From Vitrella brassicaformis CCMP3155 (taxonomy: Eukaryota > Protista > Chromerida), in the NCBI GenBank assembly GCA_001179505.1, contig CDMY01000414.1:1-64000 (forward strand): 64,000 nucleotides of DNA, written 5' to 3'. Below are positions 1-64,000 of this stretch, piece by piece; the stretch's first letter is position 1; each line of letters starts with the position of its first letter. A program made the translations under genes and the position numbers. The notes under the pieces were generated by a model. That model ran no database searches and had not been told where the DNA came from. It worked only from the letters and a program-made list of their open reading frames with translations.

Positions 1-213
1 TCACTTGTGTGCTGGTCGGGGTATCCTGCTCCGAGAACCTCAACAGCTACAAGGGTTTACCTTCGGGAGTGCAGGCGATGGGCATGGCAATGGCGTTCAG
101 CGGCCTCGCTCTCTTCTTTGCCGCAGCCATATTCCCAGACGTGAGAGACACACACCATCTTGACTTGTGCAGTGAACGGCTTCCACCCTCTTTGCCTGTG
201 TACGTGTCTGCAG

Positions 214-489
214 CGCTTCGGTGCCAAGAGCCTGTTGAAGCAGCACAAGCAGATGCACATAGAGCCGTCCCCGCCCTCCCTCCCGCCCCCTGTGTGTAAG
301 TCCCCCCTGGCCCTTCCCACCGAGCCAGAGCCGCAGTCCGTCGCCGACGCGTGTCTGTCGAGTACGGAGGAGCAATCGGGCGAGCGGTCCTCACTCAACA
401 GCGTGTCATCTCCGGGCAGTGAGGGTGGCAATGCAAAGAGGCCTAAAGCGTCCCTGGAGAAGGGACTGAGTCTGAGTGACCACTGCTGA
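214..489 (+). CDS. 3' end of a probable C2H2 zinc-finger protein (upstream exons unresolved or off-window)
   Basis: After a tgcag acceptor the frame reads RFGAKSLLKQHKQMH, which fits F-x5-L-x2-H-x3-H. A Pro/Ser-rich tail follows to the stop at 489. The CxxC half was not securely located. Confidence 0.5.
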   Translation, partial: RFGAKSLLKQHKQMHIEPSPPSLPPPVCKSPLALPTEPEPQSVADACLSSTEEQSGERSSLNSVSSPGSEGGNAKRPKASLEKGLSLSDHC

Positions 490-2105
490 CGGATCTTCTG
501 GATCGACCGATAATGGGAGCATCGTATTGATCGTATTGCACTGTCTGGTATGGGTCTTTTTGTGTATGGTGTGCGAGGTGGAGTGGCGTGTGCTGGGTCA
601 TGGGGGCGTCTTGTTGAGTACATACCTTATTCTTGCCTTTGTTCCAGCTACCTAGGCAATGTTTCGTGCAGTCAATGTTTCATGCCAGGCAGCCGACGTG
701 TCCGTCTTCGTCCATATGTTTCTGCTCTCTCTGTGTGTGTGCAGAGATAGCATCAACCGATCAGCAACCTATCTCCGTGGCCCAACAGGTGTACTGAATG
801 AGCCAGCCAGTTTTTCCTGTCTGTCGATAATGAATGCACTGTGTATGTCCTCGTCAGTGAGCTTCTCCATGTATGCGTCGCACACATCATATGCCGCCTG
901 TCACTGTCTGTCAGTCATGTGGGGGGCATGTTAAAGACACGTCGAGAGACAGGGGATCGGAAGCTCAGACAAATGGGGGGCATGGCAAAGAGGGCTGCTG
1001 TCGCATACATACACGAGTAGTTTTTCTCGCGTTGGGATCGATCGATCTCGTTCAAGAGACTGTTTTCCTTTTGCTGACTGATGGGAGTGCCACTACAGGG
1101 ATGCAGAGAGAGGGGCGGGGCGGGGAGGGGCGAGATGAAAAAACATGTATACCACGTGTATCATTGACAAGCGACGGACAGCCGAAGGGCCGTCATCGAT
1201 TCTCATTGCTGTATTAGATATATCTATGTACGCATGTCGCGGTGTTTGTCAGTCGATCCGCTAATTGTTAGATATCCTTTTGTGTTGATTGCTGTTTCCC
1301 GGTGGTGTCTGTGTGGTTGTGTCGGTCGGTCATCTTGTACAGTATATACCCTCTGCCCTCTGCCCTCTGCACGTGCACACGTACACCTGCGGTGTTGCCG
1401 CCGTGAACGAACGAATGGATGAATATGATATGGCTGCCTGCCTTTGTCTATCGGAAACGAACCATTGAAACGTAGAGAGTCTTGCGCATGGATTCACACA
1501 TCAACCATCGCACAGGTCGGCGTCTTTCGATAAAAACACGTGATTGCTCTCAATTTGGCGTTCATCCTCTCTGTGTCTCTGTATGGGGTCTGTCAGAGTG
1601 CATGAGCACTATGGGCGTGTTGGTCCCCAACATCCTGTACTACGACATCGCCTTACAAGAAGGTGGGTTCATGATGGATGGTTTGATGGATCGTGAACGT
1701 GTCTGTGGCCACAGGCGTGATGTATCCGTGGAATGACGCCATTGCACGCAAGGTTGAGGGGTTGGTGTCGGCGCAGCGTGGCGGTGCAGCAGTCAAGGTA
1801 GTCGTGGACCAGTGGAATACTGGCTGACCAAACGCGTCCCCCTGTCCCGGTCTGTCTGGGTCGGGCCAAACTCGCGGGCATCGTGCTGTGACCGACTGAC
1901 AATCGACAGAATGATTGAATGACAAACACACAACATCATCAACTCATCGTCTGATCGTCTTCTCGTGTCTTGTTGCGCTGCGTCCGCTTGCAAGACGCTG
2001 CAAGAAAAACTCATCTCATCCAGACGAGCTGCTGCATTCACATACACACACACGGACACTGTCTCAACAAGTAAGGCACCCACCGACCCCACACCCACGT
2101 TCATA

Positions 2106-3669
2106 TCATCTCTCAGCCACTCCCCTGCCCGTTGCCGTTTCGCGTGCATATGCGACGGCCTTCTGCATGGCCGCCACGGCCTTTGGCGGCCAACGCACTT
2201 TGCCCTCGAGAAACGACCGCTGCGAATAGTCCTTCTGCGCATCGGGCGACAACAGCCGAAAGAAACGAGCCGACCCTTCCTTGTCACCCCTGCACCCACA
2301 CACACACAGTCGGCAGGACATCGTGATCCCAAGCGAAAGCACGTCTGTATGCCTGACTGATCGGCAGAGCGGAGCGACCGACCTGGTGAAGTAGATGGCT
2401 GAGGTGGCGGCGTTGACCTCGGCTGCATCGGGGAATTTGCTCTGCACTCGTCTCATGATGCCGAAAGACTCCAACACTCTGTTCTGCTCGAGCAGGGCCA
2501 GGCAGTACCTCAGCCAGAATGGCTGCGGGTCCGACGCGAGCAAGCCCACCGCACCCTCGTAATCGGCAGCTGCCTCCGACCATCGACCACATTGGTCCAA
2601 AGCCTGCCGTGGTGGGCAGACAGACAGGCGAATGCTCCTGGTGGGCAGAGTGTTGATGCCGTCAGGTGGCTGACCTGTGCTCTGGATGTGAGCACTAATG
2701 CGTCCGGCCTGCCCCTCAGCCTCTTTGCTTCGTCCAGGTCCTCCACGGCCTGCATGAATGCATGTAGTTATCAACACCAACACGTCCCCTCCTGTGCGCT
2801 TCTGTTGTCATTCACTGACTAACCGTGGAGCACTCCTTCAGCGTCAGTCGTATGTTGCCCCTCTGCAGATAGACTGTCCACAGGTCAGACGGCGTGGCCC
2901 TGCCCTCGCGGAACAGATCGATGGCCCTCGTCAGCTCAACGAGGGCCTCTCTTGGCTCTCCACGGTTGGCCTTTGCGGTGCCAAGACTTGAGTAGCCATA
3001 CGCATAGTTGGGGGCTGCTTTGGTGACCCGCTCCAGCAGGATGACGGCATCGTCCCACCGGCCCTCCTCAAGCGCAGCCCTCGCCTTACGATACACTCCT
3101 CCTGCACCACACACAACACAGGCAGCAGAGCAGAGAGGAGTGGCATGGTGGAACACGGACACGTTCGCCTATTTTGTCTTCTCCTGGCTTGATTGCCCAC
3201 CTGCCTCTCCAGATATGCGAGTAGGGTCGACAGCCACAGGATTCTCAGACAGCCAGACGGTCGATAGTCCTGCAGTGCCCTGGTCGCCACTGCTGAGATG
3301 GGAATTATGGCCATGGAGCCCGGTCGGTGTCAGAGAAGTGGACGCCTCTGAGGCGGGCATGATGAAGATAAACGACAGCAGGAGCAAGCCAAGCCGCAGG
3401 GCATCCCTCAGAGCCGACGGCATTGCTGCATCATCCAGTCGGCATCGTTGCTGGGCTTCTGCGACAGGTGATGTGCTGAAGCGTTGTGATGAGTGCCGCC
3501 TCCTTGCGATTGTTGAAAGCGCACCAGCCCTGACAGATGGCAGTTGAAATGCAGGCCTTAGCTGGCGGCTGCGTTGCTGCGTGTGAACCTCATCCCACGA
3601 TGCGGTCTGGACCATGAAATGAGCGAGGATAACGATAGCGATGGCTACATGATGCACGGCCTTCACCAT
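2106..3669 (-). CDS. TPR-repeat protein with signal peptide and transit-like leader (probably plastid-targeted); about 4-5 exons
   Basis: Leader MVKAVHHVAIAIVILAHF...RPAFQLPSV followed by an R/S-rich stretch. TPR-like segments ARAALEEGRWDDAVILLERVTKAAPNYAYGYSSLGTAKANRGEPREA, QALDQCGRWSEAAADYEGA and LLEQNRVLESF. C-terminal FLEGKVRWPPKAVAAM. The 3' end is approximate. Confidence 0.75.
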
Positions 3670-3751
3670 AGAGCTGCAAACACCTCAAAATGAGCAGATC
3701 TCTTCAGCCAGCTAAGCTCGCAGCTTTGAGCTCGCACTTAAGGCTGTGGGG
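3670..3751. promoter_or_regulatory. 82-bp divergent intergenic region (putative bidirectional promoter)
   Basis: Lies between the TPR gene ATG (3669, - strand) and the ATP synthase b ATG (3752, + strand). Confidence 0.5.
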
Positions 3752-5535
3752 ATGTCATTTCGCAGCCTCTTCAGCCGCTCCTTAGCGGGCCCATCGAGAT
3801 ACGTCCAGAAGGCGCAAAGATCTGCCACGACCCTCTCGCAGCCCTCTTCCCTCGCCCCATGGATCAGCCCCCCCTGTGCGTTTGGCGGCCCATCTGCCAT
3901 GAGCGTCTTCGCCTGTCGTCGCCTGAGCACGAGCCGGGTGCACCACATCCCATTGCCTTTGTTTGAGGAGGCGACCAAGTTCTTCTTGCGGAAGCCGAAG
4001 ATAGAGGGCGCGACGTACGACGACATTCAGCTCAAGGAGCCGAGCAAGGACGACCTGGCCAAGTTCAGCAAGGAGAGCGGCAAGTTCCTGCGGTTCCTCA
4101 AGATCTGGTGCGAGGAGGACGGCCGCGGCCAGCAGTGGGTTGAGTACGTCAAGCAGTACGACACGACGGGCCACCTGACCGTCGAGCGCGACGTATACCT
4201 GACGCGCGATGAGGTCTCGAGCGCCATGATCGAGAGCGGCTACGACTACAAGGAGGTGTACGCCCTCGAGACGTTCTTCTCGCCCGACGACAAGTTCCAC
4301 TACCCCGAGATCAGCATCCTCTTCAACATCGACGAGCAGCACACCTACGAGTACTGCATGCGCGTGCGGGCCAGGAACCACTCGGTCGTCGCCGTCAAGG
4401 AGGAGAGACGGCCGGCCCTCGTCCGCAGCTACGCCCTTTTCTTCGCCGCCGTGGCCTTCTTCTTCAGCTACACGCCGCTGTCGAGCTACATCTTCATCGG
4501 CAAGCTCATCCCGTCGACGCTGCTCTACTACTTCCTGGTCTTCCAGGGGCTGGGGATGCCGCTGGACGCTGCGATGCGCCAGATCTCCCGGCTGGCGTGC
4601 GAGAAGCAGATGATGACGGTGCTCGACGGCGAGGAGGCCATCGCTATGCGCATGAGGGACTTCGCCCAGGACGGCGAGTGCCTCAAGTCCCTCAACGAGT
4701 TCAAGGGCGAGGCCCAGGCGTCCCTTATCGCCTACCACAAGGCCCTGGTGGTGCGGCAGAAACAGGCACTCAAGGAGAAGCTCAGCCGGCAGCTGCTGTC
4801 CATCCAGCAGGCCGAGGCGTCCATCGGCGCGTCGCTGCAGGACGTCATGGTCAGGGAGCTCGTCAAGATGTTCCGGGAGACCTTCCCCAAGGACGCACAG
4901 CTGCAGGACGCCGCCCTCAAGAGCGCCATCGCCAACATCGCCGGCGACAAGGTCCAGGACCCGATCGCCGGCAAGTTCCTGTCGGCCCTAAAGGACCTCT
5001 CAGCGGCCGATCTTGAGAAGACCAAGGGCAACGAGGCGGGCACTTTGGTGGAGCGCGTGGCGGCCGTGTTCCAGCAGAAGGAGAAGGACTTCCTGTCCAA
5101 CTTCACTGTCAAGGGCGAGGAGGTCAGCGAGCTCAAACAGATCATCGCCAAGATCAAGACCGGCACAGCTGACGGATACGACTTCAAAAAACTCGACACG
5201 GCGACCTCTCAGGTGCGTCCACGAGGAAGAGACACCCAACACACACTCATCCATCCATCCATCCATCCATTATAACGCACACACATGCTGTGCTGTCCTG
5301 TCTCTCTGTGTGTGTGTGTGTGCAGAAGCTGGACTCGCTGTACTCGTCGATCAACGCCCGGATGGGTTTCGACGTGGCGGACGAGCGCATGATAACCGTC
5401 ACCACCCAGGACACCATGCCCATCCATGACGCGGGAGCCGCCGACTTCGTCGAGGCCGTCAACGCCAAGGTGGCTGCCTCGGCGGACAAGATCCGCACCA
5501 ACCGGCTGACGGCTTTCCTCAAGGCTTTCGACTGA
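3752..5535 (+). CDS. ATP4: Mitochondrial ATP synthase subunit b, apicomplexan/myzozoan type (Toxoplasma ICAP2-like); exons 3752-5212 and 5326-5535
   Basis: Motifs TYDDIQLKEPSKDDLAKF, LTVERDVYLT, KFHYPEI, SLQDVMVRELV, ERVAAVFQQKEKDFL and terminal RLTAFLKAF match the Toxoplasma subunit b as I recall it. It has a mitochondrial-type presequence, a central hydrophobic segment and a coiled-coil stalk. One clean GT-AG intron in phase 0. Confidence 0.88.
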
Positions 5536-5952
5536 CTGACTTGTGAGTGAGGCGGCTGTGGGTGGGTGTGGGTGTGGGTGGGAGGCTGGAGCGTTTTGGT
5601 TGGTGGTGGTGGTATATGCGGTTGTGCACACGGACGGATGTGTGAATGGTGCATCCGTCAAAGCAGTCAGTCGTACTTTGTGTGAGGTCAGGTGGTGGAT
5701 GGCATGGCCACATGGCTGCCGGCCGGCCAGCCAGCCGGTGTGGGGCAGAGACGCATGCACGCAAATTCCTGTGTGTCGGGTGACAGCGAGCGCGGCGTAC
5801 AAGTGGGTGGGTGGGTGACGTGTTTGCAGCTGTCATGGGACCGACCATTTATTATCGACGACTGGCTGCTGAATGAGTGCAGTGAGTGAATGGCTGAGGT
5901 CACCGTACTCACGGCAAATGCATGCGTGTAAGAGGCACACCCAGTAAGTCCA

Positions 5953-5988
<36 letters not shown>

Positions 5989-6153
5989 CACAGACACACA
6001 GCCCCGTGCGACTGGGTGTGTGTCATGACCATTTAGCGACTATGAATGCATGGAGGGGGCGGCACTGCGATGCTTGCTGAGGTGCGACGGGAGAAGGAAC
6101 GGTCAAGGACTCACGCCATGAAAGGTCTTCTCAGTTCGTCGAGGTCACCGAAC

Positions 6154-6179
6154 GGGTCCAGGGTTTGAACCCTGGACCC
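6154..6179. promoter_or_regulatory. Perfect 12-bp inverted repeat with 2-nt spacer (gggtccagggtt-tg-aaccctggaccc)
   Basis: Read directly from the sequence, about 65 bp upstream of the ATG at 6244. A regulatory role is inferred. Confidence 0.55.
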
Positions 6180-6243
6180 AAGCAGCCGTTAACGACAACC
6201 TTCGTACGGAGTGACTGGACGCCGCCCTTCATTCCACCGCCTC

Positions 6244-7193
6244 ATGGCGTTCCTCTCCCCGAGGTCCATGCTCTTTCTCCTCTGCAGTGTCGTGGTGCTT
6301 TTCGCCGCCTCGGCCACATTCGATTCCCTGGCTGATCCGTCTTCAGACTTCGTGGGTCCTGGAACCAACGCGACTGCCGAGTCTTCGAGTTGCAGGGGGC
6401 TTTTTTCTGATGGCTGTGTAAGGCGCGGCTGTAAGGTGCGATTCCTCTTCGAGCTCACCCAGTACTGGGTGGACGGGGACCGCACTCCGCGACCATATGA
6501 CCCGCCGGTATGTGTGTGCCAGCAGATCAGATCAGATTAGAGCAGACCAGTCCTCCCCTCCCCTCCCCTCGTCAACCCTTTCCCTCTTTGGCTGTGCATA
6601 TATACAGAGAATCATGGACATTGAGTTCCACTCGTATCCCTGGCGATGGGAGTGTTCGAGTGGTTTCAACCGTGCGCGAAGGGATGCCTCCCTGGGTGCA
6701 GAGGCATGCCTCGTTGCAATCAGGGACACCTTCTACACCGAGGCCTTCGACGGGTGGCCTTCCCATTCTTCCGCGTGTGGAGGCATGTGTATGGAGCCGC
6801 CGCAGTTCGACCCACAAGGCAGCGGCTCGTTCGCCGAAGCCATCGGCAAGCGGGTCTGCGGCTGGCTTCCCGGCTTGCCACCGGCGGTTTTTATCGGTAG
6901 GTCTCAGAAACCACCCTAGGAGGGAGGGAGGCCTGGGACACGTCAAGCACTCACTCTGGTTGTGTGGATGGATGGTTGGATGGTATGCTGCAGAGGGTTA
7001 TGTCATCGCCAGGATTGAGGGAGATCGCTGCTGCTACCACAGCCACAGATGCTGTCCTGCGCACCTCGGCTACGGCGCCGACCGGTGTTGGCCGGCGAGT
7101 TGGCTTCTGAACACTGAGGGCAGGCGCATGCAGGTTTCGCCGGGCAAGATGTACTATAGCTGCCAAACAGGGAACGCTGGCCCCATGTATTGA
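6244..7193 (+). CDS. Secreted cysteine-rich protein of unknown function (about 250 aa); exons 6244-6507, 6608-6896, 6994-7193
   Basis: Signal peptide MAFLSPRSMLFLLCSVVVLFAASA. Both GT-AG introns join in frame (phase 0 and phase 1). About 14 Cys in the mature part. No family recognised. Confidence 0.7.
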
Positions 7194-8583
7194 GGGGGGG
7201 TCCGTCCGCGTGCATTCTAGTCAGCTGTCTGTTTCATGTGTGTGTATTTGGCTTTGACGGATGGATGGATGGATTTATGATGAGGTGTGTCTGTGTGTGT
7301 CTCTCTCTCTCTCTCGGCACCCATGGCAGGCAGCGTGCTGCATTGTGTTGGCTGACGGGTGACGTACGGGACACACTTACATACAGAGAGAGAGAAGGTC
7401 ATCAATGGCTGTGGGCGTTGCCACCGTGACTGTGTGGCTGTGTCTTGTGTGTCCAGCCAGCCGTTGGTTGACCTACGTACGGGGCAGTCACTGTTGGCTG
7501 GCAGTGTGGGGGCGGACGGCCCATGTCATGGATGGATTTGTCGCGTGTTCATGGTGTCTCAATGTCTCTATTTTTCGTCCGTGTGTGGTGCCTATGGCCT
7601 TCTGGGTATGACACACACGCTTGTCCGTCTGCCTGCCTGCAGAGAGAGGGAGAGAGACGTGCAAGTACGTGCCATATATTGGGTCTCATGTGTGTGGGTG
7701 TCCAAAAGCAGCGAGCCGCTGAGAGGTCGACGGCACACGGCATACATGCACAGCGAGCGCTTCATTCGTCCGCCGTGCACACCACACACCAGTGATGTGC
7801 CAACTAATTCAATTCATCAGAGAGAGACACGCACTCTTTTTCCGCCACATTACATACCATATCTGTCTGTCTGTGTGTCCGTGTGTCTGTGTGTCTGTCC
7901 TTAAGGCTGTGCTGGTTTGCAGACAGAGTAGAGGAACGGCAAGCGTTCGCCTCCGTGACGCCTGCCCTTGTCGCTCACATGGATAGATATGCAGCGCGGC
8001 TGGTCTTATATATCATAGTCATTTTACCCGCCCTGTTGTCATTTCATAGAAAGCCCCTCCCTACTCGTCGACGCTGTCTGCCTGTCTGTCTGTCTGCTTC
8101 CATGAGGGTATTGAGGGGGGGCTGTTCTGTCTGTCGGATGGTGGGTAGGACGCGACAGACCATCTGTGACGGTGATTCTTGTAGCACGATTGGCGGTGCC
8201 TGGTCTGCACAGACACGCCGTGAGATGAGCAGCGTGTTCGAATGATGATCAGTCAAGTGATTGATGTCAGTCACACTGCAAATCGCGACTGTGGGCGGTG
8301 GGAAAGGTATGCACGCTGATAGTGATTGATTGATATCTACAGCGGCGTCCGAAGACAGCATGCACTGCCCAAAACATGGCAAAAAAGGCGGATGTATGCT
8401 CACGTCAACAAAGCCGCTCACCCCTACCGCAGAGTAGTGCCACTCAAAACACGACAGCTGGGTGCCTGCCTGCCCGCCCCAGAGGCTCGGCCGGTCTGCT
8501 CACTCATCTGTCTGTCTGTCTGTCTGTTGTCTGTCTGTCTACACACTAGCTGGCTATTCACACACTGGCAACTGTCTCCCTCC

Positions 8584-9431
8584 TCACCCCATGCCCTCAA
8601 AGCCCTCCTCCTCGGCAGCATCACCTACCGGCCGCATCTCCATCTCCACGGTCAACTGGGGCTGGCGTGGCCGCTGTGCGTACCGGCGATTCGATGATTC
8701 CTCCTCATCGAATCGCTCGTAAGCCAGTCGCGTCACCTCCATGCCATACTCGGGCATGTCCCCACGCACACGGCCCTGGCGGAACAGCGAATCGAGTTGG
8801 CTCTTGATTTGGTCAGCGTCGCCAGGGGCGGTGAAGATGTCGGCTCGCTCGCTCAGTTTGAGGGTGGCGTGCTCGGGCCGCAGCTCGTGGACAAGGCGGA
8901 AGAGGTCCCGCAGCAGCTCGGGGACGCTCCCTGCTGTCGGGTTGTAGATGTCCTGGTCGCCCATGGGGTGGTCGATGGGGCTGATCTGCATGCTGAGGTC
9001 TTGCACCGCGGGGTACTGTCGGGGGGTGTGGGGGGAGGGGAAGGCGACCGGGGCGGCCGCCTTGGTGCGAGGTCGGCTGAAGGACAGCGGTTTAGCACGC
9101 CGAATCGCCAACTTCTGCGACCCAAGTGAGAAGGACTCATTCCTGAGAGGGATGTGCCATTCGTATGTGCGTGTGTACCTTGAGTGGCTTTGCTTTGATG
9201 CCTTGCCCGATGTACGCGAGCACCTCTGAGGCCATTACGCCTCCCCCAGTCGACCACCTCAAGTGCACGTGTGTGAGTGCAGGGAGGGATGAGAGGAGGC
9301 GGGAGAGTCGGTTGGGCGTGGGGGGCGGGATCAGGTACTCCAGGTCGCATGTCGAGACACCTTTCGGGCCACCAAAGTCAATCAGGTGGAGCTCCGTCAC
9401 GCTACTGAACACAAGAACCCATCCACACACA

Positions 9432-9462
<31 letters not shown>

Positions 9463-10963
9463 GAAATGACGCAAGCGCCTGAGTCCCCCGTGTTGTTCGT
9501 CTTACTCACCTAAGTGACTTGAGGGTGGTCTCCTCGGTCAGCCACGGGGGAATGCAATCGAAGCACTCAGCATCGACATCGGGTCCGGCGGTGGTCAGTT
9601 GAATGTTCAATCTCGTGGCGCTATCGAAGCGGATGCCGCTGAAATACGGGCTGGTGGGAGAGGGCGACTCGATCCAGCATCCTTCCAGCATCACACCGTC
9701 GCCCCCTTTCGCGTGCCGCTTGAAGGTCTCCACCAGCTTGAGGGTCTCGGCGGTCGGCGGGCCCTCGGTCATCGCGCCGCTGCAATCTATGGATGTCGTG
9801 CCTCCCTCCCTCACCACCTCCCAGCCCATCTCCTCTGCCGCCTGAATCGCCTCCACCGAGCCAGTGGACCACTTGTCTAGGTTGACCAGGTCACGGACGA
9901 TCTCAAGTGGGCAGGTGACCTTGAGCTGGCGCTTCCTGGCGGCTCCCGACGGGGAGGGGGAGGGTGGAGGGGCCGCACTTGCGCTGCTGGACGAGGCCGC
10001 CACACTGCCGCCGCTGTGGGGCGTCAGCTGGCGCAGCAATGTCACCACCATGCTGGTCTCCATGTTGCGTACCACCGTGTTGTGGCTCCCCAACAGCTTG
10101 AGGTGGCCGACGTGGTGCAGGTTCCTGAGCGATGAGAGGGCAGCGGTGGTGAGGGGCACCACAGAGCTCTGGTCGTCGAGGACGCTGCCCTCCCAAGCAG
10201 GGCAGTACAGGAGCGGGAAGATGTCCAGGTGGCTGAGGGCGGGGGACGATTCGAGCATGAACGCCAAACTGCCATCAAATTTGGGAGGCGTTGATGCCCA
10301 CTCGCCCACGTCCTCGGAGAGCATCGCTGCGGCGCGCTCTGCCTCGTACCCAGAGAGGACCTCGCCAGTGAGCCGTTCAAGTGCCGGGCAGACGAGCTTC
10401 TGCTGCTGGAAGAGATGGAGTCCGTCGAGGCTGTCCACCGCAATCGACCTGACACAGGGAAACACCGCGTCGGGCCCCTTGACCTGCGCCACTGGCTGGT
10501 CGCTCGGCGCATCCTCCGCTCCCTCGTCTGCATCTCGTCGCTCCCCGGGTTGCACCGTCTGGATGGCCTTGAGCGTCTCGGTGTGGTTGACCAGCTGCAG
10601 CGACACAAAGGCGAACAGCCGCGCCCGGCCGATCTCCTCGACCTCCCCCTTCGTGGGCAGCAGGATGATGGCGTGCTGCTGCTGCTCGAACGTCACCAGG
10701 CTGCCGCCCGGACCCCGGCAGCTGAGGCCGTGGTTGGGGCGGTGCCAGTTGATGACCCGGATCAGCGAATAGATGGCCCAGTAGAAGGCCCGGCAGACAC
10801 AGCTCATCGCCAGGCGCTCCTTGACGGACTGATACGATGACACGTTGAGCCAGATGAGCCCATCCAGAAGGCTCGTGAGGCTCCTCGGCGCGGTGCGGCT
10901 GGATGAGTCATCACTCTGGGCTGGGGCGGCAGTGCGCGGGGCTTTGGCTGGCGGGCCGTCCAT
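8584..10963 (-). CDS. Lineage-specific protein with F-box-like N-terminus, paralog 1; exons 10963-9510, 9404-9179, 9114-8584
   Basis: LTSLLDGLIWLNVSSYQSVKERLAMSCVCRAFY resembles an F-box (inference). LxxLxxL segments occur downstream. Both introns splice in frame. A close paralog lies at 17.9-20.5 kb. Confidence 0.75.
9424..9462. repeat. (CA)n(GA)n microsatellite; representative of the (CA/GT)n, (GA)n, (GACA)n, (GGAT)n and (GGGA)n tracts filling most introns
   Basis: Seen directly. Similar tracts sit next to many splice sites throughout the window. Confidence 0.9.
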
Positions 10964-11424
10964 CGCTCTCAACACACGTACACCCACCAGAGATCAGCTA
11001 TATAGCTACGCTGCTACAGCTTCCTGGAGATCCACACACGGAAATACCGAAGATATCATGCGTCAGCTGCCGTGCTGTTTCTCCCGACCCGCTTACAAGT
11101 TCCTGCGATGAATGTGCGGCTCTGCGGGTCCTCTTGTTGTCCTCTCTGATGGCGGGCGGCCCGTCGTTCTGTGACGCTGCTGATGGTTTGTCCATCCAGA
11201 CTTGAGAATGCCGCTGCGTAGTCGACGATGGCGAAGGCTCACTCTCATTCATTCACCAGAAGGGCTCCTTCACCGCGCACCACCACACACAGTTTCACGA
11301 TCATGATGCGTTAGGGTGCTGTGGCGAGGGCACGCATTTCGCCCCAGCACCTCGTCCCGTTCATAGTATTGTAGCCAGCTGCCTCGCTGTGTGTGTCGGT
11401 TCGCTGCATCTGTCCATCTGTCCA

Positions 11425-12397
11425 TCTGACCGGCATGAGCGTGGCGCCTTACCGTACCACCGAAGAGGAGGACCCGTATGCCGACGTGGACGTGGACTAC
11501 ATCTACACCTTCAACCCCGAGGACGTCAACACCGACTGGGAGGGATACTACATCGACTACCAGGGGTCAGTCAGGGAGGGAGGGAAGGAGGGACCTAGGC
11601 ATGTGGGTCGGGCCGGGGCTTGGCGCATGTCTGGCGTGCGGTGGATGGAGATCTGTGGTGTGTGGATGTGTGTGCGTGTGTGTGTGTGTGCAGGTTGCAG
11701 AAGCAGCTGCGTGCGATGATGCACGAGCTGGTGACGAGCGAGGCGGCCGGCAAGAAGAGGCTTGAGGAGTTCTGCCACAACCTGGGTGGGCAGGCAGGCA
11801 GACTCACTCACTCACAGGACGCAAACGCGCACACGAATGGAATGGCGGGGTGGGCCATGTTTGTCATGTTTGTCTGTCCAACCAGACCGAGAGATCGACA
11901 AATGCGTCTGTTTCTACGGTGAATGGCTGCACACATGGACGGGTGGATGAATGGATGTTAATATGTGTGTGTGTGTGTGTGTGTGTGTCAGAGATGGAGC
12001 TCACGTCGATGACGAGCCGCCTGAACAACCTCCGCGAGTACTGGAAGTTCCTCAGCCCCAAAATATACTCCAGCCTCTGTATGGGTGTACCCCTCNNNNN
12101 NNNNNNNNNNNNNNNNNNNNNNNNNNNNNNNNNNNNNNNNNNNNNNNNNNNNNNNNNNNNNNNNNNNNNNNNNNNNNNNNNNNNNNNNNNNNNNNNNNNN
12201 NNNNNNNNNNNNNNNNNNNNNNNNNNNNNNNNNNNNNNNNNNNNNNNNNNNNNNNNNNNNNNNNNNNNNNNNNNNNNNNNNNNNNNNNNNNNNNNNNNNN
12301 NNNNNNNNNNNNNNNNNNNNNNNNNNNNNNNNNNNNNNNNNNNNNNNNNNNNNNNNNNNNNNNNNNNNNNNNNNNNNNNNNNNNNNNNNNNNNNNCA

Positions 12398-12444
<47 letters not shown>

Positions 12445-15400
12445 GTATGCGGCACACACGACACCCATTCATATGTGGGCTCCATGCATCCCTTGTCTGT
12501 CTGTTGGTCTCTTTGTTTGTCTGTCTGTGTGTGTCAGACATGGGGTACAAGGACTTGGCCGAGGGTCTGACTGAGCTGCTCAAGTTCGTGCAGGTCAACG
12601 CGGCAGCCACGCGCAAGATCCTGATCAAGTGCCAGAAGAAGACGGCCTTCGTGGGCTTGCCCCAGGAGGACCTCCTGCACCAGTACCTCAAGAGCAGACT
12701 CAGACCTGACGCCGAGTCACGACTCGACCAGCTGCGGGCTCGCACTGGTGGGAAGGTGGGTGGGGGAGGACACTCACAGACGAACGACACGAGTACGGCC
12801 AGTCAATTGGTGTGTGTGTTGTGGTGGCCCGTGCAGGGCTGGACATAGTTGTGACGGAGATCGAGACGAAGCTGTCGGAGCTGCGTGTCATTGCCAACAG
12901 GTGGATATCCGAAGGACGAATGGACCCACACACGGAGAAACAGTAAGGAAACGCCACCACACACACACACACACACACAGAGGGGCGAGGGGGAGGATAG
13001 CGATGCTTTTTGTGTGTGGCCATCTGCTCGTCTCGTCTATCAGGCTGGCCATCGACCAGAGGCGTCGCCGCACCACCACGCTCATGTACTCTTTCAGGGG
13101 CGAAATGGCCAAGACCCAAGCCACCACTGGGTGAGTCAGTCACCCACAAGAGAGAGAGCCCGCCACCCAACCACCGAGCGAAACCATGTCATGTGGATCT
13201 ATGTGTGTGTATCAGGTTCCTGCAAGCGATGGCCCGCCAGGCCGAGATAGAGTTCGAGGGAGAGCCCGTCGGGCAGGGCTCCTTCTGGGGGTACGTCAGG
13301 CAGCGCGACGGAAGGCACACACACAAGGGCACAATCTCTTCTCTCGGTGTGTGTGGTTGTGTTTGCCAGTTTGTTTCTGAACAACTACAACACGTTTCTG
13401 TACATGGCCAACTACTACATCGTCATCCCCACGGCCAACCAGTACTCGTCAATACTCGGAATGTCCTCCACCATGAGCGGCATGATCCTGGTGGGTGTGG
13501 TGTGTATCTGACAACTAAACTGACTTGCTGACACACACGGACACAAAGGGGAGAGAGAGAGGCTGGAGGGGAGTGTCCCCCCACTGTGTGTGTGTCTGTC
13601 TGTCTGTCTGTCCGCCAGTCGATGGCGCCTCTCTCTGCGTGTGTGTCGGCCGTCCTCTACTCCGTGTGGAGCAACTAGTAAGCTTCAAGCGCACACGCCA
13701 CTCCACACACATCACACGCACCACGCGCTCTCATCTGTCTGTGCGTGTGTGTGTGTGTGTGTGTTATGTGGTTATCGACCCTTGTTGGTTGTGTGCCTGC
13801 AGCAACTTCAGGGCGCCTCTGCTGTTCAGCACGCTGCTGCTGGTCATCGGCAACATCCTCTACTCCCTCGCCCTCCCATACAACAGCGCATCGCTTCTCT
13901 TCATTGGTACCTACTGACGTCACACACACACACACACAGACAAGGAGAGGGCCCCATGTGGTGGATGTGTGTGGTTGTGTGGTTGGCCGGCAGGTCGTCT
14001 GCTGGTTGGGTTTGGCGGCAACCGTGCGGTGAACCGCCGGTATATCGCCGACTTCGTCCCCATGGACCAGCGCACAAAACAGTCCGCCGTATTCGGTCAG
14101 TACTGACATGACAGTACGCACCACCTACACGATGACACACATCACATGCATCCGAGGAGGTGTGTCTGTGTCTGTGTCTGTGTGTGTGTGTGTGTGTCTG
14201 TATGTGTGTGTGTGTTGGTGTGTGCAGTAGCTGTAGGTTCTATCGGCATGACGCTGGGCCCCGGCTGTCAGTACTTCCTCAACATGATCGACTTCAACGT
14301 ACGCAGCCAAACACAGGAAGGAACACACACAAATCAAATCCTCCGGCCGGAAGGCTCCTCCCTCCCTCCCTCCCTCCGTGTGTGTGTGTGTGTGTGTATG
14401 TGTATGTCTGACAGCTGCCCATTGTGGGGTGGCCGTGCAACCACATCACGGCGTCGGGCTACATCATGGCCATTCTCTGGGTCATATTCGCCCTGCAGGT
14501 ACCTGGCTGACAGAGAGAGAGAGAGAGATCGGCAAACACGTGCACACAAACTCCCTTACACACACACACACACACGCCAATCGCACTCATTTCTTCCTTC
14601 AGATTATCGTCCAATTCGACGAGCCGGAGCGCCGCTACGCCAAGAAGTCACACATCGCCACATAGCCAGCCATCAGTGTGTGGGCGTATGCGGTTGTGTG
14701 GTTCTGTGTCGTCGTGGTTCAGACGGGGCCGCAGTGTGTTGGAGCCGCTGCTGGAGCCCATCGCAGAGGAAGAGGGGCAGGTCATCGGCAAACCGCCCAA
14801 GAAGGTGCGTTTGTGTCTGCTCACGCACACACATACCACCGACAAGGGTCTCTCCCTCTGTGTCGACTGGTCTCTCTCTCTCTCTCTGTGTGTGTGAGTG
14901 CAGCACGACCTGAGCGGCCCCATGATCTGCCTGTGGGTCTACTTCGTCCTCAAGGGAGTACTGGTGAGTGTGTGAGGACACAGACCCGCCCAGCCAGCCA
15001 GCGGCACCTGTGTGTGTGTGTTTGCTCCTCTGCAGGAGGCCTTTCAAGGCGCTGCGCCTCTGGTGACAGGCTACCACTTCGGCTGGTCGGACGCAGGTAC
15101 GCTTAATTTGTGGCTGCCGACACAGCCAAATCACATCGCCCCAGCAATTGTCCTTTGTCCCGTTCTCTGTCTGTGTGTGTGTGTGTGCTTTCAGCTGTGG
15201 GCAACATGCTGGCCGTGATTGGCATCATTGTGATCCCGTCAAACCTGCTAGTCGGTACGAACGAAGAACGAACTCTCATCAATCGGCACAGACACACGCA
15301 CGGGCTCACAGGGCAGGCACAGAGGCTGGGCTGTCTGCCTGTTCTGTGTCCAAGGATGTGTGTGTGTGTGTGTGTGTGCGTCAGGTATATCTTCGAACTT

Positions 15401-16536
15401 CATGGAGGACCGCGTAGCCCAGCAGATCACCATGGTCACACTCGCCATCGGTAGACACACTCACACATAAATACAGCCACGTACCCAACACACACACGAG
15501 CTGCAGAGCAAGATCTCTCTCTCTCTCTCTGTGTGTGTGTCTGTCTGTCTGTCTGTCCACTCCTCTCTGTGTGTCATCCATTTCATCTGTCAGCCTGCGC
15601 GGCTGCGAGTGTGTGGGTGCCGGCCTACTTCAACATCTATATCTACCTCCTCGGCGGCCTCTTCATCTTCGTCTCAGCACAGGTAGGTAGGTACCACACA
15701 CACACACACACCACACAGAACACAGAGGGATCAGCAATGCAATCGATGGATGTCACACACATAACATACACACACGACTTACATGTAGATGTTGGAGGGC
15801 GTCAACATGGGTCTGCTGTCGAAAGTGATGCCCAAGGAGCTCAGCAAGGGCCTCATGAACTCGGGCTTCCTCTCCACCGAGGCAGGCACCTTCGGACGAG
15901 TGGTGGGCAACTGCTGGATCTCCGTCGCTGGGCTGCTCGGTGAGGGAGCCAGCCAGCCAGCAACACATCCACTGCAACACACGCATAGACAGAGAGAGAG
16001 AGAGAGAGATGTGTGTGTGTGTGTGTGTGTGTGCAGGTCCTGTGGCTGCGTTGGAGAACCTGATACTCTTCCCGTCCATGGCGCTGGTGATATTCACCAT
16101 CCTCCTCTGCGCCTGCATGTCCACCAGGTACACACACACACACACACTCCGACGGAGGTATCTATTCTCCATTTCTCGTTTTGACGTGTCTGTCAGTCTG
16201 ATCCCCATAGCCCAGAGAATGAAGCAAGGTTCGTGCGTCCGCCCACAGAATGGATGACACCATCCGGCTCTCTCTGTCTCTAAAAGTGTGGGTGTGTGTG
16301 TGTGACAGAGAGCGGCTCCGGTGCCCTCAAGGATGAGCTGGAGCGCTGGCTCAAAAAACCCGACCTCGCACCCAGGCCCGCCTACGGTAGGTACCTACCT
16401 CTGTCTGTGTGGGGGGAGGGATGATAGAGGGGCCCAAGACGCAAGGATGGTCCGGCTCTCTTCGTGTGTGTCTTGTCGTGTGTGTCTTCCAGCCCCCGTC
16501 GAGTCGGGTGGTTCAAGCGACCCGGTAAGTAAATGA
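11425..16536 (+). CDS. SPX-MFS phosphate transporter (PHT5/VPT-like); many exons, interrupted by an assembly gap
   Basis: SPX-like WEGYYIDYQGLQKQL and LLKFVQVNAAATRKILIKCQKK. MFS motifs NNYNTFLYMANYYIVIPTANQYS, PLLFSTLLLVIGNILYSLA, GRLLVGFGGNRAVNRRYIADFVP and EGVNMGLLSKVMPKELSKGLMNSGFLSTEAGTFGRVVGN are characteristic of the plant/algal SPX-MFS family. The 3' end is approximate. Confidence 0.9.
12096..12395. other. Assembly gap (300 N)
   Basis: Run of N within the SPX-MFS gene. Confidence 1.
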
Positions 16537-17917
16537 GACGAGGAACATATGGATTAGCCGATGGACAGACAGGTCGGTGTGTGTGTGTGCGCAGGAGGGC
16601 CAGACTGGCCTGACAGTGGCGCCGTAGACAGACAGACAGACAGACAGACAGCAGAGAGTCACACTTACAGTGTGACTGACGTAGCCACACAGACAGACAG
16701 ACAGAGACATACCCAGGAAGGAGGACCGCCGCAAGTCCTGCGGAAGGAGGTTTTTTCCGTTAACTGGGTGGGATGGGTCACATCATGGTGTTTAGTGCGT
16801 GTCAGTGCGTGCTGTGATTTGTGTCATGGTTCGTTTAAGACATGTGTCTGATCTGCACACAAACATGTACACACATATATAACTAACGGAATATATATAC
16901 TGTTTGCTTCCGTCCTTGATTGACAGTTGCTGGCTTGGCTTGGCTTGCTTAGTCACTCTCTCTCTCTCCTCCCCTCCGGCCTCGTGTGTGCAGTGAGCGC
17001 AGTGAGTGGAGTGGACAGACAGACGGACGATTGCACTGCCCGCCTGACTTGCCTGCTCGATTGCTTGATTAGGTCCTTCCTTGAATCCTTCCTGCGGCCT
17101 GCCTTGCCTTATCCATGTGTGTGCAATGACTTGCCAATGGTGCCTGCCATGGGTGGGGTGTTCTTCCCTCCCTCGATATGCGACTCGTTCCTCTGCAACA
17201 CTTCACACACAATGGCGCCGCGCCCACTGCGGAACCAAACGTGGTGGGCGCCGCCGTGTGGGGTGGGGGGAATGTGGGAGGACAGGTCGCACAATGAGGA
17301 GGCAAGAGCTCCCTTTCCGTATTCTCGTGTATGGCACTCTGCCGACCGACAGCTGGGTCCTGTGATGCTGTGCGGTGTTGTGTTGTGTTGTGTTGGTTGG
17401 CTTCATTATCTATCTCGGTCTTGCTGCTGGTCTTGGTCTGTCTTGTTGATACGCCTAGCTCCTCACGTGGCACACTCACTCTTCTTTCCTCTCCTTTTCT
17501 CACCCTGCCTGCCTGCCTGCCCGGTATGTGAGTGTGTTGTGTGTGGGACGGATGCCAGTACACTCATGGATGGATGGATGGATGGATGCCCTGGCCTGGC
17601 CTGGGTGATATATAATATTACCGACCGAGATGAGGACACTGTAGTGAGTGAGTGCAGTGAGGAATGAGCGAAGGAATGCGGTGAGTGAGTGCACTGCAGT
17701 GCAGCCAGAGCTCTCATCGTTTGATTGAGCAAGCCAGCTTGCCGTCACTCACTCATTGATTGATTCATTCAGACGAGCCACACCACACCATCAATCATCC
17801 CATCCACAGATGCCATACCGGACACTCTCCCCCTCCCCCTCCCCCGCCCCGCCACCTCCCTCATATGTCTGTCTGTCAATAAGGATGCATTTCATTCTGT
17901 ATAATTAATGCAAAAAG

Positions 17918-20452
17918 TCACTTAGCCGCCGGGTTGATCCACAGCNNNNNNNNNNNNNNNNNNNNNNNNNNNNNNNNNNNNNNNNNNNNNNNNNNNNNNN
18001 NNNNNNNNNNNNNNNNNNNNNNNNNNNNNNNNNNNNNNNNNNNNNNNNNNNNNNNNNNNNNNNNNNNNNNNNNNNNNNNNNNNNNNNNNNNNNNNNNNNN
18101 NNNNNNNNNNNNNNNNNNNNNNNNNNNNNNNNNNNNNNNNNNNNNNNNNNNNNNNNNNNNNNNNNNNNNNNNNNNNNNNNNNNNNNNNNNNNNNNNNNNN
18201 NNNNNNNNNNNNNNNNNNNNNNNNNNNNNNNNNNNNNNNNNNNNNGGCATGGCCTGCCGCACGCGGCCCTGGCGGAACAGCGAATCGAGCTGGCTCTTGA
18301 TTTGGTCAGCGTCGCCAGAGGCGGTGAGGATGTCGGCTCGCTCGCTGAGCTTGAGGGTGGCGTGCCTCGGCCGCAGCTCGTGGACGAGGCGGAAGAGGTC
18401 CCGCAGCCGCTCGGGGACGCTCTCGGCTCTCGCGGTGTAGATGTCCTGGTCGCTGGCCACATCGTAACTGAACTCTCCGAAAGGTCCGATCTCGATGCTG
18501 AGGTCTTGCACTCTGGGGTACTGGCGGATGGTGTGGGGGGAGGGGAAGGCGACTGGCGCGGCCGCCTTGGTGCGAGGCAGGCTGAAGGACAGCGGTCTGT
18601 CATGGCGAATCGCCAAGGTCTGCAGCCCAAGTGAGAAGGACTCATTCCTGAGGAGGGATGTGCATTCGTATGTGCGTGTGTACCTTGAGTGGCTTTGCCT
18701 TGATGCCTTGCTGGATGTACGCGAGCACCTCTGAGGCCATGATGGCGCTGGCGTTCGGCCAGTCCATGTGGACGTGAGTGAGGGCGGGAAGTGAAGAGAG
18801 GAGGCGCGAGAGTCGGTTGGGCGTGGCGGGCGGGATCAGGTACTCGGGGTCGCACGTAGGGACATCATATGTGCCACTGCCATGGTAGTTGCCCAGGGAA
18901 ACCTCTGTCACACTACTGAAGCCACACATGCACACACACGCCAAGAGAAAGAAATTGAGTCGAGCGCCTTCATGGCCTCCGTTATTGACCTCACTCACCT
19001 GAGTGAGTTGAGGGTGGCGTCCTCGGTCAGCCACAGGGGGATGCTGTTGAATGACTCAGCATCGACATCGGGGCCGTCGGTGGTCAGATCGATGTCCAGT
19101 CTCGTGGCGCCGTCGAACCTGATGCCGCTGAAATGCGGGCTGGTGGGATCGCCTGATCCAGCATCATCTCCAAACAATGACACCTCGTCGCCCCCTCCCG
19201 CGTGCCGTTTGATGGTCTCCACCAGCTTGAGGGTCTCGGCAGTTGGCGGGCCCTCGGTCGTCGCGCCGCGGCAATCTATGTAGGTCCCGCCTCCTTCCCT
19301 CACCACCTCCCAGCCCATCTCCTCTGCCGCCTGAATCGTCTGCACCGAGTCATTGGACCAGTTGTCTGGGTCGACCAGGTCACGGGCGACCTCAAGTCGG
19401 CAAATGACCTTGAGCTGGCGCTTCCTGGCGGCTCCCGACGGGGAGGGGGAGGGGAGGGGCGGAGGATCCGCACTCGCGCTGCTGGACGAGGCCGCCGCAC
19501 TGCCACTGTGCAGCGACAGCTGGCGCAGGAGAGTCACCAGCTTGCTGGTCTCCGTGTTGTGTGCCACCCATTTGCTCCGCGACAGCGTGAGGTGGCCGAC
19601 GTGGTGCAGGTTCTTAAGCGATGCGAGGGCAGCGGTGGTGAGGGGCACCACAGAGCTCTGGTCGTCGAGGGGGAGGCTGTGCACACGGCAGCAGAGGAGC
19701 GGGAAGATGTCCAGGTGGCTGAGGGATGGGGACGAGCCGAGCATGAACGCCAGACTGCCATCAAATGTGGCGCGCATGAATCCCCACTTGCCGAGAGGGA
19801 AGGTTGCGACGTGGTATTCCTCATACTCGGAGAGGACCTTGCCGGTGAGCCGCTCGAGCGCTGGGCAGACGAGCTTCTGCTGCTGGAAGAGATGCAGTCC
19901 GTCGAGGCTGTCCACCTCAATCGACCTGACCGAGGGAAACACAGCTTCGGGCCCCTTGACCTGCGCCACTGGCTGGTCGCTCGGCGCATCCTCCGCTCCA
20001 TCGTCCGAATCGTCGTCTGCATCTCGTTCCGCCTTGGCTTGTGTCGTCTGGATGGCCTTGAGCGTGTCGGTGTGGTAAACCAGCTGCAGCGACACAAAGG
20101 CGAACAGCCGCGCCCGGCCGATCTTCTCGACCTCCCCCTCTCTGGGCAGCAGGATGATGGCGTGTTGCTGCTGCTCGAACGTCACCAGGCTGCCGCCCGG
20201 ACCCCTGCAGCTGAGGCCGTGGTTGGGGCGGTGCCAGTTGATGACCCGGATCAGCGAATAGATGGCCCAGTAGAAGGCCCGACTGATGCAGCTCATCGCC
20301 AGGCGCTCCTTGACCGACTGGAATGACGCCACATTGAGCCAGGTATCGCCATCCAGAAGGCTCGTGAAGCTCCTCGGCGCGGCGCGGTTGGACGGGTCGT
20401 CACTCTGGGCTGGGGCGGCTGTGCGCGGGGCTTTGGCTGGCGGGTCGTCCAT
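17918..20452 (-). CDS. Lineage-specific protein with F-box-like N-terminus, paralog 2; 3' end falls in or near the gap
   Basis: MDDPPAKAPRTAAPAQSDD... is colinear with paralog 1 and has the same two intron positions. An in-frame upstream ATG exists at 20527. The C-terminus cannot be verified across the N run. Confidence 0.72.
17946..18245. other. Assembly gap (300 N)
   Basis: Run of N. Confidence 1.
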
Positions 20453-20868
20453 CTCAGCAAGCCCCAGAGATAGCGCTACGACGCTACAGCTACCTGCAAC
20501 ACTCAGAGACACAAGACGACTTGCCATGTGCACGGTGCTGCCTCTCCCATTCGCTTACGGGATCTGCGATAGAATGCAATGTATGGCGACTCCCCTCAGT
20601 GGCCGGGCTCCAAACGACTGGTTTCGGCGGGTGAATCGGAGCGCGGTTTGCTGTCCAGCCGCCCAAGGAGGATCTTTCCCTTTTCTTCTCTTCTCTCCCC
20701 TCCCAATCTGCGAGCTTAGCTGTGAGGAGGGAAGGAGTGGACCCTGCTTGGACCATCTGTGACTCTGACGGAGGGAATGAGGCGATGAGTTTTCAGCAAT
20801 ACGTTCGTTCGGCGCTGAGCTGAGGCTGCTGGCAGTGCTGCCATCGATGACCACCCCATAAATCAATC

Positions 20869-23748
20869 ATGTCGTTCACAGGCAGCTCGTACACCAACGT
20901 GGGTGAGGGGTACGGTGGAGAGGCGGAGGACGGCTGTCGGGACATCGCTGAGACCGACGAATGGGGATTCGTGCCCAAACGAAGCGAAGTCGTCATGCTC
21001 GGCTCCGGGCCCTCCACAGGTCTGACAGCAAGCATCGCCTGACGCGGGCCCTCACGCCAGCAGGATGGCTTGCAAACAGTGGTTTTATCCTTGTGTGGTG
21101 TGTGTGCTACAGGTGTGCCGTGGTTGCGTTGTCTGACTGACCCGATGGACGGCCGGCCTTGTCGTGTGTGTCGTGAGGCGAGGCGGAATTCTCTGAGCAA
21201 GAACCGGCGGCGCAACCCCTCCATCCTGCTCAAGATACGCAAGAAGGCACACGAGATTGAGAAGGAGAACCGGGACACAGCCAATGGAGGAGAAGGTGAG
21301 TGGGTTTGGTGTGTCGGGAGGGTGCGATGGATGAGTCTAGAGCGCGGGTGCTGTGTGTGTGTTGTGTGGTTTCAGGTCCTGATGCGTTCCACATCATCCT
21401 GATTGACTGCGGCAAGAGCTTTCGCGACGCAGTGGAGACGTTCTTCCCGCTGCTGGCCGTCAAGTGAGGCCAAACATTGAGCACTCTTCCGCGACCATCG
21501 GGCTGATCATGTTTCCTGTCGTGTCTGTCATGTCAGGCGCATCGACGGCGTGGTCTTGACGCACGACCACGCGGATGCGGTGCTGGGCATCGATGACCTC
21601 AGAGACCTGCAGAGGTCAGACAGACAGCGGGGCGCCAACCATGGGGGCGTGGTTGATGCGTTGTGTGCCGTCGGTGTGTTGTGTTGTGTTCAGGTGCGAG
21701 AAGCGTGTGGATCCCGTGACGGGCCACTCCAACCTCGCCTCGACCAACGCCCTGCCCATCTGGGGCAGCTCACAGGTCACACACACACACACACAGGCAT
21801 CCCATACAAAGCCATGAGCACGAAGGAGCCGAATGCACCACCGGTCACTTGGGGGCATCGATCGCTTCATGCGTTCAGACTGTCGAGCGTCTCTTCAACA
21901 TGTACCCATACCTCTTCGCCCCCGACCAGCGCTCCCTCGTGCGACGGCACTCGCCATCCGTCTCATCGCCACAAGCACACAACCCAAGCAACCCCCGCGA
22001 AGCGCGCCTCGAGGCCATCCAGGAGGCCAACGGCAGCGCACCCCACGCCACACACAACGGAGCCCTGTCATCCCCCTCATCACACATTCCCCCCGTATCA
22101 TCATCGCCCGACTTTAAGCGACTCGTGGAGAACAACGGCGCCGCCAACACGGTCAAGGAGTCGCTCCCTGCCTCCTCCCCACCCACCCCGCCACGCACGC
22201 CCTTGCCAGAGGGGCTGGGGCTGGGTCCGCTGCCTGCCCGGAGGAGGCCGGTGGGGCCGGCGAGGTACCACCACCACCCGCACCCGTTCGTCCCGCATCG
22301 GTCCACATCTGACTATGTGCATCCCTCCAAGACGGCCGGCGACTCGTACGCGTGCCACCGGTCTATGAGTTTGTCGATCAACTTCTTCATCCCCTCGCAG
22401 CCGCTGCTGTTCGACGACCCCCCCTCCCCCTCGGCACTCTCCACCAAGACCACCATGGCCGCCATTCCCGCGTCGGCGCAGAATGTGCGGCCGCAGAAGA
22501 ACAGGTGGGCCGACGACAAGCCGGTCAAGAAGGTGCAGCGAGATCACAAGGCCGGCCTCAAGCCGCCTGTCAACGGCCCCATGCGGACGGCATCGGCCGA
22601 TGTGCCGGGGACCGGGTCGACGTATGACCCCTCCAGCACCCTGCAGGACCGGCGCGGCTCCCCCAACCTACGCATCACCATCAAGGAGCCGACCACCAAG
22701 TCAGCGTCACTCACGCCCAAGCCCATCGACTCGCCGGTCGAGTCGGTGCCGTCGCTGCCCATGACCCCGTCAGATTCGTCGCCCCAGCTGGCGGCATCGA
22801 CGTCGCTGGAGAGCAATGACCACGACATCAACACGCCGCTGTCTGGCAAGAGTGAGGGGCGTGCTATGAGGATGGAGGAGCGGCGGGATGAGGGCGGGAT
22901 GGGCAGCGGGGTGGGTGGGGCGGGGGAGGTGAAGAGGAAGGCCGTTCCGACGCGATTCACGGCGTCCATCGACTGGCAGTTCTTCGAGCCACTCGAGAAA
23001 TTTAAGGTACGTCTGTGCTGGATGGGGGATGGCTGGCTGGGTGGGTGGCTGGGTGGGCGACAGCGCCTCACGGGGCGTGCGTTCATTGCGTTTGTGCTGT
23101 GCTGTGGCCGTGTGTGTGTGAGGTGTGTGGGTATGAGATAATGCCGCTGCCTGTCTGGCACGGCAAGGACTACATCTGCTATGGCTTCGAGTTCGGCGAA
23201 AAGGTACACACACCACGTGTTGAGGCCATCCATCCATCCCTCCATCGCTTGCCGTGTTCAGGAGCGTTTCGTCTATCTGTCTGACGTGTCTGCTGTACCT
23301 GAGGCGACCATGGCCTACCTCAAGGGGGGCCCACGCATCGCCACGCTGGTCCTCGACGCCCTCTTCAAGGACAAGACCCACCCCACACATTTCAGCCTCG
23401 TGAGCCGACCAAAGAAGGAATTATGCATCTAGCCAGCCACTGGGGAGGGAGCCGTGGGGAGGGTGTGTGTGTGTGTGTGGTGTGCAGGTGCAAGCGTGTG
23501 ATTTGATCCGGCAGCTGCGGCCCAAGCAGACCTTCCTGACAGGGATGTGTCACGACTTCGACTACCCCCACGACAACCCTACCATCAAAGCCACCATGGT
23601 CAGCTGACAAGGCAACAGACAGACGAACGAGTCGTCACTGCAAAGGGCTGCGCGCGTGTGTGTGTGTGTGTGTGTGATGCCGCATCAGAAATCTGAGGGT
23701 CTGCACGTGGAGATGGGCTTCGACGGCCTCTGCATCCCTCTCAGCTGA
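20869..23748 (+). CDS. Metallo-beta-lactamase fold hydrolase, PhnP-like
   Basis: VVMLGSGPST|GVPWLRCL, CRVCREA, KNRRRNPSILL, ILIDCGKSF, VVLTHDHADAVLGIDDLR, LPVWHG, FVYLSDVSAVP, LVLDAL, HPTHFSL, LTGMCHDF and GFDGLCIPL occur in the order typical of PhnP-like MBL hydrolases. Confidence 0.88.
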
Positions 23749-24761
23749 TGAGCCAGCCGCCCGGGCCGTGTCGCGGGATAGTTGATTGAGATGCTGGGTG
23801 GCTTCACTGATTGATGTTTATGGGGCGTTTTGTCGGTGAGGGGGTCGACTTGACTTTGGTGTGGGGAATGGGATGGCTATTGTTGACTGACGGGGTCCGG
23901 TCCACTCATTCCATCCATAGTTTGTGGTTCGTGTGTGTATGGGGTCATCGGTACGTGGTTTACACACACCCGTACAGCGAGTCAGACTTTTTCTTGGCCC
24001 GCATCCATCCATCCATCCATCCAGATTTGGCCGCCCATTTCCGCGCATCCACCCCCTGGAGGCAGATGTGGTGTTTGTTTGTCGTACTCGTGGCTCATCC
24101 CTTGTGTGTGTGGGTCTGTGTGCTGACTTGAGGGGGTCCGCTTGGCACTGGTTTGGGAACCCCTTGGTGATGTTGGGCGCTGGTGGCACACGCACACGCC
24201 AAGAGCTTGACGTCGTCGAGGGGAATCCGAAGCACTGGCAAGAGGACTGACTCATCGCAATGATGAGTGAGTGCAGCAGCCAGCTGGGGTGTTCGCTGTG
24301 CTGCAGTGTGTTGTGTTGTGTTGTGTGAGTGTTTGAGAGGGACGCCTGACAGGACAGGACAGGGCCGGCCAGGGCCGATCAGTGTAGTGCTCCTTTCTGG
24401 TGCTGCGAGAGAGAGAGAGAGGGAGTGCCAGAGAGTGCCAGAGAGTGAGGGAGGGAGTGGCGTGACAATGATGTGACGACCATGCAGACAGACAGAAAGG
24501 TGATCTCGGGAAGTGATGCCTGTGTGTTTGTTTGTGGAGGGAGGGATGGACACATTTGACGGCATGCATGTATGGTATGAACAAAGACAAGACACATGGA
24601 AAGAGGTCCTCCCGTCGGCCGACCGACCGTCCCTACTAGTTAGCGTCTCCCGTCTAGATCTACACCTACGTCTCAGCATTCTACCACACCACCTCACATC
24701 GCCTTGATCGATCCACCACCAAACCACACCACACCACACACTCTCACATGCGGCCGACTCT

Positions 24762-27700
24762 CTACCTACCTATCGTCCTGCGTCGTCCTCTCCCGCCGCG
24801 ACCTCTTAATGCCTCTGAAGGAGTCAGCCACTGGCTGTCATCTGGCGGTGGGGATGGAGGTGGGGGTGGAGGTGGGGACGAGGGAGGGGATGGTGCGCTG
24901 TTGCTGTGGTTGGCCCGGTTGGTCAGCTGCAGCTCCAGTCTGGCGGGGCCGTCCTGGTGGATGGACAGCCGCGGCTCCGCTGCACAGATCTGCTCCAGCT
25001 CACGGCGACGGAAACACCCATTCAGGTCTGAGAGGACACACGACGGGCACAGCATCCATCCATCGAACACGGGCAACGAACGGCCTTTTATGCATGCGCA
25101 CGTGAGATGGGCAGGTTGCCGGACTGGGTGGGCACCAGGAGGCCTCTGACGGCGCATGCGTCTTTGATGAAGGGCTGCATGTGCTGCGAATGGACGAGCC
25201 GACGCAGGACCCTCTCGTCGCCGTTGAGCTGATGGATCGGCACGCGCCCTGCAGCGCAGCGCAGCGCACGCACAGACACATATGTGGTGGTCTGTGGTGT
25301 GGGTGGTGTTGTTCGGTGTGTGGTCGTCTTGTACCCATGCCGGATCTGATGAGACCGTCCGCCAGCTCCATGCCCATACGCCTCGCCGCACCCGCCACGA
25401 CACCCACGCCGCCGTCATGACCACCAGGGCCCACACCGTTGGGCTGCATGCTGGGGCCGCCTTGGGCCATCCCTCCCCCTCCCCCTCCCCTACCACCTCC
25501 CCCGCCACCTCGGCCACGATCGGACGGGCCGGAAGGAGCAGTTTTCCGGCCGCCCCTGCTGCCCCCTCCTCTCCGGCCGCTGTCTGGCTGCTCCAGGCCG
25601 AGGAGCTCCAAGATGGCCCGCCGGTCGTTCTTCTTGTCAAAGGGCTTGAATATGAGCTGCAGGTCAGGGACGGACCGCACCGTTGCGAAGAGGGCGTATG
25701 CGCGGCGGAACTCCAGCGACAGCCGCTCGTGAGCCGAGAAACGACTGGCGCCTGACAAATAGACAAATAGATAGCCACGCACACACAGATGTCTGCCAGA
25801 CATCCGGTTGTGTTGTGTTGTGTTTGTGTGGGCGTACTTACTGAGTACGCGATCCTTGTCGAATGGATCCTCAATGGCCAGGCCGAGCGACACTGAGAGC
25901 CCCTCGATGTTGCGCTCCGCCACGACCTGCTCCAGCTCTTGCTCCTCAGCACCCTCACCCTCACCCTCGCCATCACCATCACCGCCGCCATCACCACCAC
26001 CCTCACCCTCCACTGGCCACCCCTGCTCCTGCGTGTAAAGGTAAGGGCCATTCTCGTCACTGTCGTGCTGGTACGCGTCTGCGTCAGCTGCCGCTGGTGG
26101 GTCGGGGTCTGGTGCGAGGTGTGCTGCTGTGGGCGGCTGCTGCTGCTGCTTCTGGTAGGAGGTGAAGTACTTGGTCTTGCGTATCTTCTCGGGGTAGCGC
26201 TTGATGGAGATCAGATTGTGGAATAGCGGATACTCGTAGCTGACCACACCACCACACCACACCACACCACACACAGGAACGATAGAGAGCATGCACACGC
26301 ACCACGGCCCGCCCCTCTCCCCTCCCTCTCCCCTCCGCCCCTCAATTCTTCTGTCTGACCTGTAGAAGCGGACGAACTTGTATAAGAGCAGCAGCAGGGA
26401 ATCGTCGTTGGCGGCCTTCATCCCAAAGGCCTCCCGCCAGGCGTTGCCCCGCGGCTCCAGGATGCTCCGCTTCAGCTGACGCAGAGGCCTTACGGGATCG
26501 CTGAGGGCCGTGGGCGTGCCGTCGTGGTTGAAGTCCCGCGGCGAGCGGTCGTCGTTGAGGAGTGGTTGTGTGTTGGGTCCGTCGGTGGGGTGGACGAAGA
26601 ATACGTCGTGGGTGTCCTGGTCCACCATGGTCTGGGGGAGGGGGTGGGCGTGGACTGACGGGGGCGGGCACTGCAGATTGGGCAGAATGCCTACAGACAT
26701 GTGCCAGCAGAAAGAAAGAACCACACAGCAGACAGGGAGGGACGGAGGGAGGGAGGGAGGGAGGGAGGGGGTCGTGTGTGCATCTGTCTGTCGTCGTTGT
26801 CTTGTGCAGTGGCAGTGGCTGGCTGGTCCTGTTTACCGAGGTGTTGGAGGAAGAATATGGTCAGGAGTACCCATGAGTACGACGACAAGGTGCCCGTGCG
26901 GGGGTCGGCGATGCCGCGCGCCTTGGCCCACAGCTTCACGGCCAACCCTGCCACACACCACACACACGCACACACGCCCACAGACAAGAACACAAGAACA
27001 CAAAGCCAACAATCAGCCCAGCCCGGCTTGGACGTCCTCTTTTCTCTCTCTCCGTGTGCCCCACCCAATGCTGCAGCGCGAGGGTCCAGCTCTGCGTACG
27101 CCCTGAGAGGGGGAGGGAGGAACCATACACACACACACACAGACATCACACGATGCCTGCCTCCCTCCCTCCCTCCGTCCGTCCCCAGGAACCAACCGTA
27201 GTAGTCGGCTGTTGTGGATGTGGGCCCGACGGAGATGTCCACCTTGACCTCCCGACCACCAGCCTCACCGCCATTGCCACTGCCACCGCCATTGCCATTG
27301 GCGTCGGGCTGCTTGAGTGTGCAGGTGAGGATGGGCACCCGGGCGGTCTCGATGGCCTGCACCGTGAAGCCCACCTCCCGCAGCGGCTGCATCAGCTCAC
27401 GTATCGCTATGATGGCCGACTCCTTGTCGACAGCTGTCGACAGAGGCACCAACACGTCCAAATCTGCAGACACACAGACATGGATAGATTAGCCAACGCA
27501 ACGCATATATCGGTGGGTGCAGGTGTGTGGTGTGGTTGCGTCACCCCACCTACCTGACACGGACAGCGCGAAGCCGCTCACAGCGCTGCCAAAGAGGAGC
27601 CCCGGCACGCCGTACTTCGCCTTCAACACACCGGACACTGCACACACACACACACACACACACACGCATTCACGGCCGCCTCAGCAACAGACACACAGAC

Positions 27701-28619
27701 GAACAATGCCACCACAAGCCACCACCGGCCGTGCTGTGTAGCCTACCCTTTTCGTACGCCATGACGAGTAGGTCTACTCGCTCTGGTGTGGGAACGGCTT
27801 GCTGCACCAGCGACCAGAGCCAGCCGTTGGGGTGGGTGGGGGGCGGGGGCGACGGGTTCGACATGAACAGCGATGCGGGCGGGGTGGGCAGGGCCAGCAC
27901 TCTATCCTCCACGAGGAAGTAGGTCGCCTGATGCAGACACACAGAATGGCTTTGTTTGCGTGTGTTTTGGGGTGGGTGTGGCACCTGACCTGGTCGTGTC
28001 TGCAGCGGTGCATATAGGCGGTGCGTTTCTTCTTGACGAGCTGGTCGATGGCATCCGCCAGCGCAAGCCTCTCCTCGCCGCTCTCTCTCTTCCACAGGCC
28101 CTCATGCACCAGCAGCACATCTACCAACCTAAACACACACACGCACACGCACACACACACACACACACACATGGAGCAGTGGGTATATAGGTCTGCCTGC
28201 GAGCGTACCGCGCCACTTCGCTGCGTTTGTCCTACGTCATCCATGGCTGCGCCACCTCTCGCGGCAGCCGTGCGATGAGCGCCAGCACCTTCGTCAGCGA
28301 CTCTCGCACAAGCTGCACGGAAAGGCCCTTCCCTCACACATGTGTGTCTGCGGCCGTCCCTCACCGTTGCGCCGAATCCTTCATCGTCATGAAAGCACTG
28401 AAACCGCCGTCCAGCCACCAGCCGCAGCACGAAGCTCATCGCGTGGATGCCGTCAGGCGCCCTCTCCAGGTCTCGCAGGCCCTTGCGAAACGCTCGGATG
28501 GCGTCCTGCTGTCGGTCCTGCGAGTGGAGGCTGGGGTACATCTGGATGTCCGCCAGAACGGCCAGTGTCTGCGGGCTGCATTTGGTCAGAGGATCCACAG
28601 ACTGCTGCGACTTCGCCAT
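24762..28619 (-). CDS. Cid1/TUTase-like non-canonical poly(A)/(U) polymerase (Pol-beta nucleotidyltransferase plus PAP-associated domain); may extend further 3' to about 24.1 kb
   Basis: LLFGSAVSGFALSVS|DLDVLVP (GS...DxD), ARVPILT, VKVDISV (third Asp), LAVKLWAKARGIADPRTGTLSSYSWVLLTIFFLQH, ILPNLQ, LLYKFVRFY and LAIEDPFD. Confidence 0.88.
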
Positions 28620-28776
28620 GGCACACACACACTCTCAGCAGGGCCGACGACGGAACTCTTTCGTCGCCGCGTCCTCTGCTATGATTGTCGAACCCCTCGC
28701 AAATGCGAGCTCAGTTGTGCCTGAGCGAGAGCTGCAGCGGTGCCTGGTGTAGATCCAGGTGTTTCGGCGTCGAAGA
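28620..28776. promoter_or_regulatory. 157-bp divergent intergenic region (putative bidirectional promoter)
   Basis: Lies between the ATGs at 28619 (-) and 28777 (+). Confidence 0.45.
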
Positions 28777-30639
28777 ATGGTGGAGCGGTTCCCTTGGAGT
28801 GACAAGGGCCTGCTGCCCGTCCTCCTCGCAGCCATCCTATCATCCGTCAGCAGTCTGACGTGGTCTGTCAATGGAGTGTCGTCCCCATCCTTGAGTGCGC
28901 CATCGCCCATGGCCTTTCTGAGCGGCGCTTCCCCTGCTGCTGGCGGCCGGCCATTTCGGAGGCGAAGGGTGAGCCTCACACGCAACGCAACGCAACGCAA
29001 GGAGGCCACTGATGTGTGTGTGTTTGTTTGTTTGTTTGTTTCCGTGTGTGTGTTGTGCCAGCGTGTGATTGTGATGGCGAGGGACAGCCGCAGCGCCCAG
29101 AGCAGGATGATCAGGCGGCGCAAGAAGGGCATCAGACGGCTGGATGAGCAGCCCCCGGCGGACACCGCACAGCCAGAAAGGAACCAAGGTATCCAGCAAC
29201 AGTCTCCCCCAGAAGCAGCATCGCCACCGACAGCTCCCCCACCCCGTGCACCGCCCGCCGCTGCTCCTCCCTCCCCCTCACCCTCTCCCCGTCTGCCGAC
29301 CACCCTCACCCCAGAGGAGCAGGAACTCATGGCCGACACATCCACCACACAGACAGCCGATGGCTCCCAGAAGCTCAAGATCTCCAGCACCCTCAAGAAG
29401 TACGGCCAGCAGCCGACTCCCGACGTGGCGGGCGCCTCGTTCGACGAGATTTTTGCGCCGATATCTGCCAAGGGTCTTGGGCGTGAGAGTTTGTTCACCA
29501 CTGACGACACGCAGATCCCTGAGCTGGAGGAGGTCTTTGAGGAGGCCGCCAGGCGGAAGCTGCAGCAGGAGAAGCGCGCCGATATCAACGCTGCAAAGGC
29601 GGTGGGTGCACTTGTTTCTCTCTGTGTGTGTGTGTGTGTCATGGGTGTCATGATGATGTGGTGTGTCAGAGGGAGAAGATTCGCCGTTCTGACACTGAGC
29701 GCATCCGCGAGGAGCTGTTGTACGACCCCTTCGCCGACACGCAGTTCGAGCGGTTCGTGGAGGACCGCAAACCGGTCGACGCTGTCGGCGCCGTATTCGG
29801 CGAGGGCCTGGCGCCCGCACAGCCATTCCTGGGCTTCATCCCCACGTCATTCTTGCAGACAGGTCGGTAATGGTGGGGTGGGGGGGTGTTCAGGTGTCTG
29901 TGCGTCTGTGTGTGTGGATGGATGGATGGATGTGTGTGTGTGCAGGTCATTTGGTGCTGCTCTTTGTTGTCGCGTTGTGTGGATTGGTGGAGGACCCCGG
30001 CAACCCCCTGACCAATCTGCCGCTGCCCATCAGGAACTTCTTCGTCACTGTGAGTGACGACACTGTCGCCACACATGACACACACACACACACACACACA
30101 CATCCGCCCTCCAGCCATCGACATGTCTTACCATGTGTGTCTTTCAGGGTTTGGGTCTTGTGTTTGCGGTGAATGTGGTGCTGTCGGCGCTGTCAATCTC
30201 CCCCGCCATAGCGCGGAAGCAGCCGTGGTACTTCTGGGCCTTCAAGACACTCCTGCTTGGCGGACTGGCGTACGATGAACTCATGCAGGTCGGCAGACAG
30301 ACCAGGCACATGACATCGATGAGACGGACGGCACTTACACGCCATCCATTTGTGTGTGGGCGTGGGTGTGTGTGGTGTCAGATCCCGCCCTTTGACGAAG
30401 ACCCATCGAAGCGGCCTCCCCCGCAGCCATCTAACCGCTTCACGGAGGCATCCAGGGCCAGAGCGGCCGACAGGGGCGACGTACAGGCCGTTGCAATGGC
30501 GCCACCGCCCACATCTGCCGGCCCCCCTGCTGGTGCTGGTGCTGGTGCAGGGAGGGCGGGTGTGGGCAGGGGCAGCGGGAAGGCCACCACTACGATCCGC
30601 AGGAGGCGGAGGAAGGTGCCCTCGAATAAGGGGACATAG
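28777..30639 (+). CDS. Probable plastid-targeted membrane protein of unknown function; about 6 exons
   Basis: Signal peptide (LLPVLLAAILSSVSSLTW) followed by PMAFLSG and an R-rich transit-like stretch. C-terminal hydrophobic segments GHLVLLFVVALCGLVE, GLGLVFAVNVVLSALS and QPWYFWAFKTLLLGGLAYDEL. Confidence 0.7.
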
Positions 30640-31128
30640 CCTAGCCATGGGCATGGGCGGCGTGGAACTAAGGGAATTTTGCGACCGAGTTTGATTGATA
30701 TGTTGGGCGGCTCACTCACTCAGTGGCTGGCAAGTGTGGCTGTGAGTGCTGGATGGAGTAGGGGTGTTTCTCGGACGTGAGGAGGAAGGACCATGACTGA
30801 GAGTGGTGTGTGTGGGGGGGGTTGTGTGGCTGAATCAAGTCACAAGATGTGTGGATGGATCCGTTGGCAACAGGTGCACTGACGCTCATAGACACACACA
30901 TAAATGAGGAAGGCAATCCGACACATGCAGCGAATGTCTGACACATCTACACACACAAACAGACAACCCTCCCTCCCAGTACGCACCAGTTGCGCGTAGC
31001 GTCAAGTATGCAACCAGACACGCGAAAAGGCAGACAGACAAGACATGCAGACAGGCAGGCACTCCAGAGTGAATTGCGAGTCTCCTCGACACACGACAAG
31101 CCCACCCCCCTGCAGCAGCAGCCGTCGT

Positions 31129-33667
31129 TCATTCTTCTTCCCTCTTTGTCTTCTTCAGCTCGTTCGCCATCTTCTTGATCTGTTTGCATATCGACCCGGC
31201 AATATGGACACTGTAGTTATATTCACAGTCGCCCTGCAGGCACCAGACAAGAAAGACATGGACAGACAATGGCAGGCAGAGCCACCGACCTGTAGTCAGT
31301 CGGTGTCTGTCTCCACTACTTGACTTACTGCCGACAAGATGCCGCGGACGATGTTGCCTGCGACGTGACACGAGCCGCTCTGCCCGGGGTAGGCGTCACA
31401 TTTGGTGGCGGGGTAGAGGTTCTTGCAGCCCTTCTTGAGGGAGCACTTCTCGGGTTTCGCACTCGCACTTATGGGTGGGTAATTGCCAAGACAAAGAGAC
31501 ACACACACACAGAGAGAGAGAGAGACATACGCAGAACACCCGACACGTGTGTGTGTGTTGCCGGCCCTTACAGGTGTGTCCACATTGACGGCCAGTTCTT
31601 GCACTGAACGAGCAAGGGAGGGAGGGATATATGTGTGTGTGTGCGCGTGTTGGTGTGTGTGGTGCGCACGTCGCCTGGGTATCCACACAAGTCTGTCTTC
31701 CACACACTGCTCGCACACGGTGACAGACAGACAGACAAGCCAGACAGACACACAGCACACACAGACACGTGTGTTAGGAAGCAGCACAAGACGCCACACG
31801 ATGTGCCTTACCTACCCCTTTCCACAGCCTTGGCTGCATTTTTTGGGCAGGTTAAAGTGTCCCAAGTGCTTCCCGACGGCCTGGCACTTCTTGCACCTGG
31901 GTCTCAGCTCCAGTGCACAAAAGTCGTTCTTCTGCAACCAACCAAGGCAAGGCAAGGCACCGTTCGTGTCGTGTGTGTGTATGTCGCTGTGTCTGTGTGC
32001 ATCTGAGTAATTGTGACTCCTCCCTCCCTCCCTCTCTCCCTCGCCGCCCTCCTCACCCCAATGGAGGGGTCCCTGAAGTAGTCATTGTTCACTGCCAACG
32101 ATATGACCCGTGCCTTCCCGTAACCTTTGCTCCCCTGAACTCCAAGAGACAGACAGACAAGACAGACAGACAGACAGGGAGGGAGGGAGGGAGCGGTGCA
32201 ATTGTCCGTCCGCCCAGCGAGCCATAGAGCTGCGTACGTACGTAGAATTTGTCTCGTCCCGGCTGGCAGTAGCGCGCATCCTGCCAGCCGACGTAAGACT
32301 TGCAGCAGTGGCCCGCCGTCAGGGCCACCTTGTCGCTGATGAGCTGCGCCGTGCACCCCACGTTGCCCACAAAGGCGGTGTACTTGAAGGGCTTCTTGCG
32401 CAGCTGCCACTTGGACACCTTCTTGCGGCTCTCCTTGTCGCAACAGAACCGACAGTGTTGCGCCTTCTCGCCCTGCTCGTCACTTTCAACATCACCGCCA
32501 GCGCCTCCTGTCATGTCGGGCATCAGGGCGCTCTTCTTGTCCCGCACACACACACGCTGCGCGCTTGGCTGCTTCTCGACCAGGCCATTCTCCTCCTCTG
32601 TCTCGGCCATGTCCTCTTCTTCAAGGCCTCCGTCACCCGCCACCACGTCGATATCGATGTCATCGATGTCATTGGTGTCATCGACGTCATCGATGTCATC
32701 AAGATCTTCTTCCTCCGTCTCGGTGTCCAGCCCGTGGGTCTCCAAGTAAACGTCCAATTGGTCCATGTCCAGGGCCTCGCGTGACACATAGGTGTCCCCT
32801 GTCCACGGATTGGCCCGCACCCAGCGGAACCGAACGGGCTTCTTCTGCTTGGCCTTGATCTCATCACGCTCTCGCTTCATCGCGATGAGCGTCTCGTTGG
32901 CCCAGGGAAGAGGCATCGGCCGCAACAGGTCCTCCTCCTCGCTACCACTGCTGCTGTCGATGTCGGAAGGAGCGTCCTTCTGCCGCGATTTTCCATGCTT
33001 GATTACCTCCATTCGGCCAATGAAGACGAAACCGTCGTCTCTGTACCGATTCACCACACCGGCGACAGAGCCGTCGAAGTCCTCTTCGTCCGTGATGGGG
33101 TCGCCATCGTCACCAGCGGTGTTGTCCTTGAAGCTGGCGGGCGAATCCAGCTTCTCCTCCGCCCTCACCGTTACAACGCCATCTTCATCATCGTCACTCT
33201 CACAGGATCCCACCCCGTGGATCTGGCTGCCTTGGCAGAGGCAAAGGCACGCACTCGCATATGTGATGCCGTCCTCGCCGCACACGGGGCTCTCGTCGGT
33301 GGCCACCTTCACGGGGTCATCTTCCTCTGACTCTGCTGCTAAGGTTTCCTCCTGTCCCTCTTCGGCCGTGTCTGCGAGGCTGCGTGTGTAAGCTGCCTGG
33401 GCCACCGTGTTTTCCTCCTGTTGAAGGTCGGGTAAGGAGGTGAAGCTCTGGCAATCACACAGCTGGCTGGCCTTGGGCGGAGGCCCCTTGACCCTCCATC
33501 TCTGCAGCATAGCACAGCGGGAGCAGACAATCACAACATTCATGCGGCCGGGGATTTCTCGTACATACCCTGCTGGTTATTGGGAAAGGGGCAGCGGCGG
33601 CGATGCAGCATTTGAGCAGAACAAATGCTGCGAGATGACGGTCCCTCAGCACGGGAAAAGGCACCAT
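31129..33667 (-). CDS. Secreted trypsin-fold (S1) serine protease with an N-terminal Kazal domain and acidic pro-region
   Basis: Signal MVPFPVLRDRHLAAFVLLKCCIAAAA in exon 1, joined by a GT-AG intron to RWRVKG. Kazal SPVCGEDGITYASACLCLCQG...GSC. Catalytic triad motifs LTAGHC, KNDFCALEL and DAYPGQSGS, plus GYPGD. The exons join in frame to GDCEYNYSV...KREEE*. Confidence 0.85.
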
Positions 33668-34026
33668 CTGCGGGCGGACGAAAAAATACGAAGGCCGGAC
33701 CACTATTTCTGTCTGGGAAAGAAATAGGCTCACGTGCATCGGCTGCACGTCGGGTGTGCGTTGTGTGTGTTGTGTGTGTTGCTGTCGTGTGTGGGGCAGA
33801 GTCAGCCGGCCGAGTTCCTGTCCGGCCGTTAGGGTAATATCCAAAAGACAGGCGGACCGGCCAGCGCAGCAAGCCCTTCAAGGATAAAGGTGGGCATCAC
33901 CAGGCGGCTCTGACGAGAGGAAGAGCCACTGAGTTCTCCCTGCCTGCGAATTGCTTTCCTCCGCAGGTTGCCCACGCAGGGCGAGCAAGAAGGAGGTGGC
34001 CAAACAGAGGTGCCCCGCAATCAGAT

Positions 34027-37000
34027 ATGGCGTCAACGAAGGTCTCAGTGACGACTGGAATGGCCACGAAGCGACCAGCCGAACAACGCCCTCTCTACGC
34101 ACCCGAGGAAACGTGGCGCCGCGATTGTCTGTCCAGGGCAGGCTCCAAGTACCATGTCGTCAAGGGGGGCTCTGCCCTCTGCTCGCGGCTCTACTACACA
34201 CTGACCTACTGGTGCTTCTGCTTCGTGAGGCCGCTACTCGACGAGGTGCGCACAAGGCCACTGACGGCCGACGTGCTGCCCCCTCCGCCCAAGGAGATGA
34301 AGTGCCACAGAAATGCTCGCGACCTCAGGGAGAGCAGGAGCAGGGACCAGGGGCTCATGAGCACCCTGCTGGTCCTGAGGAGGTGGCCTTTGGTCAACCT
34401 GACCCTCTGGGCGGCGCTGCACCGGGCGTGTCTGACCTCCTTGCCCTTCCTGCTGTCGCTGAGTCTACAGAACGACGACCCGACGGACGCCATGTCGATG
34501 GGCGGAGTGGGGCAGGGCTGTCTGCTCTTCCTCGCCATGTCGCTGCTCGCCACCTTCAGCAACGGCGTCTACCTCCACCTGGGACACAGAGAGGCTCTGC
34601 GCGCCAAGGGGGCGCTGGCAGGGATGGTTTTCGATGAGGCACTGAGGCAGCCGCTGAGCTACACCAAGACGCCTGACAGCGACAAGCTTAAGGACGAGGG
34701 CACCCTGGACGTGCTCAACTTGATCAGCTCCGACTGCGAGAAGGTCGGCATGGCGCTCTTCCAGCTGCCGACGATCGGCCTAGTGCCGCTGCAGATGGGC
34801 GTGCTGATAGTGGCGCTGGCGTACCAGATCGGCTGGGGCGTCGTGGGTGGGCTGGGGGTGCTGGTCCTGCTCTTTGTGGCGATTGGGACGGTGCTGACGG
34901 TGGGCATCAAGGTGTCCAAGAGGGGCCAGCGGTTCGCCGATGAGCGGCTGAGGAGGATGGAGGAGATCTTGCAGAACATACTGGCCATCAAAATACACGG
35001 TAGGGTAGGTAGGAAGGGGTGCGTGTGTGTGAGTGTGAGTGTGCGTGCGCTGGTGTGCTGCAGCTTGGGAAGGAGGCTTCGTCAAGCTGCTCGACCAGCT
35101 CAGGTGCCTGCCAGACGAATCATGTCGTCCGTGCGCTATCCTGTCCTGCCACACACCTTGTGCGTCTTGTGTGGCTGCGTGGTTGTGTGCGGCCCAGAGA
35201 GAAGGAGATATGGTGTCTGGTGTACGCCCGTGTGCTGTATTCCATTCTCCTGTGGTCCTTCACCATGACCCCGCCACTCGTCACTCTCGCCGCAACGGGT
35301 AAATCAATCACTGTAGTACGAAGAGACACAAGACATCAGCACCAGCACACCAACCATACCATCTGTGTGTGTGTGGGTGTGTGTGCCTGCAGGTATGTAT
35401 GTCTTGACGGGCCGCGATCTGACCATCGTGCGGGCGATGAGCGCTCTGGCGCTCTTCAAGGCCCTCCAGCTGCCCCTGCTCAACCTGCCCGAAGCCATCC
35501 AAGCCCTCAGTGAGCCCACTCACACACCACTCACAAAGGACAGAAAGCAGCCCGGGCTGCTGTCTCGGTGTCTCAGGCACCGGCATTGCTGCTTGCAAGC
35601 GCATCGAGGCCTACAGCCGCCAGGCCGCACCCGCAAGGGCACTCCCCTCCCGCCCATCCCAATCAGACAGCCCTGCCCCCCAGCAGCAGCAGCAGCAGCA
35701 GGCGGCCCCCAAGGACACACCCATCGTGTGCATCGACAACGTCTCATTCACACGATCATCCACCAGCCTCTCGTCAATGCCCAGCTTCTCGACAAGAGCC
35801 GGCACCGAGAGGGGGGATTACACAGCGGCCAATGTTGCTGCTGCTGCTGCTGCTGCTGCTCCTGACGTGTGTCTGTGGGATGTGGGTGTGCACGTGGGCA
35901 GAGGCGCGCTGGTGGGGGTGGTGGGGCCGGTGGGCAGCGGCAAGTCCACCCTGCTGCAGGCCATGCTCGACGAGCTGACCCCGATGGGCGAGCAGACGTC
36001 GCCACCCATCCTCGCCCCGCACACGGCGTACCTGCCCCAGCCGCCATGGCTGCAGTCGGCCTCTCTGCAGACCAACATCCTGTGCGGCCGCCCTTTGCAG
36101 ACGGCCTTCTACGAGAGCGTGCTTGACGCGTGCTGCCTGGTGCCGGATTTGGAGAGGCTGCCTGACGGCGATCAGACTCGTGTGGGGCGGAAAGGGGTGA
36201 CACTGAGTGGGGGCCAGCAGCAGAGGGTGGCGCTGGCGCAGGCCGTGTATTCCAAGGCGGAGGTGGTGCTCATGGACGACCCTTTCTCTGCGCTCGGTCC
36301 GGACAGCAAGCAACGACCACACACAGGGAGGATGTGTGTGTCTGTCTCCCTCTGTGTGTCTCTCACTGTGTGTGGACCGTCAGATTTGGACGTGGCAAGG
36401 GCGATATGGTCTCGCTGTGTGAAGGGTCTGTTGAGCGACCGGACGCGCATCTTCGTGACGCAGCAGCTGTGGATGCTCAACCAGTGCGACCACGTCATCG
36501 TCATGGACCAGGGGCGCATTGTCTCACAGGGGCCCTACACACAGGTCGCCACCAGCACAGTCTTCCAGGCACTGCTCGGCGCATCCTCCTCCTCCTCCAC
36601 CAGCCCGCCGCTGCCCATCACCGACCCCTCTATGGCCGCCCCCACGCACACAGCGTCAGCACTCTCCCTCCCCTTCACCGACCAGCCCGCCACACCGACT
36701 GCTCTCTCTACTTCCAGCCTGCGCCAGCGCGCAGCCGCCACCCCCACCCCGCAGCACGGCAGTACGGAAGAGCCGTCCCTCCGCATATCGGTGAGAACTG
36801 ACGACCAAGATCGGGACGACGAGACAGACACGAGCACGGCCGGGGGCGATGGCGATGACGGCGACAATGAGAGAGAGAGGGAGAGGGACTATGACCTGTG
36901 TGGGGTGGAGAGGGGCGACGAGGGGAAGGAGGCGCGTGTGGTGGAGAGCTATGTGCCGCATCTGCGGGTGATGGGCGGGTTTGGGGTGTGGGGCAGCGTC

Positions 37001-39970
37001 ATCGTGTTGGGGGTGCTGGCGCAGGCCGCCCTCGTGGCGTCTGACTACTTCCTCGCCATATGGAGCCACCAGGAGCAGACCAGTGACAGCGTCACGGCAT
37101 TTCACCCTTTTCAAGCATACGGTCAGCCACATGCGCAACACGCACACCACACACAATATCCCATATCTGCTGCGACACACACAGGATGGTGCATCCTTCT
37201 GGCCGGTCTGATGATGACCTTCCGCGCCCTGGCCTTCGCCTACGGCTGTCGGCTGGCGTCGACCTTCTACCACCACCACCTCAGCCGCGTCATAACGGGC
37301 GCCAAGATGGCCTTCTTCGACCACACTCCGTCGGGCCGCATCCTGAGCCGCTTCTGCACCGACCTCGGCCACGTCGACGGGGGCATCCCCCATATGCTGG
37401 AGGCGCTGAGCCTGCTCGTGTTCACCATACTCGGGTAGGGTGGGTGGGGGCAGGGTGGCATGCATGACACACGTGGCACTGGGAATGGAAACGTGTGTGT
37501 TGTGGTGTGTTGTGTGCTGTGGATTGGCTTGTGGGTTGTTGCAGGAATCTGTTTGGCGTGGCGTTTGTGGCGCCGTCGTTCCTGGCGGCCATTGTGGTGG
37601 CGGCCGCACTCTTCTGGTAGTGGGGGCCCACACGCACACACAGACGTGAAGCAAGAGAGTCTCACGCTCTCGTCTGTGTGTGTGCATGGTGCTATCAGGC
37701 GCATCAAGAACGTTTGCTACAGGTGGGGTGGGTGGGGGCTGGTGGTGGATTGATGTGCCCCGCTCAATGCATTGACAGATTGTCTGTCTGTGTCTCTGTT
37801 TGTTTTGGTTGACAGGGGTGCGTGTCAGCTGCAGCGGCTAGACGCCTCGAGCAGGGCACCCATCCTGACCCTTGTCGAAGAAGCCTTCCAGGTACAATAT
37901 ACACATGCCTCTAATTCACACACCCCACCACAGACACACGTTCTTTCTTTGCTTCCTTTGGTGTGTGGTGTGCAGGGTCGTGTGTGCATCCGAGCGATGG
38001 GCAAGGGCGGCATGCAGTGGTTCACACAGCGCTTCTCCCGAGCTGTCGACCTCAACCTCGCCGCACACTACCACCTCAGAACGGTCAGTCCGTGTGTTGG
38101 CTCTCAGATGCTATGCTCACCGACCCACCCACCCCATACATGGCCTCCGTGTCGTGTGTGTGCTCAGGTGTTCCGGTGGGCAGTGCTGCGTCTGGAGACG
38201 ACCAATGCCATGCTGACGTCGCTGGCGGTGTTTGCCCTCTACGCCACCACCGCCGGATGGACGAGCGGACTGCAGCAAATCGACGGCACAAGGCGGGCTT
38301 ACACCGTTCCAACCCCCCCCTCCCCCCCCTCCACACACACACACAGACAAAACAGAATGTGGTCCTTGTGATGCTGGATGCCTATCTGCGTGTTCAGTGG
38401 TGTGCACGACTCGGCATTGTTCGGCGTGGGACTCAACTGGGCCATTGCCAGCGGTGAGGACGACGAGAAAGGCACCGTCCGTCACAATGACCTGCGTGGA
38501 TGAATGGAATGGACGCCTGCCTTCCCTGTGTGTGTATTGCGTATGGTCAGCTGGTTATGTGGGGTTCCTGGTGTTTGTGGTGACCGACCTGGAGTCCAAA
38601 ATGACGTCGGTCGACAGAATCAAGTAACCACACACACACACACTCCACTCCCAGCCACACACATCACCACCCACCCTGTCTGCCCCTTTGCTGCCCTCAC
38701 ACCCCACCCAGAGATTACATCGACAACGTGCCCACCGAGCCCTCCGAGGCCCCCTCCCACCCCCCCGACGCATGGCCCGACCTCGGACAAATCAGCTACC
38801 AGGACCTCACCGTTGCCTACAAGAGCAAATCAGACGACGACGACCACCACCACCAGCAGGGGCCAGGCGGGGAGGGTGAGGGTGGCGTGTGTGTGGCACT
38901 GAGGAATGTGACTGTCGATGTGGCTGGGGGCAGCAGGGTGGGGCTGGTCGGCAGGACGGGAAGCGGCAAGACCTCACTCGTCATGGCGCTGTGAGCAGTG
39001 AAGTGACGGCACACACCGAAATGGGAGACGTGATGTGTGTGTGTGTGTGCAGGTATCGATTGTATGACGAAGCGACCCAGGGTCAGATCACTTTGGACAA
39101 CTACCCCCTCCACTCCATCCCTCTCGCCCGGCTGCGCGCCTCGCTGGCCCTGCTGCCGCAACACGCTGCCCTCTTCAACCACACTCTCAGGTACGGTACC
39201 CCACACGCCCTTCCTTCCAACCAACACACCACGATGATGTATGTGTGTGTTTGTCAGGTTCAACCTGGACCCTTGTGGTCGTGCGAGCGACGATGAGCTG
39301 GTGGGCATCATCAAGCGGCTGGGGCTGGGGCGTCTGGAGCTGCTCGGCAGCGCTGACGGCAGGAGCGCCACAGCCATGCTGGACGCTACTATCGAGCCGC
39401 AGGGAGGTCAGTGCAGTGCAGCCGCGCAGTGCATTGAGTTACACACAGAGGGAGGCTACACACAATGGCGTGTCTTGTGTCGTGTGTGTGTTGTGTGCGT
39501 CAGGCAATTTAAGTGGCGGTGAGCGCCAGTGGGTGGCGCTGGGGCGGCTGCTCATCGAGGCGCAGCGCGCACGAATCATCATACTCGACGAGTAAGGCCA
39601 TGCACACGCAGCACAGGACACCACACCACAGCATAGCATTGGCCATATATGGCTCTCTCCTCCAGGCCCACAAGTCCCCTTGACAGCGGCACTGAAGCCA
39701 TGATGGTCGCCCTCATCCGCGAGGTGGCTGTGGGCAGGACGCTGCTCGTCATCTCCCACAGACCCGACACAGTACAGGTGAAGCGATCGACCACACACAG
39801 AAGGAGGGAGACACGGAAGCATGTCTGTCTGTCTGTCTGCGTGTGTGTGTGCGCAGGCTCTGTGCGAGCGGCGCATCAAGCTGCAGGACGGCGTCATCGT
39901 CGAAGACGATGCGCAGCAGCAGCATGAGGGGGAGGGGGGAGGGGCGGCTGAAATAAATGCCGACTTGTGA
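34027..39970 (+). CDS. ABC transporter subfamily C (MRP-like), TMD-NBD-TMD-NBD; many exons
   Basis: TMD1 NLISSDCEK and DERLRRMEEILQNILAIK. NBD1 GPVGSGKSTLL, LSGGQQQRVALAQA and VVLMDDPFSAL. TMD2 FFDHTPSGRILSRFCTDLGHVD and MTSVDRI. NBD2 GRTGSGKTSL, LSGGERQ, IIILDE and LLVISHRPDTV. Confidence 0.93.
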
Positions 39971-40570
39971 ATATTTACATCTCAGATGTTGCCATGCCAC
40001 TACACGGTGTATCTAACTGAATGCATGTGTGTGTGTGTGTGCCTAGCTGTCTCTGTGGGCTGACTTTTACACACACATGACAGCGCATGGCAGGCACACA
40101 CGCATTTACTTGTACAGAGCGGTGCGGTTGGGGCGTGTGTGCAGGGGGATGTGTAGCGTAGGTGGCTCGGCTGGCCTTTGTTCACTTCACTTCCGTCTCT
40201 GTGCTGTGTGTGTGTGTGTCTGAGGGGTGAGGGTGAGGAAGTGTTTATAAGTAAGTATGTCCGTTCGTGTAGTGCTTTGTTGTCAAGCTTCGGCGCACAC
40301 ATAAAATGTCGACTGACTCACACAGAGAGACAGACAAGGGGAGCACCGCATTGCGGGGCTCTGGGATGCACACCTATGTCGTAACACTCTATGTCAGTCA
40401 CATCACACACACTCAGGCACGATAAATGCTATGCTCCAGCGCTCCCACACGCAGCTGTTCGTGTCGCTTTGCGTGTGTCAAGTCATGTATCATCCTCCCT
40501 CCTCAAACGAATGCGGGTCTCGCATCATCACATCGACTGCCCCACACCCACACCCACACCCATATACACA

Positions 40571-43141
40571 TCACTCCCTCTCGACGTGGTTGTAGTCGGT
40601 GTACACCCACCGCCTCTCCAGCCCATGAAGCCGATAAGCGCCATACCCACACACACCCGACACAAGCAGGGGGACCCCCCACAGCGCAGCCCCGCCCATG
40701 CAGGACATCAGGAAGCGGCTCAGCAGGCCGCCGGGCGGGAAGAGGAAGGCCATGGCCGCCACTGACGTAAGGGCATCGAGACCAAGACCGATCGACAGGA
40801 CGGTGGTGAGGGAGCGGAGCACCCTGGTGATGGCGTACCTGCAGGCAGCCACGAACATAAGACACTGACTGCCATGTGTGTGTGATGGGACTCCGTGTGT
40901 CTGTCTGTCTGTCTGCGCTTGCTTACGCTTTCCTGCAGATGGGGCAGTACTTGGTGTGAGACTCCCAACGGTCAAAGAGCTTTTTTCTGTCGGTCATGAG
41001 AGGCCCCAGCTGCCCGGTGCTGCCCTTCCATGAGGGCTTCCCGCCGCCGTCATTCATCAGCCACCGCCGGAAGGACCTCACCGCCGTGTCAGCGGGAGCC
41101 GGCATGTAATAGGCCCGGTCAAATTTCTCAAGACCTGTGCACACACAGGGTGTCGAAATGAGTGGAAGCAGGAGGGATTTGGTGGCTGTGTGCCTGTCGG
41201 CTGGTCGGTCAGCTGACTGACCATTTTCGTGTTCTCTGAGCCGCCGTTCTTGGTAGTGCACATGCATGTTGTCGCCATCCGTGACGGCCATGTTCTCAAG
41301 GTGGTCATCCCACCGCATCAGACTCTTTCTGCACACCACAGACAGACAGACAGACCGACAGGCATACGCAGCCATCCATCCATCCACGCTGGTCTGCCTA
41401 CTCGGCTGGCTGACACATCCGTCCATCCAGTCACTCGTGGTGCTTACACGTTCCGCCATCTGGTCCCCGCACTCGCAACGAATCGCGTGATGATGTAGGA
41501 TTGTCCGGGGGCCGATGGGACGGCATAGACCACCAGGTAGAACTTGTGGCCGTCCAGCATCCCGCTTTTAACGGGCTTGGTGATCTTGGGCGCCAGGCCT
41601 ATCTTGGACAACAGCCTGACCACACATACACATGCGCCGTGCGTCGCCACGGCTGGCCTGACCTTGTTACCTGATGATGGGCCTCTTCTTCAGCACTCCG
41701 GCGAGCTGCGAAAAGTCGATCTGGTAGTACAGCAGGCAGGGAGGCCTGAAGTGGATGCGCGTCGTCAGGTTGGTGCCGAAGAGGTCTTGTATGGAGGTGA
41801 CGGCGAAGCCAGCGTCGGTCAGGTTGTCCACCTTCATTCTAATCGGCCCGGCTCGGTTGCGGTTGCCCTGCGTGTGGAAGGACCACACACACAAGCCAAC
41901 AGCCAGCATGAGCTAGCTGGTCGGTCCATGGAAGCACACCTGTATGCCGTGGTGAGCGAACGGCACGTGGGATGGATCCCCCACGTTTTCCACCTGCACC
42001 CCATGCACACGTGGATCGACACACTCGTCACGTCAATCACATCAGATGCGGGTCGGGTGCGTCATCCAGCGGGCCACTCACTCACAAGTGTGTCGTAGTT
42101 GTAGTTGAGCACCCGGAAGAAGAGGCCGTTGTCTTTGGTCTTGATCAGCTCGGGCACCGTGTCAAACTCAGCCACGGTCGCCGGCTCCACTTCCCTCGAC
42201 GCTGCCCAGCCTTCACGCGTGCTGAACCAAGACACACCAACACGCATACCCAACTAGCATCCCCATCTCTGGGTGCTGCTCCGACGTGCCGACCTGTCAG
42301 GGAATATCCAGATTAGCGCGTGTGCCTCCGTGCACGGCACTGTCTGGAGGCACGCCCGCTTGTTCTTCCTGGCGGCCTCCTGCGCCTTGGCCTCCACTTG
42401 AGGGATCTTGGTGCACGCTCCTGTCCCATCGAACTCCCAGCCATGGTAGGTGCAGTGCAGCTTGCCGTCGTCGCTGATGCGGCCCTCAGACAGCGGCGCC
42501 AGGCGGTGCGGGCAAGCGTCCTTGGCCGCGGCGAACTTCTGCGTCGCCTCGTCCCACCACACCACGAAGTGCTCATTGAGTACGGTGAACTGACGCGGTT
42601 GCTTCTTGCCCAGATCACTTGCAATCGCCACGGGATACTGCACAAGACAAGACAAGACAAGACAGCGGTCGATTGGGTGTGTGAGCGGGAGCCGGTGCGG
42701 TTCATGCGTCTGCCCACCCACTGTCGCCACCAATCGAAGGTGCCGGCATCCTCCTTCTCCGAAGCCTCAGACGCCTGCAAGGCATCAATGAGCCAAGCAA
42801 CAGGACTGGCCGCGTGGCTCATCCAGCCTGAGGGCGGATCATTGCTCACTGCTGGCGTGAATGACAGCTCGATGTTGTCGGTCCGAGGTGGCATTGTCTT
42901 GGCTGCCGGTGATGGCGCGGTCAGCACTGCAGACGGAAGAGCGGTGCGACGCGCTGATCTCCTTCCCCCTGAAGCACCGAATAGCCGGCCTGCAATGGAA
43001 TCAACGTACAAACAAAATGAATGGCGACGGATGCACATCTTCTCGACCTGGCTGGGTTGCATGATAAGCAAGGCATCCTTGCAGAGCGAATGTCATGATC
43101 AGCAGCACTGCATTGCCGCAGACCACACGATGCTCCTTCAT
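40571..43141 (-). CDS. Rieske mononuclear-iron oxygenase of the PAO/ACD1-like/PTC52/Tic55 family, with bipartite plastid leader
   Basis: FDWWRQW|YPVA; Rieske motifs DACPHRLAPLSEG and CTYHGWEF; Fe site ENVGDPSHVPFAHHG; RWESHTKYCPIC; C-terminal transmembrane pair and YTDYNH. Signal MKEHRVVCGNAVLLIMTFALQGCLA. Confidence 0.9.
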
Positions 43142-43379
43142 CTTCCCTGATATGGATGCTTGACAAAATCAACGGGACCTCTAGCGAGGACAAGCTCCCA
43201 ATGCACGTAGAAGGAACAGATCTCAGGGGAAAAGGAAGAAGAGGCGAGGATGTGTTCGGTGGTAACGGGAGATTTAGGGTGCGCGCTCAGCTCTCAGCTC
43301 GCACGTGTAAACACAGACGACGGGACAAAACGACAAGGGAGGAAGGAGAGAAGGAAGGCGAGGACGAAGGTCGTGTGTC

Positions 43380-44154
43380 GTGTGTCGCAGGAACGAAGCT
43401 GCGTTGGTTTTTTGCGTTTCCCGCGGTTGTCACTCGGCTGTGTGTCGGCTGATGCTGGTGGTGTCACAGTGGTTGTGGCGCATCTGCTGCCGTGTGGCGT
43501 CATGGTGCTGGCGGCGACGCTCCTCCGAGTCCGATCAGCCAGAGCCGGCCACCCCGCAGCACCCCCTCACCCATCTCTTTGTCGGCGACGACCAGTCCTG
43601 TCTGCTCGACCTCAGCACCATCCTGCAGCTGAGGGCCACCGCGCGATGCTTCTCAGAGGCCTTGTCGTCTGCACAGCTGCGAAGCCGACTCCACACCTCG
43701 ATCGCCCGCAGCGGCATCGACACTCAGCTGGTGCAGTTTAACGAGTCGCTGTGCGGGGGTACTGTGGTGGCGGCCCTGTGGATAGCTGAGGAGGGAGGGC
43801 AGTGGAACGATGGCACTGGCGACGTGCTGCGGCTGGCCGACCACTGCGGAGCCTGCACGCTGCCCGTTGTGCTGACTGCCGAAGACATCAACACACACGC
43901 CAACAAAACGGTCCGTAAGGCGCACTTCTGGCGTGCCCCACCCTTCTCTCTATGTCTGTGTGTGTGTGTGTGTGTCTGTTTAGGCGTATGTGTCGGTTCC
44001 CGTGTGATTGCTCAGCTCAAGATGGTCGGCCGCCACACCAACTTCGGCGACGGCGTGACGTTCCAGCTGTTTCAGCATGGCGACATGCTGCGGGCCCTCA
44101 AGGACGAGCCTGGCTTCGAGCTGACGCTTGACCCACTAGGCCTGCCTGCCGACC
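43380..44154 (+). pseudogene. Copy A of the lineage-specific gene: frameshifted and truncated at the gap
   Basis: Exon 2 reads gcg tat gtg tcg gtt ccc gtg tga, whereas copy B reads gtt ccc cgt gtg att (VPRVI). Copy A therefore lacks one C. This could also be a sequencing or assembly error. Confidence 0.55.
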
Positions 44155-44454
44155 NNNNNNNNNNNNNNNNNNNNNNNNNNNNNNNNNNNNNNNNNNNNNN
44201 NNNNNNNNNNNNNNNNNNNNNNNNNNNNNNNNNNNNNNNNNNNNNNNNNNNNNNNNNNNNNNNNNNNNNNNNNNNNNNNNNNNNNNNNNNNNNNNNNNNN
44301 NNNNNNNNNNNNNNNNNNNNNNNNNNNNNNNNNNNNNNNNNNNNNNNNNNNNNNNNNNNNNNNNNNNNNNNNNNNNNNNNNNNNNNNNNNNNNNNNNNNN
44401 NNNNNNNNNNNNNNNNNNNNNNNNNNNNNNNNNNNNNNNNNNNNNNNNNNNNNN
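44155..44454. other. Assembly gap (300 N)
   Basis: Run of N between the duplicated copies. Confidence 1.
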
Positions 44455-44801
44455 GCACATCTTCTCGACCTGGCTGGGTTGCATGATAAGCAAGGCATCC
44501 TTGCAGAGCGAATGTCATGATCAGCAGCACTGCATTGCCGCAGACCACACGATGCTCCTTCATCTTCCCTGATATGGATGCTTGACAAAATCAACGGGAC
44601 CTCTAGCGAGGACAAGCTCCCAATGCACGTAGAAGGAACAGATCTCAGGGGAAAAGGAAGAAGAGGCGAGGATGTGTTCGGTGGTAACGGGAGATTTAGG
44701 GTGCGCGCTCAGCTCTCAGCTCGCACGTGTAAACACAGACGACGGGACAAAACGACAAGGGAGGAAGGAGAGAAGGAAGGCGAGGACGAAGGTCGTGTGT
44801 C

Positions 44802-46741
44802 GTGTGTCGCAGGAACGAAGCTGCGTTGGTTTTTTGCGTTTCCCGCGGTTGTCACTCGGCTGTGTGTCGGCTGATGCTGGTGGTGTCACAGTGGTTGTGG
44901 CGCATCTGCTGCCGTGTGGCGTCATGGTGCTGGCGGCGACGCTCCTCCGAGTCCGATCAGCCAGAGCCGGCCACCCCGCAGCACCCCCTCACCCATCTCT
45001 TTGTCGGCGACGACCAGTCCTGTCTGCTCGACCTCAGCACCATCCTGCAGCTGAGGGCCACCGCGCGATGCTTCTCAGAGGCCTTGTCGTCTGCACAGCT
45101 GCGAAGCCGACTCCACACCTCGATTGCCCGCAGCGGCATCGACACCCAGCTGGTGCAGTTTGACGAGTCGCTGTGTGGGGGTACTGTGCTGGCGGCCCTG
45201 TGGATAGCTGAGGAGGGAGGGCGGTGGGACGATGGCACTGCCGACGTGCTGCGGCTGGCCGACCACTGCGGAGCCTGCACGCTGCCCGTTGTGCTGACTG
45301 CCGAAGACATCAACACACACGCCAACAAGACGGTCCGTAAGGCGCACTTCTGGCGTTTCCCACCCTTCTCTCTATGTCTGTGTGTGTGTGTGTGTGTCTG
45401 TTTAGGCGTATGTGTCGGTTCCCCGTGTGATTGCTAAGCTCAAGATGGTCGGCCGCCACATCAACCTCGGCGACGGCGTGACGTTCCAGCTGTTTCAACA
45501 TGGCGACAGGCTGCGGGCCATCAAGGACGAGCCAGGCTTCGAGCTGACGCTTGACCCACCCGGCCTGCCTGCCGGCCACCTGTATCAACGCCACCGACAG
45601 GACCACGACCCACCAGCCAGCAGCCGCATTCGCTATTGTGAAGAATGGGAAGCGGAGGATGACGATTCTGAGGTCACCTATGCGTCGGTGTCGCACTTTG
45701 CCAAAGGGAAAATCCTTAACTACTTCAATGTGAGCCGTTCGGATGAGGAGCGGGAGATTGGTAATGACCTATTGAACTCAGAAGATGTCGACAGGGCGAT
45801 GTCTGATGCTGACAGGTATGATGTACGGAACACGTCAGTCACTCCGGAGGGCACACATACTCGCGATGTGCGTGTCGTTGGTTGGCTCAGGCGTGGCGAA
45901 GGCGGTGGCCGTCTGACTGCCCTGATGACCGGGTCGCCTCACACACCAGCTATAGGGTGCTCGACGACCATCTGCAGCGATGGAATGCCAGGTCACCCTC
46001 TTGGGCCTGGAATGCTGGTGCAGCTGGTGCTCACGGACAGCAGCCACCCCTTCGTCGCGGAAATAATGCTCTGCAACTGCGTCAACGGCAGTCGGGACGA
46101 ACAAAGTCAGCCGCGATGAGATATGATATAGCCGAAGAGATGGACAGGCAAATATGCTTTCTCTCTTTTATTTGCTTCTCTACAGTGTTTGGAATAGATA
46201 TATCCACAACTGAGCCACGTGTGGATGTCAGCGGCCGCCCCTTCCCCTGCACGTCTCAGCAGCACTGTGTGTGCCCATGGGGGCCACGGTGTGTGTTCAA
46301 GTACGAATCCCCCGCGACCGCCGCGCTGGCGCGGGAGGCGCTGGGCGATGCGGTGGCGCCCATTGTCTTCGACTGGATAGACGACAGCGACGATGACACC
46401 GACGATGACAGCGACGATGACGATGGTGACGATGGTGACGATGGTACGCTCTGACCGACCAGACGGGAGGGAACACGTGTGTCAGTGTATGAGGTGTCTT
46501 GTCTGTGTGTCTCTGTCTGTGTGATGTAGACGGCAGCAGTGACAATGGCGATGGCGATATAGACGACGGCAGCCAAGGGGGCAGCGAAGGTACGCATCGC
46601 AAGGGAATACAAGGGGACAACAACACAGATGCCCATCCATCGCCCTCATCAAAACATGTCGACCTGCATTGCGTGTGTCTGTGTGTCATGACGACAGGTG
46701 ATGATGCCGCAGCAGATGACTCGCCAACCGATGCCACATGA
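44802..46741 (+). CDS. Lineage-specific hypothetical protein (chromerid-type expanded family) with acidic tail; start codon uncertain
   Basis: In-frame exons HPLTHLFVGDDQSCLLDLSTILQLRAT...HANKT | AYVSVPRVIAKLKMVGRH...SRDEQ | FGIDISTTEP...DDSDDD | ...TDAT*. Confidence 0.65.
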
Positions 46742-47631
46742 GACCGCGGGGTGAGGCTGGCTGACCACAGTATATGCTTGTGTTGGATGGGGGAGGGTCA
46801 ATCTGTCTGGTGTGTGTCATGTGGTCATCCGTCGAGTAGTAGACTTGTGTGTGCGTTTGCGTGCCTCCGGGTGGTGTGTGCGCCTCGGTGTGCTGTTTGT
46901 ATGAAGCGAGTGCAGCAGATGCGTCTGGTCGTTCCTCAGTACTCTTCCGTGTCATTTGTGGAATGTGTGTGCAGCCGGAGAGACATAATTATAGTACCCA
47001 TGCGGGTGAATCGGTGCGTGTAAGGCCGGATTATACATACGTGTGAGTGTCATCGGTCGTGTGTGAGAATGTGTGTTCGCATTTGACACGATTACGTGAG
47101 CTGACTTACGAAGAATCTCTCTCAGCCGACCAATGCTCTCTTTCATCATCTCAAATTACTAGCTTAGATGGTGAGTCCGTGTGTCACGTGCATTCGCCTT
47201 CCCCCCTGATCCCCTCCCCATCGCCAACACCACATCCATCCATCCATTCCACGGATTGAAAAGAAGAAAAGAGAAAGTGTGAGAGAGTCGATCACGGAGC
47301 CCCACTGACCAGTCAGTCACCTCTCTTTGGCGGACTAGTCGGGCCTCTCGGATGCAACACCGCCACACACACTGCAACACACCACACCACACCACACACA
47401 GTCACGGAATTGGCTCATCTGTCTGTCTCCTTGAGGGTCTTAAAAAAGGGTGCGTGTCTGCCGACGCGCACGTGTACTCACACGTCACGTTGACTAACTC
47501 ACATATCAGCCACACACAGGTACTTGCACAGGCAGGCCATGTCGACTCTTTTCAAAGCACGCATTACCAACAGCCCCTCTCCACCACTGATTGACGCCAC
47601 CCAGACCACAGTAACAACACTATCTGCCAAT

Positions 47632-47715
47632 CACGAGAACAAACCAGCACACACGCAGGGGTGCCGACAGGCACACGAGAACAAACCAGCACACACGCAG
47701 GGGTGCCGACAGGCA
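47632..47715. repeat. Perfect 2 x 42-bp tandem duplication
   Basis: cacgagaacaaaccagcacacacgcaggggtgccgacaggca occurs twice in a row, downstream of the wall-protein gene. Confidence 0.95.
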
Positions 47716-47939
47716 GCCGGCCGGCCAGCCAGCCTGTCGGGAAAAGTGACCGTGACAAAGACATACGCTACTAGCGACCATGTAGGTGTCTATACCATGT
47801 ACACACAACAACCCGCTACCGATCGACGACAGAGTCGGCACACACATGAGGATAACATGGCACATGCACATGAAGCATCCATCCACCACCACACAGCCAG
47901 TCACAGACAGAACAGTGACACAGATCCCTGCCCATCTAT

Positions 47940-48177
47940 CTACTCCCGCCGCAGGTGGTATGGGTGACCATGGCCACCGCAGTGGCCACTGCTGCAGGGA
48001 TGGTTAACGCAGCAGACAGGCTTGTTATCGATCCACTGGAGGTCGCCCCTGGCGCACACGTGCTGGACGGGAGCGTGGTCGCACCTGATGCACGTCTCCT
48101 CGTCTGCCCCGACCCCCAACACCGGCGGCAGCTCGCCGCCTCGCTTGAACTCGAGGCCATCCGGACACGAATGACTG

Positions 48178-48210
<33 letters not shown>

Positions 48211-48900
48211 GGGACAGTGGATGGGTCAGGGAGCGCTGTGCCGTGTTGCTCCGTGTTGCTTACAGTCTCTCTGCGAAGTGCTTGGCGACGCACTTGTCAC
48301 CGCTCGGGTCGTAGCCAAAGGGGCACCTGAAGTCAGCCGGGTACGTCTTGGTGATGACGCACAGATGCCTGTGCGCATCAAGGACGCCGCGGGGGCAGTA
48401 GGGGTCGCGGGGGGCATACTGGATCCTCCCGGTGTAGGGGCACTTGGTGTAGCACTTGGTGCCGTCGGCTGTCAGGTGGTAGCCGAAGCGGCACCTGTAG
48501 TCGGGAGGGCAGGTTTCCTCTGTGGTGCAGGTGGTGCCCGACAGAGTCGCGTGAGGGTCCCTGCAGTAGGGAATGCGGTCGGCGTACTGATACAGAACAC
48601 ACTGATTGCCCTCAACCACATAGCCCTAAGAGAGACAGACAGCGAACACACCAATGAGTCATGACGTCCTATGTGTGTGTCTGGTGGGTGGGTCAACGTG
48701 CCTACCTGCTCAGCGCAGTAGTAGTGGGGCTCGTGACGGAATGGCTTGAGGCACTTGCCGCCACCGGCGTCATACATGAAGCCGTGCGGGCACTCAGGAT
48801 GAGGCTCCTCCTTGATCGGGCAATGCTGAGCCGCTGCGAGGGGCACACAGGCCGCCAGGAGCGCCAGGACACACGCCACCGCACCACACTTCATCATCAT
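47940..48900 (-). CDS. Oocyst-wall-protein-like (COWP/TgOWP type) secreted Cys-repeat protein, 263 aa; exons 48900-48706, 48625-48264, 48174-47940
   Basis: Signal MMMKCGAVACVLALLAACVPLAAA. Periodic Cys repeats ECPHGF...KC, YCAEQGY...QC, RCRFGY...KC, YCPRGV...LC, RCPFGY...KC and SCPDGL. His-rich C-terminus. Both introns are in frame. Confidence 0.82.
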
Positions 48901-49360
48901 CGCTATTGTCGCAGGTCAGGAGGATGGCTGACAGGAGAGAGAGGGTGCAGCAAGAGATCTGAGATGAGCTGGGGCGCGACGTCTCTTTGTGTAGGAGAGG
49001 GAGATCCACCTCCCTCTCCTCCAACCCCAAACTCGAATTCGGTGGGTTCCTAAACCCGAGAAGAATTCACAAACCCAGAACCCTGGCGCGTTGTCAAGGG
49101 TTTGTAAACCTGAGGTTGGCGGCAAAAGAGGGTTTCTGGGGTGACTGGGCCGCGGTGATGCTCCGCCTTCACTTGAAACCATAGGCGTGCATTGATTCTC
49201 ACAGAAAAGTCAACAATGTCGAATCTGACCATTGTCAGGTACAACTTGGAGAGAAGACACGCCGCAAACATCGCAAAAAACAGCAAGAATGAAACAAAAA
49301 AAGGTACAAGAATAAAACAAAAATGAAACCCTGTCGCTGCACCGCTGGCTCTTTAGCTGA

Positions 49361-49480
49361 AGGGCTGGCCCTGTGGCCGTAGGGCTGGCTTTGCAGCTGC
49401 AAGGCTGGCCTTCTGACTGCAGGACTGGCCTTGTGACTGGAGGGCTGGACATCCACCTGCAGGGCTGGCCCTACAGGCCC
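49361..49480. repeat. Degenerate 20-bp-period minisatellite, 6 units (consensus about agggctggccttgtgactgc)
   Basis: Units begin at 49361, 49381, 49401, 49421, 49441 and 49461 with a(g/a)g(g/a)ctgg. Confidence 0.85.
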
Positions 49481-49619
49481 TACAGGCGGACATGCCAGCC
49501 TTCCGGCCACAGGGTAGCTTTGGCGAACAGGTCGCGCCTATTGCACCGGCCTAGTGTTTCATCATCCACAAGGCCCCATACATCAGGGCCTTGCAGTACA
49601 TGCCGCCGCCATTTGAGTC

Positions 49620-50392
49620 TTACATGCCGTCGCCGAAGCCAGTGGGAGAGTCTCCAGAGTCTCCACGGCTGTAGTCCACGAGGAGGACGCTGAAGAGACT
49701 GAAGAACTCAAGACAGCCAACGCCAGAACTGCTGCACACGCTCCCAGGACCTCGAAAACAAGACTCTGAGAGAGAAGCAGACAACGGCCATGAAATGAAC
49801 AGATGCATTCTTCACTCCTGCCTGCTCGACCCGTGACGGCCCACCTTAGCACTTGGGTGGAGAGGATATCGGTCTCCGTCGCCTCAATGCCCCACTGTCT
49901 GAGCTCGAATCGCAGACCACCCACCGTGGCGTCCTCGGGCTTTTCGACAGGGAAACCTTAAGCGAAGACCTGCTTCGTATACTCGCGCCACAGCTTGGCG
50001 CAGCCAAGAATTACGACCGCTTGTTCTGCTGGGTTGTCCCGAGCGAGTCTCTCCGCCCACGTCTTGCCTGCAGGGGCAACGACAGAGAGCTATTCTCACG
50101 CAGACGGACTGTTGTGCATCGAATGCGTACCCTCATCATCCTGGGCGCCTTCGTTGACTATCTTGTAGGGGAGACTCTTCTTGATCAGTGCGGCGTTCCG
50201 TTTCCCCTGCCAATCGGTTCCCCACTGGCGGCTTGATTTCAGCCAAGCGGTCTTCAGGTCGACCACCTCAGCGCTGGGACCGGTGCCCAATCTCACACGG
50301 AGGACGGGGGGCAGGTCTGAGCCTTCCTCTACTTCAGCTTCGAGTTCAGCTTCACTGGGAGCCGGGGGAGCTGCACACTCACCATCTCCCAT
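49620..50392 (-). CDS. Small hypothetical spliced gene; 3' end uncertain
   Basis: MGDGECAAPP...VLRVRLGTGPSAEVVDLKTAWLKSSRQWG...DDE|GKTWAERLARDNPAEQAVVILGCAKLWREYTKQ|WGIEATETDILSTQVL joins in frame over plausible GT-AG introns. No family recognised. Confidence 0.5.
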
Positions 50393-50514
50393 CGTTCTCG
50401 AGCGGTCCCCGGCCAGAAACAAGTCACGAGGGAGGGCCTCAACGCGCCAGGGTTCCGGGTTTGTAAACCCTTCTGGGGTCATCTCTGACCTGCGGAGCCC
50501 TGAACCCTTCCCTT

Positions 50515-51514
50515 ATGGACGATATCTTCACTTCTCTTCGCTCTGGTGGGCTGATGCATCGAGAGAACATCATGGAGCGCATCCGACAAGAGCAGATGGA
50601 CAAAAGGGAGCGGCAGAGAAGGTTCGAGGAGCTATGCAAAGATGAATCATGCCTCGTCTATGAGCTGCTGTCGATAGAGTACGTAACGCAATTGGCCGCT
50701 TATCTGCGGCAGCGAGTCACCTTTCTGAGGGACATCCGGCAGCAGCAGGAGGAGCAGCAGGAGGAGCAGCAGCAGCAGCAGCGTCCCCCTGCCCGAGAAC
50801 AAGTTGACATCCTCGAGTATGGAAGACCAACGCAAAGCGATTCGATTCGCGTATGTATCCTCTTGATTGATCCTCTTGCATGCTTGTGTGTGTAGGTTGG
50901 GGTGCGGCAGAGGGCTTCTGGCGTTCTGCCTGCAGCGAGAGCTCAGCAACGACGAAGCGCCGAGCCGCCCGATCAGCTATGTGGCCACTGACAGCCACCC
51001 GCCCTTCAGTGACCCATGTCTGGGCATGGTGCCGATTGTCTGTGTGGATGCTGAGGCCGCGCTGCGTCGTTACTCGCCTCTGCTGGTGCTGATATCCTGG
51101 ATGCCCTTTGCCGTCGACTGGACATCGGCCGTCCGGTTGTCTGATGCACTCGAGTACGTGTTGATTGGCCACGGCGAAGGCGGGCTGATGGGCAGGCACT
51201 ACGAAACATGGGGATGCGTACGCGCCGACCCGCACACAGGGGATCTGGACCCGCTGATCAGACGACGACTGGATGACAACAGAGTGGGTGATGGCGAGGG
51301 AGATGATGACACGTGCTGTTATCCCGAGGGCCCACTACCGGACGGCTTGCGGCCGTATGTCTGTGATGGGTTCGAGCGTGTGCGTCTGGTGGATCTGCGT
51401 GAGCTGCAACTGTGTCGCTTCGATGACCTGGAGAGCATGCTGGTGGCGGGGGGGCTGTCGACCTCACAGACTAACTCCTTCAGACGGTGGACAAGGGAGG
51501 GAGGGAATCATTAA
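50515..51514 (+). CDS. Class I SAM-dependent methyltransferase-like protein; exons 50515-50816 and 50896-51514
   Basis: Splicing creates motif I ILELGCGRGLL, followed by YVATD, VDAEAALRRY, LVLISWMP and EYVLIG. Confidence 0.7.
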
Positions 51515-52081
51515 TTAGGCAGCTAGCGAGGAGTGAGCGAGAGTGGTTCCTTTCGATAAGGCTGTGCAGTACGGCTGTGCGGATGCGTGTGTACTGTGCG
51601 GTGCGTGCCAAGCGATGATATATGTGTGGAGTCAGTCAGTCAACCTTGGAGAGTCTATCTGGTTAAGGAAGGCATGCTCGTCTCCAGGCATTTGACACCA
51701 TTAAGTATTGCGTGACCGACACAAAGATTCTCCTCCTCGTGTGGATGAGAGAGATCTCCTCTACTTTTTGGAATGTCTCCCGTCCATGTGGGCGTGTGGT
51801 CCAGATAGATGGATGGATGGCTGGATTGACGGACGACTGACGAATGACGAATGACATACATCGTGTCCGTCCGCATCACAGAGACAAATAGTACAGCCGC
51901 TGACCTAACGAGCCGACAGACTCCCTCCCTCCCTCCCTCCCTCCCCGACTCGACCAAGGCTCAACAACAGTCAGGCACTCTGTCTGTCTGTCTGCCAATC
52001 TCCCACCGGTCATAAACAAAGCGCCGCGCCCTCTGGTCGGTCTATCTTTACACACGCATGTCAGTGAGTGACAGATGAAGG

Positions 52082-53948
52082 CTACCAGCCGCTGAAGTCG
52101 AGTTGTGTCCTGATGGCCTTCTTTTTGACGGGCACGGCGGCGTACTCCTCCTCTATGTCGCCCTTCTCGGCTATCGTCGTCGGCAGCTGACCACGACCTG
52201 CTGGTGCGGAGGACGGGGCGGCCTTGCTAGGTGCTGCACCCGGCCTGAACGAACGAACGATAAAGACCAACAACACACACCACACACACCGCATAGCATA
52301 CAGACAGACAGATAGGGCGGGCGTGACCTTTGTTCGCGTGTCGTGTCGCCCGCCTTAGGTACTGACTTTGCTTTCGCCGCTGCCTTGGGTGCTGCAGCTG
52401 CACTGCCGGCCACATACTTGCCGATCTCGTCCGACTCCCTGACAAACACACACACACACACACAGACAGATGAATGCATGTGATGTGTGCTTGATGGTGC
52501 GGTGCATTCATGTGATGTGTGGCTACTTACCGCTTCGGGTGGCTGGCCATGGCGTCGAGTGCAGCCCTGTTAGAAAACCACGCCGCATTGGGATCCTCCT
52601 GCAGACAGACAGACAGACAGACAGAGAGGAGACACACTCACACCGTCATCTCATCGCGGTCGTTTGTGTTGGCCGCCTGTCTGCTGTGTGAGTGCGTTTG
52701 TGATTGGTTGTGACCTCTGCGGGGTTAAGTTTGTCCTCCTCTTCCTTCTGGAGCTGCTCCTTGGCCTCGGTGAAGGGGTTGCTGAACACGTGGGTCTCAA
52801 CTATCCTGGGCGGCACCTGTACCGCACCAACACACAGACACATCAATCAGTACTGTGCCCATGGCATGCGTGTGTGCCTTGCTTGGTGGTCTCGTCTCAC
52901 GAGTGGTTTGTCATTCTTGTCGGTGTCTAGGGCCTCCATAGCCCGCAGCACGTCCACACCGCCCACAACTGACGGATACAAACAGAGGCAAGGACACACA
53001 CACAGACGTGACTGGACACATGGACACAAACAGGAGTGCAGTGCAGTGCAGTGCAGGTGTGTGTGTGTGTGTGTGTGGACTCGACTCACCCCTTCCGAAT
53101 ACGGTGTGTTTGTAGTTGAGGTGCTCGCAGGACTTGAACGTGATGAAGAACTGAGATTTGTTGGTGTTCTTGCCCGAATTGGCCATGCTCACCACACCCT
53201 GGCCCTGATACACACACACACACACACACACATGGTCGCACACAGCAGCACTAGTCACCCTTCCCGTCTGGCTGCCTGCCGGCATTCGTCCACACACACC
53301 TGGTGCAGCAGCTTGGACACCATTTCGTCTCTGAATGGCTTGCCGTCCTCGAAGGCGCTTTCGCCACCCTCACCAGTGCCCGTCGGATCGCCCCCCTGAA
53401 TCATGAAACTCGGGATGCACCTGCACACCAAACCACACATACACTTGCCAGGCGCCAGTGAAGTGAAGTGGTGCAAAGATTGCCTCACTCACTGACCGAC
53501 TGACCTGTGGAAGATGGTGTCTTTGTAGTATCCCGACTCGCAGTGTCGTAGGAAGTTGTCGCAGGCCATGGGCGTCAGGTCGGCATGCAGCTCGATGTTC
53601 AGACCACCGAGAGTCGTCTCGATACGCACGTACCTGCACTCAGGGAGACACACACACAGAGAGAGATGGAGAGAGAGAGAGAGAGAGAGAGCCCGTCATG
53701 GTCGGTGTAAGTGTGTTGATGTGTTGATGTGTTATGTGACTGACCCCTTCTTTTTGTTCTTCTTGACTCTGGCGTAGTAGGTCTGCCGCACCTCCTCGCC
53801 CGTCATGTCGCGGTACTCAAACCGGGTGTCGATATTCACAGCCGTCGACGTGAAACTCGCAGCCTGCCTGCAACCATTCCATTCGACAATAAGGCGATGA
53901 TCAGTTGCATGGGCTTTCCATCCATCCGTCTGTCCGGCCATCGGCCTA

Positions 53949-53984
<36 letters not shown>

Positions 53985-55213
53985 TGTGCGGATAAGTACT
54001 TGCTGGTGGTGAGGAATGAGTGTTTCTTCTTGGCCTCTGGGGGGGCTGACGCGTCAGCGGGAGCCGGCCTCTTCACGCCTGATCGATATACCGACAGACA
54101 ACACAACCCATCACATCAGACAAGAGACGACCACACCTGTCCTGCCTGCTTGTCTCTCTCGTCTGGTCTTACCACCACCACCAGCGGCAGCGGCAGCGGC
54201 AGCGGCGGGCTCCTCATCCCCCTCCTCGTCGACAAGTGCCTTGAGTTTGTCCTTTTCCTTTTGCTTCTGCTCCTCCATTTTCCTCTTCTCCTCGTAGACC
54301 CGCTCCATCATGTCAGGCCGCTTGATGTAGGCCGTGCTGCTGCCCTCCTCGGCCGGCACGCCCGACGCAGACCCTGAACCGGGAACAGCCAGTCCTGCAG
54401 ATCAGATGGATGACCGACACAACCGACCGACCGACCGACCGACACGGCACACACACACATGCATCGATGGCCCTTTCCCCCTCTGTGTGCGTCTGACCGA
54501 CCTCTTTTGATGTGGTCGAATTCTTCGATTTTCCTGAAGAGGACATCCTGCGGGTCCTGGATGGTGATGACGTCGGCCGAGCTGAATGGCTCTCCCGTGA
54601 TGAGGTCCTTCCAGTTCTTGGCCTTGCGATTGAGCTCCTCGACGGCCTCCTTGGCGTACACGTGTCCGCTCTTGGCGTTGGCCACGATGGTGCTGCGGTC
54701 GGTGAAGACCTTGAACGTCACCGGGCAGTGGTACTCGCCCGCCGCATTCTTGTGGAACTTCAAAGGGATCAAATCACCTACGGGAACGAACAGACAGACA
54801 GACACGACACAATCACAGCACAGCACATCAGGTCAATCGGATGTCTTCCGGTGTGGGTGTATGTGTGTGACTCACCCGCTGAGAGCGGTTTTGCGTTGAC
54901 GGGGTTGCGCTTGTATTTCTTGATGTAGGCAAGAATGCGGGATGCGTCGAAAACGATGCCCTCTTTGGTGCACACGGGGTCGTCGAAGGGCGAGAGGGAA
55001 AGGCCGCAGCAGTAGAAGGGCAGGGCCTTGAAAGGCAGAGCGAGGTTCTGCTTCTTGTAGCCTCCCCAGTCGCGGCCATACTCACTCGGGATGATGTACA
55101 GCTATATGAGGTGGGACACACGCAGCACGCAACGCAACAGGTCAGATCTCGTATGCCGATATCTGCATTCTTTTGGACCTCACCTTGTCTTTGCTGTGCT
55201 GCTTCTTGCCCAT
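52082..55213 (-). CDS. PPIL2: RING/U-box-type E3 ligase cyclophilin PPIL2 (CYP60/CYP65)
   Basis: [10 protein letters not shown]|[43 protein letters not shown] and TIQDP. Cyclophilin core [62 protein letters not shown] and VFSNPF. Terminal DFSGW. Confidence 0.95.
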
Positions 55214-55551
55214 AGCTGCAAAGGAGGAAGGGTCAACGCAATGGGAAAGCTTGCATTCGAAATCAGGCTTAGGGTACTGCGTGAAACCGCTGCGGAAGAA
55301 CGAGATTTCGCAGAAAGACCTTGGAGCTGTTTGTGGCCCTTGCGCAACGAGGTGAGTGACGGGGATGCCAGAGGGGCCATCAGACACGGCATACGTCACC
55401 CTTGGCTGTGTGATCTGATGACAGCACCAGCAAGACAAGCTCTCGAGTGGTCGCGGGATCTCTCCCTGGTGTCATCGAGCTTCATTCCATCGGCTCAACG
55501 CCATGCTTCAAGAGAGGACCCACGACAGGCGGCGGAGAGATCTCTGATGTG

Positions 55552-58150
55552 ATGGCGATGCCTGTGCGATTGGCTGGCGCGTGGCGTATGGGGGAGGACT
55601 GGTGGTGTGTGATTATCATCGTCGCTCTGGTCGTCACGCAGGCCAGCGGCCAGACAGAAGTTCCGTCTGAGTCATCGAGGTGCTTCGGCCACTGGGGCGA
55701 GTGGAGGGCGTGCCAGCTGGATGAGGGCGGCAACTGCACGCGGTCACGTGACCAGCACCTGGATTTCCCGGTGGACGACGAGAATAGGCCGTGCGTCCCC
55801 AAGACGCAGACAGAGCCATGTGCACCCGAGGAGTGCGGCGACCCGAGGGTGTGCAAGGGCAGCTGGAGCGCCTGGTCAACGTGTAGTGAGGAGTGCCGGC
55901 AGACACAAACCTTCACCCTCGACAACAATGACACATCGGTGGACACGAGTCACTGCGCGAACCAAGACAGCGACACCGAGTCCAGAGATTGCGATGGCGG
56001 GGCCTGCGTCAAGGGTGAGCAGACAGACAGCTCCCATGTCCACACGCATCCACATCAGTCTCGTGACGGACCCTTTTGTGTGTTCGTGTGCCCCGTGTGT
56101 GGTGTTCCGTTGCAGATACAGCACCGACCAGCCTCAGCTACCCCGGCCCCGACGTGACGATCCTGTGTGTCGGAATGCCCATTCCCGGGCGCAGGCCGAC
56201 GTGGGAGGGCGGCGCGCCAGAGCGCTTTGAGAGCGACCGGCTGCCCCCGGCGCTGGCGGTCAACACGACCACTGGCGTGCTGGGGGGCACACCAAGGGAA
56301 GAGTCCAGCGAGAAGTCCTACACGATTGAGGTATGCCATGTGTGCGTGAGGATGGACAGAGGGGAAGGGGATCGAGACTATGCAACTCAACTGGTGGATT
56401 GGTGTGCTTGTGCTGGCTGTGCATGGTTCAGGCGGTCAATTCGGGCGGCCGTGCGTCGACAACTCTGACTCTGGAGGTGAAGCCGCCGATGCAGCTAGGG
56501 TCCACACCGGTCCGTCGCAAGAAATGGTCCCCCGTGGTCGACATCGAGCTTACGTCCCTCTCGACCACCTACTACACGCCCCACGAGGTTGTGGCGGTCG
56601 TGGCGCCCTCACAGACGCCCCTCAACGACATCCTCTGCCAAGCTGTGCCCCTCCTGAGGTCCGATGCCAGCTCCATCATCTCTCCCACAGAGTGCCCTGA
56701 GGAGGGGAATGATGGCGGGGGTTTGTGTTTGGTCGGCATGTTGGCCACACCCGGCGAGAAGCAGACGCTGTACCTCAATCTGATGGAAGAGGAGAGCCCC
56801 CCGTGTTGGCCGCTTCTCCATGACAGCGAGGAGCTCAAGGTGGTGGGTCTCGTGACGCTCCTCCCTAACGAGCAGGCCAGGCGGGACGTGCCCATGATCC
56901 GCGAGTACCTCGACAAGCACCACGCTGTAGGCGGCGATGAGACGCCCAATGTGCTGATGCTGGGGATGTCTTCGCCCGAGGAGCGCGCCTTCAAGTTTGT
57001 GTTGGAGGACCCCAGCGAGGAGGACAAGACGGCCCCTTTCCAGACCACCATTCAGCTCAACACGGGCAGCCTCAGCGTCGACAGTCTCCGCGAGCTGGAG
57101 CAGGAGGTTGAGAAGCTTCTCGGTGTGTCGCCCGATCGCATCCGCGTGAAGTCCGCCCCAAACCAGGCCGTCACAGTCGTCTTCATGCCGGAGAAAGTGT
57201 CAAGACGTCGCAGTCTCCACACTGGCCATGCCGAGTACGCCAAAACGCCCTTTGTGCTGTTTGAGGACTTCCGCCGGCACGTCACGGACCCCAGGAGCCG
57301 CCTCTACCAACAACGCGACGAATTCCGGTGGCTTGATGAGGTCGTGGCCAGCAATAAGCCACTCGTGCCACAGAAAATGGTGCTCTGTGCCAGCGGCGCG
57401 GTCGCAGACAGCCCACAGAAGTGCCCCCCCGGGCCGCCCCCCGCCGACAGATCCACACCCGCCCCGCCCCCCACCGATGACAACCCTTGGTATGAGCACG
57501 ACTGGGTGTGGGGGATGATCGGGACGGTCGTCTCGCTAGTGGGGCTCGCCATCTCGTTCCAAATCACCCACTGCAAGAGGACGCGGAGACAGGCTCAGAG
57601 GGACGCCGCTGATGGAGACGGCGGCGATGAGGAGCAGGGCCGGAGCAAGCGGACGGATGACACCAGTGACGACGACAGGCAAGACGGCGACAGCGCAACC
57701 CCGCCCGGCAGGGCGGCTTCTTCGGTCCCGGCGACTCGCCTGCCCAGCCAGGCGTCGCGTGGCGTGGCCGATGATGAAGATGACGCCGACACGACGTACG
57801 CAGAGGAGGATCCGCCCACGGCTGCCCCTGCCCTCGGGATGCCCTACGGCCATCCCCACCCCCAGCTGTCCCCCTACGTGGGCTATTTCCATCCTCATGC
57901 GCCGCCGCACTTCCCCCCCTCTATGCCCTACTACCCCCCCCACCATCATTACGCCTGCGGGAGGCTGTCGGGCGTGCCGATGCACACGCAGAGCGCCACT
58001 CGCAGCAGCCGAAGTGCCTCTGCCAGCCCGGCGGGCAGCTGTCACTGGCCGTCGACACGGTTCGCCTCGAGCAATGTGCTGTCGGTGGCGGTGGGGGATT
58101 CGGCGGATGAGCAGCAGAGAGAGAGAGAGAGGCGGTCTGAGAGAGGGTGA
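55552..58150 (+). CDS. Type I surface protein: signal - 2 x TSP1-like - putative Ig (He_PIG-like) - spacer - TM - long cytoplasmic tail; 3 exons
   Basis: Signal WWCVIIIVALVVTQASG. CFGHWGEWRAC and CKGSWSAWSTCSEEC. LPPALAVNTTTGVLGGTP...YTIE|AVNSGG. TM WVWGMIGTVVSLVGLAISFQI. Acidic and Pro/His-rich tail. The start ATG may be 55552, 55558 or 55588. Confidence 0.8.
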
Positions 58151-59041
58151 GGGAGAGAGGAGTTTTGGTTGTTTTTATTGGGCAATCTGTCCAGCTCAGC
58201 TGCCTCTCTGTCTGATGTCATGTGTCAGTGTGTGTGCGTTGTGAGTGCGGTGCGTTGGTATCGATTCGATCGTATGTGTCCGTGTGTTCGTTCGTGTAAT
58301 CGTGTTTGTACAAGTCTTGTACCACACTACCTGTGTGTCTCCCTCTCTGTATGTGGTGCGGTGCGCTTTATCTAACCCGGTGAGTGAGTGACGATGCGAG
58401 CCACTGTAGAGTGAGTGAGTGGGCTGGGGTGGGGTGGGAGGGGCGGCTGGTTGGCTGCACTGACCTGACTGACGTGTGTCTGACGCGTGTGCCCGTGTTG
58501 CGTGCACCTCAGCTCAGCTCAGCTCAGCTCAGCTCGGTCTCGTGATCGATCCATGGGACAGTGTTGTCCTACTGTTAATGCGGTGTGCTGTGTGTGTGTG
58601 TGTGTGGTGATGTGGCCCCGAACTGTGACTTGACGTGTGTGTGTGCGATTGTGTGAAATCGCCTGATCCGTCGACACGAGGAGATTCCATTGCAATGCCC
58701 CATATGTGGGCAGACAGACAGACAGACAGGCAGTTCAGGTCTCTCGCACTCACAGCAGCAGCACCAGCGACAGGCAGATAAAAACGATGCAAGTCTGGCT
58801 CCTTCTGTACCACCAAACGAAGACACACACACACACACACACACAAGGAGAGAGAGAGAGAGAGAGACACGAACGACGCGCAGAGATGCAACAAGTTGGG
58901 GGGTTGAAAGAGCGACGCACGCAGAAATGTCACGCACAGAAGAAGCGTGCCGTCAGGTCACGCACAGGCACAACACAACAAGCACACGGACACGCAGGGG
59001 TTAAATAGACGGGCGAGAGAGGCAGCCACCCCGCCCCCCCC

Positions 59042-59341
59042 NNNNNNNNNNNNNNNNNNNNNNNNNNNNNNNNNNNNNNNNNNNNNNNNNNNNNNNNNNN
59101 NNNNNNNNNNNNNNNNNNNNNNNNNNNNNNNNNNNNNNNNNNNNNNNNNNNNNNNNNNNNNNNNNNNNNNNNNNNNNNNNNNNNNNNNNNNNNNNNNNNN
59201 NNNNNNNNNNNNNNNNNNNNNNNNNNNNNNNNNNNNNNNNNNNNNNNNNNNNNNNNNNNNNNNNNNNNNNNNNNNNNNNNNNNNNNNNNNNNNNNNNNNN
59301 NNNNNNNNNNNNNNNNNNNNNNNNNNNNNNNNNNNNNNNNN
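59042..59341. other. Assembly gap (300 N) flanked by poly-C runs
   Basis: Run of N between C homopolymers. Confidence 1.
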
Positions 59342-59372
<31 letters not shown>

Positions 59373-60027
59373 CCCGGCCCCCCATCACTGATGCTATAGT
59401 GGGCAGTGCCCGGCACAACACGTCTGTCATGCAGAGCCATACATACGCCATTGAGAGAGACACATGCGATTCGTCCATCCAAGAAAGAGGTGGAGAGGAC
59501 CCACCGGCCGACAAACACACTGGGTGAGAGAGAGAGAGAGAGAGAGGTGAGCGGCAGGCTTTCAATCAAAGCCTGCCGCCGTGGCTCGTCCAACCAACGA
59601 AACGGCCTACCGCCTGCCTAAACGAGATGGTTTCTATGAGAGCCAGCTCTTCGCAGCTAGCAATGCTGTGCGGCCATCCCATAGCCATCATGAAGGAGTC
59701 AATCGGTGCGATCAATAACAAACAGGGCCATACCAGCCAACAAAGGCAATCACAAAACCTCCCCATGTCCGATGGATCGATGGATGGATGGATGCATGAA
59801 TTCATCCACCCCCCCACGCAGAGAGAGACCCACTGATCTTGAGAGGAGTCCCTCACGCGCCTTCTCGCCCTCCCCCTTCCCCTCCCTCCCCCCGCCCAGC
59901 CCGAATGAACAAACACAAACACAGTAGGTGGGAGTACGAATTACAAACACACCATGAGCACATCAGTCGGGAAAACGATACACACATACACGCACAAAGC
60001 AGCGAGCAATCGCCCACATGCCGACAC

Positions 60028-63000
60028 CTAGTTCCCGCTGCCATCGTCATCGGCAGAGCTGTCGTCCTCGTCTATCTCCAGCACGTCGGTGTCCTCCTCC
60101 TCCTCCTCCTCCCCTCCACCACCACCCGGCGCATCCGTGGCCGCCTCGGTATCCGCGTCTATGTCTTGGCCGTAGAAGGACGCCTCTGGCGGCGGGTACA
60201 CCAGGGGGGCGCCCTCGACCTCCTCAAGTGTGCTGCTCGCCGTCGCTGCTGGCTGAACCTCACCACCTGATCAGATCAACCATCACACAACCAGCCGTGA
60301 CGCGTGTGTGGGTGGATGGTGCAGGTCCGCTACCCACCTTGCGAGCCTCTAAAGCGTGGTTGCTGTCCGACGGTGTGTTCCGGCAGGCTGACATTGGACC
60401 CTGGCGCGACGAAGGTCGCCGCGGCGTCCTGGTAGTAGCACCAGGGGACGCCAGCGTTGGCTGATGGTGCGTAGCAGCACTGCCTGTCCAGACACTGCTG
60501 GGCAGTGATGCCGTAGTACCCACAGTCGCGCCGCACATCCAGCTCGTCCGCCGCGGCACACGCACTGGCCTCTCCTGATGCTGATGTGTCGTTCCCCACT
60601 GCCGTGCCTGAACACACACCCACACACACAAGTGTGGCCATCCGTCGGTGCACTCTCTCTTTCTCTCTCTCTCTCTAGCAGCTCACTTTGTGCCCGTGGT
60701 GGGCCGCCCCCCGCCTGTGCGGTGGCGTTGACCTGCTGCGCCACCACCTGGTAACACCGCTTCGGGCCGGACACGGCCGGCTGTCCGTCGGCAGGGGACC
60801 TCCTGCCGACATCAGTGGCCTTGAGCAGACAGCTGGGGTTGCTCGTGTCCACCCTGTTGGGCCTGAAGGTGAAGAACTGGCACTGCGGGTCGTCCCTGCA
60901 GGCCGCCTGGCAGGCGGCCGAGGTGTCGACTGCGAGGGCTTTGATGTCGGGCCCTGTAAAGACGATGCCAGCCTCGTAGCACTTGTCGCCGGCCCAGTAG
61001 ACCATCACGATCTCGCCGGTCATGTCGGAGGAGACATACATGTGGCCCTGACAACACGCCACGCCACACCACGCACTTGTCATGTTTGTGTGGGTGTCTG
61101 GGTGGTGGGTGGCTTGGTGTCTGTGGGCGCTTAGCTTACCCTGTGGTCGAAGGCCACCGAAACGGGCCGCAGGTCAGTCGACCACAGACGATTGATGCCT
61201 ATGCGACACCAAGGACAACAAACTGTTTACACACGCCGTCACACCTCTCTCTCTCTAAGAAGAGACGGGCGTACGCTACCGAGGTGTGTGAGGACTTTCT
61301 GCTGGTCGCCGTCGAGCCGCATGTCTTGGCTGACAGGCACCCGCACCACCTCATACCCCACAGGCACCTCCCTGTTCCACGACCCATGCAGCGCCACAAA
61401 CAGGTCCCCCCGCCACGCACACGGCAGTGCGGTGGTGTCCTGCCGGCCGTCTTGGCGACATGGCGCGTCAGGGTAGTCGACGCCGTAGAATGCGATGCCG
61501 AGAGGGGAGGTGTGCGCCGACATGAGGGTGAAGGGCTTGATGACGTTGGTGGCGTTGTTGCACCACTCGTCTGTGTAGTTGGTGAAGCCCGGCCACACCC
61601 TGACAGTTATACACAGCCACACCATACCATCAGCACACCCAAAAACAAGAAGGAAGGGATGGCGACTGACTGACGGGCAGACCAGACCATTGTGTTCTGG
61701 CGCCCCTGGCGAGGTTGTCCGGGAGGGCGTACTCGCTCCAGCAATACGGATAGCCGTAGAACCTGACACACATCACACCACACACGATGCATTTCTTGTC
61801 GGCATTCGTGTATGTGTTCTGTGTCTGTCTGTTTGTTTTTCTGACCTGCCGGCATTCTTCCACTGGAAGCGGTTGATCTCGTCACCAGGGTTGTCTGTGA
61901 GCCAACGAAGGAAGCCGACATGCAGCTGTGTGCGGTTGTGTGACTTTGTGTCCGCCCTACTCTTGTGCACGTCGCCTCCAAGGTCAGCTCTGACCACACA
62001 CACGGACACACGCATGCATCTGTTATCGCGCAATGGCTGTGGTATGGTAGCAGGGCTAACCTCTTCAGCTCGTCCGCGCCGGTGTCGCCGCCCCACAACA
62101 TGCCTGTCAGGGAAGCATAGCATGCACACCCACCACGGATCCATCAGAGCCGCAGGGATGCATCTGTCTGTCTGTGTGCCTTCCTTCGTGTGTGTGTGTG
62201 TGTGGCTGGCTGGCTGACTGGTTTCCTACCGTCAGGTCCCCACGCCAGCCCCACCGTGTTGCGAACACCATCCTGAACGGACACACAGATACACACAATG
62301 GATTGGTCAGACTTTGCTGCATTTGCTGTAACCAAGCTTGCTTACCGCGAAGACTTCTCCCTTGGCGAAGTCTCTTGGGCCCCCGATGAGGGCATCCGTC
62401 ATGCCCGGAAACCTGAGTGACATACACGGTGAGGGTATGGAGATGGAGGGATGCCCAGGCTGTCTTTCCCTTTGCCCTCACCTCCTGATTCGGGCCCTGA
62501 AAGACGTCCGATCGACGTTGCCCATCGAGCCGATCGAAACATATAGCGTGCCATCCTCAGACAATATCAGAGACCTATGGATACGCAGCACCCCACCGAC
62601 CACAATGCGCAACAAGTGAGATGGAATCCCTCAAGCCCTGCCGACCTCTCTCTCTCACCGTGTCCAGTGCCCCCTGTTTGCGCCGCCCCTGCCGTCGGCA
62701 TTCATGTTGACGACCACCCTCTGCTGCGTCGTCAGGTCGATCGGCGTCCGCTGCTTGGGCTCGTACTTGTACCGAAACACGGTCGTGTCGGAGGAGACGA
62801 AGATGAAGCCGTGCTTGACGGCCAGGCCGTGCGTCAGCGGCACCTTGACGTTCAGCAGCATCGCCTGCTCTGTGTCGGGGTCGCTGAACTGCACCAGAAC
62901 ACAACACAACACATCACATTCTATGCATTGCATGCCTTTCCCCCTTTTCCTGGTTGACTCCCTCACCCCATCTCCATTATCGTCCCAGAGTGCGATGACT

Positions 63001-63304
63001 CGCGCAGAGTTCATCGAGATGCGATCAAGGACCAGCAGGTCGTTGCCCGTATCGGGACTCAACACTAGCTGACGAGGCTTCCTGCAACCACGCAGTCACA
63101 CACACACACAGAGGGGAAAACAGTGTGGGCCCTCCCTTTCTGTGCCCTTATCAGGCGTACTGACCCAAGGTTGCCAGTGAATCTGCAGGCGGCCACGCCA
63201 TCCGGCGTGTCGGCTCGTGGGTAGGGCGGGCAGGGCAGCACAGCACTCACACATGCGATGCAGATCAGCAGACAGAGAGAAGCGAGAAGGGCCTGGCGCG
63301 CCAT
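60028..63304 (-). CDS. Secreted PQQ-dependent sugar dehydrogenase-like beta-propeller (AA12 / L-sorbosone dehydrogenase family) fused to PAN/apple and trefoil (P-type) domains with an acidic tail; about 12 exons
   Basis: Signal MARQALLASLCLLICIACVSA. Propeller motifs in order: NLGKPRQL, LTHGLAV, GHWTR, LYVSIGSMGNVD, GVRNTVGLAW, DNPGDEIN, YGYPYCW, AHTSPLGIAFY, GDLFVALHGSWNREVPVGYEVVRVP, LRPVSVAFD and MYVSSDMTGEI. PAN domain CYEAG...CQAACRDDPQCQFFTF...CLLK...VSGPKRC. Trefoil CAAA...RRDCGYYGITAQQCLDRQCCY...VPWCYY. Confidence 0.88.
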
Positions 63305-64000
63305 TGGGGGGGAAAATTGAGGGCGCTCACCGCGGCCTGCAGCAGCACAAACAGAGCATACACAGGCGCATCTATCTGTGTGTGATTGTATTGGCATTGA
63401 GAAGCGAGATCTTTCCCTCTCACCTTAGCTAGCCAGATCGGTGAGATCTGCGGATAGATAGCGTTGAATGTGATCCTTGAAGCTGCGTTGAGATAAGCCC
63501 GCGGCCACCCTCTCTTCGTCTTCGCTTGCGCGATCCTCTCAGCCCGACCGAAATAATAGTACCCTGGTGGTTTCGGTGGGTCGGGGAGAGAGGGATGGAT
63601 GGATGGATGTGTGGATTGGCTGTACAAGGGTTGACGCATACATGCAGGCAGGCCGGATCATGATTGTCATATATACAGCAGACACCAGCTATTGTCACGA
63701 CCACATGCACATCAGTCGACCACACACACCGTTTTGCTACACACCCGGCTCGTGCCTCATGGCGGCCCGCCGTCACCGTATCAGCTGCAGACAGGAAGCA
63801 GTGACAACACCCAGTGGACGGCGGGTAGAGAGCGGTGATAGTGCCTTAACATCTCACCTGTGTGTCTGCAGTGTTGATAGGGTTCATATGATCGACTCAG
63901 TCGCTCCCCCCCTGGACACGCAGGCATGTGCGATGGCATCAGCATGCAGCCATGAGTGTTCCTTCCCCGTGCCCTCCCCGCCCTCACCTCTGTGATGTGC

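What the first reader, a model, noticed from the sequence alone, without database searches (positions are those of the whole stretch)
60028..63304. Secreted PQQ-type sugar dehydrogenase fused to PAN/apple and trefoil modules in an alveolate
Seen: spliced exons assemble a signal peptide, the full ordered motif set of the sorbosone/aldose-sugar dehydrogenase propeller (GHxTR, RNxVG, NPxDEIN, YGYP, AHxxPLG, HGSWNR, RP), then a PAN domain, a trefoil domain and an acidic tail with no TM helix. Established: this propeller family binds PQQ, fungal AA12 pyranose dehydrogenases are the characterised eukaryotic members, and PQQ biosynthesis is known from bacteria. PAN/apple domains are adhesive modules in apicomplexan microneme proteins (e.g. 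MIC4), and trefoil domains associate with mucins and glycans. Inference: this is a glycan-anchored extracellular oxidoreductase that would depend on PQQ scavenged from associated bacteria. The AHxxPLGIAFY / GDLFVALHGSWNR.PVGY wording looks bacterial-type, raising possible HGT followed by intron gain and fusion to alveolate adhesion modules. I do not know this domain combination from any described protein.
Basis: partly seen in the sequence, partly recalled or inferred. Interest (0 to 1): 0.85.

Follow-up and report, generated by a model that had tools for sequence, protein, structure and literature searches.

The report
Secreted quinoprotein enzyme with sugar-grip modules
A single expressed gene of the alga Vitrella brassicaformis encodes a secreted sugar-oxidising enzyme of the fungal AA12 type, which needs the bacterial cofactor PQQ, joined to two animal-style binding modules (PAN/apple and trefoil); the join is real and I found it in no other protein, but the enzyme family is old and widespread in algae and was not recently taken from bacteria.

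Summary
On the minus strand, 15 GT-AG coding exons (63304..60028) give a 710-aa ORF. It is identical to the public protein CEM11358.1 / A0A0G4FDV3 of Vitrella brassicaformis CCMP3155.

Transcript contigs from several runs join every predicted intron. They carry propeller, PAN, trefoil and acidic tail on one mRNA.

Pfam scores:
- TrAA12-like: 107.9 bits
- PAN: 38 and 34 bits
- Trefoil: 49.5 bits

The modelled propeller (pLDDT above 90) matches fungal TrAA12 (TM 0.84) and CcPDH (TM 0.80). It keeps all nine PQQ-binding residues of CcPDH and the Ca-binding Asp. Two water-mediated metal-shell positions are atypical (T237, D258). The trefoil keeps its six Cys and the TFF lectin dyad (D569, W597), and it occupies its own symmetric phase 1-1 exon.

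The horizontal-transfer idea is not supported:
- The gene is sister to an intron-sharing Vitrella paralogue (six shared intron positions).
- It sits inside an algal and protist clade, separate from the labelled bacterial clade.

None of about 270 nearest homologues carries PAN or trefoil. Relatives instead carry DOMON, Hint or a hydrophobic tail.

Verdict: a new architectural variant of a known enzyme family. PQQ dependence and glycan tethering are well-founded inferences but untested. This stretch was noted by the scan before under two ids; earlier unchecked notes report similar fusions elsewhere in this genome.

The parts
59402..63540 (-). Whole transcript as seen in assembled RNA contigs: 5'UTR exon, 15 coding exons, and a 3'UTR of about 626 nt
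   Evidence: blastn of transcript contigs L002 and L003 against the window gives 16 collinear blocks at 100% identity (one overextended block edge aside); joints
63337..63423 (-). Intron in the 5'UTR (about 87 nt; the boundary is ambiguous by 2 nt)
   Evidence: Transcript contigs jump from 63423/63424 to 63338; loose end at 63338
60028..63304 (-). Coding region of 15 exons: 63304-63165, 63081-62967, 62888-62659, 62574-62482, 62412-62346, 62272-62230, 62103-62061, 61989-61961, 61894-61846, 61762-61688, 61599-61280, 61198-61140, 61047-60687, 60607-60338, 60266-60028
   Evidence: All introns GT..AG, 66-126 nt; product identical to P0001; joints seen in RNA contigs
63242..63304 (-). Signal peptide, about aa 1-21 (MARQALLASLCLLICIACVSA)
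   Evidence: It is the only strongly hydrophobic window of the protein. Homology to the mature N-terminus of TrAA12 starts at aa 26-28, leaving no room for a plastid transit peptide. The cleavage site is inferred, not predicted with a tool.
60982..63229 (-). AA12-type six-bladed beta-propeller, aa 26-443, spread over exons 1-13
   Evidence: Pfam TrAA12 at 107.9 bits, aa 46-443; AF2 pLDDT above 90 over aa 30-440; Foldseek 6H7T TMt 0.84 and 6JT5 TMt 0.80
62667..62669 (-). His159 (GHWTR), equivalent to the catalytic base His363 of CcPDH, His153 of TrAA12 and His144 of sGDH
   Evidence: Alignments; invariant in 116/116 homologues; roles from PMC6881789 and PMC6881810
62258..62263 (-). Arg219-Asn220, equivalent to Arg430/Asn431 of CcPDH, which hold the reactive O5/O4 carbonyls of PQQ
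   Evidence: alignment; 116/116 conserved
62072..62083 (-). Metal loop T237-G238-A239-D240, equivalent to CcPDH N448-S449-L450-D451. D240 is the direct Ca ligand. T237 replaces an Asn present in 112/116 homologues.
   Evidence: PMC6881789
61881..61883 (-). Asp258, equivalent to the water-mediated Ca ligand Glu471 of CcPDH. It is the only Asp among 116 homologues; the other 115 have Glu.
61374..61388 (-). H366-G-S-W369-N370, equivalent to CcPDH His560, Trp563 and Asn564, which bind the C9 and C7 carboxylates of PQQ
   Evidence: ALHGSWNR identical in both proteins
61167..61169 (-). Arg412 (RPV), equivalent to CcPDH Arg621, the ion pair with the C9 carboxylate
   Evidence: The profile alignment puts the family RPV on chain R382, which is Arg621; conserved in 115/116
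60754..60981 (-). PAN/apple domain, aa 444-519, with six Cys (444, 467, 471, 477, 494, 519). It lies in the same exon as the last propeller blade.
   Evidence: Pfam PAN_4 38.2 and PAN_1 34.1 bits; PDB sequence hits to factor XI and prekallikrein apple domains, Eimeria MIC5 and Toxoplasma MIC4
60338..60607 (-). Exon 14: 270 nt flanked by phase-1 introns on both sides (a symmetric 1-1 exon). It holds a Ser/Ala-rich linker and the whole trefoil domain.
   Evidence: Phases; joints
60438..60560 (-). Trefoil (P-type) domain, aa 558-598, with six Cys (558, 570, 580, 585, 586, 598). Asp569 and Trp597 sit at the two sugar-contacting positions of TFF1/TFF3.
   Evidence: Pfam Trefoil 49.5 bits; alignments to pSP/TFF2, TFF1 and TFF3; ligand residues from PMC7221086
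60031..60264 (-). Acidic C-terminal tail, modelled with low confidence and probably disordered (exon 15; 14 Glu and 12 Asp among the last 80 residues). It has no hydrophobic end.
   Evidence: pLDDT below 50

Best explanation
This is one nuclear gene of the chromerid alga Vitrella brassicaformis (Alveolata). It makes a secreted, modular, AA12-type quinoprotein.

Shown:
- The spliced mRNA and its 710-aa product.
- The domain order: signal peptide, six-bladed AA12 propeller, PAN/apple, glycosylatable linker, trefoil, acidic tail.
- Retention of every residue that binds PQQ, and of the direct Ca ligand, in the solved fungal enzyme CcPDH.
- Long residence of the gene in the algal lineage.

Inferred mechanism:
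- The apo-protein enters the secretory pathway and is released, because it has no anchor.
- Outside the cell it loads PQQ made by bacteria, since no eukaryotic PQQ synthesis is known, together with a divalent metal.
- His159 abstracts a proton while hydride passes from a pyranose or aldose carbon to C5 of PQQ, which is polarised by Arg219, Asn220 and the metal, as in sGDH and CcPDH.
- The electron acceptor is unknown, because no cytochrome domain is attached.
- PAN and trefoil act like the CBM1 of CcPDH. They hold the enzyme on glycans or glycoproteins of the alga's own wall or mucilage, or of a partner surface. The trefoil keeps the Asp/Trp pair that grips the sugar in human TFFs.

Origin of the fusion: the trefoil probably came in as a shuffled phase 1-1 exon. 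The propeller arose by duplication within the chromerid lineage.
For: Gene and mRNA:
-.

Family:
- Pfam TrAA12 scores 107.9 bits.
- PDB sequence hits are TrAA12 at 2e-33 and CcPDH at 1.4e-19.
- The family profile scores 245 and 227 bits against these two, but only 46 bits against the best bacterial Asd-type chain.
- The AF2 propeller model has pLDDT above 90. Foldseek gives TMt 0.84 and 0.80 at 30% and 26% identity, against 14-17% identity for sGDH and Asd.

Active site:
- R50, H159, R219, N220, H324, H366, W369, N370 and R412 match CcPDH R273, H363, R430, N431, H539, H560, W563, N564 and R621. D240 matches D451.
- The roles of these residues come from PMC6881789. The same nine residues are used as a PQQ signature in preprint 10.64898/2026.07.10.737718.

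Binding modules:
- PAN and Trefoil score above their Pfam cut-offs with full Cys sets.
- The TFF lectin dyad is kept (PMC7221086).

Precedents:
- CcPDH carries a C-terminal CBM1 and binds PQQ with a Kd of 1.11 nM (PMC4332668).
- A cluster of oomycete glucan 1,3-beta-glucosidases carries PAN plus GH5 domains.

Origin:
-.
Against: - No activity, cofactor or ligand has been measured for any algal member of this family.
- Two water-mediated metal-shell residues deviate from the family: T237 where 112/116 have Asn, and D258 where 115/116 have Glu. The metal site could therefore be altered.
- The PAN and trefoil folds could not be modelled with confidence (pLDDT below 50; 43.5 overall). Their ligands are unknown, and PAN domains bind proteins as often as sugars.
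- No electron-accepting domain or neighbouring partner gene was found; the neighbours are unrelated housekeeping genes.
- The absence of PQQ synthesis genes in Vitrella was not checked genome-wide.
- The signal peptide was judged by eye and hydropathy only.
Confidence: 0.65

Rival explanations
1. The propeller is a non-catalytic binding scaffold, like the same fold in the vertebrate Hedgehog-interacting protein. On this reading the whole protein is an adhesin or matrix protein built from three binding modules.
For: - HHIP propellers appear among the fold matches at TMt 0.42-0.51.
- The partner modules are adhesive types: PAN in MIC4 and MIC5, trefoil in the TFFs.
- Two metal-shell positions are atypical for the family.
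- Some relatives carry a Hint module, which is a Hedgehog-type context.
Against: - All nine PQQ-binding residues, the catalytic His and the direct Ca ligand are intact, and they are invariant or nearly so across 116 homologues. This argues for selection on the cofactor site.
- The match to the catalytic AA12 enzymes is far better than to HHIP (30% against 13% identity).
Confidence: 0.13
2. The propeller gene was recently acquired from bacteria, then gained introns and was fused to alveolate adhesion modules.
For: Labelled bacterial sequences (five from Myxococcota or 'Deltaproteobacteria', one Polyangiales and one Pseudomonadota MAG) reach 41-43% identity, similar to many eukaryotic hits. The deep relation between the bacterial and eukaryotic clades, and therefore an ancient transfer in either direction, is not resolved because the root is unknown.
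Against: - Its sister is a Vitrella paralogue (support 98/94) that shares six intron positions with identical phases.
- All 12 labelled eukaryotes and all 7 labelled bacteria fall on opposite sides of one branch (99/96) in 100% of bootstrap trees.
- Classical bacterial sGDH and Asd are only 14-17% identical.
Confidence: 0.03
3. The PAN, trefoil and tail exons belong to a separate downstream gene and were merged by gene prediction.
For: None was found. The only general ground is that the 3' modules have no homologue among the propeller relatives.
Against: Single assembled transcript contigs run from the 5'UTR through all 15 coding exons into the 3'UTR. This holds in three data sets. PAN also shares exon 13 with the last propeller blade.
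Confidence: 0.01
4. The enzyme is a quinoprotein, but its altered metal shell (T-G-A-D-D instead of the family's N-G-A-D-E) suits a metal other than Ca, such as a lanthanide or another divalent ion.
For: A 2026 preprint reports that about 80% of the bacterial AA12-type homologues in its set have N-E-R-D-D at these five positions and are predicted to bind lanthanides; it confirmed La binding biochemically for two of them. Asp stands at the position of CcPDH Glu471 there (10.64898/2026.07.10.737718). The Vitrella protein has Asp there too, uniquely among 116 relatives.
Against: It lacks the Glu and Arg of that motif and has lost the Asn. Both changes are conservative O-donors acting through water in CcPDH (PMC6881789). 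The preprint's rule is new and is not validated for eukaryotes.
Confidence: 0.08

Closest known systems
CcPDH, the PQQ-dependent pyranose dehydrogenase of Coprinopsis cinerea (CAZy AA12; PDB 6JT5/6JWF)
   Same: - Secreted eukaryotic six-bladed propeller.
- All nine PQQ-binding residues and the Ca-binding Asp are the same, including the AA12-specific HGSWN loop.
- The catalytic domain is followed by a C-terminal binding module (CBM1 in CcPDH; PMC4332668).
- Foldseek TMt 0.80.
   Different: - Only 26% identity.
- There is no N-terminal AA8 cytochrome b domain, so the electron outlet is unknown.
- The binding modules are PAN plus trefoil instead of CBM1.
- There is an acidic tail.
- The water-mediated metal ligands are T and D instead of N and E.
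TrAA12 of Trichoderma reesei (PDB 6H7T, 6I1Q, 6I1T)
   Same: It is the best solved match (E 2e-33, 30% identity, TMt 0.84). It is a single catalytic propeller without a cytochrome, and it shares the same catalytic His, the Arg of the Arg/Asx dyad (Asn220 here, Asp221 in TrAA12) and the Ca-binding Asp.
   Different: TrAA12 has Thr where this protein and CcPDH have the C-terminal Arg (R412/R621). It also has T-D where they have W-N. TrAA12 carries no appended modules.
Algal and protist AA12-like proteins (Pfam PF22807), such as Vitrella paralogue CEL99108.1 and homologues in Pleurochrysis, Chloropicon, Thalassiosira, Nitzschia and Amoebophrya
   Same: They share the same clade, 36-48% identity and the same invariant residues. 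Six introns are shared with the Vitrella paralogue.
   Different: None of the nearest homologues inspected carries PAN or trefoil: 120 had precomputed Pfam lists and about 25 were scanned here. Where they have extras, these are a DOMON domain, a Hint module, tandem propellers or a hydrophobic C-terminal tail.
Bacterial soluble glucose and aldose dehydrogenases (sGDH 1CQ1, Asd 2G8S; Pfam GSDH PF07995)
   Same: They share the fold class, the PQQ plus Ca chemistry, the catalytic His and the Arg-Asn pair.
   Different: Identity is 14-17% and TMt 0.5-0.68. The Pfam GSDH score of 24.2 is under the cut-off of 25. The carboxylate-binding residues also differ: Lys377 and Arg408 of sGDH against the HGSWN loop and N-terminal Arg here (PMC6881789).
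Trefoil factor peptides (TFF1-3) and the trefoil domains of GH31 alpha-glucosidases
   Same: Six-Cys P-domain with the R-x-[DN]-C-G ... CC ... PWC signature, and the Asp/Asn and Trp that contact GlcNAc-alpha-1,4-Gal (PMC7221086). As in maltase-glucoamylase, the domain is attached to a carbohydrate-active enzyme.
   Different: It occurs in a unicellular alga, C-terminal to an oxidoreductase. The ligand is unknown.
PAN/apple modules of apicomplexan microneme proteins (TgMIC4, EtMIC5) and a cluster of PAN-bearing oomycete glucan 1,3-beta-glucosidases
   Same: Six-Cys apple pattern, with sequence matches to 1HKY and 4A5V. PAN joined to a glycan-active enzyme is seen in an oomycete cluster.
   Different: There is a single PAN copy, with no repeats and no membrane anchor. 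It is fused directly, within one exon, to the last propeller blade.

Membership tests
CAZy AA12 / Pfam PF22807 TrAA12-like PQQ-dependent dehydrogenases | Sequence matches the family model above its curated threshold | tested here: met
   107.9 bits against a cut-off of 30.9, aa 46-443
CAZy AA12 / Pfam PF22807 TrAA12-like PQQ-dependent dehydrogenases | Six-bladed beta-propeller fold superposable on solved AA12 structures | tested here: met
   AF2 pLDDT above 90 for aa 30-440; Foldseek 6H7T TMt 0.84 and 6JT5 TMt 0.80
CAZy AA12 / Pfam PF22807 TrAA12-like PQQ-dependent dehydrogenases | The nine PQQ-binding residues of CcPDH (R273, H363, R430, N431, H539, H560, W563, N564, R621) | tested here: met
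   R50, H159, R219, N220, H324, H366, W369, N370 and R412, mapped by pairwise and profile alignment
CAZy AA12 / Pfam PF22807 TrAA12-like PQQ-dependent dehydrogenases | Catalytic Ca site: backbone carbonyl of S449, side chain of D451, and water-mediated N448, L450 and E471 | tested here: inconclusive
   The direct ligand D240 and the backbone position G238 are kept. The water-mediated positions are T237 and D258, both rare in the family.
CAZy AA12 / Pfam PF22807 TrAA12-like PQQ-dependent dehydrogenases | PQQ- and Ca-dependent oxidation of pyranoses or aldoses | not testable with these tools
   Needs recombinant protein and an assay
Bacterial sGDH / Asd (Pfam GSDH PF07995) | Sequence matches the family model above its curated threshold | tested here: not met
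   24.2 bits against a cut-off of 25; 14-17% identity to solved members
PAN/apple domain (PF00024, PF14295) | HMM match above threshold and a six-Cys pattern | tested here: met
   PAN_4 38.2 bits (cut-off 27) and PAN_1 34.1 bits (cut-off 21.4); Cys 444, 467, 471, 477, 494 and 519
PAN/apple domain (PF00024, PF14295) | Apple fold (helix packed on a curved beta-sheet) | tested here: inconclusive
   AF2 confidence is low in this region. The Atlas model of this region aligns to a PAN cluster at TM 0.77 by the row.
Trefoil / P-type domain (PF00088) | HMM match above threshold, six Cys including the CC pair, and the PWC motif | tested here: met
   49.5 bits against a cut-off of 21; Cys 558, 570, 580, 585, 586 and 598; alignments
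Trefoil / P-type domain (PF00088) | Lectin dyad of the TFFs: Asp/Asn before Cys2 and the Trp of PWC | tested here: met
   D569 and W597 align with TFF1 N14 and its PWC Trp. TFF3 Asp20 and Trp47 are given as the equivalent positions in PMC7221086.
Trefoil / P-type domain (PF00088) | Binding of a defined glycan | not testable with these tools
   Needs a glycan array or ITC

The most novel reading that the evidence does not exclude
Chromerid algae use trefoil and PAN domains as a mobile set of carbohydrate-binding modules, shuffled as symmetric exons onto many secreted carbohydrate-active enzymes. This protein would be one such case. It would also be an algal quinoprotein that works only with PQQ supplied by associated bacteria, which would make PQQ a vitamin-like currency in alga-bacterium partnerships such as the coral holobiont. 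The unusual T237/D258 metal shell could further mark a shift in metal use.
Probability: 0.25. Interest if true: 0.7.

Novelty: new variant of a known kind. Interest (0 to 1): 0.45.

Why it matters
- PQQ-dependent enzymes of eukaryotes have been studied only in fungi. In the paper library I found no study of AA12-type enzymes in microalgae.
- This gene, and the broad algal clade it belongs to, keep a complete PQQ site. Many algae may therefore depend on bacterial PQQ for extracellular sugar oxidation. That idea can be tested directly with this well-defined, expressed protein.
- The appended PAN and trefoil modules, best known from animals, extend the idea that trefoil domains are lectins to a unicellular alga. 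The trefoil's phase 1-1 exon is a clean candidate example of exon shuffling outside animals.
- If the binding modules and substrate were identified, they would show what the alga oxidises at its surface: its own wall or mucilage, or a partner's glycans.

Tried and rejected
1. Pfam on single exons gave only weak TrAA12 hits (17 bits each). This was resolved once the full protein id was recovered.
2. A search for relatives of the PAN-trefoil part (aa 440-640) in the 5.8-billion-protein set returned only the protein itself. The word index and the large database make this blank uninformative about distant kin.
3. A single-sequence AF2 model of aa 436-612 was useless (pLDDT 43.5). The full-length model also left aa 450-710 at low confidence, so no fold-level check of PAN or trefoil was possible.
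4. The Atlas feature search for the C-terminal part gave only generic PAN clusters with scores of 0.80 or less, which are leads only.
5. Literature searches for trefoil or PAN in Vitrella, AA12 in microalgae, and PQQ exchange with phytoplankton found nothing specific. The chromerid genome paper does not mention trefoil, apple, sorbosone or PQQ.
6. A word search of earlier scan notes for PQQ biosynthesis genes in this genome found nothing. This is not evidence of absence.
7. Considered and rejected: plastid targeting, because there is no room for a transit peptide; a GPI or TM anchor, because there is no hydrophobic C-terminus; and a functional gene cluster, because the neighbours are a helicase, ribosomal L1, CNOT11, a TLD protein and a U-box-cyclophilin.


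Full report
**What is there**

The region lies on the minus strand. Reading it, I assembled 15 coding exons from the ATG at 63304 to the TAG at 60030-60028. Every intron is GT..AG and 66-126 nt long, and the 2133-nt CDS has no internal stop.

A search of 1.84 billion representative proteins with exon 11 alone returned a 710-aa protein matching at residues 296-401. That protein is identical to my model over all 710 residues. It is CEM11358.1 / UniRef A0A0G4FDV3, "Apple domain-containing protein", of Vitrella brassicaformis CCMP3155. It is also recorded as a complete MMETSP transcript ORF. The gene sits on contig CDMY01000414.1 at the window's own coordinates. Vitrella is an alveolate (Colpodellida).

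**Transcription and splicing**

Contigs of RNA runs laid on 59900-63420 skip exactly the predicted introns, with CT..AC ends on the + strand. A DNA run covers the region without those joints.

Two independently assembled transcript contigs (Logan SRR646408, 2908 nt; JGI 3300017148, 2397 nt) align to the window in 16 collinear blocks: a 5'UTR exon (63540-63424), the 15 coding exons, and a 3'UTR reaching 59402. Each encodes the full 710 aa.

The PAN domain in fact shares exon 13 with the last propeller blade.

**Domains**

Pfam on the whole protein:

| Family | Score (bits) | Residues |
|---|---|---|
| TrAA12-like PF22807 | 107.9 | 46-443 |
| PAN_4 | 38.2 | 452-497 |
| PAN_1 | 34.1 | 450-506 |
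| Trefoil | 49.5 | 566-600 |
| GSDH | 24.2 (cut-off 25) | 141-277 |

- The PAN segment has six Cys and the trefoil six Cys, including the CC pair.
- The only hydrophobic stretch is the N-terminal leader.
- Similarity to the mature N-terminus of TrAA12 begins at aa 26-28. I therefore infer a plain signal peptide with no plastid transit peptide.
- There is no C-terminal hydrophobic segment.
- The last 80 residues contain 26 Asp/Glu.

**What kind of propeller**

- Against solved structures by sequence, the best matches are fungal TrAA12 (2e-33) and the AA12 domain of CcPDH (1.4e-19).
- A profile of 116 homologues scores 245 and 227 bits on these two, but only 46 bits on the best bacterial Asd-type chain.
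- An AlphaFold2 model built with that alignment has pLDDT above 90 through aa 30-440.
- The model superposes on 6H7T (TMt 0.84, 30% identity) and 6JT5 (TMt 0.80, 26% identity). sGDH and Asd follow at 14-17% identity.

**Active site**

The holo-structure paper of CcPDH names the PQQ ligands Arg273, His363, Arg430, Asn431, His539, His560, Trp563, Asn564 and Arg621. It names the Ca ligands Ser449 (backbone) and Asp451, with Asn448, Leu450 and Glu471 acting through water (PMC6881789). A 2026 preprint uses the same nine residues as a PQQ signature.

I fixed the chain-to-paper offsets from the printed alignments: +239 for 6JT5 and +26 for 6H7T. The Vitrella equivalents are R50, H159, R219, N220, H324, H366, W369, N370 and R412, plus G238 and D240. 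All are invariant or nearly so in 116 homologues.

Two second-shell metal positions are unusual. T237 stands where 112/116 have Asn, and D258 where 115/116 have Glu. These are conservative changes, but the pattern is unique to this protein. I leave their meaning open.

**Origin**

- A quick tree of 116 propellers and a careful tree of 53 (LG+C20, UFBoot/SH-aLRT) both pair the gene with the Vitrella paralogue CEL99108.1 (98/94).
- They place the pair among haptophyte, green-algal, diatom and syndinian sequences, in a clade with 95/82 support when rooted on a fungus and liverwort group.
- The seven labelled bacterial sequences fall in a separate clade (99/93). They are five Myxococcota or "Deltaproteobacteria", one Polyangiales and one Pseudomonadota MAG.
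- Eukaryote and bacterium labels need one change each in 100% of bootstrap trees. Only 19 rows carry taxon labels, which limits this test.
- I mapped the paralogue's exons on its contig. Six intron positions coincide in alignment column and phase with introns of this gene.

A recent bacterial transfer followed by intron gain is thus not supported. An ancient inter-domain transfer in either direction cannot be judged without a root.

**The appended modules**

- PAN matches factor XI and prekallikrein apple domains and the apicomplexan MIC5 and MIC4 domains.
- The trefoil aligns with both domains of porcine spasmolytic polypeptide, and with TFF1 and TFF3, across all six Cys.
[quoted passage not shown] The aligned residues here are D569 and W597.
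- Exon 14 is 270 nt long and bounded by phase-1 introns on both sides. It contains the linker and the whole trefoil. This is the classic shape of a shuffled module.

**How unusual is the architecture**

- Among the 120 best full-length homologues with precomputed Pfam lists, only this protein has PAN or trefoil.
- Scans of a further 25 or so relatives, including the longest, found none.
- Relatives carry other additions instead: DOMON (P0244), a Hint module (P0118 and five more by precomputed Pfam), tandem propellers (P0003, P0014), or a hydrophobic C-terminal tail seen in the sequences (P0007, P0013).
- The family is therefore modular, and this is one more variant. It is analogous to the AA8-AA12-CBM1 arrangement of CcPDH (PMC4332668).
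- Earlier notes of this scan report other Vitrella AA12 propellers with PAN. They also report trefoil domains on GH13, GH16, arylsulfotransferase and expansin-like proteins. I did not test these.

**Mechanism, with its status**

Shown:
- A secretory-type, anchorless, expressed protein.
- An intact AA12 cofactor pocket.

Inferred from the family:
- The protein takes up exogenous PQQ. Apo-CcPDH binds PQQ at 1.11 nM (PMC4332668), and no eukaryotic PQQ synthesis is known.
- It uses a metal-assisted hydride transfer from a sugar to PQQ C5, with His159 as the base.

Speculative:
- The substrate and the electron acceptor.
- The idea that PAN and trefoil tether the enzyme to glycans.

**Verdict**

The horizontal-transfer part is not supported. 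The protein is already in public databases with automatic domain labels, but I found no description of it, or of algal AA12 enzymes, in the paper library. It is a new variant of a known kind and of moderate interest.

Noticed in passing
window 60338-60607 (-): Exon 14 is a symmetric phase 1-1 exon that carries exactly one trefoil domain plus a linker. This is a textbook exon-shuffling signature, seen here in a unicellular alga.
   Followed up: partly
window 62081-62083 and 61881-61883 (-): T237 and D258 replace the Asn (112/116) and Glu (115/116) that hold the Ca-bound waters in CcPDH. This protein is the only one of 116 relatives with Asp at the second site.
   Followed up: partly
proteins P0118, P0096, P0189, P0222, P0238, P0242 (metagenome and ENA sequences): An AA12-like propeller is followed by a Hint (Hedgehog/intein) module; in P0118 TrAA12 covers aa 29-394 and Hint aa 406-539 (67 bits). 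This is curious because the vertebrate Hedgehog-interacting protein uses the same propeller fold.
   Followed up: partly
protein P0244 (JGI; groups with Thalassiosira sequences): An N-terminal DOMON domain precedes the AA12 propeller. This may be an algal counterpart of the fungal AA8 cytochrome-AA12 arrangement.
   Followed up: partly
proteins P0003 (1120 aa) and P0014 (899 aa): Each has two complete AA12-like propellers in tandem in one polypeptide. P0003 also has a hydrophobic segment near its C-terminus followed by a charged tail.
   Followed up: no
protein P0151 (Orchesella cincta, 926 aa): A springtail genome record annotated as L-sorbosone dehydrogenase is the second-best full-length hit (39% identity over 62% of the query, two TrAA12 stretches). 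It could be an arthropod AA12, a transfer or contamination.
   Followed up: no
window 63337-63423 (-): An 87-nt intron lies in the 5'UTR. The transcript starts at or before 63540.
   Followed up: yes
window 59042-59341: A 300-N assembly gap lies 60 nt beyond the end of the longest transcript contig (59402). Three more 300-N gaps lie at 12096, 17946 and 44155.
   Followed up: no
locus L001 (the same contig, 10 kb on each side of the gene): The neighbours are unrelated housekeeping genes: DEAD_2 helicase, ribosomal L1, CNOT11, a TLD protein and a U-box-cyclophilin. There is no carbohydrate or redox gene cluster.
   Followed up: yes
protein P0002 (3556 aa): A highly repetitive protein scored 3.6e-40 against exon 11 through 59 short stretches. 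I take this as a low-complexity artefact, not a relative.
   Followed up: no
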